A DNA stretch of 64,000 nt from Nitrosopumilus sp. (GCA_965203315.1 OZ241857.1:1376001-1440000); one strand, 5' to 3'. Shown: positions 1 through 64,000, counted from the first letter of the stretch. Numbers and translations are program-made. Notes: generated by a model from the letters alone, not told the origin.

Positions 1-335
1 TGTGGCAACAAGACATTCTCTAGTACTGTAAGATCTGCTAAAAGATTTGAGAACTGGAAGACAAATCCAAGCTTTTTACTTCTAAAATCTGATATCTGAT
101 TATCGTTTAACGTTGTAGTGTTTATTCCATCTATAAAGATCTCACCTCTAGTCGGATAATCCAATAGACCAATCATGTTGAGTAGTGTCGACTTGCCAGA
201 GCCAGAACTACCAACTATCAAGACAAACTCACCCTTTGGTATCGCAAACGATACACTATCCAATGCTTTGACCTTGTTCTCGCCTTGACCATAAATCTTG
301 GTCATATCTCTCACTTCGAGCACATTAGACAGCAC
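1..335 (-). CDS. ABC transporter ATP-binding subunit (LolD/MacB-like), runs off the window edge
   Basis: Manual translation: NVLEVRDMTKIYGQGENKVKALDSVSF...GSSGSGKSTLL (Walker A). Start codon uncertain; overlaps the permease stop. Confidence 0.85.
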   Translation of the reverse strand, partial: MLSNVLEVRDMTKIYGQGENKVKALDSVSFAIPKGEFVLIVGSSGSGKSTLLNMIGLLDYPTRGEIFIDGINTTTLNDNQISDFRSKKLGFVFQFSNLLADLTVLENVLLP

Positions 336-1509
336 GCATCGCCTCCACCGGCAACAATTTTGTAGCTCGATATGAAGGATATATTGACGCTATTATGGCC
401 AAACCAAACGAGGTTAGCGCAGTTTGAACGATCTTGTACCAATCATAACTTACCTCTAATGGAATGCTATTGTTGAATGACATCTTGGTCTCTTTTGCAT
501 AAAATGTATAACCTAGTCCAGCTGCGGTTCCCACTCCCGCACCTATTGCACCAATTATCATTCCCTGAAATATGAATATGATCAAAATATCTTTACGCTT
601 GGCACCTATTGCACGCATTACCCCAATCTCTCGCGTCTTACCATTTACCAACATCATCTGTATGGTGACTATTGCAAAGGCAGACGACATCATGCCAAAG
701 TACCCTATCATGTTTATCATCGCAATGCCTGAACGAAAACCCGCGAGCTGAGCCTCGGCAGACTCTTCTATCGTCTCTGCCACAAAGTCATCGTGTGGGA
801 ATGAGCGTAAAAAGAAATCTCTGACCTCAATCGCCTTATCTGGATCATTGAGTTTTACCATGAACGAGCCCGTCTCCCCATGACGATTCATCATGTCACG
901 TAGTGTATCGATATGAACTACTATCGAATAGTCCAACCCTTGACCGCCAGGCGATTTTGCAATACCGGTTACAGTAAATCGCCTACTCTGTTCTTGACCG
1001 TTTTTATCAATAACTGATACTTTGAGGCTATCGCCGACTCTCACATCACCTAGATCACGAGCTACATTAGATCCCAAAACTATCGAGTTTCGCGCGAATA
1101 CATACGAGCCTTCTTCAACCGTCTCATGAACGGTGGATGCTTTGACATCTCGGAATGGATCAACGCCTACTATGGGAATTCTACTATCCTCTATACGTTC
1201 ACCTTTCTTTATGAGATCTATCTCGGCAGTTCCTTCCAGCCGCGGAGTTGCCGCATATACCTCTGGAATCCGCTCAAACCATCTTACAATAGTCGTATCA
1301 GGCACTGTGATATAATGTGCTTCATCTGTAACATAAATATCTCCATTACGAAAGTCACTGATATCTCGAACTATTGCATCAAAGAGCCCTTGAAATATTA
1401 CAAAGTTTACATGAATTACCAAAATCCCTACCGTCACTGCAAGAACAGCTCCCATCAGACTGCCTTTTTTGTTAAAAAGCATCCTCTTTGCGAGTCGCAT
1501 CTTGTACAT
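325..1509 (-). CDS. ABC transporter permease (LolE/FtsX/MacB family)
   Basis: N-terminal TM, extracellular domain, KTREIGVMRAIGA motif, C-terminal TMs ending ASIYPSYRATKL. Confidence 0.9.
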   Translation of the reverse strand: MYKMRLAKRMLFNKKGSLMGAVLAVTVGILVIHVNFVIFQGLFDAIVRDISDFRNGDIYVTDEAHYITVPDTTIVRWFERIPEVYAATPRLEGTAEIDLIKKGERIEDSRIPIVGVDPFRDVKASTVHETVEEGSYVFARNSIVLGSNVARDLGDVRVGDSLKVSVIDKNGQEQSRRFTVTGIAKSPGGQGLDYSIVVHIDTLRDMMNRHGETGSFMVKLNDPDKAIEVRDFFLRSFPHDDFVAETIEESAEAQLAGFRSGIAMINMIGYFGMMSSAFAIVTIQMMLVNGKTREIGVMRAIGAKRKDILIIFIFQGMIIGAIGAGVGTAAGLGYTFYAKETKMSFNNSIPLEVSYDWYKIVQTALTSFGLAIIASIYPSYRATKLLPVEAMRAV

Positions 1510-1856
1510 GTCTTGTGTGGTGATGGGCTACTAATTAATGAATCTGATCTTGGTTTTGTATTAGCACTTGTAGATATCAAGTTGAACGTCACTACAGTCT
1601 AAATATTATGCGTTATAGATACAATCAAGATGTAATTCTATCAAAGCAAATGAGGTTTTGGTTATTTGAGTATAGTTGAGCATTATATCGTGGAGTAATA
1701 GAATCAATAGAATCTTGTTGTAAAACAACTACAATAATCGAGATCTGATTTATCGTCACAAATGTTGACAGACTCGTATCTCTAATCTACTGTACGAGTG
1801 TAATAACAACTGTATTGTGGCAACATTAATGTATGTAGTCAAATGACTTTGAAGAA

Positions 1857-2654
1857 ATGTCGATCAAAGTCGATGAGATGCCAGAGCAAGGTGAGATAGT
1901 TGTCGCAACCGTCTCCAAGGTCATGGATCATGGTGCATATGTAACACTAGACGAATACGATGACATACAAGGATTTCTACATATATCAGAGATCGCTCCA
2001 GGTTGGATTCGATCTATAAACAAGTTTGTCAAAAATGGCGAAAAGAAGGTTCTGCTAATAAAGAAGATAAATCAACAGAGAGGCGACATCGATTTATCGT
2101 TAAAACAGGTCACAAACGACCAAAGGAAACAGAAACTAAAGGAAGTGAAAAAGTTTGAAAAGGGAAAGACACTTTTGCAAAATCTAAAAGAGAATGCAAA
2201 TCTATCTGATCAAGAGATCGAGACACTCGAAGATAGTATATACTCCAAGTATGACTCTGTGTATGATGCCTTTATCGATATAGGTAGAAATGGAATTGGT
2301 GCTATAAAGAATCTAAACATCACAAAAAAGACTGCAGACGCAATAGTTGTAATCTGTTCCAAGATCAAACTCCCAGCAGTCGAGGTACGTGGAATAATGA
2401 ATATTACAAATCCGAGACCAGACGGAGTAGAGATTATTAAAAAGACACTTCTTGATGTAATAAAAAAGAACACCCCAGTAACCATCACATATCTGGGTGC
2501 CCCAAAATACAGACTGGCAATTACATCAGAGGACTTTAAATCGGCGGAACGAACACTCAAACCATTAATTGCTGATATCCAAAGTATGATAGAGAAGAAG
2601 AAAGGTACATTTGTATTTGTACGTGAAGAGTCCAAAAAGACTAGGGAGAGTTAG
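1857..2654 (+). CDS. eif2a: translation initiation factor aIF2 alpha
   Basis: S1 domain GFLHISEIAPGW, C-terminal YLGAPKYR, Nop10 follows. Confidence 0.95.
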   Translation: MSIKVDEMPEQGEIVVATVSKVMDHGAYVTLDEYDDIQGFLHISEIAPGWIRSINKFVKNGEKKVLLIKKINQQRGDIDLSLKQVTNDQRKQKLKEVKKFEKGKTLLQNLKENANLSDQEIETLEDSIYSKYDSVYDAFIDIGRNGIGAIKNLNITKKTADAIVVICSKIKLPAVEVRGIMNITNPRPDGVEIIKKTLLDVIKKNTPVTITYLGAPKYRLAITSEDFKSAERTLKPLIADIQSMIEKKKGTFVFVREESKKTRES

Positions 2655-2657
2655 AGC

Positions 2658-2828
2658 ATGAAGTTTCAACTGCGACGCTGCAGTACATGTTTCAGCTATA
2701 CACTAAAGCAAGAGTGTCCCAAATGTGGCAACGACACAATATCTGCACATCCTGCCAAATTCTCACCTGATGATAGATACATGCGGTATAGATTAGCAGA
2801 GAGATATACTCAGGATAGTGGTGTATAG
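2658..2828 (+). CDS. nop10: H/ACA RNP protein Nop10
   Basis: Manual translation MKFQLRRCSTCFSYTLKQECPKCG...AHPAKFSPDDRY; conserved position after aIF2 alpha. Confidence 0.93.
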   Translation: MKFQLRRCSTCFSYTLKQECPKCGNDTISAHPAKFSPDDRYMRYRLAERYTQDSGV

Positions 2829-4957
2829 TCTTTGTTTACCTCATAGATGAATACTCCCAACTTTGGACCAACACTTGGATCATGATAACTATTTGATGCA
2901 TATACTAGTCGTAGTGGACCATCTCCATCTGCAGGATATTTGATATCTCTCTGATATACTCCAAGATATCCGTCGATATACCTAGCTGACTGTTGTTGCA
3001 AGTTTTCTTGATTTATGTATCCGAGTAGCGAGTATGGAAACATCTGTCCTAGAATAGTATCATTCCAGAAACGTTCTGTCCCACTGTTAAAGTCGTTGTG
3101 AAGAAACTCTGATACTTCAAATCCACCTATTCTTGTAAACCAGATCCGTTTGGCCTCATCTCCGCCTCCATTTAGAACATAGAGCTCTTCATTTTCACTA
3201 CCGCCTATCTTGTTTGCAGCTACAAATATCAGTACATAATCAGCTTGAGTCTCGATTATACTTTGATACGCATCATCGGGCGGACTCATAAATATGCGTG
3301 CAACATTCTGAATCTTGATAGTACTAGATGTCCAATTGTCTAACAGTGTCGCACGTTCGCCCATAGTTTGAATCCAATATCCATAGTCCCACCATGACAT
3401 AAAGACTGCATCTTTTGGAGTATTGTTCTTGATCCATTCGAATGTATCGAGCCAGTCATGTGAGATGATTCCGGCACTTGCACCTCCGTTTAGAATGGAT
3501 GGTGGTGTTCTGCCCACATCGGCTGCAGTGAATCCTGTAGGATATACGAGTGGAATCATCAAGAGAAAGATCAAGACTCCGCTAAAGACAATCTTTGTAC
3601 GATTATCTATCCTAGATCGTCTATCTGGAGCCTTTTTGAAGAAGTGATGGATCAAGATAGCTATTCCTAACGACGATAACATGATTATTGTAATTGACGC
3701 AAACAACTCTAGACGGATAAACGCCGAGCTGACATGTGCTCCAACTATACCAAAGATCAGCATAAAGATCAACATGTCGTCACGAATAAACTTGTCTCTA
3801 CTCTTGATTATTATCCATATGCCGATTCCTCCAAATATCAATAGTACAGAATTGAATATGTAAGACTGTTCTAGAGTCTTTGAGGTATGTTCAGATACAG
3901 AATCTGATAACGGATCAATGTTTACTAGGAATGGATTCAATGCATGCATATATCTATAGTTGGGTGTTGGGAACAAATCCGTCTCGATTCCAACTGCAAG
4001 AGCAGATGAACCGACAATGACAAACGCTGCTAGAAAGATTAGACCATTTCGACGCTTATTTGTACTAGTCTTACTTTGTACAAATATACACGATATTAGA
4101 AATATAGTAGTCGCAATCAAGACCAAGACCGCGGTAGGAGTGGTAAATATTCCCCTCTCGAATACAAATGATGTGATCAGAGCTGAAACAGTATAAACTG
4201 GAACGGCCCATAACAAAAATCGATGATCAGTTCTCACAAATGGTAACGCAATAAAGAAGAGACTAGTTGGAAGTATAAAGAATATACTGCCACCCCAAGC
4301 CGATATCGCAAATGCAGTAAAGACTCCTCCTGCAGCCAATTTTGCAAATGCAACCCTTCTGTTTGATGAGGTAATTCCACTCAACAGTAGATACGTACAC
4401 AATAGACCAAAGAATAGCCCCATCGGCTCAGATTTGTACCAACCTAACGAACTTCGAACTAGAACTGGTATGGACACTGCAAATAGCATCGATGCTATCA
4501 GACCAGCTGTCGTCCCACCTATCACTCGTACTAGAGCAAAGACCACTATGCTACTTAGTGAGATAAATACTACTGGAAAGAATACGATAAACTCGTATAG
4601 AGACGAACCGCCTCCAAATATAGAATACGTTAACGCAGCAGTAATGTGGGTTATGATCTGAGATGTTGCAGAGATGTTACGCCCATCAGGATACCAACTT
4701 AGTTCGTCATGCCATGTATAGTATGCATCGAGTCCGTTATTCACTAGATACTCGGTTGCTCGAAAGTTAAAGAAGGGGTCAAACTCGTTTAGATGCAGTC
4801 CAAACTGTTCTGCATACTGTACGGGCTGTACACGTATGAGAAATGCCATAGAGAATGACAGTGCCAATACGCCTATAATCAATAGGTGATGTAGTTTAAA
4901 CTCAAAGTTGCCAACGGTTACGAGTTTAGTGTTTGATAACATTTGATCTCTCATCAA
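2810..4957 (-). CDS. aglB: oligosaccharyltransferase AglB (STT3)
   Basis: EFDPFFNFR, SVSEH and WWDYG motifs; many TM segments. Confidence 0.93.
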   Translation of the reverse strand: MMRDQMLSNTKLVTVGNFEFKLHHLLIIGVLALSFSMAFLIRVQPVQYAEQFGLHLNEFDPFFNFRATEYLVNNGLDAYYTWHDELSWYPDGRNISATSQIITHITAALTYSIFGGGSSLYEFIVFFPVVFISLSSIVVFALVRVIGGTTAGLIASMLFAVSIPVLVRSSLGWYKSEPMGLFFGLLCTYLLLSGITSSNRRVAFAKLAAGGVFTAFAISAWGGSIFFILPTSLFFIALPFVRTDHRFLLWAVPVYTVSALITSFVFERGIFTTPTAVLVLIATTIFLISCIFVQSKTSTNKRRNGLIFLAAFVIVGSSALAVGIETDLFPTPNYRYMHALNPFLVNIDPLSDSVSEHTSKTLEQSYIFNSVLLIFGGIGIWIIIKSRDKFIRDDMLIFMLIFGIVGAHVSSAFIRLELFASITIIMLSSLGIAILIHHFFKKAPDRRSRIDNRTKIVFSGVLIFLLMIPLVYPTGFTAADVGRTPPSILNGGASAGIISHDWLDTFEWIKNNTPKDAVFMSWWDYGYWIQTMGERATLLDNWTSSTIKIQNVARIFMSPPDDAYQSIIETQADYVLIFVAANKIGGSENEELYVLNGGGDEAKRIWFTRIGGFEVSEFLHNDFNSGTERFWNDTILGQMFPYSLLGYINQENLQQQSARYIDGYLGVYQRDIKYPADGDGPLRLVYASNSYHDPSVGPKLGVFIYEVNKDYTPLS

Positions 4958-5070
4958 AGATACTATTCTTATTACTCTTTTGATAGAGTATCAAGTTGTT
5001 ATAATAAACTAGTGTCTCTGATCATATCTTGATATCGTGCCTATGTAATACGGACTCGATTCGTACCTCT

Positions 5071-5532
5071 TCATGGGGCATATCTGCCTGTTATCGTACC
5101 ACTATCTATGATATGATCTTTGATCATCGACTCGAGTTCAGGCTTTGTGATACCTTGTTTGGCATCTAGTTTACGATCTAGGGCATATATCTTAAAGATG
5201 TATGTGTGTTCTTTGTCAGGAGGTGCAGGTCCGCCATATCCGATCTCATCAAAGTCGGTCTTACCTTCAATGGATCCACTTGGTATCTTGCCTTCCTCAA
5301 ACTGTGAGCCTGGTGTAATATTGTATACTAGCCAATGAACCCAGACCTTTCCTACTGCAGCCATAGCATCTGGATCATCAACCACTAGTGCTAGTGACAC
5401 TGTGCCTTGCGGTATATTGCTGATGTGTAGTGGCGGGCTTGTGTTTTCATGTTTGTATCCAAATCTTTTAGGAATGGTCTCACCATCCGCAAACGCCGCA
5501 CTCTCAAGTGATATACCCATTGTTATACACAC
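5071..5532 (-). CDS. YbhB/YbcL (PEBP) family protein
   Basis: DDPDA, WVHW and GYGGPAPP..H.Y motifs. Confidence 0.9.
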   Translation of the reverse strand: MCITMGISLESAAFADGETIPKRFGYKHENTSPPLHISNIPQGTVSLALVVDDPDAMAAVGKVWVHWLVYNITPGSQFEEGKIPSGSIEGKTDFDEIGYGGPAPPDKEHTYIFKIYALDRKLDAKQGITKPELESMIKDHIIDSGTITGRYAP

Positions 5533-5545
5533 AATATACTACAAG

Positions 5546-5926
5546 TTAAATTTTTCTTAGAGGTTCTAGTACTATACGATCATTTGCAAAAGATAGTATT
5601 GCTGATCCACGCAGCTTTATTCGTGATTTAAGCTCTCTATCTATAGTTGCAACGATTCCGCCATGTTTGGAGACATGATCCAAGATTGCTTGATCTGCAA
5701 AACTTCCACGCAGATGTATTCTCTTGAACTTTCTGATGTAACGTATGGTCTGTTCAACATCTGCTTGCTTGACGGGATCATCCTTTAGAGAGTCCAACTC
5801 TTTATCTACAATATTTGGTACTAGAAACGATATAGAACCAATATCGGTATCTATACTATCAATATTTTTGATTCGTTTTGTTGCTAGATGAATCAAGAAA
5901 CTCGTATCGCAGATTACATCAACCAA
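5546..5926 (-). CDS. PIN-domain protein (Fcf1/Utp24-like)
   Basis: DTSFL...ADQAIL...VATIDREL; downstream of aIF2 gamma as usual in archaea. Confidence 0.85.
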   Translation of the reverse strand: MVDVICDTSFLIHLATKRIKNIDSIDTDIGSISFLVPNIVDKELDSLKDDPVKQADVEQTIRYIRKFKRIHLRGSFADQAILDHVSKHGGIVATIDRELKSRIKLRGSAILSFANDRIVLEPLRKI

Positions 5927-5931
5927 CTAGA

Positions 5932-7194
5932 TCAACCAATTACTCCGGCACCAATAAGTCGCCAACGATCAGATATTCTTCTACTCAATGCAACATTTCC
6001 TCCCTTGAATATACATACAGGTCGACGAAGTTCCAACTCTATATGCTCTGCATTCACTTTGACAACTTTGCCTAACAATGGGGCTGTTCCAATGTTAAGT
6101 CGAAGTAGTTCGCCTAGACGTATTGGTTGAATCTTGACGTCTTCGGTAGTACCTACAGCCGAATCAAACAGACTTGTCTCTAGTTTGAGATCTGTAGATA
6201 TGTCAGGAAGTGTGCCTGGTTTACCAACAACAGAGCCAATAAAAGAGTCGCTACGAGTCATCGAAGGATCTAGTTTTGTACCTATCGCAACTAGACCTCC
6301 TGGCTTTACTGAATCTACTATTCCAGCTGGAGTTCCTAATGAGACGATCTCTGTTTGAAGTGTTTCGTATCGCTTCTTCTTCTCGTTTAATACCCCTGGC
6401 TTTATCTCGATCTCGTCGCCAACGTTGAATGTTCCTTGTGTGAGACTACCACCTATGACCCCTCCCTTTATCTTTTTGATACTTGTTCCAGGTTTGTTGA
6501 CATCAAAGGAACGTAGTACATGCATTATCGGTTCTTTAGTGTCGTCTCTGATAGGTGTCTGTATGGTCTCTTCGATGGCACCGATCAATGCATCTATGTT
6601 TAACTGAGACTGTGCTGAGATTGGAATGATCTGCGAATCTACAGCAATCGTATCTTTTGTAAATTTTGTAATATCTTGATAGTTTGACATTGCTTCTTCG
6701 TACGTTAGTAGATCAACCTTATTCTGTACAATGACTATCTGTTTTATGCCCAACGTTTGTAGCGCTAAAAGATGCTCTTTGGTTTGTGGTTTTGGAACTC
6801 GCTCGTTTGCAGCAACTAGTAGTAATGCACCGTCCATCAATGCCGAACCAGACAACATATTGGCCATCAGACTCTCATGTCCTGGACTATCCACAAAACT
6901 TACAACCCTACTTAACTCACTAGTCTTTCCACAGCTAGTACATTTAGGTGTCGTCGAATAGCAAGACGGTTCTTTACACTCTTTACATTTGTAGAATGCG
7001 GCATCCGAGTAACCTACTCTGATTGTAATTCCTCGTTTCAACTCTTGACTATGTACACTAGTCCATTCGCCGGTTAGTGTTTGGATTAATGTTGTTTTGC
7101 CATGATCTACATGACCGACGGTTCCAATATTTACACATGGTTGATAACCGTATCTCTCTATATACCAGTCAGGAAGTGTGTCTCGCCAATGCAT
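5932..7194 (-). CDS. eif2g: translation initiation factor aIF2 gamma
   Basis: GHVDHGKTT, RGITI, DSPGH, NKVD, Zn knuckle, WRLIG. Confidence 0.96.
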   Translation of the reverse strand: MHWRDTLPDWYIERYGYQPCVNIGTVGHVDHGKTTLIQTLTGEWTSVHSQELKRGITIRVGYSDAAFYKCKECKEPSCYSTTPKCTSCGKTSELSRVVSFVDSPGHESLMANMLSGSALMDGALLLVAANERVPKPQTKEHLLALQTLGIKQIVIVQNKVDLLTYEEAMSNYQDITKFTKDTIAVDSQIIPISAQSQLNIDALIGAIEETIQTPIRDDTKEPIMHVLRSFDVNKPGTSIKKIKGGVIGGSLTQGTFNVGDEIEIKPGVLNEKKKRYETLQTEIVSLGTPAGIVDSVKPGGLVAIGTKLDPSMTRSDSFIGSVVGKPGTLPDISTDLKLETSLFDSAVGTTEDVKIQPIRLGELLRLNIGTAPLLGKVVKVNAEHIELELRRPVCIFKGGNVALSRRISDRWRLIGAGVIG

Positions 7195-7228
7195 ATAGAG
7201 TCAAAAGGAAGAACTACTATATGTTAAG

Positions 7229-7612
7229 TTATTCATTCTTTGTCTCGGTTTTTTTCGATTCGTCAACTGGCAATTCACCATCAAATCTACAATTGATCTG
7301 ATAAATCTCTTCAGATACCGATTTTCCTCGCATCAGTTTTCGTACACGTTGTCCTGTCTCTGCTTTCTGTAATCCGACTCCCTTTGTCAACAAGACATAC
7401 TTGCGTGAAGAGCCATGAATATCACTCCGCATAGGGACTCCTGACTTGTCACTACCTCCGGTCAGTTTGAGCTTGCCTGAAAGCCCTACTATTGTAGCAT
7501 CGGTTTCGTTGCCCAACTCTAGTCCAATCAACGGATTTGCATCACTGTCTTTGAGTTCCTTTGTGATCGATCTACCCTTGATATCAGAGATGGTCAGCTT
7601 AAAGTTTGCCAA
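7229..7612 (-). CDS. rps6e: 30S ribosomal protein S6e
   Basis: LTGGSDKSGVPMR...RKLMRG motif; upstream of eif2g. Confidence 0.93.
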   Translation of the reverse strand: MANFKLTISDIKGRSITKELKDSDANPLIGLELGNETDATIVGLSGKLKLTGGSDKSGVPMRSDIHGSSRKYVLLTKGVGLQKAETGQRVRKLMRGKSVSEEIYQINCRFDGELPVDESKKTETKNE

Positions 7613-7697
7613 GTATTTGAGAGACGTATGTAAACAACTAATTAACCTTTGGAACTTTGCAGACGAGTTTTAATAATGTTACATCTTTACAAATATT

Positions 7698-7820
7698 GTG
7701 GGCTCAGAGATTACATGTCCAATATGTGGTGAAACGATGATAGACATTCAAACATGTCACATGCTCTGCCCCAACTGCGGTGGTCATCTAGACTGCTCAG
7801 ACAAGGGTAACTATTGGTGA
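7698..7820 (+). CDS. small CxxC zinc-finger protein (40 aa)
   Basis: Manual translation (GTG start) MGSEITCPICGETMIDIQTCHMLCPNCGGHLDCSDKGNYW. Confidence 0.75.
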   Translation: MGSEITCPICGETMIDIQTCHMLCPNCGGHLDCSDKGNYW

Positions 7821-7994
7821 TCATAGTCCTGGTCGATCTGGAATATAGTCTGTTGCCATGTTTATTGCATTCTCTTTCATGATCTCAATATATGTATCAT
7901 AGTCAGCTTCAAAGTTGCAATGTGGACACTTTACCTTGGTTATCTCGTCGTCTAGAACTGCAACCCGTTCACATTCGGGACACTTTGCATCCAT
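7821..7994 (-). CDS. small zinc-ribbon protein (57 aa)
   Basis: Manual translation MDAKCPECERVAVLDDEITKVKCPHCNFEADYDTY... Confidence 0.75.
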   Translation of the reverse strand: MDAKCPECERVAVLDDEITKVKCPHCNFEADYDTYIEIMKENAINMATDYIPDRPGL

Positions 7995-8176
7995 GATGTA
8001 TCTTGTATGCTGTGATATTTAACGATTGTATCTTCACTGTAATGTCTCTAGTAATACAAGTTATCATTCACACTGGAGGTGTTTGATGTGGTGCATGACC
8101 TGTATATCTAGGCAGATTGAATCAAGATGATATAGTTAGAATTAAAAGATCGTCAACGTTCATTTAGCTCTTAGAG

Positions 8177-9295
8177 ATGGCTATGCAAGATATTACATTA
8201 CCTAAAGTTGAGACAAGGAAAGAGTTTATGGATTTTTTAACAGATTCTATCAATCCTCCAAAATATGATGACGATTCATCTAAAGTAGGCGAGTCAAGAG
8301 AGTTAAAGACGTACATATTGGAATCAGATGGAGGTTTCTTGTCTTTGGAGACAGACGAACTCAAATGTTCTGTTATCGATACACAAGTACAAGATATTAA
8401 AATACTCAATGTTGTTGAACAAAAACATGATTCAGGTAATGTAGAATTTTATTTAGAAACCAATGATGATCGATTCTTTTTACTTCATACTAGTGCAAAA
8501 TCAGAATTTACATCGAGAATTATTGATAATCTAGTACAAGATTTAAAACACACTTTTGATCATACATGGTTTTATTCAAATATGTTGAAGGATTTGGCAA
8601 AACAAACCGGAAATCATTTTAAAGGATTTAGTGTAAACTATTCAAATGAATATCTTGGACCAAGTGAGGACCTTGATGATATAGAAGATCTCAATCTTTC
8701 AATAAATGGTTCATCCGCAAAAAAACTAGAAGAGATCATTACAAACGATGAGTCATATGCATCAAAGATTGCGTTTAGTAAAATACGAATAGCTAGAGGA
8801 GATACTAAATCTATTAATGATTCAGTTTTTGACGATATCACTAACACCGGTTATTTTTCGATAAAAAAAGGAAAATCTGTCCAAGATCATTTGCAATTAG
8901 TAGATATAGCTAAAGACAGATACTTTGAAACGCTCTCATGTGTTGAAGATCAACGAATAGGGTTCAAAGAGATTGAGGGAAGGACTCTTTTTGAAGGAAA
9001 ATCTTTTGATTTTGAGTTTCCTAAACCCATTGAAAATCTTTCCTTATTTTTAAAAAATTTATTCAATTCTGCATATCCATTCAAATTATGGGGTATGAAG
9101 ACAAAGATTCAGGATGATTATTTCAAAATTATGGCAATTGATCTGCATACAGGCAACCCAATAGATTTTGAAATTTCCAGCGAAATGATGAGAGCTTATC
9201 TATTTAAAGGTAATTGCGGTAACACTATTTTGAGATTATTCACAAATTTACAAATGTACTATGATTCAAACATACGCTGTGCCCAATTAGAATAA
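8177..9295 (+). CDS. hypothetical acidic protein (372 aa), first gene of the AT-rich islet
   Basis: Long intact ORF, foreign-looking composition, no recognised motif. Confidence 0.75.
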   Translation: MAMQDITLPKVETRKEFMDFLTDSINPPKYDDDSSKVGESRELKTYILESDGGFLSLETDELKCSVIDTQVQDIKILNVVEQKHDSGNVEFYLETNDDRFFLLHTSAKSEFTSRIIDNLVQDLKHTFDHTWFYSNMLKDLAKQTGNHFKGFSVNYSNEYLGPSEDLDDIEDLNLSINGSSAKKLEEIITNDESYASKIAFSKIRIARGDTKSINDSVFDDITNTGYFSIKKGKSVQDHLQLVDIAKDRYFETLSCVEDQRIGFKEIEGRTLFEGKSFDFEFPKPIENLSLFLKNLFNSAYPFKLWGMKTKIQDDYFKIMAIDLHTGNPIDFEISSEMMRAYLFKGNCGNTILRLFTNLQMYYDSNIRCAQLE

Positions 9296-9312
9296 CTTGA
9301 TTACTAATGAAC

Positions 9313-9428
9313 AAATTTTTTCGGTTTATGTGGAATAACATTTTACAAGGATGTTCTCGTCACATTTTCCCTATAGTCACATAGTACTTTTTCTATAAAA
9401 TTCTATCCCACCTAAATCGAATAGATCA
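9313..9428. mobile_element. degenerate ~115-bp MITE (family M1, GGATC-ended)
   Basis: Aligns by eye with 25708-25822 and with the reverse complement of 47891-48007. Confidence 0.55.
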
Positions 9429-9556
9429 TGCTTGTAAACAAAGTATCTGCGCCTGCATTACGCATGATCTCAACATACACGTTACCATCTCGATCTCATA
9501 TCCATTCATTATCAAAAAGGTATGAATTTCTAATCATTTATCATAGTTTAAAGTTT

Positions 9557-10463
9557 GGCGATTGCTCATTTCGAGCCCCTAACTAAATATGACTAAATTT
9601 AGACGCAAGTCTTGATGGATTTGATATCTCTTCTTGAGATGAGAAATGATGGGTATGCAATAATGAAATATTTGGAATCTCATAGTTCAGACAAGATCGT
9701 TTGTAAATTTTGTCAGTGCGATCAATACCATTACATGAAAAACAGAGATCGGTTACGTTGTAAATTATGCAAAAAAGATTTCAGACCGTTTAACAAATCC
9801 AGATTTTCGTCACTCAAAATCTCATATTCAAAATGGCTGGTACTTGTCAAATTGTTTGAACTAGCTGTATCTGCAAGAGTTGCTGCAAAACAAGCAAGAT
9901 TGTCTTACAATACGACACTCAAATCTTTTGATATTTTCAGGAGCGTGATTCTAATGCAACTAAATGACGAATATCGAACATTAAAGGGCAAAATCGAAGC
10001 AGATGAGTCGTATTTTGGGGGTAAACGTAAAGGAAAACGAGGCCGCGGCGCCGGAAATAAGACTATCGTTTTTGGCATATTGCAGAGAGGTGGCAAGGTA
10101 CGTGTTGACATTGTACCAGACGTCACAGCTAAAACTCTGCTTGAATCAACGATCAAGAAAGTAAAGAAGGGCAGCATGATATACACGGACAAGTGGAAAG
10201 GGTATGACACCTTGATCTTTCATGGATATGATCGAGAATCAGTTAATCATCAAAAGATCTTCGCAAAAGGCGATGTTCACATCAATGGAATGGAAGGGTT
10301 CTGGGGCTTTGCTAAATTGAACTTGGCAAAGTATCGAGGTGTGAGTTCAAAGAAATTCTTACTGTATCTCAAGGAGATGGAGTGGCGATACAATAACCGA
10401 GAATGCGATCTGTTTGATTTATTGGTACAATACATGCTTAGGGGCTCGAAATGAGCAATCGCC
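9557..10463 (+). mobile_element. IS1595-family insertion sequence
   Basis: Perfect 26-bp TIR GGCGATTGCTCATTTCGAGCCCCTAA (9557-9582 / 10438-10463); flanking direct repeat AAAGTTT (9550-9556 / 10464-10470). Confidence 0.92.
9612..10454 (+). CDS. IS1595-family transposase
   Basis: Zn ribbon, EADESYFGG, YTDKWKGY, VNH, HINGMEGFW, YLKEMEWRYN. Confidence 0.93.
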   Translation: MMDLISLLEMRNDGYAIMKYLESHSSDKIVCKFCQCDQYHYMKNRDRLRCKLCKKDFRPFNKSRFSSLKISYSKWLVLVKLFELAVSARVAAKQARLSYNTTLKSFDIFRSVILMQLNDEYRTLKGKIEADESYFGGKRKGKRGRGAGNKTIVFGILQRGGKVRVDIVPDVTAKTLLESTIKKVKKGSMIYTDKWKGYDTLIFHGYDRESVNHQKIFAKGDVHINGMEGFWGFAKLNLAKYRGVSSKKFLLYLKEMEWRYNNRECDLFDLLVQYMLRGSK

Positions 10464-10943
10464 AAAGTTTTTAGGAATTCTAAAGTCAGACTTTTTAAGC
10501 AGCGCAAAAATCTCATTAGCTGTATACACGTTAATAATTTCTCTATTTTTAATAATCGCAACAGCCCAAGTAATCCTGTATGTTTAATTCCTAGCCTTGA
10601 CGCCAATATTCTAGCATCCATATCGTCAAGTATGCATTCTACTTTATCGATTGTATTGTCGAGTTTCATATATGTCAACATGACATCTGTCTCACCTTGT
10701 CCAATATTCGAGTATTCACTCTGAAATCTAGCGATATCGTCAAGTGTGTTTTTCTCCAAACATTTGAACTTGGCTTCTTTGATCAATCTGTCCACGTTTC
10801 TCTGTGTTACTATCTTTCAATTCTTCCCACACAAACATCGGTATTACTAATTCATCACCCAATTTTAAAATGTCATCAAATACATCTGGACGTTTGATGT
10901 TATTGAATATCGCAATTAATGGTGACGCATCAAAGATTTTCAA
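10464..10943 (-). pseudogene. DUF3368-type PIN-domain toxin; two frameshifts, IS1595 inserted two codons before the stop
   Basis: IFDASPLI...IGQGETDV...ILDDMDAR...GLLGLL...SDFRIPKNF spread over three frames. Removing the IS restores ...PKNFKL* (stop at 9541-9543). Confidence 0.75.
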
Positions 10944-11578
10944 GGCTCTAATCGAAATATTCCTCTAGTTTTCATCTTTTCCATTACTATATGCAAAGGC
11001 TGATCAAGTAGGTCTGCAGTCTTGCCAGAAGTGATCTTGCGTCTCTCAAGTAGTCTAAATATGTGCTCTTCGATATCAGGCTTGAGGTTTTGATATGTTA
11101 CGGAATCTTTGGTCATTTCGGGATACTGTGAATAGAGATATGATAGTAACTCGTCTCTAGACATGTCATTTACAAACTCTTTATATCTCGCAAATACTGC
11201 CAGCATTTTTTTAGGTCTGTTTTTGATGATTTCACTAGCATACTCTTCGCCTTTTTTGGTCAGTTGAATATTGTCAGCATCTTCGGATATGAGGTTTATC
11301 TGTATGAGATGATTGATCTTGTCTTCAAGAATATTACTGAATGGACCTGTATCAGTAATAGTATATCTGCTCCACTCTAGAAATTCTTTGTACATGCCAC
11401 CCAACATGTATATTGTATTTTGTACTTTGAATCTATCACGGATTGGCTTGCAAATGGGCTTGTTGTCTGAGTCATTTAGTGGATGTAGATCATACCACTC
11501 ATTGTCTACATGTAACAACACAACAAGATATTTCTCAAGATCGCTCGCCTCTTCGAGCATTTCACTCTCAATTGCCAT
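10940..11578 (-). CDS. putative antitoxin: YwgA/SocA-like wHTH fused to UPF0175-like C-terminus
   Basis: RFKVQNTIY...GPFS...IQLTKKG, then KITSGKTADLL...MKTRGI; 4-bp overlap with the PIN gene. Confidence 0.65.
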   Translation of the reverse strand: MAIESEMLEEASDLEKYLVVLLHVDNEWYDLHPLNDSDNKPICKPIRDRFKVQNTIYMLGGMYKEFLEWSRYTITDTGPFSNILEDKINHLIQINLISEDADNIQLTKKGEEYASEIIKNRPKKMLAVFARYKEFVNDMSRDELLSYLYSQYPEMTKDSVTYQNLKPDIEEHIFRLLERRKITSGKTADLLDQPLHIVMEKMKTRGIFRLEP

Positions 11579-11653
11579 TATGGGTGACCGCCATACAGAG
11601 AAATAGATTTCATTAGTTTACTTACAAACATCTTTTATTTAAATGCGTGTTGC

Positions 11654-11835
11654 GGTTCTGTTCAATTAACGGGGGTGGAGATGATGACGTTATCTCAAAG
11701 AACGCACAATATGTGACTTAAAACAGCAACAATTTACGATGGATAGTGTGAGACCGTTTCCCTATTTTACAAAATTTTTCGAGAATTTTGTGCAGAAAAT
11801 GCCAACCCGTCAAGTTTACCGAATCTCACAGAACC
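11654..11835. mobile_element. MITE with IS6-like GGTTCTGT ends (family M2)
   Basis: GGTTCTGT...ACAGAACC termini; near copy in the opposite orientation at 30072-30247. Confidence 0.8.
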
Positions 11836-11917
11836 TTTTTATTTAATTGTCTTTGTAATCTAATAGTAATGAACAAATATACAGATATTATTTATAAAAT
11901 TAGTTTGAGAGGGATTC

Positions 11918-12517
11918 ATGTTGGATGCGTATGATACCATATTGTGCATAATTGAGGCAGCAGAGGAAAAAGTAGCAGAAGAATCAATGGCAAGCACAAA
12001 TGAAGAGATTGTTATTGGTAGAACTTCGATTCAAAAAATAGCATATTTTGCACGACAAACATGTAAGAATCTGGTTCTATCTCAATTCACACCACATTTT
12101 TATGGACCATATAGTTCAGAGGTTAGCATAGTATTAGAAGATCTAGTAGGGTACTCTTTTGTTGATGAGAAAAAGATACATGGGAGACGTTATGATGCAT
12201 ATACATACAAACTGAGTAAAGATGGAAAAACCATCATAAAGGATGTAAAAGATAAAGATGCTTATGAAAATATTGGGGAATTAGTAAAGAGATGCTATGA
12301 TGCATGTTATCTAAAATCAAAACCATTATCATATGCAGCAAAACTTCACTACATTTTGAATAGTTCAAAGGAAAAGGCTAGTATTGATGAGCTAAAAATA
12401 CGAGGAAAGGAATTAAATTGGGAGATAAAAGATGGTGACATAAAACAAGGAATAGACTTGCTTAAAAAGTTAAAGTTGGAAAAAAATGAGCGATTATTTT
12501 GCAATCAAGTCAATTAG
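11918..12517 (+). CDS. YwgA/Panacea(SocA)-like winged-helix protein
   Basis: GRTSIQKIAYF...FTPHFYGPYSSEV...YKLSKDG; overlaps the HD gene start. Confidence 0.7.
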   Translation: MLDAYDTILCIIEAAEEKVAEESMASTNEEIVIGRTSIQKIAYFARQTCKNLVLSQFTPHFYGPYSSEVSIVLEDLVGYSFVDEKKIHGRRYDAYTYKLSKDGKTIIKDVKDKDAYENIGELVKRCYDACYLKSKPLSYAAKLHYILNSSKEKASIDELKIRGKELNWEIKDGDIKQGIDLLKKLKLEKNERLFCNQVN

Positions 12518-13835
12518 GGATCCCCTGTATGGATTTATTGGTACTTCTGAAATTGAACGAAAGGTAATTGATTCTGATGCATTTCGTCGTCTACTAAACA
12601 TTAAACAGTTATCTCATGAATACGTTGCCTACCCATCTGCAACGCATACCAGATTTGAACACTCATTGGGAGTCATGCATCTTGCAGGCAAAGTATGTGA
12701 CAAGTTAAAACTTGAAAAAGATTACAATATGAAGGAACTAAAAGAATTCAAAGAGATAACAAGACTAGCTGCGTTACTTCATGATATTGGTCACGGTCCA
12801 TACTCACATCTCTTTGAAACTTTTTTAGAAAATGTAAACGGAAAGAAAATTAGTCACGAATGGATTTCTAGACTATTTATTTCAAAAGATTCGCAACTAC
12901 AAGAGATTTTAGAAAATAAGGCCGGAAAAATCTTGCAAACTTTAAGTGGTAAAATGGTTAACGAATGGGACGAGAAAAGAAGTAATCTCGCAAATAAAAT
13001 CATTTCAGGTAGTCTAGATGTAGATAGAATGGATTACTTGCAAAGAGACTCTTATCATCTTGGTGTAACATATGGAATATTTGATTTAGCTCGAATACTT
13101 CATACAATCACATACACAAAAGGATATGAAGAGTACGACATATGTATTCAAGATAAAGGAAAGGACGCTATAGAAAACTATAGATTGGGAAGGTATTTTA
13201 TGCACGCTCAAGTGTATCAACACCATGCAAGATTAAGTGCAGATCAAATGTTCTTACGTGCTTTAGATATTGCAAAAGAAGATGATGGTTTACCTGTTAA
13301 AAAACTTGTAGTCGATACTACGTCATTTGATAAAAATGACGAGTTTCTTGAATATTATAGATCACTAAATGATGAAACAATTTATAATGAAATTATAACT
13401 AGAAAACCATATAGTACATCTGTAAATATTTTAAAGGACATCCAAAAAAGAAATCTTCTGAAACGTGCTATCGACATAATTCCAGATAGAGACATTAAAA
13501 ATAATTCTAATCGAAGGCATGTAATGAAAATGGGATATCCGAATCTAAGAGAATTAGATAATGAAATTAAAGAGGAATTAGAATTAGAATATTCACAAAT
13601 TATAAGCTGTTTATCTAAAATCACTTCCGAAGCTGAAATTAAAGCAGAAACAAAAAGTGATAGAATTTTGGTTCTAGTAAACGATGTACCACAAGAATTA
13701 GATGAACTTTCATTAATAAACACTAAACCTGAAATGAAGAGATTTTTTGTTTTCACAAATAAATATAAAAGAAAGGATGTGTGTAACTACGTCAAAGACA
13801 AGTTCAAAATAGATAATATAGATTGCAAATTTTAG
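12486..13835 (+). CDS. HD-domain dNTP triphosphohydrolase (SAMHD1/YwfO-like)
   Basis: IRDPLYG, FRRL..IKQL, HTRFEHSLGV, LHDIGHGPYSH, DVDRMDYLQRDS, QVYQH. Confidence 0.88.
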   Translation: MSDYFAIKSIRDPLYGFIGTSEIERKVIDSDAFRRLLNIKQLSHEYVAYPSATHTRFEHSLGVMHLAGKVCDKLKLEKDYNMKELKEFKEITRLAALLHDIGHGPYSHLFETFLENVNGKKISHEWISRLFISKDSQLQEILENKAGKILQTLSGKMVNEWDEKRSNLANKIISGSLDVDRMDYLQRDSYHLGVTYGIFDLARILHTITYTKGYEEYDICIQDKGKDAIENYRLGRYFMHAQVYQHHARLSADQMFLRALDIAKEDDGLPVKKLVVDTTSFDKNDEFLEYYRSLNDETIYNEIITRKPYSTSVNILKDIQKRNLLKRAIDIIPDRDIKNNSNRRHVMKMGYPNLRELDNEIKEELELEYSQIISCLSKITSEAEIKAETKSDRILVLVNDVPQELDELSLINTKPEMKRFFVFTNKYKRKDVCNYVKDKFKIDNIDCKF

Positions 13836-13951
13836 TCTAGTTATAATACTCAATTTAATCTACTATGAACCAACAATAACGGTGGCCATGATTGCAACTG
13901 ATGATTAATTTACAAGTATACTCAGTTAACACAAATGTAGTCTTAAAACTA

Positions 13952-15484
13952 TAGTCACGAACATAATTATTTTCCGGTTCGTTGTTAAGCAATCGTGTTG
14001 CCTTTTGTTAATCGTGTAGCTCAAATCACAACGATTATCATAAAATACGAAAAAAGTCAGATAAATTTTGATTTGTTGTAAAGATATCCGCACCAATACA
14101 CAAAACAATCAAAATTTTATGGTCGTCTGCATGATTTATTCTTGCACGACACAATGATTTTTGTAATTTCAAGCTATATTTTTGGCGTAATTATCTTTCT
14201 CTTAAGACAACCCATGACATTTGCGTTGCATTTCATGATTTTCATAGTTTCATCTGCATGTTTCTCTAGAGATCGTAGTGTTTTAAAGACTTTGTTGACT
14301 GGAGTATATTGTCTAAACTGTTTCCAGAGTGCCTCTGATGCATTGAGTTCAGGAACAGCAGCTGGTAATTGCACTAACTTTATGTTATTTTCTTTTGCAA
14401 ATCGTCTACTTATTTGACTAGTGTGACATGATGCACCGTCAAGGATGAGTATTATTGGTTCTATCATGGGACGCATCTTTCGTATGATCTTCATAAATGC
14501 TATAAAGTCTTTAGAATTTGCTGAATGACGTATTGTATGACATATTTTTCCGTTAGTGCTGATTCCTCCAAATATTGTTATTCTCTCAGCTTTTCCTGCT
14601 ACTGCTAGCATGCGTATCTTTTCACCTATCCTTGACCAACTTTTTACACGACGTTTTGTGTGGGTGTTGATGTGCATCTCATCTACTGCCATCACTAGAA
14701 ATCCCATGTTGTTTAGACGTGAAATCCAAGATATGTTGGCTCTTTGGAATTTTTTTATCATTTCATCACTGGCTCGATTAGTGAAATGTACTTGGACATA
14801 GCTCTTTGCAGAGCGTCTTAGCTCTCTCATTCTGCGTCGTATTGTGCTGGGATGATATCGTACTTTTGTTATATTGAAAACCAACTCTAAAATTCTTTGT
14901 ACTGTTGTGGTGCTGTCGAGTCCCAGTATGTACTCAAACATTCGGTTAGATACTTTTGGTTTCCTTCCTCGACCTGACTTGTCTTTGAGTCCCTCAATTC
15001 CTTCTTTCTGATACCGTGTAATCCAATTAAATACGGTGCGAGGTGTAATTCCTGCCATCTCTGCAGCTTTTACTTGTGTGTAACTAAAATTTAGTACCAT
15101 TAGTACAACAATAATTCTTTTTTGTACGTTATGGTTTGGCATGTTTTTGATGTAGTTAACCATATCCTCACATACTTGATTCATTACATATCATAAAAGA
15201 TAGTAACAAATAAACATGTATAGTCAACTAAACATGATCAATTAGTTAATTATTATTGTTCAATACCAACATTAACAAAAATTTAAATTTTTTGTGCGCC
15301 ATTGGACATTTTAAATTTTGGTCACTAATCATCTTTGTTTATTTCCAACCATGAACTAATAATCAGTGATTTTTTGTTGTTATTGCCTCGTATGTTTTAT
15401 GATCAATGTGATTTCAACGAGGATGTTGAAAGAAATCACATCATTTGGCAAAAACGAACCGGAAAATAATTATGTTCGTGACTA
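13952..15484 (-). mobile_element. IS630-family insertion sequence
   Basis: About 32-bp TIR TAGTCACGAACATAATTATTTTCCGGTTCGTT; TA duplicated at 13950-51 and 15485-86. Confidence 0.92.
14174..15184 (-). CDS. IS630-family transposase
   Basis: HTH (TVFNWITRY...GRKPK), AVDEM, LDGASCH, PELNASEALW. Confidence 0.92.
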   Translation of the reverse strand: MNQVCEDMVNYIKNMPNHNVQKRIIVVLMVLNFSYTQVKAAEMAGITPRTVFNWITRYQKEGIEGLKDKSGRGRKPKVSNRMFEYILGLDSTTTVQRILELVFNITKVRYHPSTIRRRMRELRRSAKSYVQVHFTNRASDEMIKKFQRANISWISRLNNMGFLVMAVDEMHINTHTKRRVKSWSRIGEKIRMLAVAGKAERITIFGGISTNGKICHTIRHSANSKDFIAFMKIIRKMRPMIEPIILILDGASCHTSQISRRFAKENNIKLVQLPAAVPELNASEALWKQFRQYTPVNKVFKTLRSLEKHADETMKIMKCNANVMGCLKRKIITPKI

Positions 15485-15970
15485 TAGTAGACAAAAATAG
15501 AAAGATCTATAAAATATGCCTAAAATTAATAAACATTAAAAAATAAAATTGAAAAACATAAAATTATAATGTCATGTATGGTGCTTTTACAGTTTTCTCT
15601 CTCTCTCGTTTAAGTCGATAATGTCCAGCAATATAGATTTAGAAAGAAACTTGAAAAATTTGTTGATAAATTTATGAAAATATTGTCATCACCAACTTCC
15701 ATCTGGAGGAAGAGAGACACATTTGCGTTGACTGATTAGATACAAAAATCATAGTGCTGAAATTATATGCAACTTTTTTTATACACTACATTTCAAAAAA
15801 GTTCTTAATAATCTCTAGTATGTTGAGGTTTTGTTGTTGAAATAATTTACTCAAGTTAAACTGCATTTAATACGAGTATGCATAAACTCACTGAGAGCAT
15901 AAATTTGATCCATCTACAATCTGTGAACTATACTAACAATGATTAATGAGTGTGTTCCATCTCTAACAAC

Positions 15971-16044
15971 GCGGAGTTAGTTTAGTCTGGTATGACGTCA
16001 GCTTCCCAAGCTGAAGGCCGCGGGTTCGAATCCCGCACTCCGCA
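15971..16044 (+). tRNA. tRNA-Gly(CCC)
   Basis: Cloverleaf GCGGAGT/ACTCCGC; anticodon arm TCAGC-TTCCCAA-GCTGA; GTTCGAATC. Confidence 0.95.
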
Positions 16045-16144
16045 TTACAACTCACGTATAGCTTGTTCAACAAAGATATCGATTACAATTTGTAAAGTAC
16101 GTGATTGGCACTCCGCATTACAACTCACGTATAGCTTGTTCAAC
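16035..16144. repeat. perfect 37-bp direct repeat separated by 36 bp
   Basis: GCACTCCGCATTACAACTCACGTATAGCTTGTTCAAC at 16035-16071 and 16108-16144. Confidence 0.92.
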
Positions 16145-17068
16145 GGCTCCACGGTCAGCTGCTCTTGGTGCATATTTGATATAAGACTTCAAGTCCTGAA
16201 TGGCGACATCCTTTCTACCCAACTTTTCTTGTAAATATGCACGATTTTTGTAAATTTTAGCAGAACGACTAGGATCAATCTCTATGGCTTTGGTGTAATT
16301 TGTTATCGCTTTATCGAATTTATTAGTCTTTAGATAAAAGTTGCCAAGTCCATTATATGCAAGATATGCTTTGGGATTTATTGAAATACATCTCTGATAC
16401 ATCTCTATACACTGCTCCAAGTTTTGCCTACTCATCAGAGAGCCTATCATCTGAAATGCGTTTGCATTATCTGGATCGAGTTTTGTAGCTCTAGTTAATG
16501 ACTCTAATGCAGCTGTATGATCGTTTAGTAAGATATGTCTTTCAGCAATATAGCATAGTCGATTTGATGTATCGCTAGTATCGTTTAGTGATACAGATGA
16601 CAAGATATCTTGTGGCGCTACAAGTATCATGATATTTCCTTCCTGAGACCACTCGTGTTCAAATACGTCTTGAGGTATTACACCCTCTTGTTGTTCGCCC
16701 TCATCTGTTCCTTTTTGTATGTAGTGTAGTATTGTATTATCTTCTTTGTTGTATCCAGTAATGACTGATGCATGTTGAGTTATCTCTGGAATGCCTGCGA
16801 GTATTACGATGGGTGGTATACCTGCTGCAATTACACCCTCAAGTTCGGATATACTGGATCGAACCATCTTACACACAAGACCACTCTGCTCTGCTAACTC
16901 TACTCCCTCAATTAAGACACTTCCTTTAAATCCTTGATATTTTTTTGCGACACGCATAGATTGTTCTAGTGAGAGCTGGACATTCCAATATCTCGCAACT
17001 ACATTGATTGGTAGTGGAAGACAGATGCTCTCTTGATCGACTAGTGGTAGTAACAACTCGTGAGACAC
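16118..17068 (-). CDS. peptidase C39-like domain plus TPR repeat protein
   Basis: VDQESICLP (Gln/Cys), QHASVITGY, C-terminal TPRs (AYNGLGNFY...AIEIDP). Confidence 0.75.
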   Translation of the reverse strand: MSHELLLPLVDQESICLPLPINVVARYWNVQLSLEQSMRVAKKYQGFKGSVLIEGVELAEQSGLVCKMVRSSISELEGVIAAGIPPIVILAGIPEITQHASVITGYNKEDNTILHYIQKGTDEGEQQEGVIPQDVFEHEWSQEGNIMILVAPQDILSSVSLNDTSDTSNRLCYIAERHILLNDHTAALESLTRATKLDPDNANAFQMIGSLMSRQNLEQCIEMYQRCISINPKAYLAYNGLGNFYLKTNKFDKAITNYTKAIEIDPSRSAKIYKNRAYLQEKLGRKDVAIQDLKSYIKYAPRAADRGAVEQAIREL

Positions 17069-17099
17069 TAGTTTGTAGACAGTATCTTTGTTATTAAAA

Positions 17100-17636
17100 T
17101 CATAGTCTACAGAACCGCATTATGATATCTTGACCGTCATTGCTCATCTCTGGATGAAACTGTGTTCCAAAGATCAATAGTTCTCTATGTCTTATTATCT
17201 CATATCTACATGTGTCAGAGCAAGCAAGCGGAGTTAATTCATCTGGTAATGTCGATATCTCGTAACTATGACTCTCAAATACGTCTAGTGTTCCCCTCGA
17301 GATGGGATTTGTCTGTGTTGTGTGTACTGTGTTGTCACCTTTATGTGGTGTTGTACGACGTATGGTGCCACCAAGTGCTAGCGCAAGGATCTCTGCTCCA
17401 TAACATATTCCCAACAACTTTGATCTAGAATGTATAGCGTTTGTGATTATCTGTGAGTTTATTCTGTTTGTTAAATGATTATTTACTCGTCGTCCCGAGA
17501 GGATAAACGCATCATATTCTTTGATCTTGTCCGGTACAACTCTATCGGGATATGTCACTTCAAACGATATGTCGCTGTCGTTTAAAAGATCTAAAAGTTT
17601 TGGAGTGTACACCGAACCGTTATCCACTACAAGCAA
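17100..17636 (-). CDS. class I glutamine amidotransferase
   Basis: VVDNGS, LGICYG, QFHPE. Confidence 0.88.
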   Translation of the reverse strand: MLVVDNGSVYTPKLLDLLNDSDISFEVTYPDRVVPDKIKEYDAFILSGRRVNNHLTNRINSQIITNAIHSRSKLLGICYGAEILALALGGTIRRTTPHKGDNTVHTTQTNPISRGTLDVFESHSYEISTLPDELTPLACSDTCRYEIIRHRELLIFGTQFHPEMSNDGQDIIMRFCRL

Positions 17637-20498
17637 CTAACTGCCTACCTCTATTGAGATGTAGTGCATCTCGGCAATATCATCCTTGATGAGTATTGTT
17701 CCAATGTTTATGTAGTTTTCTTCTTCCCACATGAAGACACGCTCACTACGTGGCTTTACAAAGTTGCCGATAAACTCATCTATGAATTCAGAGACAGACT
17801 CTCGTTCATCATCGGTAAAGAAGATTATGTTTCCTTCATTAAACGCGAGCGGCACTTGTATTGTGGTGGGCTCTGCTACTGATACCCCATTCTCAATAAA
17901 TGCATCACGTACAATTCTTATACGATCTTCTTTGAGTAGCTCGACAAAACTTGCATCTGCAACAGTACTCGCAGATGGCACGCCCGATACCTTTCGCAGA
18001 TACGCAGTAAATGCCTCCTCTTGTGTGTCGCCCAAGCCTACAAAGTACTCTCCATTGAATGCAGCACCTACTGCTGCAATAGTTCCCAACTGTGCCACAA
18101 CACCTCCTGCACCTGCTGTATATACAGGAATAAAGTAAATGTCATGATCCCCTACTCTATACAGTATGTTGTCTCCAATTCGTGGGTTTCGTAGTAGCGT
18201 CTTGAGTTGTGCAAACTCTGGATCTCGATCTAGGGCCTCTCGTACTGCAGTGGGACCTATGAGTTTTGTAGTGGAGTTTAGTGGAACTTCATAGAACTGT
18301 AGTGTGCCTAGATTTGTGAGATCATTCTCTACCACCATATATCCTGCAAGGTTTCTTCCCTGTGAGCCCTTTAGTTCAAGTGACAAGAGTCCCAAGAACT
18401 CTGTCTGTTCAAATCCTGGAGGTTTGGCCTCTACATAGTATGTATCGAGACCTCGTGGAACTTCATAAAATTGATTTGCTTGAATAAACGTCTCAACGTC
18501 TGTTACATGATAAATGTTATACATCTCTGTCTTCCAATTAAAGAGCTCAACTGGATATCGTATCTGCTCTTCTAGCCAAGGTGGCATATCTCGGAATCTC
18601 TCTGCATACTGTTCCGCAAACATGTTACTGAAAAAGTCATCGCCTGTCTTTAAGAGCTGAATCTCTCCATCGTATGAATCGATTAATGCATATCCGACTA
18701 GACGTAGGTATGGATTTCCTATAGACCACGGAACATCGCGCGTCTCGAATCCTATTATTAATGGAGCCAACCAGTACGAGTTTGTACCATCGGTTACAGG
18801 GAGAAAGTCCACCTCTTTACCAAAGAGATTGTACAAAAAGTATGGATACAGCGTCTCCATCCTATCATGTACGTCCTTGTATCTCATTATGTGAATAGAA
18901 TCTGCAGGAAATGACAACAGAAAGTTTGGCTCAAAGATCCAACTTAGTGGTGGTATTACGTCTAGACCGCCAGTACCAGAGTACTCGGCTCCACCAAGCT
19001 CAGCACTAACAGTACGAGATGTAGGGTATGCAGACCAAGTCGTCTCAAAGAGACCACCTTCACCATAGTATATCTCACGTTGTTGGAAGAATTGAGTACT
19101 GTCTACTATCTGACCATCGGTTGCTTCTAACGTCAGGAATCCCTCTGGAACATGTGTATACACAAGATGCTCATTGTACCATCTATCATCTACACTAACT
19201 GATGTTGGAAGAATGGGTTTCATAGATGCAGTCCAGTATAATGTATTGTTAAAACGCAGGATATCATTATCCTCAAAATCAACATATGGAATAAGACCGA
19301 TCTCTGGTTTTAGCTTTGCAAATGCAGCATCCCAATCCCAAACTCGAATAACGTCTAATATGTCATTATTCTGAGCTACATAGTTTCTGATGTTGTTTGG
19401 AGACACAGCTGCTAATCTAACATCGTGTGTATTCTCTATGACATCTCCGAGCTCGCCTAGGTATCTATTTACACCTATCTGTTGTGCGGTGTATGGTCCC
19501 AGATACTCGATCTTTTTTGCGTCAGCGATACTATTGTTTACTCCAGCAATCCCGACAGCGATAACACCAATTGCTAAAATTGTCAAGAAACGTACCCATA
19601 CATCACGTTTGAACATGTGAGTCAAGACCCTCGCTCGTAATCTGTCGATAGCCGAGAATGCAATTAGAGCAGCTCCTATCGCAAGAACGCCTCCTATGAT
19701 GTATCGACTGTTGTAATCGATCTCGTCTGTAAAGAATAGATTAAAACCAATCCACAAGACCCCGATCCCGATCATTCCCTCAACTGTAGATACATAGTTG
19801 AGATATCTGGGCTTGCCTTCACTAGAGTCTTGGATAAACGATGTAATTACGTTGATTATCCGATGTACGCCTATGTACAAAACCAATCGAAGACCTATAG
19901 CTGCAATGATCGGCGGGATCAGAATTACTAGAGCTGGAATCATCGGCACAACGTTTTGAACAGCATATGAGGGATCGATATCTGGCGTTACAAAGGGTAG
20001 CGTAAACAAGACTGGAAGATTCTCCACTCCAAGTGTATTACCATCAAAGAATGACATTGCAGCAAAACCGAACATAATGTTTGCAAAGAATGCACCAAAG
20101 AGTAGAATCTTTGTAAACTGCCAGATCACAAACTGAACTCTAGAGAGCTTGTAGTCTTGAAATCTTGCAATGCTTGCAGATATTGGCTGTTGAGAGCCTC
20201 CTCGCGCAAAGAGTCCAATAGCTGTGTTTATGATGTACCAAAATATCGAAGAACGCCCCATGATATTCACTCTCACTAGCGATATTGCGGCGAGTATGAT
20301 GGTTGACAGTAGTGTATAGTATAGTGGCTTACTAAACTGATCTCCAAACTCGCTAAAGTTCATCAACAGTACTACCGCTTGAGAACCTACAACTCCAAAG
20401 ATTATCGCACCGATAGCTGCGATCACTCCCAAGCGAATATACCGCCCGGTGTTTGGAGGTGGAGATTGCGTGTCTGAAGTGGCGCTATACAAAATCAC
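17637..20498 (-). CDS. UPF0182 family membrane protein
   Basis: N-terminal TMs, IRVWD, HLVYTH, IYYGE, QIRYP motifs. Confidence 0.85.
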   Translation of the reverse strand: MILYSATSDTQSPPPNTGRYIRLGVIAAIGAIIFGVVGSQAVVLLMNFSEFGDQFSKPLYYTLLSTIILAAISLVRVNIMGRSSIFWYIINTAIGLFARGGSQQPISASIARFQDYKLSRVQFVIWQFTKILLFGAFFANIMFGFAAMSFFDGNTLGVENLPVLFTLPFVTPDIDPSYAVQNVVPMIPALVILIPPIIAAIGLRLVLYIGVHRIINVITSFIQDSSEGKPRYLNYVSTVEGMIGIGVLWIGFNLFFTDEIDYNSRYIIGGVLAIGAALIAFSAIDRLRARVLTHMFKRDVWVRFLTILAIGVIAVGIAGVNNSIADAKKIEYLGPYTAQQIGVNRYLGELGDVIENTHDVRLAAVSPNNIRNYVAQNNDILDVIRVWDWDAAFAKLKPEIGLIPYVDFEDNDILRFNNTLYWTASMKPILPTSVSVDDRWYNEHLVYTHVPEGFLTLEATDGQIVDSTQFFQQREIYYGEGGLFETTWSAYPTSRTVSAELGGAEYSGTGGLDVIPPLSWIFEPNFLLSFPADSIHIMRYKDVHDRMETLYPYFLYNLFGKEVDFLPVTDGTNSYWLAPLIIGFETRDVPWSIGNPYLRLVGYALIDSYDGEIQLLKTGDDFFSNMFAEQYAERFRDMPPWLEEQIRYPVELFNWKTEMYNIYHVTDVETFIQANQFYEVPRGLDTYYVEAKPPGFEQTEFLGLLSLELKGSQGRNLAGYMVVENDLTNLGTLQFYEVPLNSTTKLIGPTAVREALDRDPEFAQLKTLLRNPRIGDNILYRVGDHDIYFIPVYTAGAGGVVAQLGTIAAVGAAFNGEYFVGLGDTQEEAFTAYLRKVSGVPSASTVADASFVELLKEDRIRIVRDAFIENGVSVAEPTTIQVPLAFNEGNIIFFTDDERESVSEFIDEFIGNFVKPRSERVFMWEEENYINIGTILIKDDIAEMHYISIEVGS

Positions 20499-20691
20499 AG
20501 TTTGTCCACTAATGGTAAATTAATGTCTTACCCGATCTAAATTCGAGTGATCCCTTAGATATTGTGGTCAAGATGTGATGTACAAAGCGTACTGGGCGTA
20601 AATGGAACGATCCCCTCGATATTCATCGAGAATGCAGGAAATGTGTGATATCCAATACATCCAATACATGTACACAGTATGTACACAGTAC

Positions 20692-21810
20692 CTATGATAT
20701 CGTCGCAAGTTGTTTACAGATCAGATACACTGCAAGAGATGTGGGTAGTGTTGTCTCATCGTTTAGCATAGGGCGAAGTCTCTTATTAAAGAGAGTTATG
20801 GGTATGGGGCAGTTTACTGTCACCTTGACGGGATCATCTGGTAGAAACATAGCATCAACTCTAGCATCAAATCTGTCTAGGTCATCACAGTATACCTTTG
20901 CTAGACCGCTCTTACTGTTCAGCGAGCCTGGCATTCTAAATATACGATGGATATCTGTTGTTACGTTGGGATCGATCTTTACTCCGATCGTGTCTGACAT
21001 CTCGTTTAATTTGTATTGAAACGATTGATATCCGCCCTTGATCAGACTCGTTATGACTTTACTACGTTTGGCAACTGATCCATACATGTATCTAGCAAAT
21101 CTACCTCGCCATCCCGAGTCATCCATATCTGGAAAATTGACCTTATCTGTCCTACCTCTCGCCATCCCAAAGGTCTCTGGAATTACAGCTTTGAGCATTA
21201 TATAGTCAACCAACTCTGATCGCTCCTTTGACTCAAGCTCGTGAAATCGTACATCATACACATAGACATGAAATCCATCATTACCAGAAAAGTAGACATC
21301 GATCTGTGTATGTTCTATGCCAAAGTCGTCAGTCAATATATCAACCAATCTCTTTGTCTCTTTTTTTGCACCGTCGATACATTTGGTACACATGATTGAC
21401 TTTTTAGTGAGTTTGGTAGAGTTGCAGTTGGTACAGCAATCTCCTCTCGATATCTGTTTACAGTCTGCACATATCGATACGGTGTGATCTATACGGCAAG
21501 GTAGTTTGAGATCTTTGGCATCTATATCAAAGATAAGATCTGCTGCATTCCATCCTTTCTCCTTTATTCCCAAGTTAGGGAATGCATAGTATGCATTTGA
21601 ACAGTATACGTCTGACGGAACGTCTTGTACAAGAAGAACGCGCAACTCTTTATCATTCTTTAGTGATACGTGTCTGATCATTCCAGAGTCGAATCGCTGA
21701 TAACCGAACTCGCGTTCATCCATACGATCAGGAATTCTAGATGTATCAAAGCGTTCGTAATAGAATCTTTTAAACACACCTTCTAAAAATGCAATATCTT
21801 TATCATTCAT
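20692..21810 (-). CDS. priS: DNA primase small subunit
   Basis: REFG, LIFDIDAKD, FSGNDGFH, IDPNVTTDIHRIFRMPGSLN. Confidence 0.94.
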   Translation of the reverse strand: MNDKDIAFLEGVFKRFYYERFDTSRIPDRMDEREFGYQRFDSGMIRHVSLKNDKELRVLLVQDVPSDVYCSNAYYAFPNLGIKEKGWNAADLIFDIDAKDLKLPCRIDHTVSICADCKQISRGDCCTNCNSTKLTKKSIMCTKCIDGAKKETKRLVDILTDDFGIEHTQIDVYFSGNDGFHVYVYDVRFHELESKERSELVDYIMLKAVIPETFGMARGRTDKVNFPDMDDSGWRGRFARYMYGSVAKRSKVITSLIKGGYQSFQYKLNEMSDTIGVKIDPNVTTDIHRIFRMPGSLNSKSGLAKVYCDDLDRFDARVDAMFLPDDPVKVTVNCPIPITLFNKRLRPMLNDETTLPTSLAVYLICKQLATIS

Positions 21811-22823
21811 CTTCGTGTCGCCCCAAACTGAACAGGATTGTATATGTTGTCACACTCTGGTACTCTAAAACAGAGATCTTGAGTATTCAACTTTTCACAT
21901 GATGGGCAGCTGTACTTTGTACCACTTGCTCCAGAAAGATTATTCAGTTGATATAATGTAATCTTTTCATTATAATCTGGTGCATTTTTGAAGAGTGGTG
22001 CAATCTCTTCTACGGATTTGCCTCTGGACAACAGAAACGTCGCTAACATGAATCGTCCCGAGTGTGGTAGATTCTCTCCATCTTCGAGTACTTTTATTGC
22101 ATGTTTAATACATGGTGGATACTCGCCACTGTATACGACCTCGGTCTCAAATTCTTTTGCAAGTTCAATCAATTCTGCAACGATTGATTCAAGACCTTGA
22201 ATCATCTTTGGCTTTGGTGCTTTGATAATATTGTCTTTAATGTATAGTCGCAGCTCATCTCGTATCAGTCTAATCGTCTGATGTGCATTCAGAAATACAT
22301 ATCCATTCTCTACATATCTGTTAACCAACTTCCATTCGCGCTCGTGAAACTTTATCGAGTATCGTACATAATCTTGGATCGGAATTGTAAAATAATCTTC
22401 CTTGTTCTCAATCTGTACCGAGAACAGCTCCATGATTATTCGTTTTGCTAATATTATTCTTGGTTTGTCATTGATGTTCTTTAAATCTCTCTCAAGAAAC
22501 TCTTCTGCACGTCGAGATTCTGCAAGTACAAATCGATTCACAAGTGTTGATCTTCCAGCCAACTTTAACAGTACTACTGCTAAGAGAAAGGAAAAGATCT
22601 CACGAGGAAGTATATGATCCTTTGATGCTTCACCGGTTAGATCAGATCTATATATCTTGCCTTTGGCAGATACTTTGATCCGTTCTAACGCACTCTCTCG
22701 TATGTCTTCGAGATCTGGATCTGTACCCAACTGCTCCAATGTGAATCCCTGATCTCTAAGATACTCTCCGGCAACTTTTACAAATGGATACTTTGCGAGT
22801 TCATCAGGCCCTAGTTGAAGCAT
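21807..22823 (-). CDS. priL: DNA primase large subunit
   Basis: YPPCI...LPHSGRF...YSCPSC...C Fe-S domain. Confidence 0.93.
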   Translation of the reverse strand: MLQLGPDELAKYPFVKVAGEYLRDQGFTLEQLGTDPDLEDIRESALERIKVSAKGKIYRSDLTGEASKDHILPREIFSFLLAVVLLKLAGRSTLVNRFVLAESRRAEEFLERDLKNINDKPRIILAKRIIMELFSVQIENKEDYFTIPIQDYVRYSIKFHEREWKLVNRYVENGYVFLNAHQTIRLIRDELRLYIKDNIIKAPKPKMIQGLESIVAELIELAKEFETEVVYSGEYPPCIKHAIKVLEDGENLPHSGRFMLATFLLSRGKSVEEIAPLFKNAPDYNEKITLYQLNNLSGASGTKYSCPSCEKLNTQDLCFRVPECDNIYNPVQFGATRR

Positions 22824-23028
22824 ACCTGATACACAGGTTATTTACTTAAAAATCTGATTTTATGCCAAATTCGCTTGGATCGATATTTAGCAGTATAATG
22901 TTTGGTTATCGGAAAAATTTATCAAAATACGGACGTACATTAACCAACAATAAACCATCTATGACCCAATCTAAAATGTACATTTACTATAATCCATAAA
23001 TCAATTGTAGTTTAAATTAACGTACTAG

Positions 23029-23880
23029 ATGATACAAACTATGCAGATAGGCTGTCACGTATCGATCTCTGGGTCTATAGATATGGCAGTAGACAATGCT
23101 GTAGAACATGAATGTACGGCATTTCAGATATTTACTAGAAATCCCCGAGGATGGCATGCAAGAGATCTCTCAAATAAAGATATTGACAACTTTAAGACAA
23201 AACTACAAGCAAGTGGAATAGATCGCTTTGCGACATGTGCACATATGCCATATCTTCCAAATCTTGCAACACCCAAAGATGATGGTTTTGCAAAGTCAGT
23301 AAATGTACTGATAAACGAGACAGAGCGATGTGCCCGGCTTGGAATACCATATCTGGTGACACATCTAGGAAGCCATCTTGGAAGTGGTGATGCTGCAGGT
23401 ATAGAGCGACTAATTGACGGACTGTCACAAGCTGGTCAGATCAATAATGATGTGATGATACTATTAGAGAATACAGCTGGTCAAAAGAACTCTGTTGGTT
23501 CTGACTTTGAACAGCTAGGTACAATATTCAAACAACTAGAACCAAAGAAAAAGTTTGGAGTATGTCTAGATACGTGCCATGCATTTGTTGCAGGATATGA
23601 TCTACGTACTCGTAGCAATGTGTCTAAGGTGTTCAAGGAATTCGACAAATATGTTGGATTGAAAAATCTAAAGATATTACACCTCAACGACGCTAAAGGA
23701 GAACTCGGTTGTAATTTAGATAGACATTATCATCTGGGTTTAGGTAAGATAGGACGTGATGGAATTGCAGCAGTCGTCAAATTCACGAACAAACTAGAGA
23801 TTCCAATAATACTCGAGACTCCAATAGATGATACACGAGATGACTTTGGCAACATTAGGTTTGCAAAGGAGCTTGCGTAG
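23029..23880 (+). CDS. nfo: endonuclease IV
   Basis: IGCHVS, HMPYLPNLA, LENTAG, CLDTCH, HLND, DRH, ILETP. Confidence 0.93.
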   Translation: MIQTMQIGCHVSISGSIDMAVDNAVEHECTAFQIFTRNPRGWHARDLSNKDIDNFKTKLQASGIDRFATCAHMPYLPNLATPKDDGFAKSVNVLINETERCARLGIPYLVTHLGSHLGSGDAAGIERLIDGLSQAGQINNDVMILLENTAGQKNSVGSDFEQLGTIFKQLEPKKKFGVCLDTCHAFVAGYDLRTRSNVSKVFKEFDKYVGLKNLKILHLNDAKGELGCNLDRHYHLGLGKIGRDGIAAVVKFTNKLEIPIILETPIDDTRDDFGNIRFAKELA

Positions 23881-23900
23881 AACTGATATTTTGATGGATC

Positions 23901-25358
23901 ATGGATTATGAAGATGTTATGAAACTTGCATTGGAACGTGGATTCTATTTTCCAAGCTGTGAGATATATGGTGACGCACAAGCTGGATTCTGGGAATATG
24001 GTCCATCTGGAACTAAATTCAAGAACAAGTTTCTAGATCTGTGGCGAAGAGAGTTGATCAGAAGGGACGAGATGTTAGAGATAGATGGTTCACAGATAAT
24101 GTCCAAACAAGTCTTTGAGGCATCTGGACACTTGAGTAACTTTGCCGATCCTATAACACATTGTAAAAGTTGTGGTTCAACATTTCGTGCAGACAAACTC
24201 ATTGCAGATACTGCAAATGTAATGATTCCAGAGAGCGCAGAGTTGAGCGAATTTGATGTTGCTATTACACAGAACAATATACAGTGTACTAGCTGCAAGG
24301 GTGATCTTGGACCTACTACAAACTTTAACATGATGTTTCGAGTAGGAATAGGGCCAGAAAATCATGACGCATATCTGCGTCCAGAGACATGTCAATCGAT
24401 CTTTGTCGACTTTGCACGACTCTACAAAACGATGCGAGGAAGACTACCTCTAGGTATAGCACAAGTAGGCAAGAGTTTTAGAAACGAGATAGCTCCACGA
24501 CAGAGTCTGTTACGATTACGCGAGTTTTATCAAGCAGAGATTGAGGTATTTTGTAATCCAACAAGATTAGATGATGTGGAACAGTTTGATGATATCTCTG
24601 ATACCAACCTAGTAATTCAGATAGGTGATGACACCACAACAGTAACATGTAATACTGCAGTCGAGTCTGGCATACTTCCAAACAAATTTGTTGCATATTA
24701 TTTAGCACTACTTGTAGAGTTTTATGAAAAGACTGGTATCGATATGAGTCGTTATAGATTTAGAAGATTAGGTGAGAAAGAGAAGGCATTTTATGCCGAG
24801 ATTGCATTTGACTTTGAAGTCGAGACTAGTATCGGATGGTTAGAACTAGTTGCATGTAACTATAGATCAGATCACGACCTAGCTGGTCACGCAGCAAAGA
24901 GTAAAGAAAAGTTAGAGGTCATGGACGGTGACACAAAGATTCTACCACATGTATTTGAGATATCTATGGGCATAGATCGAAGTCTGTATACGATCCTTGA
25001 GCATAGTTTGAGAGACGATACAGAGAATGAACGACGTGTACTGTCACTAAAACCTTACCTATCACCAATACACGTAGGTGTACTCTCGTTGGTAAAGAAG
25101 GATGGATTGCGAGAGAAGACAAACGAGATATATTCAGAGATAAAACGACTATGTGATGCATTCTTGGATCACTCTGGAGCTATAGGACGTAGATATAGAC
25201 GCCTGGATGAGGTAGGCGCACCATTTGCAATAACCATAGACCACCAAACCTTGACAGATGATACAGTTACTATACGATTACGTGATACGATGGAGCAACA
25301 AAGAATACCTATTGCAGATCTAAAATCAGAGATTACTAGTGCAATATCATATCCATAA
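23901..25358 (+). CDS. glyS: glycine--tRNA ligase
   Basis: ASGH...F.DP, LRPETCQ, FRNEI.PRQ..LRLREF.QAE, GAIGRRYRRLDEVG. Confidence 0.95.
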   Translation: MDYEDVMKLALERGFYFPSCEIYGDAQAGFWEYGPSGTKFKNKFLDLWRRELIRRDEMLEIDGSQIMSKQVFEASGHLSNFADPITHCKSCGSTFRADKLIADTANVMIPESAELSEFDVAITQNNIQCTSCKGDLGPTTNFNMMFRVGIGPENHDAYLRPETCQSIFVDFARLYKTMRGRLPLGIAQVGKSFRNEIAPRQSLLRLREFYQAEIEVFCNPTRLDDVEQFDDISDTNLVIQIGDDTTTVTCNTAVESGILPNKFVAYYLALLVEFYEKTGIDMSRYRFRRLGEKEKAFYAEIAFDFEVETSIGWLELVACNYRSDHDLAGHAAKSKEKLEVMDGDTKILPHVFEISMGIDRSLYTILEHSLRDDTENERRVLSLKPYLSPIHVGVLSLVKKDGLREKTNEIYSEIKRLCDAFLDHSGAIGRRYRRLDEVGAPFAITIDHQTLTDDTVTIRLRDTMEQQRIPIADLKSEITSAISYP

Positions 25359-25434
25359 ATTTAGATATTGATTATTTGTAACCAGTTTGATATGGATCAA
25401 TGTGATATTGACCATAAAGAGTATTCATCATATA

Positions 25435-25646
25435 TACCAAAGTGCAAAAGTATTTTCCAAGTAAATCGTAGAATAGCATGTATGTACTTGTGAATACATC
25501 TTACGGAAATCAAAAGTACATCATTTGAGCGATTTTGTCTATAGAAATAACATATGCGCTGTCGTCATTACAAGATGAGCACATCCATAAAAAGTACATG
25601 TGCGTTATTTTGTTGTCGTCTTGGAAAATACTTTCGCACTTTGGTA
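25435..25646. mobile_element. IS630-type MITE (family M3)
   Basis: TIR TACCAAAGTGCAAAAGTATTTTCCAAG / CTTGGAAAATACTTTCGCACTTTGGTA, TA on both flanks. Confidence 0.8.
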
Positions 25647-25707
25647 TAATTGAGAGATCTTACGATCTTTATGCCTCAAATCACAGCTCCCCAGGATTAC
25701 ACAGAAC

Positions 25708-25822
25708 CGTTTTTCGGTTTACGTGGGATGACATGTAGCAAGACTTTTTCTGATTTTCTCTTATAGAATACTGTAGTAATTTTTCTGTACCCGTTCTATC
25801 CCAAGTAGACCAAAAAAGATAC
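25708..25822. mobile_element. degenerate MITE (family M1)
   Basis: Similar to 9313-9428 and 47891-48007. Confidence 0.55.
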
Positions 25823-25861
25823 ATCAAATAATATGTATGATGTTATATTCGATATTGTAAT

Positions 25862-27025
25862 ATGGACAAAATCCTCTACATGATTGACGTTCTTCAACGA
25901 TCAGAGTTTGGAGATCTAGCAAAGCTAACTCGTATAAAAAACAGAATAAATGACGGGTACATTCTACAGGATGATGTTGATTATGTTGAACAGTTGCACA
26001 ATGATCTTGAGATCTCTAGAGGTGGAGCAATAAAGAGATCTAGCAAAGCATGGTATCTACTACCTTTATGTTTGTGGATACTAGGTGGCATAATATCATA
26101 TGCCTGTCTACGAAAGCGTGATCCAGGACGTGCAAGAAATACACTAATTCTAGGATCAGCATTCTTTGGAATATTTCTAGTTCTTGTATTTGTCGGATCT
26201 ACGATACCTGATGATCCTATACTTGACGAGTCTATAACTGATCCCATAATATCATCTGTAAATACTGAAAGCATTGACTCCTCAAACTCTATACATTCTG
26301 ATCAAGATACACTAGAATCAGTAATTCAAAATGTACAAGAACCTCAAATTCATAAAATATCATACGCTCCTATACCAGAATATGTGGATTCAGAGATATT
26401 ACTATCTGCTCTTGCTAATGCAGTACACTCGTGGGAGTCAGAAAATCCTCAAATTGATCTACAAATCGTAGAGTCTGATCCTGATCTAGAAATATCTTGG
26501 TCTAGATGGATGAAGGGCTCAACATTAGGTGTCTATAGAGTTTATAATTCTACAATTAATGGGACAGTTGTATCCAACCATGAAATTATGATTAGAATGG
26601 GTAACGACGACTGTCATTCCATCTATCAGCCATACAGTGCAGAATCATTAACACATACTATTGCGCACGAGTTGGGACATTATCTTGGATTGAGGCATAT
26701 AAACAACAGAGATCATCTCATGCATTCAGACGAATTCTTTGGTGTAGATTCAATATTGGTATATGATGAGCAGGGATATGTAATACCCAAAATATCCGAA
26801 CCAAAAGTGAGAACACTAGTTGCTCAGACTATTACAGAGCAGATCGATTTAATAAATCACGAATTGGATCAGATCGTAGCAGAACGTCTAGATATAAAAA
26901 CCAAGTTGGTTGATAATGAGTCTGATACGCTGCAAATTGCTCTACAATCCAATAGTAAAAAGTATAACAAACTGGCACAGCAACTAGAAGAATTTGATAA
27001 ACAGATCAGCTGTCTAGAAAATTGA
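25862..27025 (+). CDS. membrane-anchored matrixin-type (M10 metzincin) metalloprotease
   Basis: HELGHYLGLRH zinc motif plus Met-turn (HLM), two N-terminal TMs, coiled-coil tail. Confidence 0.82.
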   Translation: MDKILYMIDVLQRSEFGDLAKLTRIKNRINDGYILQDDVDYVEQLHNDLEISRGGAIKRSSKAWYLLPLCLWILGGIISYACLRKRDPGRARNTLILGSAFFGIFLVLVFVGSTIPDDPILDESITDPIISSVNTESIDSSNSIHSDQDTLESVIQNVQEPQIHKISYAPIPEYVDSEILLSALANAVHSWESENPQIDLQIVESDPDLEISWSRWMKGSTLGVYRVYNSTINGTVVSNHEIMIRMGNDDCHSIYQPYSAESLTHTIAHELGHYLGLRHINNRDHLMHSDEFFGVDSILVYDEQGYVIPKISEPKVRTLVAQTITEQIDLINHELDQIVAERLDIKTKLVDNESDTLQIALQSNSKKYNKLAQQLEEFDKQISCLEN

Positions 27026-27546
27026 AGTGAGACTAATACCTATGTCAACCATCCATTTCACTAGGAGAGTTATCACATTATGATTTAAATAATAACAAGA
27101 GTCACTCTATACTTACTTGGATGTATTAACAATAAAAGAGATTGATGACTTGATCAAGCTTGGTATAGGCGACTCTCAAAGACTCTCTTATATCAAAGGG
27201 ATGTTATTGCAGGAACGAGATCTGTATAATTCAGATAAAAAATACCTAGAAAAACTCAATCTAATTAGAGACACAAAACTAGACCCATCAACGTCTACAA
27301 ATAATATCAATGAACATCAACCATCATCAAATGTACAAACCACAGATAAAGACGAATCTCAATCTACACCTGTAGACGATGTCACGACGCCTAAAGAAAA
27401 GGTAATAATCAAATACGTGTACAAGTCTAGCGCTGCATGGTATCTACTACCTTTATGTTTGTGGATACTAGGTGGCATAATATCATATGCCTGTCTACGA
27501 AAGCGTGATCCAGGACGTGCAAGAAATACATTAATTCTAGGATCAG
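26048..27546 (+). repeat. 112-bp near-identical direct repeat shared by adjacent genes
   Basis: 26048-26159 vs 27435-27546, one mismatch seen; encodes AWYLLPLCLWILGGIISYACLRKRDPGRARNTLILGS. Confidence 0.92.
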
Positions 27547-28040
27547 TACTATCTATATTGCCTATAATCATACTTGTTGGGTTCGTCACGTATTTTGCGG
27601 ATGAGTATAGTGTATCAACTACAAATATGTCTCTAGAAGAGATCAAACAAGCATCATTACTTGTTCCATATAATTCACTTATAGATGATAGTGATACCTA
27701 TGTTGGAGAAGTTGTACGGTATGATGGAAAGATAGTTCAAGCAATGGAACAATTTGATATCTATGTACTACGAATTTCAACGTCGTTTGATGGATTTGCT
27801 TCTGATGATGTGATATGGGTAAATTATGAACCTAAAACAGATGAAGAAAGACAATGGTTAGAGAAACTAGAGCAAGATCTTGTTCCATTTACAGGCCCAA
27901 ATTCAGACAATCTTGTTCGAGTGTGGGGCGAGTCCAAAGGACTAACTGACTATTCTAACATATTTGGTGGTACAGTAACACTCCCAAAGATTGATGGATG
28001 GATAATAGAGAGACTTTTACTCGATGAAGATGTACCCTAG
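27117..28040 (+). CDS. membrane protein with probable extracellular OB-fold
   Basis: Shared 2-TM module, then YVGEVVRYDGKIVQ...VRVWGESKG...Y...GGTVTLPKI. Confidence 0.65.
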   Translation: MDVLTIKEIDDLIKLGIGDSQRLSYIKGMLLQERDLYNSDKKYLEKLNLIRDTKLDPSTSTNNINEHQPSSNVQTTDKDESQSTPVDDVTTPKEKVIIKYVYKSSAAWYLLPLCLWILGGIISYACLRKRDPGRARNTLILGSVLSILPIIILVGFVTYFADEYSVSTTNMSLEEIKQASLLVPYNSLIDDSDTYVGEVVRYDGKIVQAMEQFDIYVLRISTSFDGFASDDVIWVNYEPKTDEERQWLEKLEQDLVPFTGPNSDNLVRVWGESKGLTDYSNIFGGTVTLPKIDGWIIERLLLDEDVP

Positions 28041-28118
28041 TATTTCAAACACTATTGACATTTTATTATATTTTTATCTTAAAATTTGATTCAATACATC
28101 GAATACAAATCTATACAA

Positions 28119-30029
28119 CTATGCATGTGCATCACCATGCATTAGATTATTCACTTTACTCTTACCTGCAGGCATCACTCGTATGATATCATCTAATGGA
28201 ATACTCTTTGCAACTGTTTCATCTTTTTCTAAAAGTTCAAGTCTAATCTTCTTTGCAGCGTCTACTAGATCTAAACCTTGCGGTTCGATAATACTATAGT
28301 ATATAGATCGTTGCTTGATGGGTTCAACAGGACCACACGTTACTACATACGAGTCATCACTATCCATGATACCTACTGCCAACTTTAAGCTAGTTGATTT
28401 GATAAAGTTACGTTGACCTTCTATAGTAAATGATCCCTTTGGTAGAAACTCGCCTGACGGTGCTGACTTTTTTACCTGATCAGGATACACCCAATAGGCA
28501 CGTACACCATACAATCCTTCACGCCATGCACGACTAAAGCAGACGGTAGCTATTGCCATCTGACTCATGGTGTCATCTGATGGCGTATCAGCATCTTTGA
28601 GTATGAAGAACGGTGATCCAAAGATATCTGCGTGAAATACTTTGTCTCTGTTGGTTAGTTGTTTGCGAATTACAGCCGAGTTGGATGCAGCATCACGTCC
28701 ACCAACTGCAAGTAGTCCATCTGTTGTGTAAAACCATCTATATCTCTCATACCAACTCTTCTTTCGTATATTTGACACAGTGATATCAGGTACATTTTGT
28801 TCTTTTGTTAATAGATGTTCTAATTTTGTTTTAGTCTTATTCATCGCAGCTTGAATGGTATTGGTTGCAGCTGCTTGATGTTTAGCCTCATCAAATAATG
28901 TAGATGCAATAGAATGTAGTGACGACTCGATGTTGATTCTAATCTTTGTTGTGTCGACTAGAAGAAACTTGATGCCCTTCTCTGTAATAACTCTAGCATT
29001 GTGAGTTTTTAGTATATCTATCGATCTAGGGTCTTGGATACTTTGTATACCTTGGGAGATCATATCAAAGAATGACTTGGCCACAACTGTTATTGCAGCT
29101 GATCTCTCTTGAACCGTCTGAATAGCTTTTGATTGTTCATCTAGCCTCGTCTGTAGTTCTGTTATTGCGCGGTTTGATGTAGAAGACTGTATCGAGTTTG
29201 CTTGAGCAACCAACGACTCTGTAAATACTGTATCTAGTCCTTGAATAAAACTGTCTACAGGTACTCCTTGATCACTTTTGAGCTGCACGGGATATACTTC
29301 AGGTCTGTCGCCTGTAATGATAACCGGTTTGTGATTGCCGTGTGTAATGTCGTGTACAAGTTTTTTTATTGTATTGTATAAATGCGTGATCTGTTGTTTG
29401 GTGAGTTGATCAGATGGTATCTGTGAATCTATACCGGCCAATGTAAATACTCCTTCAGCATATTTTTTTGGAAGTCCCAATGTTCTCCCAACCCATCTCG
29501 CTGCAACCATGTCTGACTTGTACATATCTGTAAAGTTATCCTCAGTTATGTCTAGAATATCTATCTCGGTTTGGAGTGGCGGTGTGTACTGTAAACCAAC
29601 TGATAGCTTTCTGTGCCGTACGTCTATAGAGTGTTGTAGTGCTAGAATCTTCCCCGTCTCATCATACAGTATGATGTTCCCGTCGCCAAAAAACTCTACA
29701 ACTAGAACAAACTCCCTTTCAAATCCCTCAAACACTAGATATGCGATTCGTTCTGAGCCGATCTGTCGAATCTCCTTTAAACGCAGTCGTACAATATCAC
29801 TACGCAGTCGTTTCTGTAATCGATTTGGTTCTATCTGTTCTATCTTTACTGACGTGATCCAGATGCCCATAGTTGAGACCATCAAAAAGAGATCGGGTTT
29901 GTCGGTATGATGTAGTTTGAAGAGTAAACTAGATTTGTTTATTCCATAGATGTTACTGACATAGTATCCTTTGGCCTGCTCTGATATGGTATCTACAAGA
30001 TATCGCAGCTCAATTCCCGCAAGCGTCAT
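28119..30029 (-). CDS. rqcH: NFACT/RqcH ribosome rescue protein
   Basis: QIGSERI, EFFGDGNIIL, WYERYRWF, GGRDA..N, FHADIFGSP, KSAPSGEFLPKGSF. Confidence 0.9.
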   Translation of the reverse strand: MTLAGIELRYLVDTISEQAKGYYVSNIYGINKSSLLFKLHHTDKPDLFLMVSTMGIWITSVKIEQIEPNRLQKRLRSDIVRLRLKEIRQIGSERIAYLVFEGFEREFVLVVEFFGDGNIILYDETGKILALQHSIDVRHRKLSVGLQYTPPLQTEIDILDITEDNFTDMYKSDMVAARWVGRTLGLPKKYAEGVFTLAGIDSQIPSDQLTKQQITHLYNTIKKLVHDITHGNHKPVIITGDRPEVYPVQLKSDQGVPVDSFIQGLDTVFTESLVAQANSIQSSTSNRAITELQTRLDEQSKAIQTVQERSAAITVVAKSFFDMISQGIQSIQDPRSIDILKTHNARVITEKGIKFLLVDTTKIRINIESSLHSIASTLFDEAKHQAAATNTIQAAMNKTKTKLEHLLTKEQNVPDITVSNIRKKSWYERYRWFYTTDGLLAVGGRDAASNSAVIRKQLTNRDKVFHADIFGSPFFILKDADTPSDDTMSQMAIATVCFSRAWREGLYGVRAYWVYPDQVKKSAPSGEFLPKGSFTIEGQRNFIKSTSLKLAVGIMDSDDSYVVTCGPVEPIKQRSIYYSIIEPQGLDLVDAAKKIRLELLEKDETVAKSIPLDDIIRVMPAGKSKVNNLMHGDAHA

Positions 30030-30071
30030 GTATTATACATGATATATACTCAATTTTACTCTTCTAGCCAC

Positions 30072-30247
30072 GGTTCTGTTAACATGACGAGGGTTGGCAT
30101 TTTATGCACAAAATTCTCGAAAAATTTTGTAAAATATGGAAACGGTCTCATATCGGATATCGTAAATTTCTGCTGTTTTGAGTCACATATTGTGCGTTCT
30201 TTGAGATAACGTCATAACGATCTCCACCCAGTCAATTGAACAGAACC
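30072..30247. mobile_element. MITE with IS6-like ends (family M2)
   Basis: GGTTCTGTT...AACAGAACC; reverse complement of 11654-11835. Confidence 0.82.
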
Positions 30248-30349
30248 TATTGAATCCATTTGAATTGAAACAAAAAGAGTACTAGCTCAATGGAAGAACT
30301 AACTTTACTGTCAATATATCTACTAAATACACATTATAATTAAAGATTG

Positions 30350-30421
30350 TGGACTGGGTGGGATTCGAACCCAACACTCTTTGTTGACAGTAAAGTGCTC
30401 TTCCTTTAGATCTACCAACCC
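30350..30421 (-). tRNA. atypical or degenerate tRNA-like gene, GTC (Asp) anticodon
   Basis: GGGTTGG/CCAGTCC acceptor, loop CTGTCAA, GGTTCGAATCC; one mismatch in each of the D, anticodon and T stems; A73. Confidence 0.6.
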
Positions 30422-30581
30422 ACAAGATTTGTTATCAGGTCAAGCCGTAACAGATACTTGGAGTTTGGGCAGTCTATGGCGAAGATTGCTGACACAGACT
30501 ACTCAAATCTACCACTGGTGGCTTTAGTCCAATTACCAAAGATTTTAAACACGGTGTGATGAAGTCACGCTAGAAATTTAC

Positions 30582-31085
30582 TTGGCACGATTCAAAAAGA
30601 AGCGATCAAAACCTACTCCTGATCCCAAAAAACCAGACGAACCAAAAGAGGTCGTAAAGGATGCTATAGAGACTAAAGATATGCCTGATATAGCAAAAGA
30701 GACGCCAGATATAACAAAAAAACCAGACGATGTTCCAATGCCTCCGTCCATGAGCGATAGAGCAAGAGAGGAGAAAGATCGCAAACTGAACACACTCTTT
30801 TGGCTACGTGTCGCTCTAGCTGTGATCGCAGGAACAGCTGCCACGTTCATCTTTGAGGATATTGAGGGTGAGGATAGACGATGGGCATCGATAGCATTTA
30901 TGATAATAATATTCTTGGGAACGATATTTGTCGCCAAGAGCATGAACATGCAGCTACCGCCATCTGATCGAAAGAAGCTAGTTACACAAGCAATAGGCAG
31001 CTATATCTTTCTGTATCTGTTTACTTGGATCATGAGTTATACCATAGTCCACTCTGGAACTATCTCTACCGGAGTCAACTTGTGA
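30582..31085 (+). CDS. membrane protein, EMC6-like
   Basis: Charged N-terminus, three TMs ending YIFLYLFTWIMSYT. Confidence 0.55.
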   Translation: MARFKKKRSKPTPDPKKPDEPKEVVKDAIETKDMPDIAKETPDITKKPDDVPMPPSMSDRAREEKDRKLNTLFWLRVALAVIAGTAATFIFEDIEGEDRRWASIAFMIIIFLGTIFVAKSMNMQLPPSDRKKLVTQAIGSYIFLYLFTWIMSYTIVHSGTISTGVNL

Positions 31086-31096
31086 TACGATGAGAT

Positions 31097-31696
31097 ATGA
31101 TCTGGCGATACACGACTCCTGGAATTCCTGACGAACTCTTTGAACGAGAAGAGCGAGTTCCTATTACAAAAGAAGAGGTACGAGCAGTTCAGATAAGTAA
31201 AGCACGACTATGTACCGGATATACTGTATATGACGTTGGATGCGGTAGTGGATCTATTACCGTTGAATCTGCAATCCAAGTAGGTAAGACTGGACGAGTT
31301 ATTGGGATAGATCATGATGAACGCGCTGTCAAACTCTCTAGAACTAATCTAACAAAGTTTGAGATCACAAATGCCGACATAATACTAGGAGACGCAAAGG
31401 ATACAGTTGGGCAGTTAGATATGGCAGATGCCATATTTGTTGGAGGAACAGGTGGAGATACTGCTGATATCATTGAACTATACCACACAAGACTAAACCC
31501 AAATGGTAGGATGATAATAGGCACTATACTCATAGAGACCTTGTATGCAGTACTTGGTGTACTAGATAGACTAGAATTCGAGTCAGTTGACATAACACAG
31601 ATTACTGTATCCAAGAGCAGAAAGACCAGCACAGGTACGATGCTACTTGCAAGAAATCCTGTCACTATAATCTCTGCAACAAAGTCTTCCCCCTAA
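31097..31696 (+). CDS. cbiT: cobalt-precorrin-6B C15-methyltransferase
   Basis: PITKEEVR, DVGCGSGS, ARNPV. Confidence 0.92.
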   Translation: MIWRYTTPGIPDELFEREERVPITKEEVRAVQISKARLCTGYTVYDVGCGSGSITVESAIQVGKTGRVIGIDHDERAVKLSRTNLTKFEITNADIILGDAKDTVGQLDMADAIFVGGTGGDTADIIELYHTRLNPNGRMIIGTILIETLYAVLGVLDRLEFESVDITQITVSKSRKTSTGTMLLARNPVTIISATKSSP

Positions 31697-31727
31697 CTTT
31701 AATTTAAGATGTACGACATGATGTAAT

Positions 31728-32444
31728 ATGGCAAGCTTGATTGGGATAGGTGTAGGTCCAGGTGATCCAGAGCTCTTGACGGTAAAGGCAGTACGCGCCA
31801 TCGAGTCAGCAGATACGATAATGTGTCCAGCATCTGCAGCTGATAGACCAAGCATTGCACTGTCGATAGTATCTGATATGATAAAACCAACACAAGAGGT
31901 TGTAAAGTTGATCTTTCCTATGACCAAAGATACAGATATCCTCCGAGATGCATGGAAGAGAAACGCCAAGATAATGGCTGCAAAGGTACTACAAGGAAAC
32001 AATGTAGTATACCTTACAGTTGGTGATCCATATCTGTATAGTACATGGATCTATATGCACAAAGACCTCGAGACCAACCATCCCGACATGAACATTACTG
32101 TGATACCTGGTATCGTATCGATGTTTACATTTGCATCCAAAGTGGGAGTGAGTATTGCAGAGGGTTCAGAAAAGGTTGCAATAATACCGTCATGTTATGA
32201 TCTGTCTAGTGTTAAAGAGATTGCAAAGAACTCTGAGACATTAGTATTTCTCAAAGATGGCAGATACTTTGATCAGGTTATTGAGGTACTTCGAGAGTCT
32301 GGATTTCCATCAGACTCTATATTTGCTATAGGTCAAGATCTTGGAACAGACAAGGAGATCATCAGGCGACTAACACTAGGTGAAGTAAACGATCAAACAT
32401 TAACTACAAAGTACTTTTCAATATTGGTGGTAAAACGTGTCTAG
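31728..32444 (+). CDS. cbiL: cobalt-precorrin-2 C20-methyltransferase
   Basis: GVGPGDPELLTVKA, FPM, GDPYLYST. Confidence 0.9.
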   Translation: MASLIGIGVGPGDPELLTVKAVRAIESADTIMCPASAADRPSIALSIVSDMIKPTQEVVKLIFPMTKDTDILRDAWKRNAKIMAAKVLQGNNVVYLTVGDPYLYSTWIYMHKDLETNHPDMNITVIPGIVSMFTFASKVGVSIAEGSEKVAIIPSCYDLSSVKEIAKNSETLVFLKDGRYFDQVIEVLRESGFPSDSIFAIGQDLGTDKEIIRRLTLGEVNDQTLTTKYFSILVVKRV

Positions 32445-33198
32445 AGTATACTTTGTTGGGTGTGGACCAGGCGATCCAGATCTGATAACTGTCAAAGCAA
32501 AGAGACTCATTCAAAAGGCCGACACACTGGTATACTCGGGTTCATTGATCCCAGATCAAATTATACAGATGGCTAAAAGAGCAGAACTGCATAATGCAGC
32601 AGGGCTAGTGAGGGAGGAGATATTCGATATACTGTACAAAAGTGCCAAGAGTTCAAAACTGACTGTACGTTTACACGATGGTGATCCGTCAATCTATGGA
32701 GCAATCAAAGAGCAGATAGATGCATTACGCGAAAAGAACATCGAGTCTGTCGTGGTACCTGGTGTCACAGCATTTTTGGCAGCAGCTGCAGCCTTGAACA
32801 CACAACTAACACTTCCTGGCATAACTCAGACTATAATTTTAACTCGGGCTGAGTCTAGAACCAAGGTTCCAAAACGCGAGAGCATATCTACACTTGCAAC
32901 TCATGGTGCAACTCTGGTATTCTATCTCAGTATACATCTGATATCCAAACTAGTAAAGGAGGCGATTGCAGGAGGATACAAAGAGACGACACCTGTAGCT
33001 GTTGTATATCGTGCAAGCTGGGAAGATCAAAAGATAGTTGTTGGTACACTATGTGATATCACATCAAAGGTAAAACATCAGGGAATTACAAAGACTGCTA
33101 TAGTTATAATCGGCGATGTTATAGATCCAAAACACTACGAGTATTCTCGGTTATACGACAAAGATTTTAGTCATGGGTATCGCAGATCAAAGAGATAA
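32437..33198 (+). CDS. cbiF: cobalt-precorrin-4 C11-methyltransferase
   Basis: GPGDPDLITVK, RLHDGDPSIYGA, SRLYDKDFSHGYR. Confidence 0.92.
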   Translation: MSRVYFVGCGPGDPDLITVKAKRLIQKADTLVYSGSLIPDQIIQMAKRAELHNAAGLVREEIFDILYKSAKSSKLTVRLHDGDPSIYGAIKEQIDALREKNIESVVVPGVTAFLAAAAALNTQLTLPGITQTIILTRAESRTKVPKRESISTLATHGATLVFYLSIHLISKLVKEAIAGGYKETTPVAVVYRASWEDQKIVVGTLCDITSKVKHQGITKTAIVIIGDVIDPKHYEYSRLYDKDFSHGYRRSKR

Positions 33199-33951
33199 AA
33201 GATTTACTGTTTCATGTATGCCCAGTTTTCCAAGTACATCTTGTAGTCTCTCTGGATCGTCTGACGTAAAGATATCTAGTGAACTTTGAGATGTGTTGTG
33301 TGGTATAATATCTGGTATAATATCTGATATGTGCTGCGCAACCATATCTCCAGGATCGATGAACTGTACATCATGTATGGTATCATTTAGTATCGATCTC
33401 AAAAACGGCAAGTGTGTACTAGATAGAGTTATTGTGTCTATGTTATCTATGTTATCTAGTGTGTCGTATATTACTCTAGTACAGTATTTGTTATCTGTGA
33501 GAAATTTGCCAGACTCGACTAGGTCTATCATACGTGTAGCGTCTATTGGATGTATGTGGAACGAGTCATCTGGTATATTGTATTTTATGTACTGGTTGAG
33601 ATTGTTACTGTACACTAGCGATCTAGTTCCTAGTAGACCAATATGTCTGGTCTTTGATATATCACACGCATGTGATATGGGTGGTCTGACACCAATGACA
33701 TCTGGCTCGTCAATGTCTAGTATGATGCTGGGAGTATTTGATGCCATTACGATCATATCTGGAAGAAACTCATTCCGTAGCATCTCTATCGATCCACGAA
33801 TGATGCGATCGAGCTCTGCAGCACTCTTGTTGCCATATGGAAAGTTGATCGAATCTGCAAAGTAGATGATCTCTGCATTGATCTTGTGCCTAATAGGCTC
33901 AATTATGGACAACGAGCCTAGCCCAGAATCAAAGACCGCTACCGTGACCAA
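33187..33951 (-). CDS. glutamate racemase (MurI)-family protein with non-canonical active site
   Basis: VFDSGLGSLS, FPYGNKS; ASNT and SSTH at the ACNT and GCTH positions. Confidence 0.8.
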   Translation of the reverse strand: MVTVAVFDSGLGSLSIIEPIRHKINAEIIYFADSINFPYGNKSAAELDRIIRGSIEMLRNEFLPDMIVMASNTPSIILDIDEPDVIGVRPPISHACDISKTRHIGLLGTRSLVYSNNLNQYIKYNIPDDSFHIHPIDATRMIDLVESGKFLTDNKYCTRVIYDTLDNIDNIDTITLSSTHLPFLRSILNDTIHDVQFIDPGDMVAQHISDIIPDIIPHNTSQSSLDIFTSDDPERLQDVLGKLGIHETVNLLSL

Positions 33952-34058
33952 GACATCTGTTGCCTTATATAGTCCCTTATAGTTTGTTAACTAAATTTAG
34001 ACTAAGGTTGATCTAAATATACCACGTCTTTTAAGACTAAATTTGTAGACTAGATGTT

Positions 34059-34706
34059 GTGACAAGCTTCAACAAGAGCTGGGCTCAGCAAGAGTCCCAG
34101 AGTGTAACTGGCAAACTCAAGGACGCAGTAAAGCCACAAGGTGCTCTAAAGCCACGAATACAGACAGCAGTGAATAAACTTCAAGTCCAAATCAGCAAGA
34201 TGGATGCGATGTTGAACAAACTGAACGAACGAGACGCCGCGCTATTCAAGCGTGTCGTGGCCGCGATGCAACAACATGATACTAACACTAGTAGAGTTTT
34301 GTCCAACGAATTGGCAGAGATTCGCAAGGTTGCAAAGATGCTTAGTAACGCAAGAGTATCGTTAGAACAAGTGCAGTTAAGACTCACAACCATTCATGAT
34401 CTAGGCGATGCTATGATAGCGATTGGACCAGCAATGTCCACAATGAAGGGGCTCAAATCCTCTCTAGGTAGATTCATGCCAGAGGCTGACTCTGAACTGA
34501 ACTCTATGACTCAGACACTAAACGGTCTAATGGTGGACTCGCTTGCAGGTGACTCTTTCAGTATGGAGTCTGATATTTCAAATGAGGAGACCGAGAGAAT
34601 TCTGCGCGAAGCATCAGCTGTAGCTGAACAACAGATTGGGGATAAATTCCCATCTGTACCATCCTCAACCGGACTTGCGTCTCAGAGCTCGACATCACTC
34701 GAGTAG
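34059..34706 (+). CDS. cdvB: ESCRT-III/Snf7 cell division protein (CdvB paralogue)
   Basis: Helical Snf7 core NELAEIRK...LEQVQLRL.T..DLGD, ERILREAS.VAE. Confidence 0.85.
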   Translation: MTSFNKSWAQQESQSVTGKLKDAVKPQGALKPRIQTAVNKLQVQISKMDAMLNKLNERDAALFKRVVAAMQQHDTNTSRVLSNELAEIRKVAKMLSNARVSLEQVQLRLTTIHDLGDAMIAIGPAMSTMKGLKSSLGRFMPEADSELNSMTQTLNGLMVDSLAGDSFSMESDISNEETERILREASAVAEQQIGDKFPSVPSSTGLASQSSTSLE

Positions 34707-34790
34707 AGACAAGTCTATTCTTTTTTCTCTTTTGGATTTTTGTATGGATACCAATTCTATTTGACAAATCTTAATGTCCGATATTAGATG

Positions 34791-34955
34791 TACCAACGAA
34801 AATAAGTTTTGACATAAATAGCATATCAAATCTCTATAGATCAAAATGTAGGATTCAAACCCTTTTTTACTCTATGAAAATAGCGTTTTTAATCAACCAA
34901 CATAGAGATTGATAGCATTGATGTATTGTTTGTGTCAGAATTTTTTGGCGATATA
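34791..34955. mobile_element. MITE (family M4), left arm of a putative composite element
   Basis: Begins TACCAACGAAAATAAGTTTTGACATA; inverted copy at 35994-36380. Confidence 0.8.
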
Positions 34956-35006
34956 GATGCTTTTTATAGATCTTTCTATTTTAAAATTAAAAGATAAAAA
35001 CAAAAA

Positions 35007-35918
35007 CTAATGTTTAATCTTCCTGTAGAGTTTTAAGAGTTGTTTAGTTCTCGACTGACCTATTGTACTGTACAGTAAACTTTGATAAAACATTCGAAAT
35101 CTATTTCTATTGGAATATGTTTTCCACATTGATTTTTTATACCAAAATCGTTCATAAAAACTCAATTCTTTTAGAATATTCGAATTTATATTTTTTGTTT
35201 CTTGACAGATATCACTAGTGACTTGTAAAGAATCTTGATGTTTTCTAACTTTAGCCAAACTTTGATCTATAAAATGAATTTTATATTCATATATGATACA
35301 TAATCTACACAATATCTCCTCTTCTCCAATTTTTAGTGATTCATCAAACATCACATAGTCAAATGCTGACTTGTGTATTAGAGTAGTGATAATACTATAG
35401 TTGAAATTCGTTAGCATTATGACATTTATTGATTTTTGATCTAGATAGTTATAATCTTTGCACACGTTACGTTTTAATATATTTTCTCTTGAATCTACTA
35501 AATCATAATTAGTGTATAATATTAACTTTGGATCATTTTTCTCTAATGCAGTTTTAATCAAAACTTCAACGCAGTTTGATTTCAATACATCATCCGAATC
35601 TACAAACTTGATCCATTCGGCACTTGCTACTCTTATCCCAGTATTACGTGCGGCCGAGACTCCTTTATGTTCTTGATGTATTATAATTATTTTTTTTGGG
35701 GGGAGGGGGAGAGGAGTCGTAACACGTTCATATTCATCTAATATACTGGCTGTGTTATCTGTAGAGCCATCATCTATTACTATTATCTCTATATTCTTGT
35801 ATGTTTGGTTTATGATACTATCTAAACATTCCTTAATGTGCGTCTCTCTATTATACGCTGGTATGATGACTGATATCAGTGGATTTGTATTCATAATGTC
35901 CTTAGATTTGATTTTCAT
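35007..35918 (-). CDS. glycosyltransferase family 2
   Basis: ISVIIPAYN, IDDGSTD, GVSAARNTG, FVDSDD; AT-rich. Confidence 0.9.
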   Translation of the reverse strand: MKIKSKDIMNTNPLISVIIPAYNRETHIKECLDSIINQTYKNIEIIVIDDGSTDNTASILDEYERVTTPLPLPPKKIIIIHQEHKGVSAARNTGIRVASAEWIKFVDSDDVLKSNCVEVLIKTALEKNDPKLILYTNYDLVDSRENILKRNVCKDYNYLDQKSINVIMLTNFNYSIITTLIHKSAFDYVMFDESLKIGEEEILCRLCIIYEYKIHFIDQSLAKVRKHQDSLQVTSDICQETKNINSNILKELSFYERFWYKKSMWKTYSNRNRFRMFYQSLLYSTIGQSRTKQLLKLYRKIKH

Positions 35919-35993
35919 ATATAAAATTAGCTGGTTGCCCTATGAATAGGAATATGTGGGATCCAAAAATAATTTGCTCCTTATTTGATGTGA

Positions 35994-36380
35994 TATGTCG
36001 CAGAAAATAAATTTTGACATAAACAATACATCCCTGCTATCAACCACTATGTTGATTGATTAAAAACACTATCTTTAAAGGTAAAAAAAGGGTTTGAGCC
36101 TTACATTTTGATTCATAGAGATTTGATATGCTATTTATAGTGCCCGAAATAAATAATTTTAGGTTGTTATTTATCCATAGGCCATATGCAAATTATGATT
36201 TGTTTATACAATATTCAATAAGAATTACATTTAATCGATTTTTACCTCTAGAAATTACACCTTTTACTAAATTTCAAAATGTGTATAAAATATAAGAAAT
36301 TTGAGTTAGTCTTATGGAAAAATAACTACCTAAAGTTAGTTTTTCCGAGTACTATATGTCAAAACTTATTTTCGTTGGTA
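35994..36380. mobile_element. MITE (family M4), right arm, split by a nested MITE
   Basis: 35994-36137 plus 36355-36380 reconstitute the reverse complement of 34791-34955. Confidence 0.8.
36138..36354. mobile_element. nested IS630-type MITE (family M5)
   Basis: About 44-bp imperfect TIR TAGTGCCCGAAATAAATAATTTTAGGTTGTTATT / AATAACTACCTAAAGTTAGTTTTTCCGAGTACTA; TA duplicated. Confidence 0.75.
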
Positions 36381-36382
36381 TA

Positions 36383-36513
36383 TAGTCACGAACGGAATTG
36401 TTTTCTTGTTTACTTTTGCGTATGTGAGATCAGAGACGGAATTTACCTCTAGCGGAACAGATAACGCCAAATTATGATACTATGCACTCGGAAAATTATT
36501 ATGTTCACGACTA
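36383..36513. mobile_element. 131-bp MITE with IS630 ends (family M6)
   Basis: TAGTCACGAAC...GGAAAATTATTATGTTCACGACTA resembles the TIR of the IS630 at 13952; second copy at 45451-45581. Confidence 0.85.
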
Positions 36514-36578
36514 TATAACAATAATGTGTCAGATATTCCAGATACAAATAGACACCACTCTTACCAAAAGTCATCGAT

Positions 36579-36965
36579 CTAACAACATGTAATTGGATTA
36601 CTTTGATCAGTATTGATATTGATCTTTATATCTGATTTAATCTCATCAAACTGAGATTTATCCAAAACAATTAGAGGAATATTGGCCAATGCACAACCAG
36701 TTACAACAGTAATATCTGCCTTTGCACACAACATTGCACATGGCCCGACATTGTTTTGTTTTATAGAGTATATGGTATATGCTCCTACGCTGCTACCAAC
36801 ACCACTAGGAAAGACCAAAACCACATCTTTAAGAGATCTGTTGTACAATGGATGATCACTGTCTGTAATTACACCAGTATCTTTGTTTACCGTGCCAAGG
36901 AAATTTATCGCTGCCGATGATCGTAATACTGTACCCCTTGCCTGACCTCTTACTAGGACCTTCAT
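36579..36965 (-). CDS. aconitase X swivel subunit (phosphomevalonate dehydratase small subunit, DUF126)
   Basis: INFLG.V...TG, FPSGVGSSVG. Confidence 0.88.
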   Translation of the reverse strand: MKVLVRGQARGTVLRSSAAINFLGTVNKDTGVITDSDHPLYNRSLKDVVLVFPSGVGSSVGAYTIYSIKQNNVGPCAMLCAKADITVVTGCALANIPLIVLDKSQFDEIKSDIKININTDQSNPITCC

Positions 36966-38113
36966 TGTGTCTCGTCCTGAATTATATCTGAGAGGGGCTT
37001 TAGATTGACACCAACACCATTAGAGTTTTTGAGATAGAATGCTCCTTTGATACTGTTTGTAGTTACAGAATCGACTGTATCTTTGTTGATCAATGGAGTG
37101 AGACATGTACAACAATCAGCAAGTATCTCACATCCTGCTCGCTCTAATGTATCTACACACCCAATCTCCGTTGCCTGCTCTTTTACCACTCTGGGGCAGA
37201 ATATCATACATCGTCTTTTAAAGAAGCGCCCCTTGAGGCGTGTAGCGACGTCAACCATCTCTTCCAATCCAAGTTGTGGACTACCTAGTGTAATCAGATC
37301 GCCATGCTCGGCTGTGTTTAACTCGTCATGTATCTCTTGTAGTTCTTTTTTATCAAAATCAATCTTTTCTGTATCTGGTTGATCACCAAAGAGAAATTTA
37401 GCACAAGTGCCAGATGTTCCCATCCCGCCACACATCGCTTTACATTGTCTATGATCCATCTCTTTTAGTCCTGATATTCCAACTGACGTATCACCAACTT
37501 TTCCTGCAAAATATCCAAGCATTCCATATGTTAACTCGTCAGGTTGATCGACACTCATTCTAATTGTAATGTTTGGTTTGACATCTGCGCGTAATGACGA
37601 GTATGGACTCTTTCCTGTCAATGCACTAGCCAATGCACTAAATGCACTCTCTTTATTGGTCTTTAGATCATCATACGAGTTTGCATGTATTGCAGCATTA
37701 CTCTCAGCAAATGCTACCTGAGTCCCAGAACTAGGAATATCATATATCTCATATGGAATACATGAAAAGGATAAATCTACACCCATTCTCTTATACGACT
37801 CTCGTATAGAGAGCTGTTTTGTAATAAAATTTTCATCGAGATTATATTTTTGCACAGAGTCTTGATCAAAACCCATTGGATTTAGTGTAGTCTGTATCTT
37901 TACACGCGCATCTCTGCTCAATTCATCTAGAAACTCTTGACCTACATCGCCTATGGTATTATAATTTACACCTGAGAGGTGTGCCCATCTTACCGGTACA
38001 AGTCGTTCTGCGTCTGTTGCCTCGCCTGTCGCAGCTAGCACTCTGTATGCCATCTGCAAGGTACTCCCATGTTTACCATCAAGTGCCTCTTCTTCATATC
38101 TATCAAGTTCCAT
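36962..38113 (-). CDS. aconitase X large subunit (phosphomevalonate dehydratase, DUF521)
   Basis: True start MELDRYEE at 38113; AHLSGVNY, SCIPY, AESNA, TNSIKGAFY. Confidence 0.88.
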   Translation of the reverse strand: MELDRYEEEALDGKHGSTLQMAYRVLAATGEATDAERLVPVRWAHLSGVNYNTIGDVGQEFLDELSRDARVKIQTTLNPMGFDQDSVQKYNLDENFITKQLSIRESYKRMGVDLSFSCIPYEIYDIPSSGTQVAFAESNAAIHANSYDDLKTNKESAFSALASALTGKSPYSSLRADVKPNITIRMSVDQPDELTYGMLGYFAGKVGDTSVGISGLKEMDHRQCKAMCGGMGTSGTCAKFLFGDQPDTEKIDFDKKELQEIHDELNTAEHGDLITLGSPQLGLEEMVDVATRLKGRFFKRRCMIFCPRVVKEQATEIGCVDTLERAGCEILADCCTCLTPLINKDTVDSVTTNSIKGAFYLKNSNGVGVNLKPLSDIIQDETQ

Positions 38114-38159
38114 GTGATATACGATATATACTACAGTTATAATACTTGTATCTGATGTA

Positions 38160-38819
38160 TTGATATTGAAACGAATTCTCAAAGGGATGACCGATACAAT
38201 GAATATGGTAAAGCCACCTAGAATGACAGCATTACGTGAACTACATGAAGCAGAGACTGGCAACTTTAGTATCTTGATCGGAACTATTTTGTCTGCACGC
38301 ACAAAAGATGAAACCACAACAATTGCAGTCAAAAAACTCTTTAGCAAATACAAGACACCTAGAGCACTAGCTAGAGCAAAGATTCGTGATGTTGAAAAGA
38401 TCATACATTCGATAGGATTCTATCATGTAAAGGCAAGACGAATAGTAGAGGTAGCAAAGATAATCGACACCAAATATGGTGGCAAGGTGCCTAACAACCT
38501 AGACGAACTAGTATCGTTGCCAGGTGTAGGTCGCAAAACTGCCAACTGTGTCTTGGTGTATGCATTTGACAAACCAGCAATACCTGTAGACATTCATGTA
38601 CATCGAATATCAAACAGACTAGGTCTAGTTGATACAAAGACTCCGGAAGAAACGGAGCAAGAGTTGATGCAAAAGGTACCAAAAAAGTTTTGGTTGAACA
38701 TCAATGATACTTTTGTGATGTATGGTCAAAATATCTGCAAGCCGATATCTCCGCTATGTGATGTATGTAAGATTAAACAACATTGTAAATACTATAAAGA
38801 TCGATCATCTCTACAATAG
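38160..38819 (+). CDS. nth: endonuclease III
   Basis: LPGVGRKTAN HhH, VDIHVHR, C-x6-C-x2-C-x5-C cluster. Confidence 0.94.
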   Translation: MILKRILKGMTDTMNMVKPPRMTALRELHEAETGNFSILIGTILSARTKDETTTIAVKKLFSKYKTPRALARAKIRDVEKIIHSIGFYHVKARRIVEVAKIIDTKYGGKVPNNLDELVSLPGVGRKTANCVLVYAFDKPAIPVDIHVHRISNRLGLVDTKTPEETEQELMQKVPKKFWLNINDTFVMYGQNICKPISPLCDVCKIKQHCKYYKDRSSLQ

Positions 38820-39111
38820 AGATCTATCTGGACTAGTGTTTTAATCTTATTTTCATTCGTTGCCAATTTTAATTCTACGTGATATGAATTTTCGCATGCG
38901 TGTCGTTTGTTGTAAATTTACAAGATGTTTTATAAATTTTGATTAGCTGATATATGCATATTTGTGACATCATTTATTGTTGAAATATACTCTATAATGA
39001 TAACAGTAAACATTTTGATACAATCTGTCAAGATAAACCTAATGTACATCTCAGAGGATCAGTATATCACACTGTAGAGGTACAATTGTCTACGAGTAGA
39101 GATCTGTTGTT

Positions 39112-40338
39112 ATGTGCCTTGATACAGATCGGATACTCCATAAGCCAACTTTTTATAAGTTAATATGCATTTGTTTTAGAGAATCGATGATGAACAATCC
39201 ACAGGTCTCCATAATTCTGCCTACGTACAACGAGTCTCAGAATATATTGGACATAATAAGATCCATACACGCACACATTCCAAAGGGGATTACAACCGAG
39301 ACTATAATAGTTGATGATAACTCGCCTGACAAGACAGGAAAGATAGTAGAAGACTATATCTACGATATAAAGCGCCTAGCTGAGAATACGATAAGTGTAA
39401 TACATCGAAAGACAAAGAGTGGACTATCATCTGCAATCCTGAATGGAATCCAAAACGCAAGAGCAGATACCATAATTGTAATGGACTCGGACTTTTCCCA
39501 TCCACCACAGATAATACCAAAGATGATCGAGGCCATAAAGCAGTACCAATGCGATCTAGTAGTGGCCTCTAGATACATGACGGGTGGCAAGATAAAAGGT
39601 TGGACCATCAAACGAAGACTGATGAGCAAGGTAGCAACCATCATTGCAAAGAAGGGACTAGGCATACATACCAAAGACCCAATGTCTGGATTCTTTGCCT
39701 TCAAGAAGAATATAATCAAAGAGATAAATTTTGATGCTTTAGGCTACAAGTTTCTACTAGAGTTGTTGGTTAAAACCAAAGGGATCAACATTAAAGAGAT
39801 TCCATATACATTTGAGGATCGCAAGTACGGTTCTAGCAAGCTAGGAGTTACAACGATACTCGACTACTTTAAATCGATCTGGAAGTTGTATAGATACGAA
39901 AAGATCAACACATCCACAGAGCAACGCAAGTCTGTAAAATTCTTCTCAAAGGCTGCACGATTCTTTACGGTTGGTGCATCTGGAATTCTAGTCAATTATG
40001 TGATATCATCATTATTCTCATTTGGCATAACAGATCTGTGGTATATTCACGCAAACGTGTTGGGTATTGCAGCATCGATATCCACCAACTTTATCTTAAA
40101 CAAAGTCTGGACTTTTGAGGATCGAAACTTTGAGCGAAAGCGAACTTTGGTACAGTATGGTAAATTTGGATTATTTAGCTCACTAGGTGCCATCGTACAG
40201 CTTGCAATGATGTTTTGGTTGGTAGAGGCGCACGAAATGTCGTATCCACTAGCGTTAATTCTTGCTATAGGAACAGCTGCGTTTGGTAACTTTTTACTCA
40301 ACAAGAGACTTACATTCAAAGAGAGACTTTGGGGTTAG
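39112..40338 (+). CDS. dolichol-phosphate mannosyltransferase-like GT2 fused to GtrA
   Basis: PTYNE, VDDNSPD, MDSDFSHPP, DPMSGFF; C-terminal GtrA (NFILNKVWTF). Start probably about 39187. Confidence 0.88.
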   Translation: MCLDTDRILHKPTFYKLICICFRESMMNNPQVSIILPTYNESQNILDIIRSIHAHIPKGITTETIIVDDNSPDKTGKIVEDYIYDIKRLAENTISVIHRKTKSGLSSAILNGIQNARADTIIVMDSDFSHPPQIIPKMIEAIKQYQCDLVVASRYMTGGKIKGWTIKRRLMSKVATIIAKKGLGIHTKDPMSGFFAFKKNIIKEINFDALGYKFLLELLVKTKGINIKEIPYTFEDRKYGSSKLGVTTILDYFKSIWKLYRYEKINTSTEQRKSVKFFSKAARFFTVGASGILVNYVISSLFSFGITDLWYIHANVLGIAASISTNFILNKVWTFEDRNFERKRTLVQYGKFGLFSSLGAIVQLAMMFWLVEAHEMSYPLALILAIGTAAFGNFLLNKRLTFKERLWG

Positions 40339-40627
40339 AGTAACATTTCATGTACAATACAATAATACAAACATGTTATCATGGTTATCATGGTTATTCA
40401 TGTTAAAACGTGAATATCATTCTGTATAGTAAGAGAGTCACTCTTTTAGTCAGAGTTAGAAAATTTACAGCATAATAGAACTAGATGTATGAGTTTATGT
40501 AATGAACTTGATAGATATGAACTAAAATCTAACTCTAATTAGAAAAGTTTGGCTATTGCACTACAAGATATAGTTGATGAATATCTCAAATCTTGTTACT
40601 CAACCAGATGTGAGGCTCTAAAATGCT

Positions 40628-41356
40628 TTATGATGTCTTGTAATTCTGCTCTCGTACCTGTTGAATACACTTCTTCAATTTGTATCTGTCTACTAGCTGT
40701 TGTTGCATCTTGGCATACATCTCTGGATATACAAACTCTTCTGCCGTATACTGCATAATCTTGTCATACTGTTTAGTATAATAGTGTGGAAAGAGATCAC
40801 TACCGCGCTCACTCTTGGTTGGAAGATCATATGCCATAGCTACAGCATTGTGATTTAGACCTCTCCTAGACCAATCGTTGAGATGTAAATGCATCAACAT
40901 AATATCATGTATAGTAAAATCATGAAACTGTCTGTAAAGCCAAAATTCATCATGGCTATCAAAATTGTTTTGTATCTTGTTTCTAACAGAGCGTTCGTAG
41001 AGAAACGGTAAATCAAAACTAGCAATATTGAATCCAATTACGTTTAACGGTCTATCTCGATTTGCTCTATGTTCAAATAATACTCTGTACATCTCTTCTA
41101 GAATATCTTTCTCGGATGACTCCCATTCGAGTAGACGAACAGTATCACCATAATCTATCTGATATGCAATCATGATTACCTTTCCATCAATTGGACTTAG
41201 ACTACCTTGCTGAAACTTCCAGTACTCTTTCTCGATTGACTTGTCACTATGCTTGCCAGTAATCTCATACTTTTCTATTCCTTCTTTAACTCTCAAAAAC
41301 TCTTCATCAGAGTCATATCTAGGTACAGTCTCAATATCGATATAGAGATTTGTCAT
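40628..41356 (-). CDS. DEDD/DnaQ-like 3'-5' exonuclease (stand-alone PolB-exo type)
   Basis: LYIDIETV, GFNIASFDLPFL, HDIM, KIMQYTAEE. Confidence 0.75.
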   Translation of the reverse strand: MTNLYIDIETVPRYDSDEEFLRVKEGIEKYEITGKHSDKSIEKEYWKFQQGSLSPIDGKVIMIAYQIDYGDTVRLLEWESSEKDILEEMYRVLFEHRANRDRPLNVIGFNIASFDLPFLYERSVRNKIQNNFDSHDEFWLYRQFHDFTIHDIMLMHLHLNDWSRRGLNHNAVAMAYDLPTKSERGSDLFPHYYTKQYDKIMQYTAEEFVYPEMYAKMQQQLVDRYKLKKCIQQVREQNYKTS

Positions 41357-41476
41357 ACTAGTACAAATATTTCGAATATTATTATAGTTTGATATGGACA
41401 CAAGATTGTATTGTGTATGATGTACCGAGTACTATTTGTTGCTGTGCGTATATCCAATATTCATTTAGAGATTGAA

Positions 41477-41551
41477 TGGGCCCACGGGGATTTGAACCCC
41501 GGATCTTCGCCGTGTAAGGGCGACGTCATAACCGATCTGGACTATGAGCCC
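41477..41551 (-). tRNA. tRNA-Val(TAC)
   Basis: GGGCTCA/TGGGCCC; TCGCC-CTTACAC-GGCGA; GGTTCAAATCC. Confidence 0.95.
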
Positions 41552-41628
41552 AGAAATTCACATTGTTAAAAACCATTTAAACTTTGAGACTAATCTAGAA
41601 ATTTACCCTACCTGTAACATGAACCATT

Positions 41629-42636
41629 ATGAACCATTATGACTTTTTTACTAGTCCGATTGGTCTAGGTCATGTCACACGAGATATCGCAATTGCTAAA
41701 AATCTTGATGTTAAACTAGACTTTATCACTGGGAGTGGTGCTGTAGATATGCTGAGAGCAACAGGTTGGAGTGTTCAGGATCGTTACACTCCACCATCTT
41801 TTGTAGTGGAAAACGGGACATTAAAGAGTTCAGCTAGATGGTTATGGAGCTATTATAGATACTACAAAGATTGCAAAAAGATAGCAGCAGATATCTTGGG
41901 GGTACGGCCAGATCTAGTCCTGAGCGATGAGGACTTTGCAGCACTTGTAGTGGCTCAAGAACAAGGAATTCCAACCATTCTGATAACTGACATCTTGGAG
42001 ACTCGTTTTACTAGTGGTGTGGCACAAATGATAGAACGTAAGATGAATCGCACTCTATGTGATATCATCGATCGCTGTGATACGGTAATAATACCCGAGA
42101 ACGGTACCAGTACAGGAAACATAAGACGAGTGGGTCCAATAGTTCGACAGACATCCAAGACTAGAGCCCAAATACGAGAAGAGTTTGAACTAGACAAAAC
42201 CACACTTGTCATAACAGTAGGAGGAACAGATCTGGGAAGATATCTGATCCAAAAGACTTTGGCTGCTGTATCAGAGATAGATCAAGATCTTGATGTTGTG
42301 TTGGTATCTGGTCCTGCAATGAAAGACTTTGATGGTGTTAGGGATCTTGGTTTTGTACCAAATATGCACGAGTTGATCTTTGCAGCAGATCTACTAGTAT
42401 CACTTGCAGGAAGATCAACCATAGATGAAGCGGCAGCATATGGAACACCTGGAATATTCATTCCTATCAGAGATCACTTTGAACAAGAAGATAATGCAAG
42501 ACGATACGGATTCGTGGCAGATGATATATCGAGACTAGCAGAGTTGATACCTGCAGGATTAGAACGTAAACGACTAGCCAAGAGAACAGACGGTGCCAAG
42601 ATAGCAGCAGATATCATAAAACAGTCAAATGCTTAA
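41629..42636 (+). CDS. GT-B glycosyltransferase (GT28/MurG-like)
   Basis: GLGHVTRD, TVGG, AGRSTIDE, HFEQEDNA. Confidence 0.82.
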   Translation: MNHYDFFTSPIGLGHVTRDIAIAKNLDVKLDFITGSGAVDMLRATGWSVQDRYTPPSFVVENGTLKSSARWLWSYYRYYKDCKKIAADILGVRPDLVLSDEDFAALVVAQEQGIPTILITDILETRFTSGVAQMIERKMNRTLCDIIDRCDTVIIPENGTSTGNIRRVGPIVRQTSKTRAQIREEFELDKTTLVITVGGTDLGRYLIQKTLAAVSEIDQDLDVVLVSGPAMKDFDGVRDLGFVPNMHELIFAADLLVSLAGRSTIDEAAAYGTPGIFIPIRDHFEQEDNARRYGFVADDISRLAELIPAGLERKRLAKRTDGAKIAADIIKQSNA

Positions 42637-42639
42637 TAG

Positions 42640-44082
42640 ATGAGACATAAAACTCTAAAAAGTATTATGACAAAGTTGATCGTTGTCAAGTTTGGTGGGA
42701 GCGCAATAGGTCCATTTGGTAGATCCATCCCACAGATAATCAATCGAATAAACAAATTAAGAGAGAATGCAAAAGTACTAGCAGTCTTTTCAGCGCCACT
42801 CACTATCCAAGACAACACGATATACTCCCTGACGGATATAGTCTTACAACAAGGTCATAATGCTGAGCTAGGCATATCGCCTACATTAGATACAGTAAAA
42901 CACACATATCACGAGATCCTAAAGATGGTAGATGAACGATATCAAACCGCATGTAATGATGCGGTGTCTACTCATTTACAATATACTCAAACTGCTCTAG
43001 ATTCTGCTTATGTAAAGCGCGAGTTTGCAGACGAGATCCGCTCAAAAGCACTCGGATTTGCAGGCGAGATTCTAATGTCTCATGTCATGAATTACATACT
43101 GTGTAGTAATGATATCCAATCTGCAACGATAGAGTACAAAGACTGGCCAATCATAACTGACAACAATATCGAGTCAACAAACTTTTTGATCTCCGAGTCT
43201 AGAGAGAGAATGTCAAAATTGTCCGAACTTGTCGCACAAAACGATGTCGTAACTATAGGTGGATTCATAGGCAAGACTGTGGATGGTATCGTAACGACAT
43301 ATGAGCGAGGTGGTTCAGATAGAACTGCTGCTGATCTAGGTATATTATTTCACAAAGAGTATGAGACTAGTATCGATTTTGAGAAGGACAGCTCTGTAGT
43401 ATCTGCTGATCCCAAGATAGTCCATGATCACTTGGCAGATGTAAATCAGCTCTCATATAACGAAGCTAGACTTGCAGGCATGTTTGGAATGAAGATACTA
43501 GATCCGATTGCAATAAAGGAGATCTTGGAGAACGGTGTTGATGTACCAATTACTATAACAAACATGAACAATCCAACTAAAATTACAACGATCAAACGTA
43601 TTTCTACTCAAAATAAAGGACATCCGATAAAGATAGTTGCAGGAAGAGAGAACTGTGCCATACTTCGAATCGAGTCTAGTCTAGTTGACAGACTACTCAA
43701 GTCACTAGATAACGAACGTCGATATAACGAGTTTATAATACTGTCTCCATTCACAAAGGATGGAATCGCATTCTTTAGGATATTATTTTTAGATGGAGAC
43801 TATGTAAAACGTAATGAAAAGTATCTGTTGGGCTTTGACTCGCTTGCAACAATAACGTATAACCGCGGTGTGATAACTTTGATTGGTGATGAGATGTGGC
43901 GTGTTCAACAAGTTGCGTCCAGAACTAGTGCAAAGATAGGTGAATCTGATCTAAACATTCTAAATATGGATGCGCAAGAAGAGACATCTAGAATAATTAT
44001 CATCATAGAGGATGCAGCAGATAATGTAAAACGCGCAATATCTGCAGTACATAAAGAGATATCTGAGATACAATTCATTTAG
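42640..44082 (+). CDS. lysC: aspartate kinase
   Basis: VVKFGGS, ERGGSDRTA, SADPKIV, LSYNEA, ACT-like tail. Confidence 0.88.
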   Translation: MRHKTLKSIMTKLIVVKFGGSAIGPFGRSIPQIINRINKLRENAKVLAVFSAPLTIQDNTIYSLTDIVLQQGHNAELGISPTLDTVKHTYHEILKMVDERYQTACNDAVSTHLQYTQTALDSAYVKREFADEIRSKALGFAGEILMSHVMNYILCSNDIQSATIEYKDWPIITDNNIESTNFLISESRERMSKLSELVAQNDVVTIGGFIGKTVDGIVTTYERGGSDRTAADLGILFHKEYETSIDFEKDSSVVSADPKIVHDHLADVNQLSYNEARLAGMFGMKILDPIAIKEILENGVDVPITITNMNNPTKITTIKRISTQNKGHPIKIVAGRENCAILRIESSLVDRLLKSLDNERRYNEFIILSPFTKDGIAFFRILFLDGDYVKRNEKYLLGFDSLATITYNRGVITLIGDEMWRVQQVASRTSAKIGESDLNILNMDAQEETSRIIIIIEDAADNVKRAISAVHKEISEIQFI

Positions 44083-44127
44083 AGGATAGATGGCGTACAG
44101 GCCTCTTCGCCAGTAGCGCCACAATAG

Positions 44128-45362
44128 CAGTTAACGCAAATGTGCCTCTTCCTCGAGGTGAATGTTTGGTGGTGGCCACATTTCCATAAATTTATTTACA
44201 AATTGTTCAAGTTTCTTTTTAAATCCGTACTGCGAAATTTGTCTGCCATTCACATAAAACATATCATTCTTTTTTCGTGGATTGCGTGCGATTATCCACC
44301 CATTATAAATCGCCGAACTTAGTATATACATGAGTTTTCTCACTCTGTGATCCCTACTTGATGTTTTTAGTTTGAATCTATCAACACTGCGATATCCTGT
44401 TTCGATAATCCATCTCTTTTTGTACTTGTCAATGTTAATTCGTGCATTGTTTGTCGCAAATGCAATATATCCAGACTCGGTTCTAGTACTCTCTTCAATG
44501 ATCATCGAATACTCTGCAGCGAGACCTTTCTTTCGGTTTTTCATCGTGCGTTTTGATACTCGTTTATATTTTCCTTTACCGAATTCTCGAATACATTTTT
44601 TGACTGGAATACTTTCTTTGCAAGGCATGAGATAAGTCAAATGTCTTCTGTTAAACAGATCAATCACTTCTGTTATGCAGAACTCTTTATCTAGTGTGAA
44701 TGTGCCTGGATTTATCCCAAATTTCTTGGCTTTTCCGAGGATTTTACGTATACAATCAACGTTTGTGTCTTCGTCTGACATGCTAAATATTGCAAACACT
44801 ATTGATGACCCGTTGATGGTGATTTGAGCTGTGATGTGTTTTTGATACTGGCATGTCTTCTTGTCAATCTTACCATGATGCAGATAATCACTTTCTGTTT
44901 TATCGAACCTCAGATCCTTGTGTATATCTATTGCAATGTCTTGAACACTAGGCCAACGCCCCTTGCGTTTTAATATTCTAATTTGTTCCTTAACTACCCT
45001 ATCAAACATTGCTGCTGGATCACATTCATTTACCATTTTTATGAATAATGTTCTAACCCATTCACCAGTAGGCATACCATTGTCTTTATTATTATTTGCA
45101 ACATCTGCAATATTTGCTTTTGACATTATCGACTTAAACAAGAGAGAAAAAACTGTAGAAGTACCATACATGGCATTGTAATTTTGTGATATTGGAAAAG
45201 ATATTTCGGTTAACCATTTTGTAATTTTATTATCTTCAATGTATTTTGCAAACTTTCGTTCATATTTTTCAATTTGATTTTGCAATGGTTATTGATTTTT
45301 AATACCCTTTATAGATCTTTCTATTTTTGTTTATAGGTTTAAGATCACATTTGCGTTAACTG
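44128..45362 (-). mobile_element. ISH3-family insertion sequence
   Basis: 17-bp TIR CAGTTAACGCAAATGTG; 5-bp target duplication AATAG (44123-27 / 45363-67). Confidence 0.9.
44131..45285 (-). CDS. ISH3-family DDE transposase
   Basis: IAIDIH, LDKEF, YKKRWIIETGYR. Confidence 0.85.
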   Translation of the reverse strand: MQNQIEKYERKFAKYIEDNKITKWLTEISFPISQNYNAMYGTSTVFSLLFKSIMSKANIADVANNNKDNGMPTGEWVRTLFIKMVNECDPAAMFDRVVKEQIRILKRKGRWPSVQDIAIDIHKDLRFDKTESDYLHHGKIDKKTCQYQKHITAQITINGSSIVFAIFSMSDEDTNVDCIRKILGKAKKFGINPGTFTLDKEFCITEVIDLFNRRHLTYLMPCKESIPVKKCIREFGKGKYKRVSKRTMKNRKKGLAAEYSMIIEESTRTESGYIAFATNNARINIDKYKKRWIIETGYRSVDRFKLKTSSRDHRVRKLMYILSSAIYNGWIIARNPRKKNDMFYVNGRQISQYGFKKKLEQFVNKFMEMWPPPNIHLEEEAHLR

Positions 45363-45450
45363 AATAGGGTTTGTTCTTGGACCATTATCTAGAGTTAGTC
45401 CGGCGTTACCCAAAACACGCGTTACTTTGATTACACTCTACTAGTATATA

Positions 45451-45581
45451 TAGTCACGAGCGGAATTGTTTTCTTGTTTACTCCCGCATATGTGGAGCCA
45501 GAGACGGAATTTACCTCTGGCAGAACACATAACATCAAATTATGATACTGAACACTAGGAAAATTATTGTGTTCACGACTA
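45451..45581. mobile_element. 131-bp IS630-related MITE (family M6)
   Basis: Homologous to 36383-36513; TA flanks. Confidence 0.85.
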
Positions 45582-45605
45582 TAGAGCTGTTCTATATAGA
45601 CTAGG

Positions 45606-45809
45606 TTAGACCCGTTCAGCTACATACCACAATATGATGCCTATTCCGATCACTCCGTACCACTTGAAGTTACGCCTGTGGAGAAATATGTTGGGAGAAC
45701 CTAGTTCATCACCATGTATGCTAGTTCTAATCTTTCGCATCTCAAATGCTTGTCCAACTAGACCTACTACCAAACATGCGATTGCAACAAATCCCAGAGT
45801 CCAGTTCAT
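45606..45809 (-). CDS. small 2-TM membrane protein
   Basis: MNWTLGFVAIACLVVGLVGQAFEMRK...WYGVIGIGIILW; start chosen at MNW. Confidence 0.7.
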   Translation of the reverse strand: MNWTLGFVAIACLVVGLVGQAFEMRKIRTSIHGDELGSPNIFLHRRNFKWYGVIGIGIILWYVAERV

Positions 45810-46021
45810 GATTATATGTGGTCGTGAGTATGATATGTATCTGTGCTTTTTCTGTAACCGTTCATCCCACATGAATCGAAAAGATCTCCCACAACTGAAC
45901 GATTCATGCGTAAATTTTATTAGAAACTATTCATCAAATAACCTGATGAAGTCAATATACGTTATATCCATCATAGCGCCAAGTTTTGTTTCTATAACTA
46001 TGACAAGTTCAATAGCTCAAG

Positions 46022-46612
46022 ATGATGAATGTAATGTATAATTTGTACATAATATTTTTGTTGTCGCTAATTCCAATTGCATTTATGGTCGGGTATTTTT
46101 TCGATCCTGTACATAATAGCATCACAATAAATTCCAGAGACGACTTGAGAGATGTATTAGACGAGATATATGATGAACAGAAACGAACAGGCATATATCT
46201 ATACTATCACGATGTAGAATTCTTGTTGGGGCTTAATGACGATATCGAAAAGATTTCAATCAATTTAGCATCTCCAAACTCTTATCCGATCAAAGAGCCT
46301 TGGGATTATGAGACATGGACGTTTCATTTCTTTGGCAACAAGACAGATCTAGAGTATGTCGCATGGATGAATCAGTTCTTAAATGAGACAGAACCAGAGA
46401 TAGATTTTGACACATGGCAATCTCATTTCTTCAGTGAGCAGGCACCTCCAAATGTAGATTATGCCAAATGGATGTCTTATTTCTTCAACAAGACAGATCC
46501 TAACATCGACGGCAGATCAAAATACATTCACGTAAAGATTTCACCGGGAGAACAGGGTGTGTTGTTGATTCAAAAAGGAAACTGGACATATCGTAATTTA
46601 TCTCTTGAATGA
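46022..46612 (+). CDS. membrane-anchored hypothetical protein with internal Trp/Phe repeats
   Basis: N-terminal TM; four copies of D(Y/F)xxWxxxFF. Confidence 0.6.
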   Translation: MMNVMYNLYIIFLLSLIPIAFMVGYFFDPVHNSITINSRDDLRDVLDEIYDEQKRTGIYLYYHDVEFLLGLNDDIEKISINLASPNSYPIKEPWDYETWTFHFFGNKTDLEYVAWMNQFLNETEPEIDFDTWQSHFFSEQAPPNVDYAKWMSYFFNKTDPNIDGRSKYIHVKISPGEQGVLLIQKGNWTYRNLSLE

Positions 46613-46637
46613 CATATGATCGTCAAGAAAAAAATTC

Positions 46638-46886
46638 AGTTCTTAACTTATCGGGGGAGGTATTTGGAATTTAGGAGATCTCTTGGAAATTTACTGTCGG
46701 TGGCAATCCCACAAACGATTCACAAAGAATTACATATTATTAAATAATTCATCTTTTTTATGTAAATTTTTGATATTTAGAGCATAAATCATGTAATTTT
46801 TTTTAGTTTTTTATCTTGATAATTTTACTGGGAGTATAATTCCACACACACCCCTAAATTCCACATCTCCCGATAAGTTAAGAACC
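46638..46886. mobile_element. MITE (family M7)
   Basis: TIR GTTCTTAACTTATCGGG / CCCGATAAGTTAAGAAC with further imperfect pairing (TGGAATTTAGG). Confidence 0.78.
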
Positions 46887-46956
46887 GAACGACTTTCATA
46901 TCCGGTACAAACTCTCTCTTGGAAAACTCTAAATTAGCGACGATCTTTTAGGTAAT

Positions 46957-47871
46957 ATGAAAGAGGTAGGCAAGATATGGATGAATGGCAAACTAGTTCC
47001 ATTCAAGTCTGCCAAGGTTCATGTACTTACACATGGTTTGCATTATGCAACTGCAATATTTGAGGGCATTAGATGTTACAACACTTTGAAAGGATCTGCA
47101 ATATTCCGACTAGAAGAACATGTAGATCGACTCTTTACATCTGCAAAGTTGTACTCTATGAAGATGCAGTTCTCTAAAAGACAGATCATGGATGGTGTAA
47201 TTAATACTGTAAAGGCGAGCGGTCACAAAGAATGTTACATCCGACCTCTTGCATACTATGGATATGGTACCATGGGACTGACTCCAACACAAAACAAGGT
47301 CGACTTGTCGATATCGTGTTGGGAGTGGAAGATGGGCGAATCAAAAGCAGGCAAGTTTACTGGTGCAAAATGTGAGATATCTAGCTGGATCAAGATCGAT
47401 TCTAGATCACAACCGATGCAAGCAAAGGCAGCATCAAACTATGCAAATGCAGCACTTGCGCGCGTAGAGGCTCTAAACAACGGCTATGATGAAGCTATAA
47501 TGTTAAACTTGCATGGCAAGGTCGTAGAGGGTAGTGCTGAGAATATCTTTATCGTAAAAGATGATCTAGTATATACTCCACCACTATCCTCGGGTTGTCT
47601 TGCAGGAATAACAAGAGACAGCATAATTCAGATAATCGAAGCAAATGGTGGTGGTGTCATCGAGAAAGACTTGGAGCGTGACGATCTGTACATTGCTGAT
47701 GAGATATTCATGACAGGAACTGCAGCGGAAGTAAAGTCTGTCACGCAGATAGATAACGTCAAGATTGGAGATGGCAAGATGGGCAAGAACACAAAGATGC
47801 TACAAAAACTATTCTCAGATGCAGTGATGGGTAGAGACGAGCGATTTCTATCATGGCTAACTTACATTTAA
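46957..47871 (+). CDS. ilvE: branched-chain amino acid aminotransferase
   Basis: LHYATAIFEGIR, YIRP, AKAASNY, EGSAENIF, LAGITR, GTAAEV. Confidence 0.95.
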   Translation: MKEVGKIWMNGKLVPFKSAKVHVLTHGLHYATAIFEGIRCYNTLKGSAIFRLEEHVDRLFTSAKLYSMKMQFSKRQIMDGVINTVKASGHKECYIRPLAYYGYGTMGLTPTQNKVDLSISCWEWKMGESKAGKFTGAKCEISSWIKIDSRSQPMQAKAASNYANAALARVEALNNGYDEAIMLNLHGKVVEGSAENIFIVKDDLVYTPPLSSGCLAGITRDSIIQIIEANGGGVIEKDLERDDLYIADEIFMTGTAAEVKSVTQIDNVKIGDGKMGKNTKMLQKLFSDAVMGRDERFLSWLTYI

Positions 47872-47890
47872 TACTCTAGTTCTCGGTAAG

Positions 47891-48007
47891 GGATCTTTTC
47901 GGTTTATGTGAGATGAATGGTTACAGAAAAAGCGCTACAAGATTCTATAAAGGAAAATTATCGAAAAAGCCTTGTGAAAAGATATCCAATGTAAATCGAA
48001 GAGATCC
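47891..48007. mobile_element. MITE (family M1)
   Basis: Imperfect TIR GGATCTTTTCGGTTTATG / TGTAAATCGAAGAGATCC. Confidence 0.65.
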
Positions 48008-48014
48008 TGCGAGA

Positions 48015-48226
48015 GGTTCTGTTCAATTGACTGGGGCTCTACACTTTACAATTGTGAAATTTGGAATGAAAACATCCTGATTTGTCTCCAATTTTTCTAA
48101 ATTTAGCAAAATAACGAACATTTTTTGCAATCTGTATCAACAACACAAAAATCTAGGATCAATCGGTTATTAGGTAAAACGTCTAAATTCATGAAAACTG
48201 ATAACTCGTGACAATTGAACAGAACT
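48015..48226. mobile_element. MITE with IS6-like ends (M2 termini, different interior)
   Basis: GGTTCTGTTCAATTG...CAATTGAACAGAACT. Confidence 0.75.
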
Positions 48227-48342
48227 CAATAAAACACATCTATAAAAAAGATGGTTACTGCTGTGCTGCAGACTATACCCATTTGTTTGTTTTATTGGGA
48301 GTAACCAATCTATATAGCATACTACTTAATTTAACTATTACT

Positions 48343-48428
48343 GACAGTGTAGTTTAGATCGGTTAGAACGCCCAACTGAAGATTGGGAGCTGTGCTGCAG
48401 CACGAGGGTTCAAATCCCTCCACTGTCG
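48343..48428 (+). tRNA. class II (long variable arm) tRNA with GAA anticodon: Ser-type body, Phe anticodon
   Basis: GACAGTG/CACTGTC, G73, CCCAA-CTGAAGA-TTGGG, variable arm A-GCTG-TGCTG-CAGC-AC, GAGGG-TTCAAAT-CCCTC. Confidence 0.85.
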
Positions 48429-48708
48429 TATATGTCTGGATCCAATAACGTTCAACATTCTATTCGACACTATAAGCCAATCATCAAAAGTGAACATATC
48501 TGTTAACACAAATGTGTGTTTCTTGACAAGTATTCTGACCGTATTTGATATATAGGATCTCTTCGATTTATGCGAAATGGAATTTTGACATAAAAAGTAA
48601 TACACTACTTTGACATGTCAAATGATTAGGCGAACTATTCTTCATATACCGCAGTAGCAGAATAACTCTTACATAATCACTTGATTCATAAATACATGTT
48701 TTGGATAT

Positions 48709-48900
48709 TTGTTGTTGAGTCTCACACCATCTAAATTGAGAGAACCTAGATGCTCTACAAGTACCGCAGACATATGCTGGTTTTGTCACAAAGGTCGTCA
48801 TGATGACTGTATGTTAGAGATCCCTACATATGCAGAGACCGATGGACCACATGACTGTACATTTGACACAAAGATGATTCCATGCAAGTGTCAACACTAG
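48709..48900 (+). CDS. small Cys/His-rich protein
   Basis: CWFCHKGRHDDC...HDC...CKCQH; abuts the next gene. Confidence 0.7.
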   Translation: MLLSLTPSKLREPRCSTSTADICWFCHKGRHDDCMLEIPTYAETDGPHDCTFDTKMIPCKCQH

Positions 48901-49461
48901 GTGTTTTGTATCATGGATGATACATTTTGGGATAGATATGCTCAAGAGAATGAGTCTAGATACAATGTAGAGTTTGCCAAGTTTACAAGAGATCTCGCAG
49001 TATCGCTACACTGTTCTAGCGTACTTGAAATAGGATGTGGCACCGGAATCGATCTACGACTATTTCCAGATACGTTTGAGATGTATGGTCTAGATCCCAA
49101 CCATACGGCGTTATCTATAGCTCGAGAAAAACTACCAAAGGTACGTTTTGAGATAGGTACGATCACAGATCTACCGTTTGACGAATCACAGATCGACTTT
49201 GTCTTTACACATCAGCTACTAAACTATCTAGATGATCATACGCTAGAGTCTGGTATGTCAGAGATGTACCGCGTCGCAGGGCGGTACATAATGAACTGTG
49301 AAAAATTTTCCGAGTCAGAGACACCCATAGATGAACACCACAAGTATCGAGACATGAGAACTAGATGGTCCAACTATAACGTAAAGATCATAAGTAATGT
49401 AAACATGCATAAAGAGATCGAACCTGATGAGGCGAGATTTACGTTAGTCAAAAAATTATGA
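48901..49461 (+). CDS. class I SAM-dependent methyltransferase
   Basis: VLEIGCGTG, DLPF...IDFVFT, EMYRV. Confidence 0.88.
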   Translation: MFCIMDDTFWDRYAQENESRYNVEFAKFTRDLAVSLHCSSVLEIGCGTGIDLRLFPDTFEMYGLDPNHTALSIAREKLPKVRFEIGTITDLPFDESQIDFVFTHQLLNYLDDHTLESGMSEMYRVAGRYIMNCEKFSESETPIDEHHKYRDMRTRWSNYNVKIISNVNMHKEIEPDEARFTLVKKL

Positions 49462-49541
49462 ATCGTACACAATTAATTTAGAATCAATCTCCAAATTACT
49501 AGTCGGTACATTTTAAAACTAGATACAGACGATTCATCTCT

Positions 49542-52500
49542 GTGAGTGATCAAGAGACCAATCAAAAAAAGTTAACCAAAAACTACAAACACTATCAAGA
49601 CAAACTCTTACAAGTCACAAAGCGAAATCGTTCTGTCCTTCTCAAAAGAATTTACACCAAACATAACTTTGATCTAAAACAATTGGATGATCTAAAAGAT
49701 GGCACCGTAAATAAAATACTCTTAAAGGCAATTAAAAATATCAGCGCGTCTATCGATGATAAAATAGACGAAGGCAAGTTACAGAATATTCTCTCGGACT
49801 CGATCGAAGCCGAGTCTGCTGATTCGATGCGATCTAAATTAAACTCTCTAAAGAGAAATCTTGTATTAATTGAAGAAGAGACTGGACAGCAGACCGGTTA
49901 TCTAGGATTTCCGTTTCTCGAAGGTCATATAGATCCAGACTTTTATGTTAGAGGACCAATCGTCTTGTTTCCAATATCGATAGAGTATATCAGACGATCA
50001 AGAAATAGCGGTTGGTTCTTGCGTCTTGAGGATAGACGACCGATACTAAACGGTGCATTGATTGTAGCACTCAAGAAGAGAGGAGGATACACACTACCAG
50101 AAGACTATGAAGAGACGTTTGATGAGATGATCGAGAGTATCCCCAAATCTACAGATCAAAGTACATTCTTTGATATGATAAACGAGTGGGTCAAGACATT
50201 GATCCCTATACAAGACACACTAAATGTACCCGAGAGTGTAAAGCTTGACACATTAAGTAAAGAGAGACTATCGACTCTAGATACACAAAAGTATCATCTG
50301 GTCAACTATACAATAATAGGAAACTTTCCACAAGCAGATAATCAGATATACAAAGACTATAACAAATTGATCGAAGATGCTAATCCAGGCCAAGTAGTAT
50401 CAAATCTATTAGATATTGTAGACGATATCACACATACAGATGAGATCGATGATCCATATACAGACGAGTATGATCCTGATACAAAAATAAACGGCAACGA
50501 TATGCTCCTAAACCTAGCACTCCCAAGTGACTCTAGTCAAGATCAGGTAATTCTAGAATCAAAGAGTTCAGATCTAGTAGTTGTGCGAGGACCGCCAGGC
50601 ACAGGCAAGTCTCAAGTTATAGTAAATCTCGTAACAGATGCATTATGCAACAATAGACGAGTTGCAGTGATATGTCAGAAACGTGCTGCACTCCAAGTCG
50701 TTAAACAGAGATTGGGAAAGATCGGATTAGATCAGTACGTGGTATTTTTAGGAAAAGAGTCAGATGATAGAAGAAAGATGTATCAACAGTTACATGATAT
50801 TATCATGAGAGATCCAGAACCGATATCTAGTTCTGAGAAGACGATTCAAGATATCTCAAATGATATAGACAATTGCATAAAGTACCTAGTAGATATCGGA
50901 ACTGCACTAGTACGAGAGTACGATGGCGCAACTGCACACAAGATATACTCTAAAGCAGATGGCAAGTACAAACGTGTACTAGATATCTCTGATCTCAATC
51001 TAGAGTGGAAAAGGTTGGACAGATACATACAAGATATCGCAGATGTTGAGGATCAGTTTAAAAGATTTGAAGACCAATCTCACCCGTGGTTTGGTAGAAT
51101 AAACTTTACAGATATTGGTATATTGGAGAGAGACGAGATGATAAGAGATCTAGAGTATCTCCTAGAGATCACTCCCAAGTGTATACTTGTACAAGATCAA
51201 AAACTTCAGATACGTTTAGAGTCACTCTTTGACACATATCTCAATGATCCTGGCTTTTTAAAGTTCAGACGGCGAGGAGCAAAAAAGGAGATCAAGAGTA
51301 TAATGTCTCGTGATATTACAGATCAGTTTGTAGCAGAGTCGTTTGACAAGATCAAGAGTGGTATAAAATTTTGGAGGCGATTTGAGAGACTATTAGGGAG
51401 GTTTGGTGATGATAGAGCAGATGTGTTACGATCTCATATAGGTACAGATACTCTGACATCTAGACTTACAAAGATGAGAGAGACACTTGATCAGTTTGAT
51501 GCCATGCAAGAGTTTGATAAAAAAAAGTTGGAATACGACAAATCGATATTTGCACTGTTATCTCAAGCAAAGACTCGTATGAGTATGGACTCTAGCTGGG
51601 CTCCAAATATCAGACAAGAGATATACATACATTGGCTCGCACATATCGAACGAGAGAATCCAATTCTAAAAGGTGAACCTAAAGCCAACTATGAATCACA
51701 TAGAATGAGACTTGCAGAACTGATGGACGAGAAACAAAAGATAGTCATAAAGACCATAACACGAAACATAGTAGGAAGAATAAGACAGAATGATATCTAT
51801 GGACGAAAGACTAGAGCCAATCAAAAGTTAAAAGACTTTGTAACAGAGTTGAAGCGCAAACGCAAAGTGAAACCTGTTAGAAGATTGTTTGAAGAGTACT
51901 CTAAACAGATGTTTCAAATTGCACCCTGCTGGCTGTTGTCACCAGAGATGGTCTCCAAGGTATTTCCATTAGAGAGAGATCTATTTGATCTCGTAATAGT
52001 AGACGAAGCTAGTCAGCTTGCAGTAGAGAGATCCATACCGTTTATTCATAGAGCGAAACATGTGGTTATTGCTGGAGATGAGAAACAACTCTCTCCATTT
52101 GATCTCTTTCAGATCAGTGAAGACGAAGATGAAGACGACGAGATAGTGATAGAAAAGAGTCTGCTAGAACTTGCTAGAACTAGATACAAGACCACCAATC
52201 TCAGTTGGCATTATCGATCCAGGTATCAAGAGTTGATAGACTTTTCAAATCATGCCTTTTACAATGGACTGCTAAACGTTGCACCAAATGTGATGATATC
52301 TCCCCCACGCCCTCCAATTCGATTCATAAAATGTAATGGAGTGTGGGAGAATCGCAGTAATATTGTTGAAGCAGAACGAATAGTAGACGAGATAAAGAGT
52401 ATCTTGAGGAACAGCAGAGATCTGGGAGAGGAGTATCCATCGATCGGCGTTATAACCTTTGGTGATGAACAACGTGATATAATAGACGATAACATCAACA

Positions 52501-53249
52501 AGATGCAGTATAACGATCCAGAGTTTGCAGAGATGTACAATACTGCATATGCCAATGCAGATAAAGACGACAGACTCTTTGTAAGAAATATCGAGAACGT
52601 TCAAGGTGACGAACGTGACGTAATAATCTTCTCGATCGGATACGCGAGAGATCATGATGGAAACTTTGCAAACAGATTTGGAACCCTTAGTGTAAAGGGA
52701 GGAGAGAATAGACTAAACGTAGCAATAACTAGGGCAAGACGTTCCATGATTGTGGTATCTTCCATCGAGCCTCAAGAGATCAAAGAGACATCAAAGAACG
52801 ATGGACCTAGACTGTTACGTAAATTTTTAGAGTATGCAAAGATGGTCGATAGCCTCGATACAAAGGGCAAGGAGAGGATTCTCGGTGAGATCATACCAGA
52901 CATGCCGAGAAGACAAGAGGAGACGATCTTTGACTCAGAGTTTGAGAAAGAGGTCTGTCAGCGTTTGAGAGAGAATGGCTATGAAGTGGATACACAGATT
53001 GGGTCTTCTGGTTATAGAATAGATCTCTGCATAGTACACCCCAACGATCCCAAACGTTATGTCCTCGGTGTAGAGTGTGATGGTGCAACGTTTCATTCTG
53101 CAAAGAGCGTAAAAGAGAGAGATGTGATGCGACAGAGATTTCTAGAAGACAAGGGTTGGCATATTGAGAGGATTTGGAGTAGCAACTGGTGGAGAGATCC
53201 GGAACGAGAGATATCTAGGATCAAGACTGTTATTGATGGTCTTTTATGA
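49542..53249 (+). CDS. DUF4011 - SF1 (Upf1-like) helicase - Vsr-like endonuclease (Hhe-type defence protein)
   Basis: KLLQVTKRN, EETG..T.YLGFPF, GPPGTGKSQ, VDEASQ, GDEKQL, HYRS, ENVQGDERD, RLNVAITRAR, DSEFE...GYRID...ECDG..FH...RD..RQ. Confidence 0.88.
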   Translation: MSDQETNQKKLTKNYKHYQDKLLQVTKRNRSVLLKRIYTKHNFDLKQLDDLKDGTVNKILLKAIKNISASIDDKIDEGKLQNILSDSIEAESADSMRSKLNSLKRNLVLIEEETGQQTGYLGFPFLEGHIDPDFYVRGPIVLFPISIEYIRRSRNSGWFLRLEDRRPILNGALIVALKKRGGYTLPEDYEETFDEMIESIPKSTDQSTFFDMINEWVKTLIPIQDTLNVPESVKLDTLSKERLSTLDTQKYHLVNYTIIGNFPQADNQIYKDYNKLIEDANPGQVVSNLLDIVDDITHTDEIDDPYTDEYDPDTKINGNDMLLNLALPSDSSQDQVILESKSSDLVVVRGPPGTGKSQVIVNLVTDALCNNRRVAVICQKRAALQVVKQRLGKIGLDQYVVFLGKESDDRRKMYQQLHDIIMRDPEPISSSEKTIQDISNDIDNCIKYLVDIGTALVREYDGATAHKIYSKADGKYKRVLDISDLNLEWKRLDRYIQDIADVEDQFKRFEDQSHPWFGRINFTDIGILERDEMIRDLEYLLEITPKCILVQDQKLQIRLESLFDTYLNDPGFLKFRRRGAKKEIKSIMSRDITDQFVAESFDKIKSGIKFWRRFERLLGRFGDDRADVLRSHIGTDTLTSRLTKMRETLDQFDAMQEFDKKKLEYDKSIFALLSQAKTRMSMDSSWAPNIRQEIYIHWLAHIERENPILKGEPKANYESHRMRLAELMDEKQKIVIKTITRNIVGRIRQNDIYGRKTRANQKLKDFVTELKRKRKVKPVRRLFEEYSKQMFQIAPCWLLSPEMVSKVFPLERDLFDLVIVDEASQLAVERSIPFIHRAKHVVIAGDEKQLSPFDLFQISEDEDEDDEIVIEKSLLELARTRYKTTNLSWHYRSRYQELIDFSNHAFYNGLLNVAPNVMISPPRPPIRFIKCNGVWENRSNIVEAERIVDEIKSILRNSRDLGEEYPSIGVITFGDEQRDIIDDNINKMQYNDPEFAEMYNTAYANADKDDRLFVRNIENVQGDERDVIIFSIGYARDHDGNFANRFGTLSVKGGENRLNVAITRARRSMIVVSSIEPQEIKETSKNDGPRLLRKFLEYAKMVDSLDTKGKERILGEIIPDMPRRQEETIFDSEFEKEVCQRLRENGYEVDTQIGSSGYRIDLCIVHPNDPKRYVLGVECDGATFHSAKSVKERDVMRQRFLEDKGWHIERIWSSNWWRDPEREISRIKTVIDGLL

Positions 53250-53264
53250 TCGTGATAGTATAGG

Positions 53265-53338
53265 CGGGTCTAGAGGGATTCGAACCCACGACAGCAGGAT
53301 TAAGAGTCCTGTGCGCTACCTGGCTGCGCCATAGACCC
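53265..53338 (-). tRNA. tRNA-Lys(CTT)
   Basis: GGGTCTA/TAGACCC; CAGGA-CTCTTAA-TCCTG. Confidence 0.93.
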
Positions 53339-53387
53339 ATCGCCTGAGTACAGTAAAAAATCGAGTTGTTATTAATCTTGAGATTAT

Positions 53388-53987
53388 CTATTGAACTTTT
53401 GCTTCGATCTCGTTGTATCTTTCGAGGATTGCAGTGAGAACAGTTGATACTGGAACATCATTCATCTTCTTCTTCTCTGTTAGCAGTTTCTGGTATGCAT
53501 CAAGCGTAATGTATACGGGGATGGAACCATTTCCTTCTAACAGACCACGAACGTTATACAGAGCAGTCTCCATACCGCGCTCGGCAGATTTTGCAAACTT
53601 GGCCTTGTCTAGTATGTTGCCCAGAGGACCAAAAGGCATCTCGTAATCAACCGACATCGTAACTCGTGTCAGATTGTTGGCAAGTGCTTGAAACTCGTTT
53701 GTGATATGCCATCGCTTGAATGGTCCATCGATCTGTTTTGCAGATATTCTCTCATTTCGTACAAACTCTGTCGTCTCACAGTCCCACTCTAGACGCTTAC
53801 CACCAAAGTCACCAATCACTCTAAATGTAGTACCTACACCCATCCCCTCCTTGATATCCATGGGAATGACGGTCATGCCTACCGCATCAGACTTTAACTG
53901 ATCAGATACATGCTCGGGTCTTGCAAAGTATGTAAAGACATTCTCTACAGGCGTCTTTATGTCAATAGACTTTGTAACTAAAGTCAA
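53388..53987 (-). CDS. SRPBCC (polyketide cyclase-like) protein
   Basis: SIDIKTPVENVF, GPFKRW, VDYEMPFGPLG. Confidence 0.82.
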   Translation of the reverse strand: MTLVTKSIDIKTPVENVFTYFARPEHVSDQLKSDAVGMTVIPMDIKEGMGVGTTFRVIGDFGGKRLEWDCETTEFVRNERISAKQIDGPFKRWHITNEFQALANNLTRVTMSVDYEMPFGPLGNILDKAKFAKSAERGMETALYNVRGLLEGNGSIPVYITLDAYQKLLTEKKKMNDVPVSTVLTAILERYNEIEAKVQ

Positions 53988-54091
53988 CGATTTGGCTTCT
54001 AGTCAATAAGGATTTAAAGGTTTGTAAGATGTTGTGATCGTTGAGTATATCTGGATAAAATCTTGTAATATATTTGTCGATTGTACAATAA

Positions 54092-54598
54092 ATGTACATG
54101 AAATATACCTGCATGTGGCTCATAGTTCTTGTTGTGATGATACCGTTTGTAGATGCATCAGCACACTCTATGTTCAACTCGGCAGAAAAGTTTCATGCTG
54201 GATATAGAGTGCAGGTTGCAACGGCTCCCGAGTTTCCACAGATAGGTGAACCATCAGAGTTTCTCATTCGTGTGACGGATAGCAACTTTGAAGAGGTTGA
54301 TCGCTTTACCATGGGAATAAAGATCTTTTTCAACGGAGTCCAAGTGGATACGATCCCACCAACCAGCATCGAGGGTGGTCATTGGGACTTTGACTATACG
54401 TGGAGAACGCAAGGAAATCATATTGTAGAGGTATATCTGTACGGTATGGATCCAGATATCATAGTTTACAAGTTTAACATGGGTACACAGAGCCCATTCG
54501 GATACATCTTTATCATTGCAATAACTGTGGGTGCACTATGCTTTGCTGGTGTGATGGGATACATTTACGTGCCCAAGATCTTCAAGTCTAGACTCTAG
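54092..54598 (+). CDS. exported protein with C-terminal TM anchor
   Basis: Signal peptide ASA-HS, beta-rich domain, C-terminal TM. Confidence 0.65.
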   Translation: MYMKYTCMWLIVLVVMIPFVDASAHSMFNSAEKFHAGYRVQVATAPEFPQIGEPSEFLIRVTDSNFEEVDRFTMGIKIFFNGVQVDTIPPTSIEGGHWDFDYTWRTQGNHIVEVYLYGMDPDIIVYKFNMGTQSPFGYIFIIAITVGALCFAGVMGYIYVPKIFKSRL

Positions 54599-55031
54599 TA
54601 GATATAACATTACGAGATATCCTAAACGCAAAGAGTGTAGTTAACAGAACCATCGCAAACAATAGTATCCCGATACCTAGATGGGTGGCAACCAGTACTG
54701 CGTGTAGTTTTAGATCTATGACTAGAGCGCCTAGCGTGATCTGTGTTATCACAAATGCAGTGGCAAGAGAGCTCGTGATCTTTATCTTTAGATCTGCATT
54801 ACGGTTGATCAGTGCAGCAACCATCGTTGCAATGACTAGTCCGCCAGTAGTGGCTGCGACGAGTCTGTGGATCCACTCTATCAGGTACTCCTCAGACGGC
54901 AGCACTCCATTTGGACATAATGGCCACTCTGGACATGTGAGTCCTAGACCGGCTGCAGAGATGTATCCTCCTATAAACATCAAAGAGTACAGTACAATCA
55001 TCGTTGTTAGAGCTAGATATTGAATGGCCAA
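54588..55031 (-). CDS. ctaA: heme A synthase (short CtaA/COX15)
   Basis: GLTCPEWPLC, EWIHR, QITLG, H motifs. Confidence 0.88.
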   Translation of the reverse strand: MAIQYLALTTMIVLYSLMFIGGYISAAGLGLTCPEWPLCPNGVLPSEEYLIEWIHRLVAATTGGLVIATMVAALINRNADLKIKITSSLATAFVITQITLGALVIDLKLHAVLVATHLGIGILLFAMVLLTTLFAFRISRNVISTRV

Positions 55032-55033
55032 AA

Positions 55034-55987
55034 CTATTCAACGATAAAGGTCCCTTGCATTCCTTGAATCGAGTGTCCGGGTACAGTACATATGTAATAG
55101 TATGTACCAGGAGCACCAGCAGTAAAAGTTACACTACCTGTCTCGCCTCGACTCATGGGGCTGGTAGCTGACGCAATCTCTGAGTCCCAGACGATGCTGT
55201 TCAAGTCATTGGGGTTTGATACTATAGCAAACGAGTGGAGTGATATTCCTTTATGCTCTACATCTATTGTGACCTCGTCACCAGATGCAACTCGAATCTC
55301 GGGATTGTGTCCCTCTTCACCTGGTAATGCATTAAACGCCATGGTTACAAAGTCGTCACCTTCGATAAAGTCTAGTTTGAACTGATGTGATATACCGGTC
55401 GGTTCAGCTGCCTCAGCTGCTGGCTCGTCTGATGAAGGGCCTACGATGATCTCTCCCTCCATCCCTTGAATTCGATGACCTGGAACTGGACATATGTAAT
55501 AGTATGTACCCTCTTCGGCAGCTATAAACTCTGATGTACCACTCTGATCCTTTCTCAATGGATTTGCTGCAGTACCGATCTCGGTTCCTGGAATGATCCC
55601 TTCGAGTCCTTCCTCGTTTGCGGTTACACCAAATGCGTGAAATGATATTCCTTCGTTTACTAGATTGAATACAACTTTATCGCCTACATTCATGTGTATG
55701 GTGGGATTGCTACCCTCTTCACCTGGTACAGCATTGAACCCCATAGTGATAAAGTCATCAGCCTCGACGAATGTCATGTCTTGGATTATGGTGTCGCCAG
55801 TATGTGGTGCTGGAGCGTCGATCTCTACTGTACCTGCCATCATTGCAACTATTGGTGCAGGTTCTGATATCCAATAGTCCCAGAGCGAGAAGAATATCGC
55901 ACCACCTACTATACAGATGCCTAGCATTATCGCCATCATCTTGCCTGTCCTAGCGGGTGTCGTTCTGTATACGTACTCTTGTTCCAT
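55034..55987 (-). CDS. membrane-anchored two-domain blue (type 1) copper protein
   Basis: Two H...YYYIC.VPGH..QGM sites; within the cox operon. Confidence 0.9.
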   Translation of the reverse strand: MEQEYVYRTTPARTGKMMAIMLGICIVGGAIFFSLWDYWISEPAPIVAMMAGTVEIDAPAPHTGDTIIQDMTFVEADDFITMGFNAVPGEEGSNPTIHMNVGDKVVFNLVNEGISFHAFGVTANEEGLEGIIPGTEIGTAANPLRKDQSGTSEFIAAEEGTYYYICPVPGHRIQGMEGEIIVGPSSDEPAAEAAEPTGISHQFKLDFIEGDDFVTMAFNALPGEEGHNPEIRVASGDEVTIDVEHKGISLHSFAIVSNPNDLNSIVWDSEIASATSPMSRGETGSVTFTAGAPGTYYYICTVPGHSIQGMQGTFIVE

Positions 55988-55995
55988 GATATCTC

Positions 55996-57522
55996 CTAAT
56001 GTGATGGGTTCTTGGCCTCAAACGGATAATAGTATTTGCCACCTAGTCCAAACGGATCGTCGGTGTTTGCCAACTTGCCTTTGCCTGAACTATATATCAT
56101 ATTTGCTAGAAATATTGCCATACTTACACCGATTATCATGGCACCAATACTGGCAATCTGATTCATTGCGATCCATTCTGGAATTGGTGGATAGTCGAAT
56201 ATTCGTCGTGGCATTCCGTACAATCCCAGTACGTGTTGGGTAAAGAAGACCATGACGGTTCCGATAAACGACAGAATAAAGTGAATCTTGCCCATCGCCT
56301 CATTGTACATTCGTCCCGTAACATATGGAAACATGTAGTAAAAGTAGGCGATCGAACCAAAGGCTATCGTTCCCATTACAAATAGATGAAAGTGTCCAAC
56401 GACCCAATAGGTATCGTGCGTAGTAAAGTCCAATGGCATTGCGCTGTTTACTACCCCACCAGCTCCTGCTGAGAAGAAGAGTGCAATTCCACCTACTGCC
56501 CACATCATCGGAGTTGAGAATCGTATACGCCCGTTCCACATAGTTGCTATAAAGTTAAAGACATGCATGGCAGATGCTGGAACTGCAGCTAGTGTTCCTA
56601 CCATGAATACAGTCTTTTCAGTAAATGACATACCTGTAGCATACATGTGGTGTGCCCACGATGAGAAACCAACTATAGATAGTAAAACAAACGCAAAGAC
56701 CCCCGAGTTGTAACTAAAGATGGGCTTGCGTGAAAAGCGTGGAATGATCTCATACATCATTCCGATGGCAGGTATGACCAGTACATAGACCTCTGGATGG
56801 AATGTAAACCAAAAGAGATGTGCATAAGCTATAGGGTCACCTCCAAGTGCTGGATTGAAGAATCCACTTACGCCCAATCTGTCTGTTAACAGCATCAAGA
56901 GTGCAGCTGCAAATGTGGGTATTGCTACTAGAATTATCAGTGATGATGAGAGAAAAGACCATGCAAGGAGTGGAACTTGGCCTATAGACATGTCTGGGTG
57001 TTTACATTTTAGAATTGTAACAACAAAGTTTATAGCTCCAAGAACAGAAGATATGCCTAGAATCTTCAATCCAAATATCCACATGTCTGCAGCAGGACCA
57101 GGGGCACTGATTATCGAGTATGGTGGAGTCGCATACCATGTAAAGTCTGCAAAGCCCAACCAGATCAGTGCACCGGATGGAGGGATCATCCAAAATGCGA
57201 TCGCATTCAGTTTTGGATATGCCATGTCCTTGTATCGAACCATTATTGGGACATAATAGTTACCTACAGCTGATGCAAACGGAATTATAAACAGAAAGAT
57301 CAATGTTGTGCCATGAACTGTAAATATTCGATTGAACGTCATAGCGTCTGCAATGATCTGAGCGCCAGGCAGAAACAGTTCCAGACGTATTGCAAGTGCT
57401 AGCGCACCACCTAGGAACAAGAATCCAAGCGATGTTATCAAGTATAACAGTCCGACATCTGTATGATGCGTAGAGAACATGATCTGCCAGATTGGACGTG
57501 GTCTCTGTAGTTCTAAAACCAT
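55996..57522 (-). CDS. coxA: heme-copper oxidase subunit I
   Basis: HGT, WFTFHPEVY, WAHH, HFH. Confidence 0.96.
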   Translation of the reverse strand: MVLELQRPRPIWQIMFSTHHTDVGLLYLITSLGFLFLGGALALAIRLELFLPGAQIIADAMTFNRIFTVHGTTLIFLFIIPFASAVGNYYVPIMVRYKDMAYPKLNAIAFWMIPPSGALIWLGFADFTWYATPPYSIISAPGPAADMWIFGLKILGISSVLGAINFVVTILKCKHPDMSIGQVPLLAWSFLSSSLIILVAIPTFAAALLMLLTDRLGVSGFFNPALGGDPIAYAHLFWFTFHPEVYVLVIPAIGMMYEIIPRFSRKPIFSYNSGVFAFVLLSIVGFSSWAHHMYATGMSFTEKTVFMVGTLAAVPASAMHVFNFIATMWNGRIRFSTPMMWAVGGIALFFSAGAGGVVNSAMPLDFTTHDTYWVVGHFHLFVMGTIAFGSIAYFYYMFPYVTGRMYNEAMGKIHFILSFIGTVMVFFTQHVLGLYGMPRRIFDYPPIPEWIAMNQIASIGAMIIGVSMAIFLANMIYSSGKGKLANTDDPFGLGGKYYYPFEAKNPSH

Positions 57523-57596
57523 GACTCGTTATCCTCACATGTTGTGTTGTATATATCTGATAAAAGCGTTATCAGGTGTAGTGGAGTTGTAGTCAA

Positions 57597-58022
57597 TTAT
57601 GGCTCCTCCACGTATAATGTTCCACGCATATTATAGTGTATTAGACCACAATACTCTCTACACTGTATATCATGTACTCCGGGTTTGTCTGGGGCAAACC
57701 ATACGGTGTTGACTCTACCCGGTATTGCATCCATTAATACGACATAGTCATGAATGTTAAAAGAGTGATTTACATCGGTAGACATGATCTCAAACTTGTA
57801 TGCTTTGCCTGCCTTTACATGTAGTTGACCGATCTCTTTAGTGCCGTCTTCGTGTTCAAATGTCCAGAACCACTGTTGTCCAGTAACCTTTATGATCTCG
57901 GCGTCCTCTGGCACATGCTCTACTAGTCGTTCTACCTCCCATGCTTCGGCTCCAACCCAAGTCATCAATGCTATGACCACGCCTACATAGATCCATTCTG
58001 GCCAGTTTGAATGTCCGCCCAT
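57597..58022 (-). CDS. coxB: heme-copper oxidase subunit II (CuA domain)
   Basis: GQQWFW, DVNHSF, CREYCGLIHYNM. Confidence 0.93.
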   Translation of the reverse strand: MGGHSNWPEWIYVGVVIALMTWVGAEAWEVERLVEHVPEDAEIIKVTGQQWFWTFEHEDGTKEIGQLHVKAGKAYKFEIMSTDVNHSFNIHDYVVLMDAIPGRVNTVWFAPDKPGVHDIQCREYCGLIHYNMRGTLYVEEP

Positions 58023-58024
58023 CT

Positions 58025-58276
58025 CTACCAGTCCGTACCCTCGTATGGTGTTGGTTTGGCCTTGGGGTGTGACTCTCTAAATCTCCAAACGAGCCAGATT
58101 ATTGTACCCGATACCACTGCACCTACCGTAAACGCAACAGTCATCATTCTAAAGAACAGATTCCATATCACTACACGTCTATCTAGATACTCACCAGGCG
58201 CATCACCTGCAGCTAGTGCTATCTCTATAGCTGGAACCATCAATAACGACATAAAAAGAATCAACATCCACTTCAT
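58025..58276 (-). CDS. small membrane protein of the cox operon (resembles the subunit II N-terminal TM part)
   Basis: IWNLF...LVWRFRE; first gene of the operon. Confidence 0.65.
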   Translation of the reverse strand: MKWMLILFMSLLMVPAIEIALAAGDAPGEYLDRRVVIWNLFFRMMTVAFTVGAVVSGTIIWLVWRFRESHPKAKPTPYEGTDW

Positions 58277-58379
58277 TGTGATTGAATCTCGTGAACTGTA
58301 ATTTCTATTTAAGGGTTTACTAAAAATTTGCGATCTTGTCGGTAAGCGATCAATACTGGTTCAAATGCTGAAGAATCCT

Positions 58380-59048
58380 CTAATAGACCTGACCAAAGCG
58401 AGTCGGATGCATGACGTTCAGTCCACCAACTGTAAAGCCGTTCTCATTTGGATAAAATATATTCAATGACGCATTTGCAATAACCAACTCGAAGAGGTTT
58501 GTAGATGAGAGATCTACTGCCATTGATAACATAGCTTTTATCGGATCCATATGTGTAACCAAGACAACATTCTCGTTGTGATGTTTATCCATAACGTGTT
58601 TTGTAATGCTGGTGACTCTGGACTTTACCTCTGCAAAGGTCTCTACACCATTGTGTGCTATCTCTAACTCGCCGTTGTAAAATTTTAGAAATACATTTCC
58701 ATGCGTCTGAAAGATATCATCATATGCCATACCAGTAAACTTGCCCATGTCGAGTTCGATCAAACGATCATCTGATATGACATCTAGATTGTTGTATTCG
58801 GCGACGATCTTTGCTGTGTCATCTGCTCGCTGTATTGGGCTCGAGTATATTGCAGATATGTCCATCTCTGATAGAAACTTTGCTGCATCTTGAGCTTGAG
58901 TTACCCCTGTCGGTGTTAATGGAATACCTTCAGTACGACCTGCAAGTACTCGTTTTATATTGTTCTCTGCTTGGCCATGACGCAGAAATATGATCTGACC
59001 CAATAGACCAAGATTTGAATAGAGATAATAATAAGATTGGCTGGACAC
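58380..59048 (-). CDS. histidine phosphatase family protein
   Basis: LRHGQ, SSPIQRA, VTH; true start probably a little downstream. Confidence 0.88.
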   Translation of the reverse strand: MSSQSYYYLYSNLGLLGQIIFLRHGQAENNIKRVLAGRTEGIPLTPTGVTQAQDAAKFLSEMDISAIYSSPIQRADDTAKIVAEYNNLDVISDDRLIELDMGKFTGMAYDDIFQTHGNVFLKFYNGELEIAHNGVETFAEVKSRVTSITKHVMDKHHNENVVLVTHMDPIKAMLSMAVDLSSTNLFELVIANASLNIFYPNENGFTVGGLNVMHPTRFGQVY

Positions 59049-59720
59049 GTTTTATTGAGAGTTGGAATAGTTGGTGGCACAGGTGGTATGGGTAAAGGTT
59101 TTGCATTACGTTGGTCACCTAGACATGATGTTATTATAGGCTCTAGAGATCCTAAAAGAGCGGCACAAGTAGCTACCGAGTATACCGAGCTTGCGCGTAA
59201 TGCATTTGGTGATATAATGACTATTACGGGTAGTGACAATAAGACTGTTGCAAAGAGTAGTGATGTGTTGATACTGTCTATACAATATGAGAATATCGAC
59301 TCTGTATGTAGTGAGATATTGCCTCTAGTTAGTGACACATGCGTTATAGTATCTCCTATTGTTCCTATGGACAAGACCGATGTAGGATTTGAGTTTATTC
59401 CGTTACGTGACAATAAACCATTCTCGTACCAACTCGTATCAAAGTATGTACAAGATACATCGAGATTGGTATCTGCATTTCATGTAATATCTGAGAAGAA
59501 ACTTGCAGATCCAAAACTAGATCTAGATTATGATATCTTTGTCTGTGGACAAGGTTCAGCAGTAGATACAATTAATCAATTGATATCAGAGATTCAAGGA
59601 CTGCGTTCCATATATCTTGGACCTGGTAGTCTATCATATATGGCCGAGATTGCAACTCCGATACTACTAAACGCCATGATCCGAAACAAGATAAAGAATC
59701 CCGGAATCAAGATTGTATGA
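59037..59720 (+). CDS. npdG: F420-dependent NADP reductase
   Basis: GGTGGMGKGFA, IGSR, VSAFH. Confidence 0.85.
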   Translation: MAGHVLLRVGIVGGTGGMGKGFALRWSPRHDVIIGSRDPKRAAQVATEYTELARNAFGDIMTITGSDNKTVAKSSDVLILSIQYENIDSVCSEILPLVSDTCVIVSPIVPMDKTDVGFEFIPLRDNKPFSYQLVSKYVQDTSRLVSAFHVISEKKLADPKLDLDYDIFVCGQGSAVDTINQLISEIQGLRSIYLGPGSLSYMAEIATPILLNAMIRNKIKNPGIKIV

Positions 59721-59947
59721 GTAGCGAGTATTATAGACGTGGAAGAAACTGGTTTACTGCAATAGGCGTAATGTTTATTGTAATGGCCGGAATAGTTCTG
59801 GTGCAACAGTTGTTGATATGGGGACACGAGTTTGTCTTGGAGTTTCTAATGAATGATCAACTCACAAATGAAAAGTTCTCATTTGGAATGCTTGGGTTTG
59901 GTACGTTTATGGTTGTTTGGGGGTTTAGACATGTCAAGACGCGATGA
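59717..59947 (+). CDS. small membrane protein
   Basis: Two TMs; overlaps both neighbours. Confidence 0.65.
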   Translation: MSSEYYRRGRNWFTAIGVMFIVMAGIVLVQQLLIWGHEFVLEFLMNDQLTNEKFSFGMLGFGTFMVVWGFRHVKTR

Positions 59948-60326
59948 GTTTCTACGATCACAAAAGATCTTACATCTAGGAACATTTGGAGAGACTCCTC
60001 ATGTAGTTCCTGTTTGGTATATGTATAGCGCAAAAAAATTTTACGTTGGTACAAACACTAGAACACAAAAAGTGAAAAACCTGAGACAGAACTGTAATGT
60101 TGCTATATGTGTAGATACTGGAGTAAACTCACCTGACATCTATGGAGTGATGGGTCAAGGAAGAGTAGAGTTGATACTAGACATGTCACGAGTTAAAAGA
60201 ATTGCAATCAAGATACTATCTAGATACTATGATGATATACAGAACAAATCTGCACAAGAGTTGTTAAATGATACGGACTGTATACTAGAGATTGTACCGA
60301 CTAGACTCGTTGTCTGGAAGTACTAG
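59931..60326 (+). CDS. pyridoxamine 5'-phosphate oxidase-like (split-barrel, probably F420-binding) protein
   Basis: PHVVPVWY, KVKNLRQN..V; start at MSRRDEF. Confidence 0.82.
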   Translation: MSRRDEFLRSQKILHLGTFGETPHVVPVWYMYSAKKFYVGTNTRTQKVKNLRQNCNVAICVDTGVNSPDIYGVMGQGRVELILDMSRVKRIAIKILSRYYDDIQNKSAQELLNDTDCILEIVPTRLVVWKY

Positions 60327-61548
60327 TCACAAACTCTTCGATCTTGTTCATAGCAGACTCTAATGTATTAATATCTGGCAGATACACGATCCTAAAGTGA
60401 TCACGTCCATACTGCTCACCAAAACCTGAGCCGTGTACTGTCAGCACGCCCTTGGATTCCAGTAGGCCCATCACAAACTCTTTGTCAGACTTTATGTCTA
60501 ATGATATCTTTGGGAATGCATAAAATGCGCCATCGGGTACTGGACACGAGATGCCTGGCATGTCGTTGAGTCGGCGTACCGTATAGTCTCGGCGTATCTT
60601 TAGTTGTGATACAAAGTCGGCGATATATTCTTGCGGACCTGATAGTGATTCTAGTGCCGCATACTGTAATGGTAGATTTGTTGTAATGCGTACGCGAGCA
60701 AGTTTTGGAAGAGCCTCTCGCAGTGGTTCTAGTCTTTTAGAGTTGTTAAATGCGATATAGCCTATTCGCCAACCAGTCATTAGATGAACCTTTGAGAAAC
60801 CGTTCAATAGTATTACTGGCGAGTCTGCAGCTACACTACCAATTCCTACAAACTTGCGATCAAATACTATCTGATCATATATCTCATCACATATGATGTA
60901 CAAGTTGTGTTCGTTTGCAATATCTACTAGTTGTTTTAGGGATGTATGATCAAATACAATACCAGTTGGATTGTTTGGACTGATGAGACAGATTGCTACT
61001 GTACGTGATGTGATCTTTGATCGAATGTCATCGATATCTGGTTTTGACTGTTCCAAGTCTACTGCAAACTCGACTGGTCTTCCACCGTGTAATCGGACAT
61101 ATGAGGCATATGGTGGATAGTATGGTCCTGGAAGTAAGATCTCGTCACCCTCTTCGACTATTGACGACATCACCATGTCGAGCCCCTCTGAGACACCATT
61201 TGTAATTAGAATATCTGTTGCAGATACATCGAGTCCTTTGGCATGTTCCTTTACTGCAATAGCTTGACGTAGTTCGTGTATTCCTTCAGATGAAGAGTAG
61301 TGATTGTCGCCACGCCTTATTGCAGCGATATATGCATCTTTTACATTATCTGGAGGTTGAAAACCAAACTGTACTGGATCGCCGATATTTAGATAACTGA
61401 TCTCGATTCCGCGTTCTTGAACCTTTCTAGCTGCAAGTACAATATCTCGTATGGCATACTCTACCCCTGCAACCTTTTTTGATACTTTCAAAGTATTTAG
61501 ACAAATATTTACACATGTTAAAGCTTTACCTTTTTGGACTCGTAGCAC
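60301..61548 (-). CDS. class I/II PLP aminotransferase (alanine aminotransferase-like)
   Basis: EYAIRD, LNIGDP, PNNPTG, DEIY, SKVHLMTGWRIG; true start about 61490 because the ORF 5' end overlaps tRNA-Arg. Confidence 0.9.
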   Translation of the reverse strand: MLRVQKGKALTCVNICLNTLKVSKKVAGVEYAIRDIVLAARKVQERGIEISYLNIGDPVQFGFQPPDNVKDAYIAAIRRGDNHYSSSEGIHELRQAIAVKEHAKGLDVSATDILITNGVSEGLDMVMSSIVEEGDEILLPGPYYPPYASYVRLHGGRPVEFAVDLEQSKPDIDDIRSKITSRTVAICLISPNNPTGIVFDHTSLKQLVDIANEHNLYIICDEIYDQIVFDRKFVGIGSVAADSPVILLNGFSKVHLMTGWRIGYIAFNNSKRLEPLREALPKLARVRITTNLPLQYAALESLSGPQEYIADFVSQLKIRRDYTVRRLNDMPGISCPVPDGAFYAFPKISLDIKSDKEFVMGLLESKGVLTVHGSGFGEQYGRDHFRIVYLPDINTLESAMNKIEEFVTSTSRQRV

Positions 61549-61610
61549 AGTCAGGATAGTGCGGGCGGCTTCGGACCGCCAGGTCGAGGGATCGAAGCCC
61601 TCCGAGCCCT
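61536..61610 (+). tRNA. tRNA-Arg(TCG)
   Basis: GGCGG-CTTCGGA-CCGCC; GAGGG-ATCGAAG-CCCTC; one A-C mismatch in the acceptor stem. Confidence 0.88.
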
Positions 61611-61647
61611 TTAACGATTATTAGATGTTGTATTACATGTTGATATC

Positions 61648-62133
61648 ATGAGGATCTCGTTGTTTAAGATTGGATTGACACTAGTTGTTGCTGGTGGTAT
61701 ATGGATGATGATAATATTTGATGATAATGTCAAGATATCTGATGATATAATATTGAAGAAAGCCGGCTCTGCCACACTCGGCATCGAGTTTGTCGGTAGT
61801 GATATTGCATATTATACAGTATATGTCAAAGAGTATAGTGGACAAGAGATCTTTATACAAGTCTTGGATGATCGTGGAAATGTTATGGATGAAGAGCTAG
61901 TCAATACTAGAATGTCGATAGGATACTTTGATTATACGGACGGTTTATACTCGATTCAGGTAACCAACATATCTGATATACCTGCCCATCTTGCAGTGGA
62001 TTTGGGAGACACAAACTCTCACGCAATGGCTCCTGCTGGTTTACTAGTACTAGTTGGGAGTATTACAATAATGATGATGTCTTTCTTTAAGATCAAAAAC
62101 TATAGTATTGCACAACCAGATGAGAATATCTGA
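61648..62133 (+). CDS. hypothetical protein with N- and C-terminal TMs
   Basis: Hydrophobic termini around a beta-rich domain. Confidence 0.65.
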   Translation: MRISLFKIGLTLVVAGGIWMMIIFDDNVKISDDIILKKAGSATLGIEFVGSDIAYYTVYVKEYSGQEIFIQVLDDRGNVMDEELVNTRMSIGYFDYTDGLYSIQVTNISDIPAHLAVDLGDTNSHAMAPAGLLVLVGSITIMMMSFFKIKNYSIAQPDENI

Positions 62134-62690
62134 TATACCGGAATACACTGTATGACATAACCAAACACCAGTACTAGATTGAATGCAAGCCATGTCGTAA
62201 AGAAGAGAAACGAGACTGTTGCAAACGGCAATAGGTGATTATCAGAGTTGTGTCCTTTTATGATTAGGATCGCTCCAAGGGTTGCCAAGACCAGACCTGC
62301 TTCTAGAGGTTGATGTGACCACGAGATCAAGCCATCTATACCAAAGAGTTCATGTGATATCGAATCTCCAAATCCCGCTACTAGTTGTACAATTGAACCT
62401 ATCACCACTAGTTTGATTCCTAGTTTTAGTATGCGATGTAATGTATGCGATCTATGTCGATATAGCACCAAACTACCCAACACTGCTGCACATGTAGTTA
62501 TCGAGACGCCTGTATACACTATGATATGTGGTGTACTCCAAAAGAACTCTGGTTCTTGTTGAAGATGTGATATTGCATCCCATATTCCGGCCGAGACTAC
62601 TATTACCGGACCAATTACTGCTAATACTGATGTTAGAGTGAGTAGGTGATCTGATCTAATCCGTGCAGCAAGTATCTCTTGTATCTTCAT
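62100..62690 (-). CDS. multi-TM protein with two D-x3-H-x12-H motifs
   Basis: WDAISHLQQEPEFFWSTPH and GDSISHELFGIDGLISWSH. Confidence 0.7.
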   Translation of the reverse strand: MKIQEILAARIRSDHLLTLTSVLAVIGPVIVVSAGIWDAISHLQQEPEFFWSTPHIIVYTGVSITTCAAVLGSLVLYRHRSHTLHRILKLGIKLVVIGSIVQLVAGFGDSISHELFGIDGLISWSHQPLEAGLVLATLGAILIIKGHNSDNHLLPFATVSFLFFTTWLAFNLVLVFGYVIQCIPVYQIFSSGCAIL

Positions 62691-62801
62691 ACGCTCTCTG
62701 ATATTTGGTAATATGTATAGTATGGATTTGATAGATCAACTGTATGGTTTTTCCACAATAATTTAACTAACTATATTAGAGATGATACATCACATAATGT
62801 A

Positions 62802-63041
62802 TTGAGTCCTGGAATTGGATTAATGAAGAGGAGACTAGAGACAGAGAGATCGGCTATATCTCTAGCAGTCTCTGAAATCAGCAAAGAGTATAGTGTCAAA
62901 CCAGACTGCATAAAGACCCTCGAGACCAAATACGATGACGATGCTGGAGACTGGTATGTTGCTTTAGGATGGGATGAAAAGAGAGCGATCATAAAGATGG
63001 ACTCGGTGCACGGAACCATCACCGAGATCAAAGAGATCTAG
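62802..63041 (+). CDS. small hypothetical protein
   Basis: Protein-like ORF; WYVAL...IKMDSVHGTI resembles PepSY-like strands. Confidence 0.65.
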   Translation: MSPGIGLMKRRLETERSAISLAVSEISKEYSVKPDCIKTLETKYDDDAGDWYVALGWDEKRAIIKMDSVHGTITEIKEI

Positions 63042-63268
63042 TAATCGTGAGAAAGATGGTCATGTTGTATCCTCGTGTACGGTTAAAACACATCAGCAAT
63101 TCCATTAACTTTATGATTAGAACCTCTAAAGAGATCTATTGAATCAGATTTCAAGTGTCAGAAATTACGATCTCAGATTGGGTCACATCTTTTAACGTGA
63201 GTGTGGTCTACACATTTCCCGTAGATACAACATAATACAATTTAATAATATCAATTTATTATAGTAAT

Positions 63269-64000
63269 CTAGTATAAAATCTTGATCTCTTGTAAATCAA
63301 GGTCGTGAATTTTCACCATTCCAAACAATGTAATAATTGTGTCATGTATGATAAACGATCGTGAATTTTCACCATATCCATTATAATCAAAATCTCGCCA
63401 CTCAACTCCTAGATCTTTATGTGTTATGAAACCCAGTTCTTCAATTATATAATTTGTAATATTGTATATTTTAAATCCATCTCTTAAATCTTGCTCTACA
63501 TAATTTCGTATTGAATATGGGATAATGATTACACCATACATATCATCAAGGTAAAATGATTTGTAATCATTTTGTATTTTTAATGGTATGCTGTATCCTT
63601 CACCAACTAATACAGAACTTGATATGATTGGATTTTTTGGATTTGACATATTTATGATATTTATATCTCTATTTACATGAATACATATAGATTGCACAGT
63701 ATCGCATTTGTATATATAACCAGTTACAGACCCAAATGGATTTCTTTCTAATTCTACTAATGACATATTGGTTAGATTAACAACAAGCGAGTTATAATTC
63801 AATAAATATAGTGTACTTTTATAAAAGTGAGGTGTGTATCTTGCAGGTATATTATTATCCATTTTATCTATTATGTTTAAATATTCATCGAGAACATAAA
63901 CATTAGTTATATCGATATGGTATTTCCTATAAAGATCCACGAAGAAATCATATTTTGTAATCTCTGTCATTTCTGTGGTTGTTGTAGTAACAATTCTCAA
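63269..64000 (-). CDS. C-terminal part of a divergent secreted beta-propeller protein (start outside the window)
   Basis: GYS.PL, YKSF, IIPY, GFKIYNI, LGFITH, RSFIIHDTIIT pattern; very AT-rich. Confidence 0.5.
   Translation of the reverse strand: MRIVTTTTTEMTEITKYDFFVDLYRKYHIDITNVYVLDEYLNIIDKMDNNIPARYTPHFYKSTLYLLNYNSLVVNLTNMSLVELERNPFGSVTGYIYKCDTVQSICIHVNRDINIINMSNPKNPIISSSVLVGEGYSIPLKIQNDYKSFYLDDMYGVIIIPYSIRNYVEQDLRDGFKIYNITNYIIEELGFITHKDLGVEWRDFDYNGYGENSRSFIIHDTIITLFGMVKIHDLDLQEIKILY

Follow-up and report, generated by a model that had tools for sequence, protein, structure and literature searches.

The window analysed here, a stretch of 64,000 nucleotides from Nitrosopumilus sp. (GCA_965203315.1 OZ241857.1:1376001-1440000), raises the question of what a tRNA gene with serine identity elements and a phenylalanine (GAA) anticodon is doing in an archaeal genome, and which amino acid its product would carry. 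The gene and the features around it are collected in Table 1. ARAGORN calls a tRNA-Phe(gaa) at 48342-48429, and Rfam model RF00005 is covered over its whole length by 48343-48428 (60.7 bits against a threshold of 29; E 1.1e-10), with 13 extra nucleotides aligned as an insertion in the variable region. The acceptor, D, anticodon and T stems consist of standard pairs throughout, with zero mismatches. The variable region is 16 nt long, with one unpaired nucleotide on the 5' side of the extra arm (48388) and two on its 3' side (48402-48403), and the discriminator G73 is the G at 48428. Folded alone, the segment has a cloverleaf with a 5-bp extra arm as its minimum free energy structure (z = -2.97; 1 of 200 shuffles as stable). 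The universal tertiary positions U8, A14, G18 G19, U33, the T-loop UUC and A58 are kept, and G15 and C48 can be read from the sequence.

Table 1. Features of the window around the tRNA gene, in order of position (nucleotides of the window)
Position	Strand	Feature	Basis or remark
44131-45285		IS4-like transposase	
46957-47871		Class IV aminotransferase gene, left neighbour of the insert	
47872-48756	.	Insert absent from the relatives searched	Follows the class IV aminotransferase gene; a small Cys-rich ORF and a methyltransferase come next
47891-48007	.	Copy of a dispersed repeat of ~117 bp (MITE-like)	Well over 100 BLAST matches in the genome
48253-48306	+	Hairpin (outer stem 48253-48259 with 48300-48306) enclosing the copies of tRNA segments	Fold
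48260-48271	+	Exact 12-nt copy of extra arm 48389-48400	Sequence search, shuffles
48278-48301	+	Anticodon-arm-like hairpin with U-rich loop	Read from sequence
48310-48317	+	TATA-like element CTATATAG, centre ~28 nt 5' of the tRNA	Sequence; putative function
48343-48428	+	Accessory class-II-like tRNA gene, anticodon GAA, G73	ARAGORN, Rfam RF00005, fold, contigs
48378-48380	+	Anticodon GAA in loop CUGAAGA (48376-48382), G37 as in tRNA-Phe	Native loop comparison
48389-48401	+	Hairpin of the extra (variable) arm: 5 bp, one of them U-G, and a 3-nt loop	Fold, native Ser/Leu geometry
48518-48621	.	Partial related repeat	BLAST against the genome
49542-53249	+	Helicase-nuclease gene, 1235 aa, candidate anti-virus defence family	Pfam, PADLOC

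By eye, an AT-rich TATA-like element is found at a comparable spacing 5' of many native tRNA genes of the same genome. The stretch 47800-49000 recurs in contigs of runs X1 and X3 (one study) and X4 (a second study) with no differences and no gaps, an agreement of contig consensus rather than of raw reads, among runs that may include the assembly's own source. ARAGORN, Rfam, the fold and these contigs confirm the preliminary description, which had claimed a tRNA with a GAA loop, a long variable region, G73 and a TATA-like element upstream. It had also proposed a look at the reads over the anticodon; the contigs of the three runs from two studies give GAA there, not GGA, and with no differences among them an assembly slip at 48378-48380 is ruled out at the contig level.

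The gene is an addition to a full native set. In the window's genome (G000; 2.47 Mb in 7 contigs), which we scanned for tRNAs, ARAGORN finds 48 tRNA genes and Rfam 46. The separate canonical tRNA-Phe(GAA) and tRNA-Ser(GGA) genes that the preliminary description thought should be sought are both present, so the tRNA at 48343-48428 is accessory. The canonical tRNA-Phe(GAA) (C1:1784347-1784421) is 74 nt long, with A73, G20 and a 5-nt variable loop; its anticodon loop is identical to that of the accessory tRNA. The tRNA-Ser(GGA) gene (C1:1755621-1755721) has a 15-nt canonical intron and the loop CUGGAAA, with A37. The native tRNA nearest to 48343-48428 is Ser(UGA), with 58 of 86 identities, and canonical tRNA-Phe shares 49; with a best native match of only 58/86, a recent copy of a native gene whose anticodon then mutated is ruled out. 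The caveat that GAA is one substitution from the serine anticodon GGA is weakened by G37 (A37 in the native Ser(GGA)), by the lack of a close paralogue and by the repeated occurrence of GAA among long-arm G73 tRNAs that are divergent and come from many genomes. As a separate observation, G000 has further aberrant tRNA-like genes, some visibly decaying and some with matched upstream copies.

The identity elements divide between the two amino acids. In the excerpts of a review that we draw on (PMC9976931), SerRS recognises the long extra arm together with G73 and ignores the anticodon, and G30-C40 counts as a lesser element of serine identity for both archaeal and bacterial-type SerRS. For phenylalanine, the same excerpts give G34, A35, A36 and A73 as strictly conserved in all systems studied, with G20 a determinant in yeast and in Aeropyrum pernix, the only archaeon studied. 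The three native serine tRNAs of G000 have a 5-bp extra arm with no unpaired nucleotide before it and one after it (RNAfold), or, in a reading by eye with the closing U-A bases unpaired, one before and two after; the native leucine tRNAs have a 3-bp arm with one and three unpaired nucleotides, and A73. In extra-arm geometry and in G73, the tRNA at 48343-48428 matches the native serine tRNAs, unlike the native leucine tRNAs. Its 30-40 pair is A30-U40 in place of G30-C40, and its anticodon GAA is neither NGA nor GCU. The phenylalanine determinants G34, A35 and A36 are all present; G73 stands in place of A73, U20 in place of G20, and the variable region has 16 nt in place of a 5-nt loop. Position 9 is A, whereas it is C in the other 17 of 18 related genes aligned (see below), and the D stem also differs; in fact, U8-A9 and the D arm resemble class I tRNAs of G000. 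With native tRNA-Ser the gene therefore has G73 and the arm geometry in common but not C9 and the serine D stem, and with native tRNA-Phe the whole anticodon loop but not A73 and G20.

The claim of a serine-type tRNA with a phenylalanine anticodon is thus supported, at the level of sequence, by G73 and the serine-like arm geometry. The genome has one standard SerRS gene, whose product includes the N-terminal arm-binding domain (Seryl_tRNA_N). Since the identity rules place SerRS recognition in the long arm and G73 and not in the anticodon, this single SerRS should charge the tRNA with serine, and serylation is the likeliest charging to be predicted; that the tRNA is in fact serylated in the cell we think slightly the more probable outcome. 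PheRS should charge it poorly, because A73 and G20 are missing, and weak or dual charging by PheRS may occur through the anticodon determinants G34, A35 and A36. The less serine-like traits of the body, namely A9, the different D stem and A30-U40, count against a serine reading.

An ordinary tRNA-Phe would result if the extra nucleotides were a non-canonical archaeal intron in the variable loop, cut out by the splicing endonuclease. Non-canonical tRNA introns are common in this phylum, according to the part of the tRNAscan-SE 2.0 paper used here, and the only tRNA-Val(CAC) gene of G000 (C5:163333-163424) is interrupted after position 44 by a 17-nt intron that has a perfect helix-bulge-helix-bulge-helix (BHB) motif; once this intron is removed, a normal 5-nt variable loop is left. 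Variable-loop introns therefore do exist in this genome, and the extra nucleotides of 48343-48428 likewise lie between the anticodon stem and the T stem. Unlike such introns, they form an autonomous hairpin and come without a BHB motif. We used our own scan, in a strict and a relaxed version, for two 3-nt bulges around a 4-bp helix; within 48343-48428, none of the splice-site pairs compatible with a remaining loop of 3-6 nt gives a central helix that is paired throughout, and the best candidate has 3 of 4 pairs and no flanking helix. Both versions agree with the earlier statement that no BHB motif could be formed to splice out the extra nucleotides, and on these negative scans the extra arm 48389-48401 is ruled out as an intron of this kind. 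Furthermore, the discriminator and position 20 differ from those of tRNA-Phe, and the variable region is a stand-alone hairpin in 18 of 18 related genes. We consider a spliced tRNA-Phe extremely improbable.

The gene is not alone. We define a family by a normal 7/5 cloverleaf, a hairpin extra arm, G73 and the anticodon GAA, present beside a canonical tRNA-Phe; 48343-48428 has every one of these features and is the most divergent of the members aligned (A9, different D stem). The search pattern, a GAA loop followed by a long gap and a T loop, was run on 401 genomes of the order and then on 401 of the family. These tallies include genomes flagged as unpublished (G471, G472, G303, G550, G568, G592, G593, G654), and none of the examples named here (G132, G198, G555, G580, G630, G663, G540, G623, G175) is so flagged. 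Many pattern matches were discarded as coding sequence or as intron-bearing tRNA-Arg genes, the latter making up most of the first order-wide search.

Two subtypes emerge. With G37, ARAGORN calls a long-arm tRNA(gaa) in G132, G198, G555, G580 and G630 (two genes), which together with the window's gene makes 7 genes in 6 genomes of 5 genera. G73, which the pattern does not require, is present in all 7, and 5 of the 7 have a plainly serine-like body (C9, serine-like D stem). The A37 pattern, equivalent to the Ser(GGA) loop with one change, matched 86 of 401 family genomes before verification by ARAGORN. Across five genomes, 15 of 19 such matches are called as tRNA(gaa) of 87-93 nt: four in G663, which belongs to the window's own genus, five in G540, and three each in G580 and G623. 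The other four, in G175, are not full tRNAs by ARAGORN and were set aside. Most copies within a genome agree at only ~72-77% of positions, and their likeness is confined to roughly -60 to +45 around the gene; three of the G663 copies agree at 91-93%. The divergent copies are paralogues in which promoter region and trailer are conserved, not fresh transposition products.

A canonical tRNA-Phe is also present in 5 of 5 genomes tested, 88-95% identical to that of G000. Across 18 aligned members, G1-C72, U8 and G73 never vary, compensatory changes are seen in 14 of 19 predicted pairs, and the extra region folds into a 3-7-bp hairpin in every member. The loop motif and arm length were imposed by the family searches, and the unbiased results are G73, the fold and an anticodon-blind tally. 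For this tally, a pattern for serine-like bodies with a free anticodon was used, and the first 150 of 1665 matches plus ten genomes chosen by handle were read. A typical genome yields 3-5 such matches, which are its canonical serine and leucine genes. Among the matches read, the surplus serine-like tRNAs have GAA in 20 of 22 cases, with one GUC (G555) and one GAG (G540), anticodons being assigned by eye in about a dozen genomes partly chosen for surplus matches.

Relatives also occur outside the genome collection. In IMG/VR, the G37 pattern matched five contigs, and on one of these, the predicted viral contig L251, the minus strand of 4335-4421 encodes a tRNA(GAA) that is of archaeal type, serine-like and has G73. 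Some 2.4 kb away, beyond other ORFs, a 517-aa ORF gives a weak terminase match that stays below threshold. Matches of the A37 pattern in viral contigs were mostly ordinary tRNA-Ser(UGA). In metagenomes, a tRNA(gaa) is called in 9 of 80 loci listed, from at least 120 matching stretches; by eye, three of the nine are canonical intron-bearing tRNA-Phe genes and six are long-arm genes, one of which is identical to that of L251. All-against-all BLAST and Pfam found no partner protein gene common to 8 loci. Close to the G198 copy is an ORF of 1235 aa, exactly as long as the window's helicase, but the two are unrelated. We note that the G555 copy lies ~3 kb from a homologue of the window gene 53388-53987, which we read as a variable hot spot and not as orthology. 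Taken together, 48343-48428 is very probably a real accessory serine-type tRNA(GAA) gene and a member of this family.

The tRNA at 48343-48428 entered G000 within a small repeat-flanked insert of ~0.9 kb. The aminotransferase gene and the Cys-rich ORF are ~885 bp apart in the window, versus ~45-75 bp in 40 same-genus genomes, and the syntenic site in these 40 lacks the tRNA. The two repeats bracket the tRNA gene, and contig depth is in excess over both repeat stretches (47891-48007 and 48518-48621). Orthologues in relatives, as the preliminary description had expected, were not found in the same-genus genomes searched, the gene sitting in the insert: blastn with the 86-nt tRNA against 24 same-genus genomes and 16 others of the order gave no full-length match and only a 28-nt match to the T arm. 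Exact patterns from its own anticodon stem and T arm gave 0 matches in the viral, genome and metagenome collections, and blastn of the tRNA against phage records gave none. The product of the helicase-nuclease gene has the Pfam domains DUF4011, AAA_11, AAA_12 and MTES_1575 and matches the PADLOC models PDC-S37 (E 3.7e-190) and Hhe (E 8.1e-110). Among the matches listed, none lies at this locus in same-genus genomes, and partial matches, again among those listed, lie elsewhere in G017 and G014. This gene belongs to the variable setting and not to a module with the tRNA.

Upstream of the tRNA, the insert holds copies of segments of the tRNA itself. The enclosing hairpin folds with a z of -3.40 on the plus strand and -1.55 on the minus strand, and stops 3 nt short of the TATA-like element. 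The 12-mer of the extra arm has 2 matches in the window against 0.13 expected (1 of 100 shuffles reached 2), and a 12-nt repeat within the upstream 150 nt was reached in 0 of 500 shuffles. The hairpin at 48278-48301 and the tRNA's anticodon arm have CCCA and the 8-mer ATTGGGAG in common, a weaker likeness than that of the 12-mer. Exact upstream repeats of at least 11 nt occur in 3 of the 46 Rfam tRNAs of G000, all of them odd long-arm genes. Within the family, 3 of 18 long-arm GAA genes have such copies, at -71 to -83: 12 nt in G000, 13 nt in G132 and 13 nt in G555. All three belong to the G37 subtype, each copy matches its own tRNA, and each was reached in 0 of 500 shuffles. G132 and G555 have the same upstream-hairpin architecture as the window, and in all three the arm copy precedes the anticodon-arm copy, an order swapped with respect to the tRNA. 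Similarly, 3 of 6 metagenomic long-arm genes have upstream copies of 12, 14 and 32 nt; the 32-nt copy takes in both the anticodon arm and the extra arm completely, ordered as they are in the tRNA, with decayed D-arm-like flanks. About half of the genes in the closest subtype, the window's among them, carry such a copy of 12-32 nt. Across G000, G132, G555 and the metagenomic loci, the copy lies 54-83 nt upstream of the tRNA, and by eye the copy or its hairpin ends a few nucleotides from the TATA-like box in the metagenomic loci, G132 and the window.

We hypothesize a regulatory role for this copy, as RNA or as DNA. Rfam at a permissive threshold finds nothing in the upstream elements of four loci, and a reading as box C/D or H/ACA RNA was dropped by eye, the boxes being missing. 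A divergent antisense transcript from the TATA-like box is unlikely, as its start would fall past the best-conserved part of the copy; an antisense promoter may lie nearer the tRNA. Campbell-type integration and simple tandem duplication both leave the identity of the arm copy amid decayed flanks unexplained, and a partial tandem duplication explains the origin of the copy but not why only the arm copy stays identical.

Several known systems resemble these genes in part. In Candida, a tRNA-Ser(CAG) reads the leucine codon CUG as serine and has at position 37 a base typical of the "wrong" family. The likeness lies in a serine-type tRNA for another amino acid's codon; Candida, however, has a fixed, genome-wide reassignment of a rare codon, whereas G000 keeps its canonical tRNA-Phe and UUY codons are common. 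In the excerpts at hand on bacterial allo-tRNAs (Mukai et al. 2017, PMC5389517), these have serine identity, a long extra arm and mostly non-serine anticodons (~35 anticodons), and are accessory, patchy and often close to genes of mobile elements or toxin-antitoxin systems; in E. coli some of them insert serine, and many are suggested to be unused in translation and tied to toxin-antitoxin systems or transposons. The archaeal genes are like them, as far as these excerpts go, in their serine-type body, foreign anticodon and accessory, patchy status. They differ in geometry: allo-tRNAs as described there are bacterial, with an 8/4 or 9/3 acceptor/T-stem arrangement, whereas the archaeal family has the normal 7/5 and almost always GAA, and 48343-48428 itself has a 7-bp acceptor and a 5-bp T stem. 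The nev-tRNAs of nematodes join class II bodies to class I anticodons in lineage-restricted, multi-copy families (2014 review, PMC4033280; original 2012, PMC3333845; both in excerpt). Their charging follows the body rather than the anticodon; they have low expression and leucine identity, and carry the anticodons Gly(CCC) and Ile(UAU) (excerpts of PMC4033280). On the same partial account, the likeness to the archaeal genes lies in the class II body with a class I anticodon and in the multi-copy, lineage-restricted family, and the difference in that nev-tRNAs are eukaryotic, with leucine identity and Gly(CCC) or Ile(UAU), and the archaeal genes serine-type with GAA. The table of the 2014 review, in the part drawn on here, lists none in Archaea or Bacteria (PMC4033280). 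The upstream copy, too, sets the archaeal genes apart from allo-tRNAs and nev-tRNAs. Our literature search, which covered few subscription journals and articles without their supplements, found no archaeal description of such tRNAs. The archaeal recurrence of long-arm G73 tRNA(GAA), with up to five divergent copies per genome, is new here.

How, then, might the gene work? That 48343-48428 encodes a tRNA of the serine type which can insert serine at UUY codons and is probably restrained is a reading for which we find the case evenly balanced. SerRS would charge the tRNA with serine via the long arm and G73, and the tRNA, if expressed and accepted by the ribosome, would place serine at UUC and UUU codons; measurable Phe-to-Ser decoding is possible but somewhat doubtful. 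Because decoding UUY as serine is harmful, we infer low or conditional expression: the tRNA might be kept low or switched on under particular conditions only and, equally tentatively, the sequence-matched upstream element might be part of this control. Free expression of a serine-charged GAA tRNA from up to five gene copies, with a single canonical tRNA-Phe to oppose it, would do great harm, and such toxicity therefore favours restraint or a role outside decoding. A bolder version, speculative and distinctly unlikely, is that tRNA and upstream element make up an RNA-level poison-and-restraint module, and that these archaea, a family of the ammonia-oxidising type, maintain a dedicated multi-copy Phe-to-Ser missense set with a shared promoter for conditional mistranslation. 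The serine-charged tRNA would then misread the abundant UUY codons, the arm copy near the TATA-like box, acting either as DNA or as an RNA made from one strand or the other, would control or mask it, and mistranslation would be conditional, e.g. during virus attack or mobile-element conflicts.

The main competing view places the gene outside decoding altogether, as a tRNA-shaped RNA that acts as a decoy or regulator, or as the relic or working part of a mobile element or attachment site. A decoy could present its phenylalanine-type anticodon arm and serine-type extra arm to some protein, with the upstream copy as part of the system. Its setting fits such a role, the insert being repeat-flanked and having both an IS4-like transposase and a defence-type helicase-nuclease close by, as do the upstream copies of 12-32 nt in 3 of 18 tested and 3 of 6 metagenomic long-arm GAA tRNAs, the member on predicted viral contig L251 alongside a weak terminase-like ORF, and the further odd tRNA-like genes of G000 with matched upstream copies; many allo-tRNAs, too, are suggested to be unused in translation in the excerpts of Mukai et al. 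(2017, PMC5389517). Yet the invariant G73, the U33, the purine at 37, the standard T loop and the perfect acceptor stems with compensatory changes suit a charged, decoding tRNA, and a decoy would have no obvious need of them; moreover, no protein gene is common to the loci and no integrase lies beside the gene in the ORFs scanned. On balance, we judge a non-decoding job fairly unlikely.

The tRNA could also be a second tRNA-Phe with an extra arm, charged by PheRS and decoding UUY correctly, e.g. as a spare borne by a mobile element. The anticodon loop, identical to that of native tRNA-Phe including G37, points this way, together with the conserved determinants G34, A35 and A36 (PMC9976931, in excerpt) and the class I-like U8-A9 and D arm. 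By the rule in the same excerpts, however, G73 and U20 stand where A73 and G20 belong; G73, outside the search pattern, is invariant in 18 of 18 members, and most relatives are plainly serine-like in body, which leaves this version improbable. Still less probable is a recently acquired or silenced hitch-hiker on mobile DNA, unexpressed or not yet decayed and with no host role. Its absence from the relatives searched, the dispersed repeats on either side and the other aberrant, in part visibly decaying tRNA-like genes of G000 are what such a passenger would lead one to expect, but the gene has zero stem mismatches and a well-placed TATA-like box, and in other genomes related genes persist as divergent paralogues that show compensatory changes and whose promoter region is conserved.

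Bacteria (allo-tRNAs) and some yeasts are known to have serine-type tRNAs with foreign anticodons, and nematodes have their nev-tRNAs. In the archaeal group studied here, an abundant one, the mismatch is not that of a lone mutant; it is recurrent, almost always GAA and often multi-copy. Should these tRNAs receive serine and serve in translation, the ambiguity of a frequent codon would be deliberate, which would bear on tolerance of mistranslation and on its use as a weapon or stress response. Should they play no part in decoding, they would represent a novel class of tRNA-shaped RNA whose anticodon is conserved. The sequence-matched upstream copy adds a testable regulatory puzzle.

Upstream copies of a tRNA gene's own arms recur at further unusual tRNA loci (see table). 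In the window's own genome (G000), the 84-nt long-arm tRNA-like genes with GCC and GUC anticodons both carry C at position 33 and have a conserved trailer in common, and upstream of each lie a copy of its extra region and then a copy of its anticodon arm. A repeated element of ~110 nt, present in 7 copies with a conserved hairpin, stands immediately 5′ of the GCC gene and contains that gene's copies, and another copy of the element lies ~200 nt 5′ of the GUC gene. Where tRNA-like sequence follows an element, the copy region varies in step with that sequence.

Coordinates of the features discussed, with strand where reported
Feature	Location	Strand	Remarks
Long-arm tRNA-like gene, GCC	L053 509-592 = G000:C5:238808-238891		84 nt
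Long-arm tRNA-like gene, GUC	L054 461-544 = G000:C1:1671760-1671843	- (in L054)	84 nt
Alanine-type tRNA-like gene, GUC	window 30350-30421	-	72 nt
Second alanine-type tRNA-like gene, GUC	L096 1504-1575 = G000:C1:718538-718609		72 nt
NFACT (Rqc2/RqcH-type ribosome quality control) gene	window 28119-30029	-	
Serine-like long-arm tRNA gene, GUC (Asp)	G555:C77:7068-7132		
Serine-like long-arm tRNA gene, GAG (Leu)	G540:C55:8953-9017		
tRNA-Val(CAC)	L055 334-425 = G000:C5:163333-163424		Sole such gene in G000; 17-nt intron
Arginine-like tRNA gene	G000:C1:170835-170909	-	Rfam 33 bits
"tRNA-His(atg)"	L136 7380-7471 (G555:C133)		92 nt; ARAGORN
Helicase-nuclease gene	window 49542-53249	+	1235 aa; DUF4011/AAA_11/AAA_12/MTES_1575
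Dispersed repeat, ~117 bp	window 47891-48007 and many G000 sites		

The arginine-like gene, which has an 8-nt anticodon loop (ARAGORN gives the anticodon as "tcgt"), G73 and one acceptor mismatch, is preceded on its 5′ side by a hairpin made up of duplicates of the gene's own T-stem and acceptor strands. The intron of tRNA-Val(CAC) follows position 44 and has a perfect bulge-helix-bulge motif. In another genome of the family, G555, the "tRNA-His(atg)" adjoins the homologue of the window gene at 53388-53987 and takes the position that tRNA-Lys(CUU) has in the window; it is probably an aberrant or intron-bearing tRNA.

Among the matches listed in the anticodon-blind pattern search for serine-like tRNA bodies, the GUC gene of G555 and the GAG gene of G540 are the only surplus genes with an anticodon other than GAA. 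Many extra-arm loops of the A37-type long-arm GAA tRNAs (L141-L158; G663, G540, G580 and G623) contain an ACCUC or CCUCC-like motif, which recalls the anti-Shine-Dalgarno end of 16S rRNA; the motif is absent from the window's gene at 48343-48428.

Short dispersed repeats abound in G000: the ~117-bp repeat, often adjoined by tRNA genes, reaches well over 100 copies, and further repeats of 22-33 nt and a 174-nt element (96-97% identity) are also present. The helicase-nuclease has PADLOC matches to two candidate defence families, PDC-S37 and Hhe. Its gene is inserted between the methyltransferase gene and that for tRNA-Lys, a site filled by other DNA in relatives.

Both alanine-type genes of G000 combine an Asp anticodon with an alanine-type acceptor stem (G3-U70, A73), and the canonical tRNA-Asp is encoded elsewhere. 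Neither had a match among the 120 family genomes searched. Homologous 72-nt alanine-type genes with a 9-nt loop containing GAA occur in G287, G067 and G663, each with its own anticodon arm copied upstream over 13-15 nt (one mismatch in G287). The NFACT gene lies immediately 3′ of the window's alanine-type gene on the same strand, an adjacency for which chance may account. In bacteria and yeast, the NFACT family brings in tRNA-Ala to tail stalled chains.
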